Shown here in pieces: positions 1 to 39,293 of a DNA stretch of 39,293 bases; positions within the stretch are counted from its first letter, which is position 1; each line of letters begins with the position of its first letter. The notes under the pieces are model-generated. The model did no database searches. It was given only the letters and a program-made list of their open reading frames with translations, and was not told where the DNA came from. The translations under genes and the position numbers were made by a program. Source of the DNA: Kofleriaceae bacterium (GTDB lineage Bacteria > Myxococcota_A > Polyangia > Haliangiales > Haliangiaceae); contig JBKJLC010000100.1 in NCBI GenBank assembly GCA_046597055.1, positions 1-39,293 of the forward strand. Direction: 5' to 3'.

Positions 1-216
1 GAGCCCGTCTTCTACAACCCGCACGGGATCGTGGTGCACGCGGTGCCGCCGCGCCCCTCGCTCGGACTCCTCTCCTGGGACTACCTGCGTGAGCGCAATC
101 GCGATCTGGCGATCACGCCACAGACCGGCCAGTGCGAGTGGGACGGCCTCCCGGTCAACTACGGGTATGTCCTGAGCGACCTCCACTACTTCGCCACCCA
201 CGACACACCCGGATGA
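1..216 (+). CDS. 3' end of a protein of unknown function (truncated by window edge)
   Basis: Frame 1 is open from base 1 (EPVFYNPHGIVVHAVPP...YFATHDTPG*) with GC3-rich codons and stops at TGA 214-216; no family recognised. Confidence 0.6.
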   Translation, partial: EPVFYNPHGIVVHAVPPRPSLGLLSWDYLRERNRDLAITPQTGQCEWDGLPVNYGYVLSDLHYFATHDTPG

Positions 217-362
217 CGCTCCGCACGAGAGATCGACACCATGTCGAGACCGCGTTGACCGCGAGGCCCGGGCCCGCGGTGCAGGCCGCGCGGGTGGAAG
301 CCGTGCTGGGACGATCCAGTACGGCTCGGGGTCGGGTCCGGAAAGGTTCAAGATCAGGGGTA

Positions 363-546
363 GTCGCCGGCCTGTGGGGGGCTGTGGATTGGCGCGCCCA
401 TCCACGCCGCTCGCCGGATACCCACGACCCGCAGGCGCGGCAATCCAAGCCGCGGTGGGCAGGCGCGCCCATCAGTCTTCCTGGGAGCGGTCCGGGCTTC
501 GAAGGCGCGGCTGTCCACGGCGGCGTCAGAGTCCACAGGCCCCGAC
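363..546. repeat. Nested inverted-repeat element (three-way junction with two matched arms); possible ncRNA or MITE/IS-end remnant
   Basis: Outer stem GGCCTGTGG 369-377 / CCACAGGCC 533-541; arm A 381-398/434-450; arm B 449-469/504-524; direct repeats GGCGCGCCCATC at 391 and 462 and AGGCGCGGC at 433 and 503. Confidence 0.65.
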
Positions 547-608
547 GTGACGGCCAAGCGCTCAAGTCTTGCCGCCACGACCCTGCCGCGACGGCGCGCC
601 GACCGCGC

Positions 609-930
609 TCAGGGCGCGGCGCTGGGCGGCTTGCGCGCGACCACCATCACCGGGCAGTGCGCAGTGCGCACGACTGTCGGCCGTGGACCCGACGATCGCG
701 CGCGTCCACCCGCCGCGGCCGTGGCTGCCGACGATGATCAGGTCGACCGCCCGCTCGCTCGCGACCCCGCCACGATCTCGGCGGCGGCCGCAGCCTCGAT
801 CCAGAGGGTCTCGACGTCGACCGCGCCGAGGTTGGCCGCGGTGAGGCGCTCGCCCTCGGGCGCGTCCTGGAACCTGCGTGACCAGGTCCGACATCGCCTC
901 GCGGTCAAAGGCGCCGCTCGGGCTTGATCA
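609..930 (-). pseudogene. Universal stress protein (USP) remnant with frameshifts
   Basis: Pieces in different frames read ..VDVETLWIEAAAAAEIV / VASERAVDLIIVGSHGRGGWTRAIVGSTAD / VVRTAHCPVMVVARKPPSAAP*; GSHGRG..GS and CPVMVV are USP signatures; 5' boundary approximate. Confidence 0.7.
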
Positions 931-977
931 ACCCCTCTCGGCGGCGAGCCCGCGGTCGAAGGTCGGTAGGAGCGTGC

Positions 978-2158
<1,181 letters not shown>

Positions 2159-2162
<4 letters not shown>

Positions 2163-3355
2163 GGCTGGCGTTCCTCGACGTGCCAGGGCAGGCCGCGGGC
2201 GGCGACGTCGGCGAGGAACGGATCGGGATCGAGCTCCTCCATGTTGAAGACGCCCGGCTGCTTCCACTTGCCGGTGACCATCATCACCGCGCCCGACACC
2301 GCCGGGACACCGGTGGTGTACGAGACCGCCTGGGCCCGGACCTCGCGGTACGTCTCGGCGTGGTCGCACACGTTGTAGATGAAGACCTTGCGCGGCTTGC
2401 CGTCCTTCACGCCCTCGACCAGGCAGCCGATCGAGGTCTTGCCCGAGTAGCCGGGGGCCAGCGACGCCGGGTCGGGCAAGAGCGCCTTCAGCAGCTTGAT
2501 CGGCACCACCGGGACCTTGCCCTCGTACAGCACCGGATCGATGCGGGTCATGCCGACGTTGCCGAGCACCTCGAGGTGCTTGAGGTAAGGCTCGCCGAAG
2601 GTCATCCAGAACCGGATGCGCTCGAGGCCGCGGATGTTCTGGGCCAGCGACTCGAGCTCCTCGTGATAGAGGAGGAAGCTCTTGCGCTCGCCGACGCCGG
2701 GGTAGTCGAAGGTCGCCGCCACGCTCAGCGGATCGGTCTCCTTCCACTCGCCGCGCTCCCAGTAGCGACCGCGGGCGGTGATCTCCCGGATGTTGATCTC
2801 CGGGTTGAAGTTGGTGGCGAACGCCTTGCCGTGACTGCCGCCGTTGCAGTCGAGGATGTCGATGTACTTGATCGAGTCGAACAGGTGCTTCTGCGCGTGG
2901 GCGCAGTACATGTTGGTGACGCCGGGGTCGAAGCCCGAGCCGAGCACCGCCATCAGGCCCGCGTCGTAGAAGCGGTCGCGGTAGGCCCACTGCCACTTGT
3001 ATTCGAACTTGGCGACGTCGGGCGGCTCGTAGTTCGCGGTGTCGAGGTAGTTCACGCCGGCCGCGAGGCAGGCGTCCATGATCGCGAGGTCCTGGTAGGG
3101 CAGCGCGACGTTGATGACCACGTCGGGCCGCTCGGCCTCGAGCAGCCGGGTGGTGGCCGCGACGTCGTCGGCGTCGAGCTGGGCGACGCGGATCTGGCGC
3201 CCCTGCACCGCGCGGATCTCGGTCTGGAGCTTCTCGCAGCGCGACAGCGTGCGGCTGGCGAGCAAGACATCGTCGAAGACGTCGCGTGCTAGCGCACACT
3301 TGTGGGCGACGACACCGCCGACACCGCCGGCGCCGATGATGAGGACCTTGGCCAT
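2159..3355 (-). CDS. Carboxynorspermidine/carboxyspermidine dehydrogenase (saccharopine dehydrogenase family)
   Basis: Rossmann VLIIGAGGVG, NVALPYQDL, YLDTANYE, GSGFDPGVT, DCNGG, FATNFNPEINIRE, HEELESL, AVSYTTGVP; coupled to nspC. Confidence 0.92.
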
Positions 3356-3395
3356 GAGCATCCTGTATCACGCGCCATGCGGGCCGGGCGAGCGG

Positions 3396-5237
3396 CTACC
3401 GCATCGGCGTGATGGTCACCGTGCGCGCGCCGGTCCAGTCGAACGTGACGACGTAGCGAGCGCCGCTCTTGCCGGTGGCATGGAACGTCGCCGGTGGCGG
3501 CGTGGCCAGCCCGCTGGTGGAGCCCACGCTCTCGATCAGCGGGTTCTTGGCGATCGTCTCGGCGGGCGACCCCATCAGCCCCACCGGCGTCGCCGGGACC
3601 GCGGCCCCGGCCAGGTCGACCAGCATCGGATCCAGCGCCAGGTCGAGGCGCGCCGGATCGAGGTTCGCCAGATCGTCGCCGAGCGCGTAGGGCGCGCCGG
3701 CGAGGGCCGCCGACGCCGCCGAGACCCGGGCCTCGTCCGCCGAGAGGGGGACCCGGACCTGCGCCTGGTCGGCATCGGGCCACACCAGCGGGAACAGGTG
3801 GGCGCGCGCGCCCAGGCTGCGCGCCGCGCTCGCGACGAAGGTGAAGTTCATCGGGTAGCCGTCGAAGATGGTGTCGGCGCCGACCCGCAGCGAGTCGACC
3901 AGCCCGAGCATCGGCATGATCGGTGCGCCGCAGCCATTGAGGATCGCGTCGGGGCCCGCCGCGGCGCGCACCAGCGCGAGCCCGGCCCGGAGCGCCTCGA
4001 CGCCGGTGACCGGCTGCGAGCGGCGGCCGGCGATCGCCCCAGCGTAGAGGAAGTCGAGCTTGAAAAAGGTGAAGCCGCCGGCGGCGAGTCGGCGCACCTC
4101 GTCGGTCACGAGCGCCATGGCCTCCGGGTTGGTGCCATCGAGCACGTGGAAGGCGCGCGGGTTGCCGGTGATGGTGTGCACCAGCGGCCTGCCATCGGGC
4201 CCTTGCACGAACCAGGACGGCGGGGAGCCCGCCGCCTGCGAGGTCACGTCGACCAGGAACGGCGCGAACCACACGCCCGCGACCAGGCCACGCCCGGTGA
4301 TCTCGGCGGCCAGCGCCGGGAGTCCGCCGGGAAACTTCGCGTTGTCCTGCCAGTCACCCCAGCCAACCTGCCAGCCGTCGTCGAGCTCGACCAGCGGCAA
4401 TCCGGCCGGCAACAGCCGGGCCTGCATGATGGGTAGCTGGGCGCGGATCGCGGCCGCGTCGACCCGGTCGAAGAAGTAGTTCCACGAGAACCACCCCCCC
4501 GGCGGCCGCCTGGGTGTGAAGCCGCGCGGCGCGTGGGTCGCCTGCAGCTCGGTGGTGAGCCGCGCGAGGCCCTCCTCGGGCGTCGCGGCGGTGACCAGGT
4601 AGATCGGCTCGCTGGCGACCTCGCCGCCCTGCACCGGCAGCGCTTCCCGCCCCGGCCCGTACACGATGGAGAGGCGGGTCTCACCGGCGTTGCGGGTCGC
4701 GGCGAGGCCGGTGACCGCGTGCTCCGACGCCAGCGCGCCGACCACGAGGACCGGGCCGCTGTCGCCCTTGCGCAGCACGATCGAATGGAACGAGACGCCG
4801 GCGATCTCGTCGACCGGATCGCCGGTGCGCGCCGCGGTCATGGCGGCGACGCCATCGGGGTCGAGCGGCACCGCGCCCGGGATCCAGACCGTCCCCGAGA
4901 AGCCCCACGACTGGTAGCCCTGCTGCAGCATGACGTCAACGTCGAGCCCGGGCAGCGTCAGCTCGAGGCCCTCGGCAGGCGCCGTGCCCTGCAGCGTCAC
5001 GCGGAGCCCGCCGTGCGCGGCGTCCTCGACGAGGAGCCCGGGCGCCTCGGCCTCGCCCCGCCACACCCCGGCGACCCGTTGGCGCAGGGTGGCGTCGCGC
5101 ACGCACAGGCCATCGAGGGCGAGCGTGAACGCGCCTGGTGCGCCCGCGCCGGTGGCGCACGGCGGGGCCTCGTCGCCACATCCACCGAGCGAGAGGACGG
5201 CCATCGCCGCCACGACCATTCCGGACCGCTGTTGCAC
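3396..5237 (-). CDS. Glycoside hydrolase family 36-like (alpha-galactosidase) lipoprotein
   Basis: GWFSWNYF, ELDDGWQ..GDW, KFPGGL, GVWFAPF, FKLDFLY, NGCGAP, LRVGAD; N-terminal lipobox-like LGGC. Confidence 0.8.
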   Translation of the reverse strand: MQQRSGMVVAAMAVLSLGGCGDEAPPCATGAGAPGAFTLALDGLCVRDATLRQRVAGVWRGEAEAPGLLVEDAAHGGLRVTLQGTAPAEGLELTLPGLDVDVMLQQGYQSWGFSGTVWIPGAVPLDPDGVAAMTAARTGDPVDEIAGVSFHSIVLRKGDSGPVLVVGALASEHAVTGLAATRNAGETRLSIVYGPGREALPVQGGEVASEPIYLVTAATPEEGLARLTTELQATHAPRGFTPRRPPGGWFSWNYFFDRVDAAAIRAQLPIMQARLLPAGLPLVELDDGWQVGWGDWQDNAKFPGGLPALAAEITGRGLVAGVWFAPFLVDVTSQAAGSPPSWFVQGPDGRPLVHTITGNPRAFHVLDGTNPEAMALVTDEVRRLAAGGFTFFKLDFLYAGAIAGRRSQPVTGVEALRAGLALVRAAAGPDAILNGCGAPIMPMLGLVDSLRVGADTIFDGYPMNFTFVASAARSLGARAHLFPLVWPDADQAQVRVPLSADEARVSAASAALAGAPYALGDDLANLDPARLDLALDPMLVDLAGAAVPATPVGLMGSPAETIAKNPLIESVGSTSGLATPPPATFHATGKSGARYVVTFDWTGARTVTITPMR

Positions 5238-5312
5238 GCGCGGACGCTAACACGGGCGAGCGGGGCCGGGTCGCGCCGGCGCCGGGCGGGCGTCCCGCGA
5301 TGCGCGCCGTGG

Positions 5313-6308
5313 TCAGCCCGCGCTGTCGTCGACCGGCTGGGCCACGGTGCTCGCGGCCAGCGCGCGGCGGAGGCGGCGGCGGAGCTTGCGCGGGCCGACC
5401 GCGAACAGCTCCTTGCTGCCCTTGCGGGCCTGGTCGCGCTGCTCGATCAGCTCGTCGTGGACCTGGGTGAGCAGCATGGCGGCCGCCAGCGGGTCGCCGG
5501 CGTGACCGTAGAGACCGACGTAGTCCTTGAGGAGGAGCCGGTCGACCACGCCGCTGAGCTGGTCGTCGAGCCCCGACAGCTGCTGGCGCAGCGCGGCCGC
5601 GGCGGGGATGTCGGCGAGGATGGACAGCTGGTAGCTGAGCTCCTTGCTGCGGCGCCGCCAGCGGTGAACCGCGCGCTCGGAGTGTCGGGCCTTCCGGCGG
5701 GAGCGGCGGGCGTCGGCGTAGGTGTTGGAGAGACCCCGGACCAGGGTCCTGGCGCTGACCTCGTCGGGGAGGGCAGCGGCGATCGCGTCGGCCTGGGTGA
5801 GCGCGACCTCGACCGCACGGATGACGTCGTCGGCGACCGCGTCGACCGCGGGCGCCTCGGCCTGCGCCGACTTGACGATCGCGGTCGCGACCGGCGCCAG
5901 CGTGGTGTCCTTGGTGAGGTCGATCAGCGCGGTGCTGGCGACGGTGAGATCGCGGGACTGGCCCAGGGTCCGGCGGGCGTCGCGCAGCGCACGGATGATG
6001 TCGCGGCGCTCGGAGCGCGGCAGCGCGTCGCCGATCAGGTCGACCAGCGCGCGGGTCCGGCGGATCGCCTTGCGGACCTCGTGGACCGCGGTCGACGGGT
6101 CGGTGGCGGCGCGGGCCCGGGCGGCGCGGGCCGGCTCGACCGCCTCGCGGACCGCGGCCAGCACGTGGGCGCGGATCTGGGTGCCATCGCCATACGAGGT
6201 GGCGCCGGGCGCGGCCACTGCCAGCGGGCCCAGCTTGTCGTGCTCGGGGTACGGTTCGGTGGGGCGCGGCTTCGAGGGGACCAGCGTGGGGGGCGTCGGC
6301 GGGCTCAT
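5313..6308 (-). CDS. CHAD domain protein (polyphosphate-binding)
   Basis: AVHEVRKAIRRTRA, LGQSRDL, VHRWRRRSKELSY, LSGVVD motifs of CHAD; divergent from PPK2. Confidence 0.8.
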   Translation of the reverse strand: MSPPTPPTLVPSKPRPTEPYPEHDKLGPLAVAAPGATSYGDGTQIRAHVLAAVREAVEPARAARARAATDPSTAVHEVRKAIRRTRALVDLIGDALPRSERRDIIRALRDARRTLGQSRDLTVASTALIDLTKDTTLAPVATAIVKSAQAEAPAVDAVADDVIRAVEVALTQADAIAAALPDEVSARTLVRGLSNTYADARRSRRKARHSERAVHRWRRRSKELSYQLSILADIPAAAALRQQLSGLDDQLSGVVDRLLLKDYVGLYGHAGDPLAAAMLLTQVHDELIEQRDQARKGSKELFAVGPRKLRRRLRRALAASTVAQPVDDSAG

Positions 6309-6426
6309 GACCCTCAAGACTAGCAAGGTGGGCCAGCTTGCCCATCGCGCCACCTGGCATTCAAACAACTGCGACCAACTTGTCACAAACGGCCTCGTCC
6401 GCGTGGCCCGGAGTATCGTCGGGGTG

Positions 6427-7314
6427 ATGCACCCGATCCTGTTCGAACCGATCGCGAGCCCTCATCTGGTCCCGTTCGATGGCAGCTTCCGCGTGAAGCA
6501 CGCGTCGACCGCGCCACCCGCCGATGCGCCCGGCAAGAAGGACAACCAGAAGGCGCTCGAGGAGGCCAACGAGCGGATCGTGAAGGCGCAGGCCAAGCTG
6601 TACGCCGACAATCGCTACGCGATCCTGGTCGTCTTCCAGGCGCTCGATGCCGCTGGCAAGGACGGCACCCTGCGCGCGGTCCTGAGCGGCGTGAACCCGG
6701 CCGGCTGCCACATCACGGCGTTCAAGGCGCCCAGCTCCCTCGAGCTCGAGCACGACTTCTTGTGGCGGTGCCTGCCGCACCTGCCGGCCCGCGGCGTGAT
6801 CGGCGTGTGGAACCGCAGCCACTACGAGGAGGTCCTGGTGGTCCGGGCCAATCCGCAGTTCCTCGAGAAGCAGCACCTGCCGCGCGGCACCGACAACCTG
6901 CCGCAGATGTGGGAGGAGCGGTATCAGTCGATCCATGATCACGAGCGGCACTGGGCCCGGAATGGCACGGTCGTCCTCAAGTTCTGGCTCAACGTCAGCC
7001 AGGAGGAGCAGCGCCAGCGCCTGCTCGATCGGATCGACGAGCCGGAGTCGAACTGGAAGTTCAACCCCGACGATCTGGTCCAGCGCGCGAAGTGGGACGA
7101 GTACATGACCGGCTACGAGGACGCGCTCAACGCGACCTCGCGGCCGTTCGCGCCCTGGTACGCGATCCCGGCCGACTCGAAGTCGTACATGCGTCGGGCG
7201 GTCGCCGAGGTCATCGCCGACACGCTCGAGAGCCTGCCGCTGCGCTGGCCCGAGCTGTCGTCCGAAGAGAAAGCCGAGCTGCAACAGTACCGGACCCAGC
7301 TCGGCGGGAAGTGA
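6427..7314 (+). CDS. ppk2: Polyphosphate kinase 2 family protein (class III-like)
   Basis: VFQALDAAGKDG Walker A, GVNP, FKAPS..ELEHDFLWR, NRSHYEEVLVVR, KFWLNVS.EEQ, NWKF, APWYAIPAD. Confidence 0.92.
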   Translation: MHPILFEPIASPHLVPFDGSFRVKHASTAPPADAPGKKDNQKALEEANERIVKAQAKLYADNRYAILVVFQALDAAGKDGTLRAVLSGVNPAGCHITAFKAPSSLELEHDFLWRCLPHLPARGVIGVWNRSHYEEVLVVRANPQFLEKQHLPRGTDNLPQMWEERYQSIHDHERHWARNGTVVLKFWLNVSQEEQRQRLLDRIDEPESNWKFNPDDLVQRAKWDEYMTGYEDALNATSRPFAPWYAIPADSKSYMRRAVAEVIADTLESLPLRWPELSSEEKAELQQYRTQLGGK

Positions 7315-7387
7315 AGCTGCGCCACACCCGTGTGCGCGCGATCCCGTACAGGGCCCGACCTGTCGAAGGTCGAGCAGCTGCCGTGGA

Positions 7388-8713
7388 TCATCGCGGCCCG
7401 GTAGCCGGGCCGTGCGCGCCGACCTCGACCGCGGCGCGGCGGTTGGCCTCGCCGCTGCGGATGAGCGCGATGCGGAGCACGATGGGCGCGATCATCTCGT
7501 TGGTCGCGACCACACCGACCACCAACGCATAGGCGGCGTCGCCAAAGGCCGGAAAGGTGCGGCGGACCAGCTCGGCCAGGGCCAGGGCCAGGCCCGCCTG
7601 CGGCACCAGCCCGAGCCACGCCATCTTGCGCACGACCGGGTCGACCCCGGGGCCGGTGGTCGCGAGCCGCGAGCCGAGGAAGAAGCTGGTGGCGCGGACC
7701 ACCACGATGATCGCGACCGGCACCGCGAGCGTGAGCAGGGTGCCCAGGTCGAGCTTGGCGCCGGCCAGCGCGAAGAAGACCAGGTACACCGGCAGCGACG
7801 CCGACTCGAAGCTGTGCAGCAGCGTCCTGGCATCGGCGCGCGAGGCGTTCTCGAGGAAGATGCCGGCGGCCAGCGCGATGATCAGCGGATCGAGCTGCAC
7901 CGCGTGGCCGATCTCGGCCACCACGACGCACACCATGATCGCGAACAGCCCGATCCCGCGCCGCACCCGGATCAGGAACTGGCCGAGGATGAAGCCGATG
8001 AACACGCCGACCCCGATCGAGCCGAGCACCTCCCAGGCGATGCCGCCGACGGTGACGACCAGGTCGACGTTGCCGCCGATCATCGCGGTCGCGGCCGACG
8101 ACGCGACGCCGTACGAGATGATCACCGCGAGGTCGGCGACCACCACCAGGGTGAGGATGGTCCGGGTGAGGACGCCCTCGGAGCGGAGCTCGCCGATCAT
8201 CGCCATCACCACCGCCGGCGACTGCGCCGACAGCGCGACCCCGATCGACGCGGCCACCGCGGCGGCGTGCTCGATCGGCAGCGCGCCCAGGAACGGGATC
8301 ATCGGGCGCATCGCGAGCAGCGTGAACGTGAGCACGACCATCGTGCCCATCACCGCGAAGATCGAGATCCGGCGCACCACCCGGAACAGCGGGCGCACCG
8401 CCCGCAGGTTGAGCTCGGCGCCGGCCTGCAGCGCGATGATCGCGGTGGCGACGCCGCCGACCAGCTTGAGCCGGTCGGTCATGGCCTGCTCGACCAGGCC
8501 GAGCACGCGCGGGCCGACCACGATCCCGGCCACGATGTAGCCGGTCAGCCGGGGCAGGCCGAGCCGGTTGAAGACCTTGCCGCTGAAGTACGCGGCGAGC
8601 AGCAGGAAGCCGAACGCCAGCGAGGTCCCGCCGGGCTGACCCGGGCCCAGCGCGAAGCTGCGGGCGGCGTGCATGAGCCCGGCCAGCGCGAGCAGCGCGA
8701 ACAGCGGGATCAT
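7388..8713 (-). CDS. Cation:proton antiporter (Na+/H+ exchanger family)
   Basis: LGLPRLTGYIVAGIVVGP, AQSPAVV, LFFALAGA-like, GLVPQAGLALALA; many TM helices; ATGA overlap with upstream gene. Confidence 0.85.
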   Translation of the reverse strand: MIPLFALLALAGLMHAARSFALGPGQPGGTSLAFGFLLLAAYFSGKVFNRLGLPRLTGYIVAGIVVGPRVLGLVEQAMTDRLKLVGGVATAIIALQAGAELNLRAVRPLFRVVRRISIFAVMGTMVVLTFTLLAMRPMIPFLGALPIEHAAAVAASIGVALSAQSPAVVMAMIGELRSEGVLTRTILTLVVVADLAVIISYGVASSAATAMIGGNVDLVVTVGGIAWEVLGSIGVGVFIGFILGQFLIRVRRGIGLFAIMVCVVVAEIGHAVQLDPLIIALAAGIFLENASRADARTLLHSFESASLPVYLVFFALAGAKLDLGTLLTLAVPVAIIVVVRATSFFLGSRLATTGPGVDPVVRKMAWLGLVPQAGLALALAELVRRTFPAFGDAAYALVVGVVATNEMIAPIVLRIALIRSGEANRRAAVEVGAHGPATGPR

Positions 8714-10440
8714 CGCGGCGGCTCCAGGGTCTGGGGCCGCGGTCGCAGCGGCACGTCCTCGCTGTCGTCGTCGTCGCTCGCGTAGATCGGGTCGGCCGGG
8801 CCGTCCAGGTCGTCGACCGGCCACTCGTCGGTGCTGCGCGGCGGCCGGGGCGGCGGGCGCTCGCTGGCCGGGGTGGTGAGGTGGACCGCGACCTCGGTGA
8901 GGATCGCGCCGCCGATCACGACCGTGATGATCCAGTCCGACAGGAGGCCGCCGGCGCTGCCGTGCAGCGACAGGACCAGCGCGATCGACAGCGGCGACAG
9001 CGCCGAGACCAGGACCCGATCGGCGGTGAAGCTGGGCGGCATCAGCGGGCCGACCGTGGAGCGCCCGGCGAACACGCCGAGCCACTTGCCGGCGATGCGG
9101 GCGAACACGAACGCGGGGACCAGCAGCCACGGCTGCAGCGCGGTGACGTTCCAGCTGGCGCCGGCGACGATCAGGAACAGCAGGTGGATCGGCCGCTCGA
9201 GGTGGTTGAGGATGCGGAAGATGTCGTCGCGCTGCTCGCACGGCAGGTTATTGACCAGCGCGCCGGCGATGAAGCACACGACGATCGGCGACAGCGCCAG
9301 GTAGCCGGCCAGCCCGGCGCCGAACGCGACCGAGCCGAGCACGACCGCGAGGAACTCCCCGCTCGACTCGGGCACCCGGACCATCGCGAAGATGAGGACG
9401 CCGAGGACCACGCCGAGGCCGATCGTCACGAACACCCAGGCGGTGCCCGGGATCTGCCAGCCGACCACGTCGGCGGGGCGGAAGTAGGCGGCGACGAACA
9501 GCAGGCCGATCACGCCGACGATCTCGTCGAGCTGGCCGATCAGCAGGTCGACGCTGCGGCCCTCGCGCCAGCTCCGGTTGGCGAACCCGCGGAAGCGCCG
9601 AGGTGCGGTCATCGCGGCGGCCGCGCCGAGCAAGATCAGATCGCGCCAGAACACCGGATCGCGCGGGTGGGCGATGCCGAGCGCGAACGCCAGCCCGCCG
9701 CACACGGTCGCGGTCGCCGCGAACGGGACCAGCGCCTCGACCACGATGAGATAGCCGGTGCCGCGCGGCACCCGATCGAGGAGGCGGATGTCGAGCTGGG
9801 CCCCGATGATGAAGCCGAGCCAGCCCAGGCCGAAGTGCAAGATCGGTCGGATGCGCTCGAGGACGTCGCCGGTGAGCAGCCCGATCTCGGGCTGGCGCGC
9901 GATCACGCCGAGCGCGACGAACGGGAAGCCGGCCGCGATGATCCCGCTGATGCCGAGCCGGCGCTCGAGGGCGACCACGCGGCGGTGCGCGCCGATGTAC
10001 GCGACCGCGAACAGCAGGCTCAGGCCGAGGACGAGCTTGATGACGACGACCGTGCGGTTGCCCTCGCCGGGCCGGTCGAGCTCGCGGGCTTCCCTGGGCG
10101 GCGCCGGCGCCGGGGCGACCACGACCGGCGGCGGTGCGACCGGGACGATCACGCACGGCGGCACGACCGGTCCGCACGCGGCCGGCGCCACCGGTGCGGT
10201 CGGCGGTGGGCCGATGGGCGAGGGCGCCGGCTGCGGACCGATGAACGCCGGTGCGGCCGGCTGCGGGCCGATGAACGCGGGTGCCGCCGGCGTCGCCGCC
10301 GCCGGCGCGACGGGCGCGGGGACCGTGCCGCCGTCGGCCGACGCGGCCGGGGGCTCCGGCAGCGGCTGGGCCGCCACCGCCACCGGCACGGCGGCGATCG
10401 CCAGGATCGCTGCCACGGTGAGGCGGATCCACGTACGCAT
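8710..10440 (-). CDS. Cation:proton antiporter-like membrane protein with signal peptide and Pro/Ala-rich N-terminal extension
   Basis: GLGWLGFIIGAQLD, LSPIVVCFIAG, ERPIHLLFLIVAGA, FARIAGK; N-terminal signal (…AVAAQ) and ~95 aa Pro-rich linker. Confidence 0.75.
   Translation of the reverse strand: MRTWIRLTVAAILAIAAVPVAVAAQPLPEPPAASADGGTVPAPVAPAAATPAAPAFIGPQPAAPAFIGPQPAPSPIGPPPTAPVAPAACGPVVPPCVIVPVAPPPVVVAPAPAPPREARELDRPGEGNRTVVVIKLVLGLSLLFAVAYIGAHRRVVALERRLGISGIIAAGFPFVALGVIARQPEIGLLTGDVLERIRPILHFGLGWLGFIIGAQLDIRLLDRVPRGTGYLIVVEALVPFAATATVCGGLAFALGIAHPRDPVFWRDLILLGAAAAMTAPRRFRGFANRSWREGRSVDLLIGQLDEIVGVIGLLFVAAYFRPADVVGWQIPGTAWVFVTIGLGVVLGVLIFAMVRVPESSGEFLAVVLGSVAFGAGLAGYLALSPIVVCFIAGALVNNLPCEQRDDIFRILNHLERPIHLLFLIVAGASWNVTALQPWLLVPAFVFARIAGKWLGVFAGRSTVGPLMPPSFTADRVLVSALSPLSIALVLSLHGSAGGLLSDWIITVVIGGAILTEVAVHLTTPASERPPPRPPRSTDEWPVDDLDGPADPIYASDDDDSEDVPLRPRPQTLEPPR
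10226..10285 (-). repeat. 30-bp tandem duplication encoding APAFIGPQPA x2
   Basis: GCCGGCTGCGG(A/G)CCGATGAACGC(C/G)GGTGC(G/C) at 10226 and 10256. Confidence 0.8.
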
Positions 10441-10505
10441 GGTGGGGTCTGGCAGACTACCGCGATGGCGGCGACCGCGTGGTCACGCCCGGGGCGAAAC
10501 GGCCG

Positions 10506-11069
10506 TCACCAGGTGCAGCGGGCGACCTCGTCGAGCGCACGGGCCGCGAGCGCGCACTGCTCGAACGCGAGCGACGGCGCCTCGGTCTTGCAGCGGGCGA
10601 GCGCCCGATCGGCGTCGGTGACCAGGTACGCGTCGACGTCGTTGCCGGTGGGCAGCGTGGCGAAGTGCGACTCGAGCTTCGCACAGTCGCCGATGCCGAT
10701 CGGTCGCGGGCACGCGCGCAGCTCGGCGCGGTTCCGGGCGCGCACCAGGCACGCGCCGTCGCGCTCCGACAGGCGGCCGGTCTCGCACTGGCGGCCGACC
10801 TCGGCGACGAACGCGTCGCGCTGGGCGCGCGGCGTGTAGTTGTCGAGGAACCGGAACGACAGCTGCTTGCCGACCGCGGCGCAGTCGGCCGGTGGCGGGC
10901 GCACGCACAGGTCCGACAGGCAGGTCAGGCCGTCGTCGCAGGCGCGACCGCGCTTGCACGGCCCGCGCTCGGCACCGGCGACACCGTCGGACGGTGCGTC
11001 GGCTCGGCACCCCGCGAGCGCGAGCACGGCGAGGCGGGCCAGGTGGTGGCGCGTCATGGCCGCCATCAC
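10506..11069 (-). CDS. Cys-rich lipoprotein with two C-x30/31-C-x11-C-x12-C repeats
   Basis: Lipobox LAGC; CKRGRACDDGLTCLSDLC module then two repeats; start GTG 11069 (GTGA overlap) or ATG 11066/11057. Confidence 0.75.
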   Translation of the reverse strand: MMAAMTRHHLARLAVLALAGCRADAPSDGVAGAERGPCKRGRACDDGLTCLSDLCVRPPPADCAAVGKQLSFRFLDNYTPRAQRDAFVAEVGRQCETGRLSERDGACLVRARNRAELRACPRPIGIGDCAKLESHFATLPTGNDVDAYLVTDADRALARCKTEAPSLAFEQCALAARALDEVARCTW

Positions 11070-11518
11070 CGCTCGGCCGGGGCCAGCGTCGCGAGCGCCG
11101 CGGTCAGCGCGGGGTCGCCAGCACAGCGCGTGACCAGCGCGTCGATGCGCGCGAGGGCCGCGGCCAACCGGGGCGCGGCAGCCTCGAACCGCGCGTCGAC
11201 CTCGGCGCGTCGAGCGCCGCGGGTCGCGTCGTCGAGGATCGTGCGGTCGGCGGTGCGGGCCGCGATCAGCGTGCGCGCGCGGTCGCCGGCGGCCGGGCAC
11301 GCTGCGCGGTCGAGGAGGGCCAGGGCCTCGTACAGCGCCACCATCGCCGCGGCGGCGGCGATCACTGGATCTCCGGTGGGTGCGGTCGCGGGGCCGGCAT
11401 CGACCGGGCTGGCCGCCGGGGTCGCCGCGGCGATCGGCGCCGGCGGTGGCGCCACCGGGGCGACCCGACACGCCGCCGCCAGCGCGAGGGCGGCCAGGGC
11501 GGGGCCGGGTCGGCTCAA
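11066..11518 (-). CDS. Lipoprotein, paralog 4 of C-x57/58-C-x-x-D family
   Basis: TTG start overlapping upstream stop (TTGA); ALAAAC lipobox; AC-x57-CAGDPALTAAL. Confidence 0.7.
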   Translation of the reverse strand: MSRPGPALAALALAAACRVAPVAPPPAPIAAATPAASPVDAGPATAPTGDPVIAAAAAMVALYEALALLDRAACPAAGDRARTLIAARTADRTILDDATRGARRAEVDARFEAAAPRLAAALARIDALVTRCAGDPALTAALATLAPAER

Positions 11519-11979
11519 ATGCCGCTCATCTTCTCCATGGCGGCCTCGACCGCCGGGTCGGACTGGCAGGGTCCGAGGGCGGTGAACAGCCGCTCGAAGG
11601 TCGGCTTGACCTCCGTCGTGTGCGCCTGCATCCACGCGTCGCCGCGGTCCTGCGCCCCGGGATCCGAGTCGAGCGCGTGGGCGCGCTTCATCAGATCGGA
11701 GTGATTCGCGACGACCTGCTCGATGCCGGCCGCCATCTTCTTGCAGTCGGGCCCGGCCGCGACCACCGCGTCGGCGACCAGGCCGAAGAACTTGACCGCG
11801 TCGCGCATGAGCACGTCGAGCTCGGCCTCGCTGACCGCGGCGCCGGCGGCGGCGGGCGGATCGGCCGGCTCGCTGGTGGGAGCCGCGGCGGGCGTCGGCG
11901 CGGCCGCGGGCTTCGACTTGGCACCACACCCGGTGAGGATGGAGCCCAGAAATACGACGACGACGAGGGCGAAACGCAC
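11515..11979 (-). CDS. Lipoprotein, paralog 3 of C-x57/58-C-x-x-D family
   Basis: LTGC lipobox; DCKKMAAGIE...C (x58) QSDPAVEAAMEKM. Confidence 0.85.
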   Translation of the reverse strand: MRFALVVVVFLGSILTGCGAKSKPAAAPTPAAAPTSEPADPPAAAGAAVSEAELDVLMRDAVKFFGLVADAVVAAGPDCKKMAAGIEQVVANHSDLMKRAHALDSDPGAQDRGDAWMQAHTTEVKPTFERLFTALGPCQSDPAVEAAMEKMSGI

Positions 11980-12075
11980 GCCTCATGGTGCAACGAAAGC
12001 TGGCGCGGCGCCACGCGGGCGGCTCAGGCGCGCGCCGAAAATACAGACGCCGGGCCGACGTGACGCCCGCGACCG

Positions 12076-12110
12076 AAACGAAAAACGCCCGGCCGCGGGG
12101 CCAGGCGCTT
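12076..12110 (-). terminator. Rho-independent terminator downstream of 12154-12738
   Basis: Minus strand GCGCCTGGCC-CCGC-GGCCGGGCGT followed by TTTTCGTTT. Confidence 0.75.
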
Positions 12111-12153
12111 CACGCGACAGCCAGGACCAGGTCCCAGCCGGCTCGAGGCGATC

Positions 12154-12738
12154 TTACAGATCCATCTTCTTCAGCGCGGCCTCGACCTTGGGGTCCTGAC
12201 CACACGCCATCATGCCCGGCATCATCTTCTGCATGACCTTCTCCATGACGCCGTTCTTCTTCATCCACTCCTCCATCTTGCCCTCGGCGGCGGCGTTGCC
12301 CTTCCACTTCTTGGCGTCCTGGATGAAGCCCTGATTGTCGGCGATCACCTTCTCGATGCCGGTCGCCATGGCGTTGCAGTCCTTGGCGTTGGCGGCGACC
12401 ACGTCGCCCAGCGAGTCGATGAGCTTGACGGCCTTGGCGCCCGTGGCCTCGACCTCGGCGTCCGACGGGACCGGACCGGTCGCGGCGGCCGCGGCGGGAT
12501 CGCCGGCCGGGGGAACCACGGTGGCGCCCGGGTCGCCGGCAGGCGGCGTGGTCGGGGTGGTCGGGGTGGTCGTGGTGGTCGTGGTGGTCGTCGTCGTGCC
12601 CGCCGCGGCGGTGCCGGTGCCGGTGCCCGTGCCCGTGCCGGTGCCCACGGCCGGGGTGTTGACGGCGTCGTCCTTCTTCTTGCAGCCGGCAAACAGGGTG
12701 GCGGCAGCGAACATCGCGATCAGGGTCCAGCGCTTCAT
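12154..12738 (-). CDS. Lipoprotein, paralog 2 of C-x57/58-C-x-x-D family; Gly/Thr linker and Met-rich C-terminus
   Basis: FAGC lipobox; (GT)n and poly-T/TP linker; DCNAMATGIE...C (x57) GQDPKVEAALKKM; AAAGGA SD upstream. Confidence 0.9.
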   Translation of the reverse strand: MKRWTLIAMFAAATLFAGCKKKDDAVNTPAVGTGTGTGTGTGTAAAGTTTTTTTTTTTPTTPTTPPAGDPGATVVPPAGDPAAAAATGPVPSDAEVEATGAKAVKLIDSLGDVVAANAKDCNAMATGIEKVIADNQGFIQDAKKWKGNAAAEGKMEEWMKKNGVMEKVMQKMMPGMMACGQDPKVEAALKKMDL

Positions 12739-12832
12739 CAGAAATCCTTTTGGATGACGCCGAGGCGTCGGAGGGGGACTGAATTACACGAACGGCCGCC
12801 GGGGGCAACAGGAACTCGTGCGGGAGCGGGGC

Positions 12833-13276
12833 CTACAACGTGGGCATCCGCTCCATCGCGTCCATCACGCCGCGGTCGTCACGGCACCGGGCCAGCCCGG
12901 CCGAGATCCGCTCGACCAGCGGCGCGACCACGCCGGCGCGCGAATCCAGTTCGGCGGTCAGCGTGGGGCCTGCCACCGGGTCGTCGCCCTGGGCCTTGGC
13001 GAGCTCGAACAGCGGCTGGCTGCGGTCGAACAGCTCGCCGAGCTGGCGGGCCAGGGTCGGACAGTCGGGTGTGGCGTCGGTGATCGCGGCCATGGTGCCG
13101 AGCACCTCGGCCAGGCTCGCCGCCAGCTCGGCCAGCGCCGCGCGATCGAGCGTGGCGGGCCCGGCGTCGACCGGCGGCGCGGCCGGGGCGCTGGGCTGGC
13201 CGCGGCCTCCACCGCAGGCGGCGAGGGCGATCGTCAGCACGACGGCCCGGGGGATCAGCGCGGTGCGTGGGATCAT
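12833..13276 (-). CDS. Lipoprotein, paralog 1 of C-x57/58-C-x-x-D family
   Basis: LAAC lipobox; DCPTLA...C (x58) RDDRGVMDAMERM; ATGA overlap with upstream gene. Confidence 0.82.
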   Translation of the reverse strand: MIPRTALIPRAVVLTIALAACGGGRGQPSAPAAPPVDAGPATLDRAALAELAASLAEVLGTMAAITDATPDCPTLARQLGELFDRSQPLFELAKAQGDDPVAGPTLTAELDSRAGVVAPLVERISAGLARCRDDRGVMDAMERMPTL

Positions 13277-15054
13277 GGGGTCCATCGGAACACGCGCGCG
13301 GTCGCGGTGGTGAGCACGACCAGATCGTCGTGGCCGTCGCCATCGACATCCTCGTGCCGCAGGCGGGGCGCGTCGCCCGCGATCGGCCCGGAGATGCCGG
13401 ACACCGACCAGGTCTCGGCCGGCATGCCGCCGACGCGATCCTGCAGGCTGACCTGCAGGCGGGTCGCGCCGCCTGCCCCGATCGCGGCGATCACGTCACG
13501 GCTGTCGTTCTGCGGGTCGGCGTCGCCGTCGGGCGCGAGCGCGGTGATCACGATCGACGACGCGACCCCGGCCAGCGCGGTGTCGACCGCGTCGTTGCCG
13601 ATGAACAGGTCGACCGTCCCGATCCGGATCGCCGCGAAGCTCACCACCCGCGGCCCGGTGAGGGTCACCGCGACTCCGACCAGCCCGACCCCGGTGCGGC
13701 CGAGCGTGGTGAACGCCGACATGATCGGGAGCGCGCGCGGCGTCGGCTCGTCGGCGACGTACGCGACCAACGCCAGGTCGGGCCGGCGCACCGCCACGAC
13801 CTGCTTGCCGCCCGCGCAGCCCTGGCCGGCGACCTGCCCGACCTGCCGCGGATCGATCGCGCCGGTGGCGGGATCGCGGCGGCCGTTGAGCGCGCTGGCC
13901 AGGAACGCCATCGCGGTGCCGGCGGCCGACGGCACGCCCGGGCGATCGTAGGCGACCCAGGTCTGCGAACGATCGTCGCCGTCGACGCTGGCCCGCAGCG
14001 CCAGGAGGCTGGCCGGCGCCTCGAGCCCGCAGCCGTCGATCGCCACCAGCTCGGTCGCGGGCCCGAACCCGGCCGCGCTGCCGCCGATGCTGTCGAAGCC
14101 GCCGGCACCCAGCCGCACCCAGCCGAGATCGCCGACGATCGAGAAGATCCGACCGTTCCAGCCGACCAGCGCGCGCACGCCGGGCGCCGCGATCGCGGGC
14201 TCGCGGACGAACCCGCCGGCGGCCGCGTCGTAGCGGATCGAGACCACCTCGGGCTCGTCGATCGGCACGTGCAGCCCGAGCAGCGCCCAGGCCGGGTCGG
14301 AGACCACGACCCAGCTCGGGTCGTCGCGGCCGTTGCGGGTCGTGGTGTCGACCGCGAGCGCCTCGCCATTGCCATCGAGGATCTCGGGCCACAGCCGCAG
14401 CCCGGGCACCACCACCGGCTCGGCCCACGGCACCCGGATCACGGTCTGCTGCGGACCCGCGCCGGCCAGGGTCAGTTCGGGCAGGGTCGCGAGCCCGTGA
14501 TCGGTGACCGGGTAGGGCGCGGTCAGCTCGACCTTGCCGGCGCCGCCGCGCAGCTCGGCCCGCACCGGCAGGCCGTCGATCGGCTGGCCACCGGGCCACG
14601 GCTCGACCACGAACACCTGCTGCGGGCTGGCGTCGACCTGGGCGATCGCGCGCACCCGCGGCGCGATCATCGCGGTCACCGCGACCACGGTGTCGTCGGT
14701 GATGTCGCCGAGCTCGGTGCAGCCGCCCGCGATGCGGCGGCCGCCGGCATCGCGGCCCTCGACCACGATCAACTTGGGGCCGAGCCGCGGTACCCCGCTC
14801 AGGCGGGGCGCGTCGCCGATGTGGGTGACCGCGCGCCGGCCCCCCTCGAGCACCGCGGCGGGCAGCTCGCCGTACTCGACCTGCGGGCAGGTCGCGGGCG
14901 CGCCGGTGGCGTCCTCGAGCACCACCACCGACAGCGCCACCGAGTCGAGCCGCGGGGTCAAGCCGCCCTGGTACGTGATGACGACGTCGAGCGATGGATC
15001 GCTGCACGCGGCGCCGAGCGCGATCCCGATCACGAGCCCGACCTGGCGCCGCAC
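13273..15054 (-). CDS. Large lipoprotein, beta-rich, with C-terminal FG-GAP/VCBS-like DxDGDG motif
   Basis: GAAC lipobox; VEGRDAGGRRIAGGC; DVDGDGHDDLVVL near C-terminus. Confidence 0.75.
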   Translation of the reverse strand: MRRQVGLVIGIALGAACSDPSLDVVITYQGGLTPRLDSVALSVVVLEDATGAPATCPQVEYGELPAAVLEGGRRAVTHIGDAPRLSGVPRLGPKLIVVEGRDAGGRRIAGGCTELGDITDDTVVAVTAMIAPRVRAIAQVDASPQQVFVVEPWPGGQPIDGLPVRAELRGGAGKVELTAPYPVTDHGLATLPELTLAGAGPQQTVIRVPWAEPVVVPGLRLWPEILDGNGEALAVDTTTRNGRDDPSWVVVSDPAWALLGLHVPIDEPEVVSIRYDAAAGGFVREPAIAAPGVRALVGWNGRIFSIVGDLGWVRLGAGGFDSIGGSAAGFGPATELVAIDGCGLEAPASLLALRASVDGDDRSQTWVAYDRPGVPSAAGTAMAFLASALNGRRDPATGAIDPRQVGQVAGQGCAGGKQVVAVRRPDLALVAYVADEPTPRALPIMSAFTTLGRTGVGLVGVAVTLTGPRVVSFAAIRIGTVDLFIGNDAVDTALAGVASSIVITALAPDGDADPQNDSRDVIAAIGAGGATRLQVSLQDRVGGMPAETWSVSGISGPIAGDAPRLRHEDVDGDGHDDLVVLTTATARVFRWTP

Positions 15055-15060
15055 CCGATC

Positions 15061-15090
15061 ACCTTACCAGGCGACGCGCTCGGGTATCCT
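15061..15090. promoter_or_regulatory. Back-to-back -10 boxes (TAAGGT on minus, TATCCT on plus), each 6 nt before a GTG start
   Basis: ACCTTA 15061-15066 and TATCCT 15085-15090, 18 nt apart, in a 42-bp divergent gap. Confidence 0.6.
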
Positions 15091-15096
15091 CGGCCC

Positions 15097-16461
<1,365 letters not shown>

Positions 16462-16470
16462 AGGCCCGGC

Positions 16471-18081
16471 GTGAGCGCGCGGTTCAACCTCGGCCAGTAC
16501 GAGGTCCTGCAGGCGCTGCGGTCGGGCGGCATGGGCGAGGTCGTGCTGGCGCGGCGCCGCGGCCCCGGTGGCTTCGAGCAGCTGTGCGCGGTGAAGACCA
16601 TCCGCGGCGAGCTCGCGACCGCGCCGGCGGTGCGCACGATGTTCCTCGACGAGGCCCGGCTGCTGGCGCGGCTCACCCACCCGGCGATCGCGCAGATCCT
16701 CGACGTCGGCGAGGACGGCGGGACGCTCTACATGGTGATCGAGTACGTGCCGGGCGTGCAGTTCCGCCGGTTCGGCGAGCTGCGGCCGCCGCCGGCGATC
16801 GTGTGCGCGGCGATGGCCCAGGCCTGCCGGGGCCTGCACGCCGCCCACGAGCTGCGCGACGTCGCCGATGATCACTTGCTCGGCGTGGTCCATCGCGACA
16901 TCAGCCCCGACAACCTGATGCTCGGCTTCGACGGGCGGGTGAAGGTGCTCGACTTCGGGATCGCGCTGGTGCGCGGACGCCACGCGCCGGTGACCGAGCT
17001 GGGGGTGCTCAAGGGCAAGCCACCGTACATGTCACCCGAGCAGGTCAAGAACCAGGCGCTCGATCGTCGCTCCGACGTGTTCAGCGCGTGCGTGGTGCTG
17101 CACGAGCTGCTGACCGGCGAGCCCCTGTTCCAGGGCGACTCGATCTACGCGGTCGCGCGGGCGGTCGCCTACGATCCGATCCTCCCGCCGTCGACGCGGG
17201 CCGGCCCGCTGCCGCTCGAGCTCGATCAGGTCGTGCTGGCCGGGCTCGAGCGCGATCACGACCAGCGGCTGGCGAGCGCGGGCGCGCTGGCCGAGGTGCT
17301 CGAGCGGATCGCGGCCCAGACCGCGACCGAGAGCCTCGAGGCGTGGGTCGATCGCGCGCTCGCGGTCGAGCGGGCCGAGCACCGGGCGTGGCTGGCGACC
17401 GTGGTGGCGGCGACCCGCCAGCTGTCGGCGGTCGGGGTCGGGCGACCGACCGGCACCGTCACCGCGATCGACGCCGAGGCCGCGCGCGTACCCACGCAGC
17501 TGGCGCCCGAGGTCGCGCCGCCGCCGCCGGACGAGCCCGCGGTCGTGGGTCGCCGGTCCCGGTGGCGCCGGCGCACCGCGGCGCTGCTGGTGCTCGCGGT
17601 CGCCGCGATCGCCGGGTGGTTCGTCGTCGTCGACGGCCCCGCCCGCGCGCCGGGCGTCGTGGCCGAGGCCGGCACGGTCGATGCGCCGATCGTCGTCGAT
17701 GCCGCGGCGCTGGTGCCCGGGTCAGTCGATGCCGACGTCGACCTCGACGCCACGAGCGCGCGCGACGCGGGGCGCCGCGGCCCGCGCGATGCCGGCGCGC
17801 GGTCGCCGGTCGACGCCATCGTGACGGCGCGGCCGTTCGATGCCGCGCGGGCCCCGATCGACGCCGCCGCGATCACCGCCGATGGCTTCGTGACCATCCA
17901 CGCCACGCCCTACGCCGACATCGAGCTCGATGGCGCGCCGTGGGGCGTGACCCCGGTGTTCAAGCGCCGGCTCCGCGCGGGTCGCCACGTGGTCACGCTG
18001 CGCAGCCCGGACGACGGCCGCGTAATCCTGCGGCGCGAGATTGACGTCGTGCCAGGAAAAATCGTCGAGGTGGCGCCGTGA
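16471..18081 (+). CDS. Ser/Thr protein kinase with TM helix and C-terminal PEGA-like domain
   Basis: [75 protein letters not shown]. Confidence 0.9.
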
Positions 18082-18162
18082 GATTCCGGGAGTGGTCGCG
18101 GCCTGGCACGATCCGCGGCGATTGTGCGTGACCGCCGGCGCCGGCGGGAATCCAATCGACGG

Positions 18163-21100
18163 GTGGGGAGCACACTCGCCCAGACGCTGGCCGACGGTCG
18201 GTTCCGGATCACCCGGGTGGTGGGCGAGGGCGGCATGGGCGTGGTCTACGAGGCGTTCGACCGCGAGCAACGCGGGCCGATCGCCCTCAAGATGATGCGG
18301 ACCCCGAGCGGCGACGCGATCTTGCGCCTCAAGAACGAGTTCCGGTCGCTGCGCGACGTGCGCCACGACAACTTGATCCGCCTCGGCGAGCTGTTCGCCG
18401 ATGGCCACGACTGCTTCTTCACGATGGAGCTGGTCGACGGGGTCGAGCTGCTCGATCACGTGTGGAACCACCAGTCGTGGCCGCGCCGCGCGCGCACGCG
18501 CACCACGCTGGCCGGGTCCGGTCGTGCGCCCGACGAGCGAACGACCTGGGACGCCGACACGCTGCGGGTCGAGGTGCTGTTCGACGAGCCGCGGCTGCGC
18601 GCGGCGCTGCGCCAGGTCGCCGAAGCGCTGGCCGCGCTGCACCAGGCCGGCAAGGTCCACCGCGACATCAAGCCGACCAACGTGATGGTCACCACCGGCG
18701 GGCGGGTGGTGCTGCTCGACTTCGGGCTGGCGGTTGACCACGGCGATGCGCTCACCGCCGGCTCGATCGAGGGGACCATCGAGTACATGGCGCCCGAGCA
18801 GGCCAGCGGCGAGCCGGCCGAGTCGCCGGCCGATGTCTACGCGCTCGGGGTCGTGCTGTACGAGGCGCTGACCGGTCGACCGCCGTTCGTCGGCGAGCCG
18901 CTCGCGGTGCTGTCGAACAAGCGCGTGCTCGACCCGCCGCCGCCGAGCGCGCTGTTCGCCGGGGTCCCGCCCGATCTCGACGTGCTGTGCCTGGCGATGC
19001 TGGGCCGCGATCCGGCGCGGCGTCCATCGGGGATCGAGGTGGCGGCGGCGCTCGGCGATGCCGCGCAAGGCGCCGGCCGCCGGCCCCGGGCGACCGCGCC
19101 GGTTCCCGCGGTGGCGTTCGTCGGGCGTGGCGACGAGCTGGCCGAGCTGCACCGCGCGTTCGTCGCCAGCCAGACCCGCCCGGTGGCCATCATGGTCGCC
19201 GGCGAGTCGGGGCTCGGCAAGAGCACGCTCATGCGTCAGTTCGCCGGCGCGCTGCGCTCGACCGGCGCGCTGCTGTTCGCCGGCCGCTGCCACGCCCACG
19301 AGAGCGTGCCGTTTCGCGCGTTCGACGGCATCGCCGACGCGCTGTCACGCTACCTGATCGCGCTGCCGCCCGACGAGCGGGCCGAGCTGCTGCCGCGCGA
19401 CGTCCAGGGCTTGAGCCGGCTGTTCAAGGTGTTCGAGCGGCTGGAGCCGCCCGGCTCCGAGCCGGCCACCGGCCTCGACGTCCGCGCGCGCCGGCGCCGC
19501 GCGTTCGCCGCCCTCCACGAGCTCCTGTGCAACCTGGCCGCGCGCGGCCCGCTCGCGCTGGTGATCGACGACCTGCAGTGGATCGACGCCGACAGCCTGC
19601 TGCTGTTCGAGGGCGTGCTGGCGGCGCGGCCGCCGCCCTTGCTGCTGGTCGGGATGATGCGACCGGTGCGCAAGCGGGTCGACCAGCTGCGCCGGGACCT
19701 GCTCGGCCTCGGCGTCGAGGTGCGCGAGCTGGTGCTGCCACCGCTGTCGGCCTCGCAGTGCGTCGAGCTGGCGCGTTCGCTCCTGCCCGACGACGCGGAC
19801 GGCGTGCGCGCGGCCCAGGTGGCGGCCGCCTGCCAGGGCAGCCCGCTGTTCCTCGAGCAGCTGGTGGCCGGCCTGCAGAGCGGCCGCGACTGCGGCGGGA
19901 CCCTCGAGGAGCTGGTGTGGGCGCGCCTGACCGGGCTCGATCCGACCGCGCTCGCCGTGCTCGAGCTGGTCTGCATCGCCGACGTCGCGATCGACCAGGG
20001 CACGATCGGCCGGGCCGCGGCGCTGCCGCGCGCCGCGCTGGCGGCGGTGATCGCGCGGCTCGAGGCGCAGCGCCTGGTCCGCACCACCGGCGCGCGCCGC
20101 CACGATCTGATCGAGCCCTATCACGACCAGGTCCGGCAGGCGACGCAGACCCGGCTGACCTCGGCCCAGCTGCAGCAGCGCCACGCCGCGCTCGCCGAGG
20201 TGCTCGAGCGGCGGGCGGCACCGCCGTGGTTCATCCTCCATCACTGGCTGGCCGCCGGCGAGCCGGCGCGGGCGGTGCCGCACGCGGTCGAGGCCGCGGT
20301 GCGCTCGCAGCACGAGCTGTCGGCGCGTCGGGTCGCGCACCTGTGCGAGGTCGCGCTCGAGCTCCTGCCCGAGGATCACGCGGCGCACCGCCAGCTGTGC
20401 CGCGCGCTGGCGCTGGCGCTGGCCAACTGTGGCCAGGGCGTCGAGGCGGCCGGCTGGTACCTGCGCGCGGCCGCGCAGAGCGACGGGGTCGAGGGGCTCG
20501 AGCTGCGTCGGCTCGCCGGCGAGCACCTGCTGCGCAGCGGCCGGCTCGACCAGGCGTTGCCGGTCTTGCAGGGCGTCCTGGCCGAGGTCGGCGTGCGGCT
20601 GCCGGGCTCGCCGCGGCGCGCGCTGGCGTCGCTGCTGTGGCGGCGGCTGCGGCTGCGCTGGCCCGGGCGGCCCCGGAAGCTGCCGGTCGGCGGGTCCGAG
20701 CGCGCGCGGCTGCGCACCGACGTGTGCCTGTCGTGCGGCGCGTCGCTGGCGATCATCGACAGCATCGCCGGCTCGGCGCTGCACGCGCTCGGCCTGCTCG
20801 AGGCGCGGCGGCTCGGCGAGCCCGACCGGCTGGCGCTGGCGACCGCGTTCGAGGTGGGCTACGCGGCCAGCTTCGGCACCTGCGGGGTCGCGCGCACCGA
20901 GCGCATGATCGCCGAGGCCACCCGGGTGGGCCGAGCCACCACCGCAGCGGTGCCGGCCGCGACGCTGACCTGGATGCGCGGCCTGGCCGCGTACCTGCGC
21001 GCCGACTTCCGGGCCGCGGTGCCGCTGCTCGACGCCGCCGCGCGCGCGTTCGCCGAGACGTGTCCGGGCCACGTGTGGGAGCAGGCCCAGGCCGAGCTGT

Positions 21101-21846
21101 TCGCCGCGTTCGCGGTCTCGCACCTCGGCGAGCTGCGCGAGCTGGCCAGTCGGGTCAGCGAGCTCGAGCGGGTCGCGCGCTGGCACGACGACCGCTACAC
21201 CGCGACCCTGGCCGGCACCGGCAACAGCGTGCTGATCGCGCTCGCGGCCGATCAGCCGGAGCACGCGCGGGCGCGGATCACGACCGCCATGCGCGGCTGG
21301 CCGCAGGTCGGCTTCCACGTCCAGCACCTGCTCGCGCTGCACGCCGAGACCGAGATCGACCTGTACCTGGGCGACGGCGCGGCGGCCTGGGCTCGACTGA
21401 CGACCGCGTGGCCGGTGCTCGAGCGCTCGCTGCTCCTGCGCATCCAGCACCCGCGCGTGTTCACCACCGATCTGCGGGCCCGCGCCGCCCTGGCCAGCGG
21501 TGGCCGCGCGCAGGTCGACGTGGCCGAGCGGTGCGCAGCCCGGCTCGAGCGCGAGCCGTGCCCGTGGGCCGCGGCCCTGGCCCGCGCCCGCCGGGCCGGC
21601 GTCGCCGGTGCCCGGGGCCAGGCCGCCGCGGCCCACGCGCACCTCGCGGCCGCCGCCGACCAGCTCGCCGCGCTCGGGGTCGCGCTGCCGGCCGCGTGCG
21701 CGCGCCTGCGCCTGGCCGCGCTCGACGGCAAGCGCCTCGAGTCCACGCCGGCGTGGCACGAGCTGCGCGACCGCGGCGTCGAGCGCCCCGATCGGCTGAT
21801 GGCGGTCTACGTTCCGTGGCGGACGCTGCCCGCGCTCGGCGGCTGA
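18163..21846 (+). CDS. Ser/Thr protein kinase fused to AAA/STAND-type ATPase and helical (TPR-like) region
   Basis: GEGGMGVV, HRDIKPTN, DFG, YMAPEQ; FVGR..EL, GESGLGKS Walker A, LVIDDLQW Walker B, GSPLFL; start uncertain (GTG 18163). Confidence 0.88.
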   Translation: MGSTLAQTLADGRFRITRVVGEGGMGVVYEAFDREQRGPIALKMMRTPSGDAILRLKNEFRSLRDVRHDNLIRLGELFADGHDCFFTMELVDGVELLDHVWNHQSWPRRARTRTTLAGSGRAPDERTTWDADTLRVEVLFDEPRLRAALRQVAEALAALHQAGKVHRDIKPTNVMVTTGGRVVLLDFGLAVDHGDALTAGSIEGTIEYMAPEQASGEPAESPADVYALGVVLYEALTGRPPFVGEPLAVLSNKRVLDPPPPSALFAGVPPDLDVLCLAMLGRDPARRPSGIEVAAALGDAAQGAGRRPRATAPVPAVAFVGRGDELAELHRAFVASQTRPVAIMVAGESGLGKSTLMRQFAGALRSTGALLFAGRCHAHESVPFRAFDGIADALSRYLIALPPDERAELLPRDVQGLSRLFKVFERLEPPGSEPATGLDVRARRRRAFAALHELLCNLAARGPLALVIDDLQWIDADSLLLFEGVLAARPPPLLLVGMMRPVRKRVDQLRRDLLGLGVEVRELVLPPLSASQCVELARSLLPDDADGVRAAQVAAACQGSPLFLEQLVAGLQSGRDCGGTLEELVWARLTGLDPTALAVLELVCIADVAIDQGTIGRAAALPRAALAAVIARLEAQRLVRTTGARRHDLIEPYHDQVRQATQTRLTSAQLQQRHAALAEVLERRAAPPWFILHHWLAAGEPARAVPHAVEAAVRSQHELSARRVAHLCEVALELLPEDHAAHRQLCRALALALANCGQGVEAAGWYLRAAAQSDGVEGLELRRLAGEHLLRSGRLDQALPVLQGVLAEVGVRLPGSPRRALASLLWRRLRLRWPGRPRKLPVGGSERARLRTDVCLSCGASLAIIDSIAGSALHALGLLEARRLGEPDRLALATAFEVGYAASFGTCGVARTERMIAEATRVGRATTAAVPAATLTWMRGLAAYLRADFRAAVPLLDAAARAFAETCPGHVWEQAQAELFAAFAVSHLGELRELASRVSELERVARWHDDRYTATLAGTGNSVLIALAADQPEHARARITTAMRGWPQVGFHVQHLLALHAETEIDLYLGDGAAAWARLTTAWPVLERSLLLRIQHPRVFTTDLRARAALASGGRAQVDVAERCAARLEREPCPWAAALARARRAGVAGARGQAAAAHAHLAAAADQLAALGVALPAACARLRLAALDGKRLESTPAWHELRDRGVERPDRLMAVYVPWRTLPALGG

Positions 21847-21870
21847 GCGCGCCGCGCCCGCGTCGGCGGT

Positions 21871-21899
21871 TGGCGCGACCGGCTGGCGAGCTGGCGCGA
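21871..21899 (+). promoter_or_regulatory. Direct repeat TGGCGCGA with 21-bp period upstream of the AraC gene
   Basis: Copies at 21871-21878 and 21892-21899; a two-helical-turn period is typical of AraC/XylS operators. Confidence 0.35.
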
Positions 21900-21954
21900 T
21901 CCGCGAGTGCGGCTGCGAGATTTGTCGCCTATCGTTCGCGGTCCGAGCCTCACG

Positions 21955-22910
21955 ATGGCCCCGCCCACCTTGTACCCGGTCAGCCCCGCGTGGCACCTGC
22001 TGATGCGCGACCTCGGGATCGCGCCCGCGAACGTGCTGCGCCGCGCCGAGGTGGCCGCGGACCTGTTCGCCCGCGAGCAACCGATGATCGGGGCCGACGA
22101 GTACTGCCGCCTGATGTGGGCGCTCGACGCCGAGTCAGACGATCCGAGCCTCGCGATCCGCGTCGGCGAGGCGATGTCGTTCGAGATGTTCGACCCACCG
22201 GTGTTCGCCGCGATGTGCAGCGACAACCTGAACACCGCGCTGTCCCGGCTCAGCCGCTACAAGCGCCTGTGCGCGCCGATCGCGCTGCACGTCACCATCG
22301 GCGCCGACGTGACCCGCGTGGTCGTCGAATGGAGCGGCTGGGAACCCGCAACCCGGTGCGCCCGCGCGCGGTCTGGTGCCGCTACCCGCTCGAGCCCGCC
22401 GCCGAGTACACCGCGTACTTCGGGGTCGCCATCGCCCACGGACCGGAGACGGCCCTCGAGTTCGCCGCCGCCGACGCCACCGCGCCGTTTCTCACCGCGC
22501 AGGCCGGGATGTGGCGCTTCTTCGAGCCCGAGCTGCGGCGCCGGCTCGGCGAGCTGGACACGACCGCGAGCAGCGCCGACCGCGTCCGGTCCGCGCTGCT
22601 CGAGCTGCTGCCGAGCGGACAGGCCGCGGTGCCGGCGGTCGCGAGCAAGCTCGGGCTGAGCGCCCGCACGCTGCAGCGCCGGATGCGAGACGAGGCCACC
22701 AGCTTCCAGCGCGTCCTCGACCTGACCCGCGAGGAGCTCGCGCGTCACTACCTCGGCAGCGAGCTGCCGAGCGCCGAGATCTCGTTCCTGCTGGGCTTCG
22801 AGGATCCGAACTCGTTCGCGCGCGCCTTCCACGAGTGGACCGGAACCACGCCCGAGCGGCTCCGGACCCAGTTGCGCGCGACCCGCCGCGCGGGTGGCGC
22901 GATCGGTTAG
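21955..22910 (+). pseudogene. AraC-family regulator, frameshifted near 22333 (pseudogene or assembly error)
   Basis: N-half FDPPVFAAMCSDNL..ALSRLSRYKRL in one frame; C-half [34 protein letters not shown] in another frame from 22335. Confidence 0.8.
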
Positions 22911-22967
22911 CGCGCTGGCGCGTCTCGCCGTTGCTCGAACGACCTGACCTCGGCGACAGTCGGAGGC

Positions 22968-23480
22968 ATGCAGCATCGCTGGCTCGCCAGCCTGGCCCTG
23001 GCCGCGCTCGGGGTGGCGCCGGCCGTCGCCGCCGCCGAGCGACCCGCCTTTTCGATCGGCGCGCAGCCGGCCTGGTTCGTCACCGCGGGTGTCACCGCCG
23101 GCGGCACGGTCGCGACCGGCGCGCGCGGCGGCTTCGCCGGCGGCGATGTCAGCCTGGTGCGGTTGCGCGAGGCGCGCTTCCTGGGGCTGTACGTCGACGC
23201 CTACTACGACTTCGGCGTCGACGGCACCTACCTGACCGCGGGTCCGGAGGCCGGATGGATCCGGCGGTCGCGGTCGTTCCCGATCGCGCTCGGGATCGAC
23301 GGGGGCGGCGCGGTGCGCCGGACCGACGAGTGGTCCTTCGGCGCGACCGGGCGGGTGTTCGTGACCTTCCTGGGGTTGCTGTCGATCTACGGACGCTACG
23401 CGTACCTCGACGCCGCCGAGGACGATCACGTGGTCCAGGTCGGCCTGACCTTCAAGATGCCCCTGGGGCCGGCGCGATGA
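22968..23480 (+). CDS. Exported protein, probable small outer-membrane beta-barrel
   Basis: Signal peptide (AVAAA), alternating aromatic/Gly beta strands, C-terminal [17 protein letters not shown]. Confidence 0.7.
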
Positions 23481-23941
23481 AGCTCAAGATCAACGGGACC
23501 ACCGCCGAGGTCGATGTCCCCGACGACGTGCCCCTGCTCTGGGTCATCCGCGAAGAGGTCGGGCTCACCGGCACCAAGTTCGGCTGCGGCCGCGCGCTGT
23601 GCGGGTCCTGCACGGTGCTGATCGACGGCAAGGCCAAGCGGTCGTGTGTCACCGCCGTCGGCGACGTGGCGGGCCGGGAGATCACGACGATCGAGGGCCT
23701 GGCCACCGGCGGCGTGCTGCACGCGGTCCAGCAGGCGTGGATCGAGGAGAACGTGCCCCAGTGCGGGTACTGCCAGTGCGGCCAGATCATGAGCGCGGTG
23801 GCGCTGCTGGCGAAGCGGCCGTCGCCGAGCGACGCCGAGATCGACGCGGTGATGTCGGCCAACCTGTGCCGGTGCGGGACCTATCCGCGGATCCGCCGCG
23901 CGATTCGCCGCGCCGTGGAGCTGGCGAAGGTCGTGCCGTGA
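23477..23941 (+). CDS. (2Fe-2S)-binding small subunit, IorA/CoxS-like
   Basis: [36 protein letters not shown] overlap. Confidence 0.93.
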
Positions 23942-26196
23942 CGCTGTCGCGGCGCGAGCTGCTGCGCGGCGCGCTCGCCGGCGGCGCGCTGACCCTCGGG
24001 GTGGCGCTGGTGGGGCCCGGCTGTGGCGGCGGACGCGGACGGATGATCCGCCGCGCCGATCAGACCGGCGAGCTGGTGGCCAACGCGTACGTGACCATCC
24101 TGCCGAGCGGCATCGTCGCGCTGGCGGTCCACAAGGCCGAGATCGGGCAGGGGGTGACCACCGCCTACGCGACGCTGGTCGCCGAGGAGCTCGAGGTCGA
24201 ACCGGGCGACATCGACTTCCACTTCGCCGACTCGCTCCCCGAGTTCCGGACCACCGGCGTCGAGGGCGTGCCGCTGTTCGCGATCCACGCCACCGGCGGC
24301 TCGACCAGCGCGGCCGAGGGCTTCCTGCCGCTGCGCCGCGCCGCCGCTGCGGCGCGCCACATGCTGATCGCGGCGGCGGCCGAGGCGTGGGACGTGCCGG
24401 CGCGCGAGTGTGTCGCCCGCGCCGGTCAAGTCCACCACGACGCGAGCGGCCGCGTCGCAGGTTATGGCGAGCTGACCCGGCCGGCGGCGCGCCAGCCGGT
24501 GCCCGACGAGCCGACCCTGAAGCCGCGCGCCGAGCACCGGTTGATCGGCAAGCACGGCGCCCGGGTCGACGCGCGCGCCAAGGTGACCGGCACCGCGAGG
24601 TTCGGGATCGACGTCGTCGTCCCCGGCATGGTGTGCGCCTATCCCATCCACGGTCCGACCTTCGCGGCGCGCCCGCGCGAGGTGCGCGCCGAGGCCGCGC
24701 GGCGCAGTCGCGGCGTGATCGACGTGCTGGCGCTGCCCTGGGGCGTGGCGGTGGTCGCGGACAAGTACTGGCAAGCCCAGCGCGCGGCGCGGCTGGTCGA
24801 GGTCGACTGGCACGATGGCACGACGAAGGGCCTCGACACCGAGGCGCTGGTGCGCGCGGCGCGCGCGGAGCGGGGCGACGGCGGCGCGGTGCGCAGCGAG
24901 GGCGACCCCGGGCGCGAGCTCCGGCGCGCCGAGGCCAGCCACCGGCTCGAGGCGGTCTACGAGGTGCCGTATCTCGCGCACGCGCCGCTCGAGCCGCAGA
25001 ACTGCGTGGTCGCGGTGAACGGCCGCTCCGTCGAGGTGTGGGCGCCGTGCCAGGCGCCGACCGTGATCCAGGAGACCATCGCCGACGCGATCGGCGTGAG
25101 GCTCGAGGACGTCCTGGTCCATTCGACCTACGTGGGCGGCGGGTTCGGCCGGCGCCTGCTCGGCGACTACGCGGCCCAGGCCGCGACGATCGCCCGGAAG
25201 GTCGGCCGCCCGGTGAAGCTCATCTGGTCGCGCGAGAGCGACATGACCCAGGGGTTCTACCGGCCCGCCGCCGTCACGTTCGTGCGCGGCGCGGTCGACC
25301 GGACCGGCCGCGCGGTCGCGCTCACCTACCATTCCCTGTCGCAGCCGATCACCGCCGACTCGGTGGAGTCGCTCCGCGGCGGCCAGCCGACCTGGCTGCC
25401 CCAGCTCGTGCGCGGGTTGACCGCGCAGTGGACGGCGGCGCTCGCCGAAAGCAACACGGCCATCGACACGTTCGCGACCGAGGGCGCCCGCGACACGCCG
25501 TACCGGATCCCCAACCTCCGCATCGCGTACACCCCGGTCGACACCGGGATCCCGGTGGCGTCGTGGCGCTCGGTCGGTCACTCGATCAACGGGTTCGTGA
25601 TCGAGAGCGCGATCGACGAGCTCGCCTACGCGGCGGGGCAGGATCCCTACCAGTTCCGGCTCGCGCACCTCGCCGCGGGGTCGCGCGAGCGTCGCGTGCT
25701 CGAGGCGGTGGCCAAGCTTGCCGGCTGGGGCACGGCCCCACCCGCCGGGCACGCCTGGGGCATCGCCCGGCACACCGCCTTTGGCACCGAGTGCGCCGAG
25801 ATCGCCGAGGTCACGATCGTCGCCGGGCGCATCCGGGTGACTCGCGTCTGGTGCGCGGTCGACTGTGGGCTGGTGATCAACCCGGATCTGGTCAAGGCGC
25901 AGCTGGAGGGTGGGATCATCTTCGGCCTGTCGGCCGCGCTGGACCAGGAGATCACGATGATCGATGGCGTCGTGCAGCAGACCAACTTCGATACCTTTCC
26001 ATCGCTGCGGATGCACGAGTGCCCGCGCATCGCGACGACCATCGCCGACAGCGCCACCGACGATCTGACCGGCGTGGGCGAGCCCGCGGTGCCGCCGATC
26101 GCGCCGGCGGTGGCGAACGCGCTGTTCGCGCTCACCGGTCAGCGCCTGCGCCGGTTGCCGCTCCAGCGCGCCTACGACGAGGCGGTCCGGCGATGA
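23938..26196 (+). CDS. Molybdopterin-binding large subunit, IorB-like (xanthine dehydrogenase family), Tat-exported
   Basis: SRRELL twin-Arg; [43 protein letters not shown]. Confidence 0.92.
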
Positions 26197-26765
26197 GGCG
26201 GGCGGCGTGGTGGTGCACGATCGCTGCGGGCGTGGCGGCGGCCACGGTGGTCGCCCAGGGCGACGATGCGCGGGCGACCTCGCGCGCCGCCGGCGCGCGT
26301 GCCTTCGCCGAGGTCGCCAGGGTCTTGCAGTCACCGCGTTGCCAGAACTGCCACCCGGCGGGCGACCGGCCGCTCCAGACTGACGCGGGCCGGCCGCACG
26401 CGATGAACATCAGCCGGACCAGCGACGCGAGCGGGCTCGCGTGCAGCGCCTGCCACCAGGACCGCAACTCCGAGGCCCTCGGCATCCCGGGCGGTCCGCC
26501 CGGCGCGCCGCACTGGGGATTGCCGCCGGCGGAGACGCCGATGGTGTTCGAGGGCCTGACCGTGCGCGAGCTGTGCCACCAGCTCAAGGACCCGGCGCAG
26601 ACGGGCGGGCGCGATCTCGCGGCGCTGCTGCACCACGTGTCGGAGGATCCGCTGGTGACCTGGGGCTGGAATCCGGGCGGCACGCGGACCCTGCCACCGC
26701 TCACGCATCCGGCGTTCGTCGCCGCGTTCCGGACCTGGGTCGAGTCCGGCGGGGCCTGCCCGTGA
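26193..26765 (+). CDS. Diheme c-type cytochrome associated with IorAB-like oxidoreductase
   Basis: CQNCH and CSACH heme motifs, [16 protein letters not shown]; signal peptide; ATGA overlap. Confidence 0.88.
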
Positions 26766-26880
26766 GCGAGCCCGCCGTCGAAGGGCAGCCCGTCGAAGAT
26801 CACGTGCGGCACCTTGGAGCTCTGCCCTCCGACACGGCGCCTGCGGCGCCGGCTCAGGGCCACCGGGAACGGGAGCGCCT

Positions 26881-26921
26881 TCGATCACATGGACATGGGG
26901 GCGCTCGATCACATGGACATG
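26881..26921. repeat. Perfect 17-bp direct repeat TCGATCACATGGACATG (24-bp period)
   Basis: Copies at 26881-26897 and 26905-26921 in the intergenic region. Confidence 0.85.
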
Positions 26922-27066
26922 AGGACCAGCGGGTGGACGCCCGCCACCGGCCGGCAGCCGACGGCGGCGGGACCTCGAGGTCCCGGCCCACGGCCGGGTT
27001 CACGCGCGATCGGGACCTCCCGGTCCCGCCGGGTGCGCAAGTCCGCGCCACGGCAAGGCTGCCGGC

Positions 27067-27082
27067 TGGCCAGCGAGTTGCT
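27067..27082 (+). promoter_or_regulatory. Sigma54 (-24/-12) promoter
   Basis: TGGCCAGCGAGTTGCT = GG-N10-GC, about 30 nt before an ATG with AGGAGG SD. Confidence 0.65.
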
Positions 27083-27112
27083 CTGGGTTCCCTCGTCCAC
27101 CAGGAGGACCCC

Positions 27113-28159
27113 ATGACCCTTATCGCTAGCCATCCGCTTCGCTTGTCCCTCGTCATCTCCACCGCGCTCCTCGCCGGCGCCGCCTGCAGCGAGCCGCCGG
27201 GCCAGGACGTCGAGAGCGTCTCCGCCGGGCTCGAGCTCGAGAACGGCGGCCTCGACACCGAGGACGAGGCGCCCCAGTTCGACGAGGCGCGCGCGTTCGA
27301 GGCGGCCGCGCTCGAGCATGACGTCGCCGTCACCGACACCCTCGACGCCGACGCCGCGGTGGTCGCCATGCGGGAGCGACCCGACGGCCTGCGGGCCCGG
27401 GTCGCGATCGTGTGGGGCGAGCTGCCGCCCGATCGCACCGGCGACGACACCGTCCACGACTGGAGCGGCAGCCTGGCGCTCAACCGCGGCGCGCTCGTCG
27501 TGCGCCGTCGCATCGGGTTCGAGGAGGGGATGGACCAGGTGGCGCCGCGCACCAACCGGCTGTCGGTCGAGTTCCAGTCGGTCACGCGCCCGTTCGCCGA
27601 TGGCCTGGTGCTCGAGGTCCTCGACGATGCCCCCGGCGCGGTCGAGCCGCTGACCCTCACCTACACCACCCGCGACGGCACCGTCCGGGGCAGCTTCCCG
27701 ATCGTCCAGCTGCTCGCCGGTCCGATCTCGGTCCAGGTCGACGCCGAGAACCGCATCGTCGCCACCGGGCTGCGTCGCGATCAGGACGCCTGTGAGCACG
27801 GCTTCATGCGCGGCCGCTGGCATGCGCTCGCGGCCAACCGCGGCGTGTTCCGCGGGGTCGTGGCCGACGCCGATGGCGCGCCGATCGGCCATCTGCGCGG
27901 CATCTGGGGCACCCGTCGGAGCGGCGAGCCGGTGTTCTTCGCCAAGTACATCAACCGCGGCGGCGAGTTCCGCGGCCTGTTCACGGGCCACTACGCCGAC
28001 GGCAACTTCCGCGGCCGCTGGCTCACCCGCGCCGGCGAGCACGGCCGCGCCGGCGGTCATTACCGCGAGAGCCTGCCGGGCCCCGAGGTGGGCGGTGGCT
28101 TCATCGGCCGCTGGGCCGAGACCTCGTGCGCGGCCGACCTCGCACCCGACGCGCCGTGA
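27113..28159 (+). CDS. Lipoprotein of unknown function with repeated G-x-F-x-G-x-W/Y beta motifs
   Basis: AGGAGG SD; AGAAC lipobox; acidic N-part; C-terminal Cys-bracketed repeat domain. Confidence 0.82.
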   Translation: MTLIASHPLRLSLVISTALLAGAACSEPPGQDVESVSAGLELENGGLDTEDEAPQFDEARAFEAAALEHDVAVTDTLDADAAVVAMRERPDGLRARVAIVWGELPPDRTGDDTVHDWSGSLALNRGALVVRRRIGFEEGMDQVAPRTNRLSVEFQSVTRPFADGLVLEVLDDAPGAVEPLTLTYTTRDGTVRGSFPIVQLLAGPISVQVDAENRIVATGLRRDQDACEHGFMRGRWHALAANRGVFRGVVADADGAPIGHLRGIWGTRRSGEPVFFAKYINRGGEFRGLFTGHYADGNFRGRWLTRAGEHGRAGGHYRESLPGPEVGGGFIGRWAETSCAADLAPDAP

Positions 28160-28174
28160 TCGGCGCTGCGGCGG

Positions 28175-30052
28175 CTATCGTCCGGCGATCCGGACCACCC
28201 AGCCGTCCTCGGCGAGGCCGAGGTAGACCGCGCCGCCGGTGGCGGCGATCCACGCGGTCTGCTCGGTCAGCGGCAAGCGGGCCAGGGTGGTGACGCGGCG
28301 GCCGGGGGGCGCGGCCGGATCGATCGCGAGCACGTGCACGAGCTCGTCGGCGCGGGTCGCGAGCGCGTACAGGCGGCGGTCGTCGGCGACCAGCCGATCG
28401 AGCACCAGGCCGTCGCTCGCCGCCAGCACCACGCTCGGCGCGCTGCCGTTCATGGGCACGCGCGCGACCCCGGACGGCCCCACCACCACGAACAGCGCGC
28501 CGCCGATCGCGGTCAGGCTGTCGCCGAGGCCCTCGTCGGTTGCCTCGTACAGCGCGCGCGCCTCGGCGCCGCCGCGGGTGTGGAAGACCGCGGACGCCCC
28601 GAAGCCGAGGCTCGAGTAGAAGACCGAGGTGCCGTCGACGACCAGCTCGGCGAACGGGGTCCCGCTGCCGGCGCTGCCCCAGTCGGGCTGGTGGAACCCG
28701 GACGCGACGCCGCCGGTGCGCGGCACGGTGCGCACCGCGCCGCCTTCGATCCAGAACACCGCGGCGGCGCCGACGGTCAGCCCGATCGCGTCGGCCGCGG
28801 CGGTGAGTCGGCGCGGCGCGGCGCCCAGGGTGGCGAGGTATATCGCGCCTTCCGCGAGGTAGGCCACCGCGTCGCCGCGCGCGGCGAACCCGTCGATCTG
28901 TGGGGCGGCCGCGACCCGCTGACTGCCGCCCTCGGGGCGCAGGCGCACCACCCGCGCCGACCAGCCCTCGACCGCCACCCGCGCGGCATCGAGCATGTAC
29001 ACGTGGCCCTCGGTCGCGGCCAGGCCGCGCACCGCCAGCCGCGACCACGCCGCCACGGTCGCGGCCCGGTCGTCGGGCCGCGCCAGCCGCCACAGCGCCC
29101 GGCCACCGGTGGCGGGATCCTCGAGCATCACCACCACGCTGTCACCGGCGAGCGCGATCGGCTGGACCGGGGCCGGCCGCCAGCCGTCGTGCATGTTGAA
29201 CAGCCGCGGCTGTCCGGCGCCGACCTCGACCAGGATGCCGCTGCGGGTGCGCACGACCGCGCCGCGGGCATCGGCCGCGAAGCCATCGACCCCCGCCGGC
29301 AGCGCCAGCCGGGGCGGCCCGCCGGTGACCGGCGCCGACTCGACGCCGCCACGGTCCTCGGTGCCCCACACCAGCCGGCGCGCGCGGACCGCCAGCCCGC
29401 GGACGCCGTACTGGACGTCGGCGACCAGGGTGCGCGCGCCGCCCTGCTTGGCGATGCGCCAGATCGCGTGGGGCGCGACGCCGTCGGACCCGGCCACGGC
29501 GTCGTGCTCGGTGATCGCGGCCACGTAGAGCGCGTCGGCGTCGGTCGCGATCGCCGCGATCTGGCGTAGCTCGCCGATGACCAGCCGCGCCGGTCCGCCC
29601 GCGCGCGGGATCAGGCGCACCCGCTGGTCGTCGGCGATCCAGAGCCCGTCGTCGTCGACCGCGACCGCGCCGCCGGTGACCCCGGGCGCGAGCGGGGTCA
29701 CCACGCCGCCGGTGGTGGCGGTCGTGTACACGCCGTCGTCGGTCACGGCGTACAGGATCGCGCGGTGGGCGACCAGCAGCCGCGCCTCGCCGGGCAGCCG
29801 GGCGATCGGGGCGGCGACCGCGCCGAGGCCGCGCCGCCACAGCTGACGATCTTCGGACCAGTACGCCGCCTCGCCATCGGCGGTGAACACCCCGACGTCC
29901 CCGGCCGAGAGCTGGACCGCGGCGGCGCCCGCGACCGTCGGGGCGGACCGCGGCGCGGACCCGGCGCCGGTCCGGCACCCGACCAGCCCGACCGCGACCA
30001 CCGCGACCAGGCTCCACGTCGATCCCCGGCCCCGGCGCGGCGGCGTGCGCAT
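28175..30052 (-). CDS. Lipoprotein, probable double beta-propeller
   Basis: LVGC lipobox; repeated 'IA(T/V)D...LY/VFW....I.R(I/V)P..GG' blade motifs. Confidence 0.72.
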
Positions 30053-30059
30053 GGCGATG

Positions 30060-30089
30060 ATGGTACCCGGGTCCCTCGGCGGGTACAGT
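30060..30089. promoter_or_regulatory. Back-to-back -10 boxes (TACCAT on minus, TACAGT on plus)
   Basis: ATGGTA 30060-30065 and TACAGT 30084-30089, 18 nt apart, in a 46-bp divergent gap. Confidence 0.6.
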
Positions 30090-30098
30090 CCCGACGCG

Positions 30099-30965
30099 AT
30101 GCCACGCAGGTTGACCTCGGTCCTCGGTAACGGTCAGCGCCTCGACGGTGGCGCGATGTTCGGCAACGCGCCGCGCGCGCTGTGGGAGCGCTGGATCGCG
30201 CCCGACGATCGCCACCGCATCCCGCTGGCCTGCCGCTGCCTGCTGGTGCGCGACGGCGACCGTCACCTCCTGTTCGAGACCGGCATCGGCGCGTTCTTCG
30301 CGCCGGCGATGCGCGAGCGCTTCGGCGTGGTCGAGGCGCGCCACGTCCTCCTCGACGAGCTGGCCGCGGTCGGGGTCGCGCCGGCCGACATCGACGTGGT
30401 GGTCCTGTCGCACCTGCACTTCGATCATGCCGGCGGCGCGCTGACCGCGTGGCGCGCGGACGAGCCGCCGGCGCTGGTGTTCCCGCGGGCGCACTGGGTG
30501 GTCGGCGCCGACGCCTGGGCCCGCGCGATCGCGCCGCACGTCCGCGACCGCGCCTCGTTCATTCCGGAGTTGCCGGCGCTGCTCGAGGCGACCGGGCGGC
30601 TCGAGCGCGTGACCGGTGACACCAGCGCCGTGCTCGGCGCGGGCTACCGGTTCCATCACAGCGAGGGCCACACCCCGGGCCTGCTGCTCGCCGAGATCGC
30701 CATGCCGGCCGGGCCGGTGGTGTTCGCCGCCGACCTCATCCCGGGCGCGCCCTGGGTGCACGTCCCGATCACGATGGGCTACGACCGCTACCCCGAGCGG
30801 CTGGTCGACGAAAAAGCGGCGCTGCTCGCCGACCTGCTCGCGCGCCGCGGCCGCCTGTTCTTCACCCACGATCCGGACGTCGCGATGGGCACGGTGACGC
30901 GCGACGACAAAGGCCGCTTCCAGGTGAGCGATCCGCAGGCGACCGTGCGCGAGGTGGCGGCGTGA
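30099..30965 (+). CDS. MBL-fold metallo-hydrolase (YtnP-like)
   Basis: [45 protein letters not shown]. Confidence 0.9.
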
Positions 30966-32359
30966 ACCGGCTGCTGGCCGGCGCCGTGCTGGCAGTGGCC
31001 GGGGTCGGCTGTGGCAGCGACCCGATCCCGCCGCGGACCACGCCGCTGTGGTCCGACGGCAGCCACCTGCGCGACGAGCGCGGGCGGATCGCGCTCCTGC
31101 GCGGGATCAACGCGCGGGTCGAGGGCGTGTTCGACGTGACCTTCGCCGACGGCCGCATCCCGCTCGAGGACATCCCCGCGCTCACCGCCGACGACTGTCG
31201 CCGGATGCGCGCGCTCGGCCTGGATCTGCTGCGGCTGCCCATCAACTGGAGCGGGGTCGAGCCCGAGCGCGACCGCTTCGACGAGGCCTACCTCGACCGG
31301 GTCGACGCCGCGGTTCAGTGCGCCGCCGACGCCGGCCTGCTCGTGATCGTCGATCTCCACGAGGACGCCTACTCCAAGGAGATCGGCGAGGACGGCGCGC
31401 CGCTGTGGGCGATCGTGCCGCCACCCGAGATGTTGCTGCAGGGTCCGCTCGACGATCTGGGCGAGCGGCGGACCTCGGCCCAGACCCTGCGCGCGTTCGA
31501 CAGCTTCTTCGCGCTCGGTGATCCGCACGGCCTGCAGGCGGAGTTCGGCGCGATGCTCGAGCACGTCGCGCGGCGCTGGGCTGACGATCCGGCCGTGATC
31601 GGCTTCGAGCTGTTCAACGAGCCGGTCGTGGGCTTCGCCCTGGTCGACGCCTTCAACGTCGAGGCGGCGGCCGCGGTCCGCCGCGGCGCGCCCAGCAAGC
31701 TGATCTTCTTTGAGCCGTCGGCGATCCGCAACTTCTCCGACAGCGTGCCGACCGCGCAGGCGCCGTTCCCGATCGAGGGTGCGGTCTACTCGCCGCACGT
31801 CTACACGTTCGTCTTCTCGGCCGATCGCGGTCCGCTCGAGCGCCTGCAGGCCAGCGATCTCGAGCCCAGCATCGCCGCGGCCCGGTTCGAGGGCAACGCC
31901 TGGAAGACGCCGCTGTTCATTGGCGAGTTCGGCCTCGGCCCGAGCGATCCCAACGCCGATCTGTGGATGGGCGTGCAGAGCGAGCTGCACGACAAGTACC
32001 TCGCCAGCAACGCCTTCTGGGTGTGGAAGGAGGCCAGCCAGGGCGCGTGGGGCGTGTACGGCTGGGACGGCGTGACCTGGACCGAGCGCCCGCAGGTGGT
32101 CGCGTGGATCTCGCGCATCCACGCCGCGCGCATCGCGGGCGAGGTCGTGACCAACCAGTGGGACCGCACCCGCCGCGACCTGCGCCTCGAGGTCAGGCCC
32201 GGCTCGACCGACGGCGCGCCCCACGTCGTCTACGTGCCGGAGGTCGCGGCGGCGAGCTTCACGCTCGACTGCGACGGCCGCGCGCTGATTGCCGCTCGCG
32301 ATGCGACCACTGGCCTGATCGAGGTCGTGTGTGACGGCGTGCTGCGGGTTTTTCCGTGA
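30962..32359 (+). CDS. GH5 endoglycoceramidase-like glycoside hydrolase, lipoprotein
   Basis: [33 protein letters not shown] (acid/base), YSPHVY, FIGEFG (nucleophile); GVGC lipobox; GTGA overlap. Confidence 0.85.
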
Positions 32360-32400
32360 GCGCCGCGGCGACCTGGCGATCTCCTGGCTGAAACCGCGAG

Positions 32401-32428
32401 TTGACTGGGCGGTGTATGCGCGTAGATT
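32401..32428 (+). promoter_or_regulatory. Sigma70-type promoter TTGACT-N16-TAGATT, 6 nt before ATG (leaderless)
   Basis: -35 at 32401-32406, -10 at 32423-32428, ATG 32435, no SD. Confidence 0.65.
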
Positions 32429-32434
32429 CCGCCG

Positions 32435-33505
32435 ATGAAGCAGCGCAGGCGCCCCGTGCACGAGCCGTTCGCCGAGCCCACGGCCGACGCCGGTCCGCTG
32501 CGTATCCGCGAGGCGTCGGAGCGGTTGCGCGCGGCCACCCTCGAGCACGAGCGGCTGCTCGCCAAGGTCAAGCGGCGGCGGATCGCCCGCGACCGCCTGG
32601 CCAGCGATCTGCGCGCGGTGGCCACCGAGATGGTCAATCGTATGACCCCGCTGATCGACGAGTCGCGCAGCCTCGACGCCGAGATCCACGGGCTGTTCGA
32701 CGCGCTCACCCGGGACCGGGCCCGGTCGGCGGCCGAGCGCGACGCGGTTCGTCGCCTGTATCGCGGCCTGCAGGGGCGCATCATCTCGACGCGCGCGACC
32801 GAGCGCGCCGGGGGCGCGCCGAGCTTCGAGTCGACCGAGGCGGACGAGGCCGATCTGCCGCCGGCGGCGTCGGCGGCGCGGCCGGCCGATCGCGACGTCC
32901 TGCGCGCATTGTTCCGGCGCCTGGCCGAGGCGCTCCATCCCGACAAGGTGCAGGACGAGGTCGAGAAGGCGCGCCGCACCGAGCTGATGAAGCAGATCAC
33001 CGTCGCCTACCAGGCCGGCGACTTCGCGCGGCTGGTCGAGCTCGAGCGGGCCTGGGCCACCGGCGAGGCGATCCCGGCGGCGACCGAGGACGAGGCCGAC
33101 CAGCGGGTGGCAGCCACCGAGCGCGCCAACGCCGAGCTGCAGACCCAGCTGCGTGCGATCGAGCGCGAGATTCGCGGCCTGCGCGCCAGCCCCGACGGCG
33201 AGCTGGCCAAGGAGATCAAGCGGCGCGGTGGCGGCGATGACGAGCTGGGCGGCCTGACCCGCGAGGCCGAGGAGGAGCTGACCGGGTTGCGCCGCCTGCG
33301 CGACTTCGTCCAGGCGTTCCAGAACGGCGAGATGTCGTTCGCCGAGTTCGCCGAGGGGCCCGACCCGGACGACGACGAGGAGGACGAGGAGGACCTCCTC
33401 GACCTCGCCGAGGCCATGGCCGCGCTGACGGCGCTGATGAACCAGCCGCCCGCGGCGGCCCGCCGGGGGCGCACCCCGACCGGGACCAAGCCGCGGCGAC
33501 GCTGA
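32435..33505 (+). CDS. Coiled-coil protein with internal J-domain-like HPD motif
   Basis: LRALFRRLAEALHPDK..EKARRTELMKQITVAY; flanking coiled coils; acidic tail. Confidence 0.75.
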   Translation: MKQRRRPVHEPFAEPTADAGPLRIREASERLRAATLEHERLLAKVKRRRIARDRLASDLRAVATEMVNRMTPLIDESRSLDAEIHGLFDALTRDRARSAAERDAVRRLYRGLQGRIISTRATERAGGAPSFESTEADEADLPPAASAARPADRDVLRALFRRLAEALHPDKVQDEVEKARRTELMKQITVAYQAGDFARLVELERAWATGEAIPAATEDEADQRVAATERANAELQTQLRAIEREIRGLRASPDGELAKEIKRRGGGDDELGGLTREAEEELTGLRRLRDFVQAFQNGEMSFAEFAEGPDPDDDEEDEEDLLDLAEAMAALTALMNQPPAAARRGRTPTGTKPRRR

Positions 33506-33553
33506 GGCGCGCGCCTGACGCGCGCCGGGCCGGCTATCTGGAACGGCGATAGC
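33506..33553. terminator. Two GC-rich hairpins between convergent genes (possible terminator)
   Basis: GGCGCGCG-CCTGA-CGCGCGCC 33506-33526; GCTATC..GATAGC 33533-33553; no U-tract. Confidence 0.35.
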
Positions 33554-33568
33554 GGTCGGTGCCGGCGG

Positions 33569-34723
33569 TCAGGGCGGCGGCGCCGGCACGCCCGCCGGAT
33601 CGGCAGCGTAGGTGCCGAGCACGCGCAGCTCGGTGGTCAGCGGCCGCACGTCGGCGAGCGCGTCCTCGAACGCCTGCGAGGCGCCGTGCCCGAGCGCGTC
33701 GAGGTAGAAGCGGTAGCTCCACGGCGCTGACGGGATCGGTCGCGACTCGAGCTTGGTCAGCGACACGCCGCGGGTGGCGAGCCGCATGAGGACCTCGCCG
33801 AGGGCGCCCGGCCGATCGGCGAGCGTGAGCACCAGCGAGGTCTTGGCGACCACCCCGGCGGCGAGCGGCGCCGGCCGCAGCGACACCTCGACGAAGCGGG
33901 TCGCGTTGCCGGCCGCGGTCTGGATCCCGCGCGCGACGATCGCGAGGCCGTAGGTGGTCGCGGCCGACGCGCTGGCGATCGCGCCGAACGAGGCGTCGCG
34001 CAGGTCGCGCACCTTGCGCGCCGAGCCGGCGGTGTCGAGCTCGGCCTGCGGGCGCAGGTGCGGGTGGGCGACCAGGAACGCCTGGCACTGGGCCAGCGCC
34101 TGCGGGTGCGACATCACCACCCGCAGATCCTCGAGCCGCGCGCCCGGCATCGCGAGCAGACAGTGCTCGATCGCGCTGACCACCTCGCCGGTGATCGTCA
34201 GGTGGCCCTCGGCCAGCAGATCGTAGGTCTCGTTGATGCTGCCGGCGGTCGTGTTCTCGATCGGCAAGAGCGCCAGGTCGGCGGCGCCGGTGACCACCGC
34301 CTCGGCGGCGGCCCGGAACGTCTCCGAGCCGGTGAGCAGCACGCCGCCGGCGCGCCCGCCGTAGCTACGCTGCGCCGCGAGGTGACTGTAGCTGCCCTCG
34401 ACACCCTGGTAGGTGACTCGCAGCGGCGCGTCCTCCCGGCGCCGCACGGTCGCCTCCTGGTGGGCGACCGACATGTCCATCACCACCCGGTACAGCCGCT
34501 CGATCTCGTGCGGGTCGAGCCCGGCGGCGGTCGCCTCGGCGCGCAGCCGCACCAGCAGCAGATCCTCGCGGACCCGGTCGCGGAACGGGCTGGCGGCGGC
34601 GAGCTTGGCCTCGGCCACGTCCTCGACGATGTGCAGGCGCTCGGCGAGCAGCGTGATGATCTGCCGGTCGATCGCCTCGATGCGATCGCGCAGCGCGCCG
34701 AGCTGGAGGGCGGGGTCGCTCAT
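33569..34723 (-). CDS. pheA: Chorismate mutase/prephenate dehydratase (P-protein)
   Basis: LRDRIEAIDRQI..LAER (CM); YQGVEGSYSH, LPIENTTAGSI, SHPQALAQC, NATRF, KTSL, LTKLESRP, YRFYLD. Confidence 0.92.
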   Translation of the reverse strand: MSDPALQLGALRDRIEAIDRQIITLLAERLHIVEDVAEAKLAAASPFRDRVREDLLLVRLRAEATAAGLDPHEIERLYRVVMDMSVAHQEATVRRREDAPLRVTYQGVEGSYSHLAAQRSYGGRAGGVLLTGSETFRAAAEAVVTGAADLALLPIENTTAGSINETYDLLAEGHLTITGEVVSAIEHCLLAMPGARLEDLRVVMSHPQALAQCQAFLVAHPHLRPQAELDTAGSARKVRDLRDASFGAIASASAATTYGLAIVARGIQTAAGNATRFVEVSLRPAPLAAGVVAKTSLVLTLADRPGALGEVLMRLATRGVSLTKLESRPIPSAPWSYRFYLDALGHGASQAFEDALADVRPLTTELRVLGTYAADPAGVPAPPP

Positions 34724-34769
34724 CCGCGCATGATACGCGTCGGCCGCGGCGCCGCCATGCGAGGCGACG

Positions 34770-35351
34770 TCACCTGGGTCCATCACCCGAGCGTGCGTGG
34801 GTGGCGGCGGTGCGCAACCAGGCGCGGACCGCGTCGCGCGGCAGCTCGTCGAGTGAGGCCAGCTTGAGGTGGCGTCCGGTCTTGCCGTCGCCCGACAGGC
34901 GGCCGTCGGGATCGGCGTAGGTGCCCGGTGGGCCCGACAGGATCAGGTTGACGTGCGACTTGTGCGCGCCGAGCGCGCACATCACCGAGTCGCCGAACAT
35001 GTAGAAGGGCATGCCCCACTTGATCGACGACCTCGCCTCGGGCGCGGCCTCGGCGACCAGGGTGCGCAGCGCGTCGAGGATCGGGCGCAGGTGGGCCGGC
35101 TGCTTCGCGAAGAAGCCGTCGACCGGCTTGCCGCGATCGGCGCGCGGGGCCGGCCGCTTCCCGGGCGACGCCGGCTTCCTCGCGTGGGCGGCCTTGTTCG
35201 CGTGGGCGGCCTTCCGGGCGGGCGCGGCCTTCCGGGCGGGCGCGGCCTTCTTCGCGGGCGCGGCCTTCTTCGCGACGGGGACCGGCTTCTTGGCTGCCGC
35301 CGCAGCGCGCTTCTTCTTCGCAGGGGCCTGCTTCTTGGACACGATCGTCAC
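34770..35351 (-). CDS. DUF1801 (YdhG-like) protein with Lys/Ala-rich histone H1-like N-terminus
   Basis: KKAAPA/RKAAPA repeats; VDGFFAK..LRTLV..APEA..IKWGMPFY; GDGKTGRHLKL. Confidence 0.82.
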   Translation of the reverse strand: MTIVSKKQAPAKKKRAAAAAKKPVPVAKKAAPAKKAAPARKAAPARKAAHANKAAHARKPASPGKRPAPRADRGKPVDGFFAKQPAHLRPILDALRTLVAEAAPEARSSIKWGMPFYMFGDSVMCALGAHKSHVNLILSGPPGTYADPDGRLSGDGKTGRHLKLASLDELPRDAVRAWLRTAATHARSGDGPR

Positions 35352-35371
35352 GGTGCCAGAATGCCACGCGG

Positions 35372-36319
35372 TCAGCGAATGTGAACGTCGCCATCGAGCT
35401 CATCGCTCGGCTGCCAGAGCACCGCGTACACGGCGATGCCGGTGCCGGCCGCGACCACCCCACCCGCGGCCGCCCAGACCCACCACGTCCGGTACCACGG
35501 GGTCGGCGGGTCGTAGCGCAGCGGCAGCTCGCGCGGCCGCGCCGGCGACGCCCAGGTCAGCACCTCGTTGCCGCGGGCATCGCTCGCGACCGCGTACAGG
35601 TCGAGGCTGGTCGGTCGGGTGCCGAGCACCGGCGGCAACACCAGCCGGCGGAACCCGCCGGGCGCCGCCAGGTCGACCTCTGCGGCGCGCCACGAACGCT
35701 CGCCGTGGGTCCGGACGTAGATCGTCGCGCGCGCGAGCTGGCGGTCGGGATCGGCGACCGTCTCGACCTCGACCGACACCGGCGCCCCGAGCCGCAGGTC
35801 GCGCGGCCAGGTCAGATCGAGCGCCGGGGTGGCCCGGGCCCGGGCCGCGGCGCGGGCCTGCTCGAACAGGAAGGTCGCCTTGGGCGACAGGTCGTAGCTG
35901 AGGACGTGGCCGGGATCGAGGGCGAGCAGGGTGGTGAACGCCGCCCGCGCGTCCGACTCGAGCTCGAGGTACGCGCGCGCGATCCCGCGCTGCTCCCACA
36001 GCCGCACGTGGCTGGCGTGATCGAGCGGGTGGGCCGCGCCGCGATCGAGCGCCGCCACCGCGGTCTCGACCTCGAACCGCGCCAGCGCGGCGGCACCGGC
36101 CGCGATGTCGAGCGGGCCCGTGCGCGCCACGCAAGCCGCGCCGTCCCACCGCTTGCCCAGGATCGCGCGGACCACCGCGAGCTGGGCCAGCCCGGCGCGG
36201 ACACCTCCGACCTCGCAGGCCGGGCGCAGCGTGGCCGCGGTTCCGCGCGGGGTCGCAACCCGCGTGCACGCGCCGGCCGCGATCAGCGCGAGCGCGAGCG
36301 CCAAGGGTCTGCCCACCAC
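35372..36319 (-). CDS. Lipoprotein with TPR-like segment and C-terminal membrane anchor
   Basis: AAGAC lipobox; ARAAFTTLLALDPGHVLSYDLSPK; PWYRTWWVWAAAGGVVAAG TM; start approximate. Confidence 0.72.
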   Translation of the reverse strand: MVGRPLALALALIAAGACTRVATPRGTAATLRPACEVGGVRAGLAQLAVVRAILGKRWDGAACVARTGPLDIAAGAAALARFEVETAVAALDRGAAHPLDHASHVRLWEQRGIARAYLELESDARAAFTTLLALDPGHVLSYDLSPKATFLFEQARAAARARATPALDLTWPRDLRLGAPVSVEVETVADPDRQLARATIYVRTHGERSWRAAEVDLAAPGGFRRLVLPPVLGTRPTSLDLYAVASDARGNEVLTWASPARPRELPLRYDPPTPWYRTWWVWAAAGGVVAAGTGIAVYAVLWQPSDELDGDVHIR

Positions 36320-36474
36320 CGTGGGCGGATGGTACCGGACGGCCCCTGGCTGAGCGACCAGCCGGCGACAGCAACCAGTGACCCCATCGTCACCGGCTGC
36401 TCGGCCAGCCGGTGGCGCCGCCGTTCCGCGCGACAACGGCCCGGAACCATTCCGGGTGTCGACGCGCGCGCGGC

Positions 36475-36490
36475 TGGCACAGCCCCTGCT
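36475..36490 (+). promoter_or_regulatory. Sigma54 (-24/-12) promoter
   Basis: TGGCACAGCCCCTGCT = GG-N10-GC about 48 nt before ATG 36538; inverted repeat CCCGGAA-CCA-TTCCGGG at 36440-36456 just upstream. Confidence 0.65.
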
Positions 36491-36537
36491 CAAGGGGTCG
36501 GTCACCAACTCCACGCTACTACCCGGAGCCAGCCGTC

Positions 36538-38220
36538 ATGAACCGTACCTTCGTTACCGCCTGTCTGTTTGCCCTCCCCCTCGTTGGCGGTGCCTGCACC
36601 GACGCCCCCATCGGTGACGAGGAGGCCAACCTGCCCGGCGACATCGACAACTCCACCGACGGCCCCAGCGGCAAGGGCGACGCGTGGAACTTCGCCAACG
36701 ACCCGGCGCGCCTGGCCCAGAACCTCAACTACACCCTCACCGCGCTCCCCAAGACGGGCAAGCTCGACAAGCCGGTGTGGGCGGCGCGCTACCCGAACGC
36801 GGTCGGCAAGGCGCCGGTTGCCTGGTCGGACACCTACTGGCCGACGGTCGAAGGCTCGACCAACACCCGCTGGCTCGGCAGCACCAGCAAGTCGCCGCTC
36901 GAGAAGTACGACGCCGCGTTCAACGCCGCGCCGGGCTGCGCGACCATGCCGGCCGAGACCTGCGGTGACACCGCCAAGGCCGAATGGGACCAGTACTTCA
37001 CGTGCGCGGGCCCCGCGGCCAAGTGGCAGATGAGGAGCTTCCAGTCGCTCTACCAGCAGATCGACGGGCTCGATAACGACCGCGACGGCAAGAAGGACGA
37101 GTGCGACAGCGATGACGACGAAGGCGCGCAGGGCTGGTGGGGCCTGTGCCACGCCTGGACCCCGGCCGCGCTGCTCGAGCCCGAGCCCCAGCGGGCGGTG
37201 ACCTACCAGGGTCAGAAGTTCGAGGTCGCCGACATCAAGGCGCTCATCGTGACCGTGTACGACAACAACGAGGCGTTGATGCTCGGCGGGCGCTGCAACG
37301 CGACCACCTTCACGCCCAACAACACGACCAGCGCGAACGACGCCTGCTTCGACGCCAACGCCGGCGCGATGCACGTCGTGCTCACCAACTTCCTCGGCAT
37401 CAACGACAGCGCGGTCGCGATGGATCGCACCGCGACCACCCAGGTCTGGAACCAGCCGATCACCGGCTACACCGTGACCCAGCAGGACAAGGTCACCGCG
37501 ACCCGCGCGATGGCGTGCGTCGGCGGCACCGGCAGCACGTACACCCACAACCTCGCCGCGAAGTCGCTCTACGAGGTCACGACCACCGTGGAGTACCTGG
37601 TCGAGGGTAGCGCCGACACCCGCCCGCTCGGGATGAGCGGCTACCTCAGCCAGGACACCTATCACTACATCCTCGAGCTCGGCTCGACCGGCAAGGTCAT
37701 CGGCGGCCGCTACTGCACGGGCACCGAGGGTCCCGACTTCCTGTGGGCGCCCATCCGCGTCTCGACCGCGAACGGCGGCCGCAACCCGAACGTGAAGTGG
37801 GACAAGGTTCAGACCCTGATCGGCCTCTCGATCGCCGACGCCACCACGCCGTCGACCGGCACCGAGAAGGCGTACGAGAACACCGCGGCCACGACCATCC
37901 CCGACAACGCCCCGGCCGGCGCGTCGATCGCCATCAACGTCCCCGACACCTTCGCCTTCAAGGGCCTGGCGGTCACGGTCGACATCGAGCACACCTGGCG
38001 CGGCGACCTGCTGGTCGAGCTCCTGAAGGACGGCGCCAAGGTCGCGACCCTGTCGGACCGCGCCGGCGGCTCGGCGCAGAACCTGACCCAGACCTTCACC
38101 TTCACCCCGGCGCAGGTCGGCGGCGACGCCGCCAAGGCGACCTGGACCCTCAAGGTCACCGACACCGCTGCGCAGGACACCGGTCGGGTCAAGAGCTTCA
38201 AGCTCGCCTTCGCCCAGTGA
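36538..38220 (+). CDS. Transglutaminase-elicitor (Phytophthora GP42-like) family lipoprotein with C-terminal proprotein-convertase P-domain
   Basis: WSDTYWP, SPLEKYD, WWGLCHAW, ADIKAL, NAGAMHVVLTN, VWNQP, YHYILEL..GKVIGG; P-domain IPDN..VDIEHTWRGDL..WTLKVTD..DTG; GGAC lipobox. Confidence 0.85.
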   Translation: MNRTFVTACLFALPLVGGACTDAPIGDEEANLPGDIDNSTDGPSGKGDAWNFANDPARLAQNLNYTLTALPKTGKLDKPVWAARYPNAVGKAPVAWSDTYWPTVEGSTNTRWLGSTSKSPLEKYDAAFNAAPGCATMPAETCGDTAKAEWDQYFTCAGPAAKWQMRSFQSLYQQIDGLDNDRDGKKDECDSDDDEGAQGWWGLCHAWTPAALLEPEPQRAVTYQGQKFEVADIKALIVTVYDNNEALMLGGRCNATTFTPNNTTSANDACFDANAGAMHVVLTNFLGINDSAVAMDRTATTQVWNQPITGYTVTQQDKVTATRAMACVGGTGSTYTHNLAAKSLYEVTTTVEYLVEGSADTRPLGMSGYLSQDTYHYILELGSTGKVIGGRYCTGTEGPDFLWAPIRVSTANGGRNPNVKWDKVQTLIGLSIADATTPSTGTEKAYENTAATTIPDNAPAGASIAINVPDTFAFKGLAVTVDIEHTWRGDLLVELLKDGAKVATLSDRAGGSAQNLTQTFTFTPAQVGGDAAKATWTLKVTDTAAQDTGRVKSFKLAFAQ

Positions 38221-38251
38221 GCCTGGCGCTGAGTTGCGGGTGTGAGTGATG

Positions 38252-38284
38252 GGCGCGCTCCTGCGGGAGCGCGTCGGCATTTTC
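38252..38284 (+). terminator. Probable terminator hairpin after the transglutaminase gene
   Basis: GGCGCGCTCC-TGCG-GGAGCGCGTC then GGCATTTTC. Confidence 0.5.
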
Positions 38285-38330
38285 GGCGCGGTTTCGTGCC
38301 AGGCTCGCGGGCGTGCCCGGGAGTCCCCAC

Positions 38331-39293
<963 letters not shown>

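Follow-up and report, generated by a model that had tools for sequence, protein, structure and literature searches.

A branched 200-nt repeat shared by Y1 and DUF222-HNH gene cassettes of Myxococcota, and its likeness to a predicted chromosome origin

What is a branched hairpin with two matched arms doing near the start of a contig, and what might it serve? The question arises at positions 363–546 of contig JBKJLC010000100.1 of a Kofleriaceae bacterium, the whole of which, 39,293 nucleotides, is called the window here. An earlier note on this DNA had described the structure as an orphan three-way-junction element with two variable inserts, and had likened it to a dual-guide RNA.

We found the coordinates, the two frames, the inserts and the arms of that description to be correct. 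The outer stem is formed by GGCCTGTGG (369–377) and CCACAGGCC (533–541), with GTCG (363–366) and CGAC (543–546) beyond it, and encloses arms at 385–398/434–447 and 449–469/504–524. The frame GGCGCGCCCATC..AGGCGCGGC occurs twice in the window, at 391–441 and 462–511, and in none of 100 shuffles; the inserts within the two frames measure 30 and 29 nt. A loop complement, CCGCTC (407–412) with GAGCGG (485–490), is present as well. The element proved to be longer than 363–546, reaching 5′ to about 326 through an AT-rich leader with GATC and 3′ to about 593. Its parts and neighbours are listed below.

1–216, plus strand: 3′ end (69 codons and stop) of a DUF222-HNH nuclease gene, found by tblastn; the contig starts inside the gene.
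326–360, plus strand: leader, AT-rich with GATC at 352–355, similar to the predicted host oriC in its unwinding region; its position is conserved across copies.
361–372, plus strand: trio-like zone (one TAG, 361–363) and GGCC spacer (369–372), degenerate in the window copy (strict trio run 0).
373–391, plus strand: tandem DnaA-box-like 9-mers by the oriC box matrix, 373–381 decayed to a run of G and 383–391 a good match.
363–384, plus strand: P1, 5′ strand of the outer stem, paired with 527–546 in the DNA fold.
385–447, plus strand: arm P2 (385–398 with 434–447) and loop L2 (399–433); both-sided changes at 7 of 14 pairs, loop identity about neutral.
449–524, plus strand: arm P3 (449–469 with 504–524) and loop L3 (470–503), with a box-like word at 511–519; both-sided changes at 11 of 21 pairs.
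478–487, no strand assigned: decayed copy (3 mismatches) of the palindrome TTCCGCGGAA, in L3; it is intact or nearly so at the same loop position in the copies on contig C208.
527–546, plus strand: P1, 3′ strand of the outer stem, with a box-like word at 529–537 (DNA fold, alignment and box matrix).
547–593, plus strand: 3′ tail with the usual subfamily terminus (581–593), preceded by an insertion of about 38 nt that copy comparison also finds in C146 and C236.
591–904, minus strand: decayed, frameshifted gene fragment carried with the unit, sharing 91% identity over 316 nt with an intact gene on C224; from a sequence motif we take it to be universal-stress-protein-like.

The element-bearing unit lies just past the 3′ end of two adjacent minus-strand genes (978–3361), presumably encoding carboxynorspermidine decarboxylase and carboxynorspermidine dehydrogenase.

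Fold, copies and covariation

The single-sequence fold of the window copy was unexceptional for DNA of 72% GC (z of −1.3 on the plus strand and −1.4 on the minus strand), so the case for structure rests on homologues. The minimum-energy fold of the plus strand as RNA was a different one, and DNA parameters gave the three-way junction. Iterated nhmmer, one of the checks that the earlier note had proposed, found 16 copies in the genome of the window (G000), of which a covariance model recovered 15. In genome G087, 91 copies were found, and relatives reach another order of the class (G037). The copies are branched and about 190–210 nt long.

We aligned 40 near-full copies from eleven genomes (alignment A1) and found the pairs of the three-way junction in 88.7% of cells. 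Both-sided changes occurred at 18 of the 40 pairs. The covariation score reached 0.272; shuffling gave 0.108, and sliding the partners gave no more than 0.085. These figures uphold the view that structure is under selection, but as support and not as a probability, because the structure was drawn from the same, related sequences. The near-invariant letters are the TGTG and CCAC words: columns of the box cores were 95% conserved, as against 63% for distal stem columns, which covary. A G.T pair in P1 was kept in 29 of 40 copies, and a G.T or non-standard pair was present at P3 columns 136–198 in 39 of 40. The plus strand folded better in 35 of the 40 copies with DNA parameters and in 26 with RNA parameters. 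G.G mismatches, reported for both arms, are indeed there in the window copy but not throughout the family; like the 6-nt loop complement, they are specific to a subfamily or a copy. The window copy is, by its sequence, a partly decayed member of this family.

An Rfam family did not supply the identity of the element, since no match reached the gathering threshold in the window (best E 3.3, at 230–640). The scaffold pattern had no match in viral contigs, and the titled records that matched it were Kofleriaceae and Myxococcales MAGs. The taxonomic range was drawn from 26 hand-picked genomes, namely G000, five known holders and 20 others; among the 20 not picked for the element, 3 were positive, one of them with a weak earlier DNA match, and 17 had no model match, some of these being genomes with many Y1 or HNH genes. 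The covariance model found nothing in G073, G119, G106 and G046, which have 22–25 Y1 matches each, or in G100, G107, G064 and G078. Our literature search, in which DnaA boxes in transposon hairpins were not asked for directly, found no description of the element; TIR sequences (PMC3733652, Figure 9), REP tables (PMC6006769) and supplements could hold a relative. We conclude that the 200-nt branched repeat with its three-way junction is real and, within the scope of that search, uncatalogued.

Partner genes and the units that carry the element

The element is not an orphan, and the window is not free of a nuclease gene as had been thought. The piece at 1–216 was 86% identical over 69 aa (aa 357–425) to a full protein encoded on C208, which carries PF02720 and PF01844, placing the gene among the DUF222-HNH (13E12/REP13E12) repeats. 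Its read depth was 2–3 times that of single-copy DNA in three runs. In G000, 14 of the 16 copies adjoin a DUF222-HNH gene or a Y1 (HuH) transposase gene. Seven are at DUF222-HNH genes (4 of 5 gene 3′ ends and 3 of 4 gene 5′ ends), the two at C208 both pointing outward, and seven are upstream of a Y1/HuH gene of 240–248 aa (7 of 7 gene 5′ ends with flanking sequence); two copies, both partial, had no partner in view. The Y1 protein has a fold like that of ISDra2/IS608 TnpA and E. coli TnpA-REP. Y1_Tnp was its only Pfam match, with PF01797 above cut-off for the C119 protein, and NF047646 gave 29 bits for two G009 proteins, below its cut-off of 80. Of 121 genomes examined in the family, 104 had the Y1 gene, with up to 25 matches per genome.

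In G087, 83 of 91 copies (E ≤ 1e-5) lay beside a DUF222-HNH or Y1 gene, in keeping with the suggested link to insertion-sequence-like genes. Sixty-three were just 5′ of a DUF222-HNH gene and 20 just 5′ of a Y1 gene, all 83 on the strand of the gene. Most of the HNH frames were open. In G027, from another family, 19 of 30 copies were at Y1 genes and others at two further HNH families, and the 7 copies in G037 were mostly at HNH genes. Copies in G013 were placed outward of an HNH-RuvA_C gene. G072 had near-identical element-HNH-element units, and neither profile nor Pfam model found Y1 in this genome, which is 93% complete. The partner enzymes are unrelated, comprising Y1 and three different DUF222/HNH families. 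Around the partner gene the element occurred in all four orientations, in back-to-back doublets and in element-Y1-element units; a Y1 gene between long inverted copies (L143/L144, L156/L157, L063) was a minority arrangement. At L133, L137 and L150 it was on the non-coding strand only.

The element is also optional. It was present at only 1 of 29 sampled loci of the window's HNH gene family in other genomes, and a regular expression for a single arm matched at four of 28 Y1 loci, one of 29 HNH loci and one of 120 control windows, for the most part at copies that had been found before. This patchy occurrence, cassettes that thrive without the element, and the 8 of 91 G087 copies with no listed partner within 1 kb would suit a repeat with no role for the cassettes, either selected independently or acting as a DnaA sink or operator for a neighbouring promoter, and gathering at the same intergenic sites. 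We consider that reading highly improbable: in G087 the element was present at 59 of 67 HNH loci and 10 of 11 Y1 loci, whereas about 3% of the genome lies so near to such genes, and neither a sink nor an operator needs covarying hairpins.

We compared the units that surround the element. Ten G087 copies shared the order minisatellite, leader, element, palindromes, promoter-like region and HNH gene, with similarity ending at or shortly past the stop codon, and in G000 the Y1 unit ran from a hexamer repeat through leader, element, promoter-like region and Y1 gene to the stop. Judged by this order, HNH and Y1 units have one chassis with different enzymes, and the element is a module that both cassette types share. 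Just 5′ of the leader, independent lineages carried simple or minisatellite repeats of unrelated units (18-nt, 6-nt, CT runs), at L210–L219 in G087, at C119, C144, C285 and C48 in G000, and at L101 and L172.

The far ends of the units were ragged. In the window unit, about 315 nt belong to a decayed copy of the C224 gene, and there is no element beside the intact gene; C146 and C236 have the same piece with deletions and different end points, both deletion forms being found in independent contig sets. Tandem Y1-element arrays were present, and G009 and G087 had permuted and tandem copies. The unit on C208 has inverted ends, with no target-site duplication evident. In contigs of the window's strain (Logan, two stretches), which show presence and not absence, no circle, tandem or fold-back joint was seen. 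Ragged ends with tandem and permuted copies fit, as we infer, replicative copying without a fixed far end.

At L072, L074, L075 and L079 of G009 and at L131/L132 the units were circularly permuted and terminally redundant, a piece of the Y1 3′ end preceding element and full gene. Internally deleted HNH cassettes at L221 and L222 (G087) and L165 (G013) kept the element and the gene 3′ end, and a DUF222-HNH copy in G000 (C262:19036–20316, L129), 86% identical to that on C208, had no element and retained no more than a remnant of the leader region. The Y1 genes at C146, C189, C240 and C285 in G000 are followed on their 3′ side by short repeats of other families, which are more abundant. DNA 3′ of Y1 in a record titled Vicinamibacterales (L032) matched G009 locus L078; since the contig is probably mis-binned, we did not count it as spread to another phylum.

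The Y1 gene raises the question of whether the element is its substrate. On this account the element would be an oversized REP- or TIR-type structure, recognized by a TnpA-REP-like Y1 enzyme. Having bound the folded strand, this enzyme would cut close by and mobilise the element together with its own gene and, as passengers, DUF222-HNH genes. The fold of the protein suits such a role, as do the four orientations, the doublets and the element-Y1-element units. A Y1 gene was within the examined DNA at 31 of 33 metagenome loci, a figure biased by a search pattern built from mostly Y1-linked subfamilies, and no element matched in five genomes where the Y1 query found nothing. The conserved non-Watson-Crick pairs resemble recognition irregularities known from the available text of PMC8266576. 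TIRtrons provide a further parallel, for the accessible part of PMC3733652 describes TIRYT genes flanked by long, partly self-complementary inverted repeats that also dimerise. REP/REPIN/RAYT systems, as PMC6006769 and PMC8266576 present them, likewise have an adjacent Y1 HuH gene, inverted doublets and imperfect, strand-specific stems.

The differences are substantial. The element is a branched structure of about 200 nt and not a palindrome of 20–40 nt as in the REP descriptions available; GTAG is found at 360–363 of the window copy, but such a tetranucleotide is not conserved across 43 copies; and few copies are free, namely two of the 16 in G000, each of them partial, and eight of the 91 in G087. 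REP membership was rejected on these three grounds of size, tetranucleotide and free copies. Unlike RAYT genes, the Y1 gene is itself multi-copy and has Y-x-x-N-N in place of Y-x-x-x-N-P, and the element is tied to HNH genes too; the family flanks Y1 genes, but the window copy follows an HNH gene. TIRYT proteins differ in that the Y1 clade has the motif Y-V-L-N-N-W and no C-terminal DnaA_C-like HTH, the only DnaA_C match in G000 being the dnaA gene. By eye, GGGGWSAS was not evident in alignment A1, and the repeats of the element are also direct, tandem or single, unlike those of TIRtrons. No Sorangium, Anaeromyxobacter or Haliangium example is named in the available main text of PMC3733652. 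We also rejected TIRYT subclass 2.1, as far as the accessible text of PMC6006769 defines it, for want of the HTH tail and for another Y motif. Recognition by Y1 would further leave the recent element-HNH-element duplicates of G072, where no Y1 was found, the 3 to 1 excess of HNH-linked over Y1-linked copies in G087, with most HNH frames open, and the origin-like layout described below unexplained. We therefore regard it as rather unlikely.

Loops and the guide-RNA question

IS110 bridge RNA has a fixed scaffold with two variable loops that pair with target and donor DNA, and the element resembles it in scaffold and loops. This part of the earlier comparison stands: across 33 pairs of copies the stems were 84–100% identical where the loops were 45–92% identical. 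The guide function does not. Loop identity tracked fourfold-degenerate sites of the linked Y1 gene (45–83%; 33 pairs), with no wholesale swapping, which means that the loops drift at about the rate of synonymous sites. In HNH-linked copies the stems were 99% identical though the gene differed at 53% of 34 fourfold sites, and in G087 the two loops had identities of 0.86 and 0.82 against 0.82 at fourfold sites; the G087 stem identity of 0.99 is biased upward because it was computed on the 7 of 10 copies that fit the stem pattern. Loop lengths were mostly 30–40 nt, and in one subfamily (L169–L171) one arm loop was reduced to a few bases.

We then compared the loops with their surroundings. Matches to their own 60- and 300-nt flanks were about as in permuted controls in eight comparisons (largest gap 6.70 against 6.39 ± 0.17), a test limited by the undefined true ends of the units. 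Against the genome the longest match was 16.0 nt, as against 14.9 nt in a crude shuffle with the same maximum of 19, which we did not take as signal. The proposed kissing contact dissolved on shuffling, with a cognate mean of 5.3 nt against 5.0 ± 0.15 and P=0.26 for the window copy. The neighbours identified for the element were Y1 and HNH genes, in distinction from IS110. A dual-guide or bridge-like RNA is not supported, and the element is probably not a guide RNA, the loops being about neutral, unmatched to flanks and nearly absent in some copies.

A transcribed structured RNA in a broader sense, partnering the HNH or Y1 protein as a dual guide or serving as a stability element, could draw on the G.U-compatible pairs, on the loop lengths, and on the commonest position of the element, 5′ of the gene and on the same strand (83 of 83 linked G087 copies). 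The RNAs of OMEGA systems sit in just this way. The neutral, unmatched and sometimes nearly absent loops, the missing Rfam match, the four orientations, and strands that are better separated by DNA than by RNA parameters (35 against 26 of 40) all weigh against it. Moreover, no sigma-70 promoter or terminator pattern was found at window positions 1–1100, and the partner genes have promoter-like sites of their own, seen by eye between element and gene. To us an RNA is scarcely credible.

The loops appear instead to be mostly neutral spacers that sometimes hold a candidate binding palindrome of the DUF222 protein. The palindrome TTCCGCGGAA had 29 exact matches in 108 kb of DUF222-HNH loci and none in 92 kb of Y1 loci; four of its six sites in G000 were at DUF222-HNH genes. 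Both C208 copies have it in L3, one without and one with a single mismatch; the two G072 copies have it in L2, and in G087 copies it stands at the 3′ foot. This parS-like palindrome is accompanied by a weak ParB/Noc likeness of the protein (Foldseek E 0.23), whose model had a pTM of 0.38 and no fold match at E ≤ 0.001. The cassettes differ from other DUF222-HNH repeats in being supplied with a 200-nt origin-like hairpin. A second palindrome, CCCACGTGGG, marks the centre of a face-to-face doublet beside an HNH gene of the RuvA_C-bearing type (L224/L229:512–906, G037), and was also seen inside RuvA_C-type HNH genes and outside another doublet (L036 flanks).

Origin likeness and a predicted DnaA loading site

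The 5′ half of the element drew our attention to the chromosome origin. We took the dnaA-dnaN gap of G000 and four relatives as oriC, which is predicted and not mapped; a scan for clusters of strict-consensus DnaA boxes had found none, and the G000 origin was then located via the dnaA gene. All five predicted oriCs had an AT-rich GATC tract, trios, a 4-nt GC spacer and two TGTGG boxes 9 nt apart, and the element 5′ half followed the same order on the folding strand. Tandem boxes with the distal one closer to consensus were present, though degenerate (window 373–391), the site at 383–391 being the best in the window copy under the oriC box matrix. The box period was 9 in 26 of 43 copies, as in 5 of 5 predicted oriCs, and 8–10 in 42 of 43 (10 in the window copy). 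Compared with 3351 control CTGTGG sites, the 43 copies more often had two or more YAG (51% against 1.9%) and GATC (72% against 32%), and they were richer in A+T (51% against 28%). A strict run of at least three trios was found in 12 of 43 copies and 2.5% of controls, with 0 in the window copy; the same strict count gave only 1–2 for three of the five predicted oriCs.

These features were combined in a composite score trained on four foreign oriCs, which ranked the G000 oriC first of 16.75 million positions. Twelve of the 16 G000 copies were in the top 232, and those missed were the window copy, C48 and two 5′-cut copies. The window copy scored 11.7, below the cut-off of 12 and in the top 0.3% of random stretches. 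The score exceeded 12 at 35 of 42 element 5′ ends, at none of 42 element 3′ ends, at 0.3% of random positions and at 0.9% of CTGTG-centred controls, counts to be read with the knowledge that the copies are related and not independent, that the form of the score was chosen after the element had been seen and that 5 of the 42 copies come from oriC-training genomes. Element-free cassettes were not enriched for it (5 of 23 Y1 loci and 3 of 18 HNH loci, against 4 of 25 random). Some lineages have a run of A in the leader and others a run of T, a variation more readily reconciled with DNA melting than with an RNA motif. Each of the three stems contained box-like words, though these include G.T pairs, and the best box lies across the P1/P2 junction. 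On this comparison, the 5′ half of the element reproduces the layout of the predicted host oriC unwinding module. As the available text of PMC8287927 describes the basal unwinding system of oriC, the likeness lies in the order and polarity of AT-rich tract, trios, GC spacer of about 4 nt and tandem boxes, with the distal box better conserved; the element differs in being multi-copy and mobile, with degenerate boxes, three trios in only 12 of 43 copies and fold-back arms that oriC lacks.

A module of this kind might work in duplex DNA, as an ectopic mini-origin or DnaA-driven melting site in which the leader is opened and the arms hold the bubble, giving local re-replication or a single-stranded substrate for Y1. 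The module is uninterrupted in the duplex; an AT-rich GATC tract is needed for melting and not for loading on a single strand; back-to-back doublets place two modules facing one central spacer; and the tandem and permuted copies would follow as well. However, 31 of the 43 copies, among them every one of the ten G000 copies examined for this, lacked three trios, and 91 live origins in G087 would be expected to be costly. We judge this account improbable.

The reading that we prefer, although we see it as evenly poised between right and wrong, is that selfish nuclease cassettes carry the element as a DNA module acting in cis, and that it is likely to be a site where host DnaA is loaded onto folded single-stranded DNA. 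The enzyme encoded by the cassette, Y1 or HNH, would make a nick, and one strand would be displaced or exposed. The plus strand would fold, P1 and P2 returning the tandem DnaA-box-like words to duplex while the trio zone stays single-stranded as a 5′ tail at the base of the stem. DnaA would then bind and DnaB helicase be loaded, and primase would begin synthesis of the second strand, much as the ABC primosome does at its hairpin A site. The DNA so copied would have no fixed far end, which would explain the ragged ends, the tandem and permuted copies and captured flanks such as 591–904. The module would be optional, raising the success of copying without being required for it. Loading of DnaA would thus account for the independence from any one enzyme, the sequence conservation near the junction with covariation farther out, the neutral loops and the strand polarity.

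The steps have precedents in the accessible portions of earlier work. DnaA oligomers form on scaffolds that combine duplex boxes with a single-stranded trio tail, and three trios are the minimum for origin activity in B. subtilis (PMC8287927). The A-site hairpin primes single-stranded DNA through DnaA, DnaB and DnaG (PMC6127211), second-strand conversion at single-strand origins uses host proteins only (PMC5714925), and sso activity depends on structure and orientation (PMC4595007). Several observations nevertheless count against DnaA loading. The junction breaks the strand complementary to the better box, and an intact duplex box needs stacking of P1 on P2, which we assume. Element-free cassettes are common and abundant, and the copies on the non-coding strand only (L133, L137, L150) are awkward for a strand-specific primer site. 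The window copy itself lacks a strict trio run, has a decayed first box and scores under the cut-off.

We compared the element with the A site of the ABC primosome (PMC6127211) and the rolling-circle sso (PMC4595007, PMC5714925), as the text available describes them. Like these it is strand-specific, has several stems and is of comparable size, and its stems contain DnaA-box-like words. Its strand specificity is seen in the plus strand, stabler in 35 of 40 copies, and in the origin-like score, confined to the 5′ end (35 against 0 of 42). An element of the A-site or sso type would need host proteins only and could hence serve unrelated initiators. The element differs from those described in being chromosomal, beside Y1 and DUF222-HNH genes and not on a plasmid, phage or ICE, and in adding tandem boxes, trios, an AT-rich tract and a three-way junction. 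Its predicted mode of action is that of an A site or sso; its arrangement resembles that of a REPtron or TIRtron.

A broader version of DnaA loading we offer only tentatively: unrelated chromosomal selfish genes of Myxococcota, the Y1 clade and at least three DUF222-HNH families, may share a portable origin mimic whose arms rebuild DnaA boxes on single-stranded DNA, and may propagate by diverting DnaA to the loading of the replicative helicase for their own benefit, a form of replicative transposition in which the enzyme only nicks and all further steps fall to the host initiator. If DnaA binding is confirmed, the element would be a chromosome-origin mimic that is mobile and multi-copy (91 copies in G087) and is used by two unrelated classes of selfish genes. 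This would join two questions, that of the substrate of non-canonical Y1/TnpA-REP enzymes which have no REPs and that of the way in which DUF222-HNH repeats multiply, and would provide an amplification route for the long-unexplained 13E12 repeats; the cell's initiator could be titrated or misdirected by its own repeats. If the DnaA reading fails, an uncatalogued 200-nt branched repeat would still widen the range of REP and TIR elements.

Related sequences were seen away from the element. Single-arm hairpins with TGTG/CCAC words flank other Y1 genes (L063:1173–1284 and 2487–2599; L068, upstream of Y1; L054; L067; L044), and by its appearance the element is one of these hairpins into whose conserved bulge a second arm has been inserted. 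A conserved word like TATCGGYGMAATCAA, possibly an operator or the left end of the Y1 cassette, was present at Y1 promoters with or without the element, at eight G000 sites (C119:39921, C48:7351 and six more) and in the upstream regions of L051–L069. Finally, two outward-facing tandem pairs of good DnaA-box-like words at C39:45172–45212 in G000, ranking 4 and 10 in the scan, mark a possible DnaA-regulated site.
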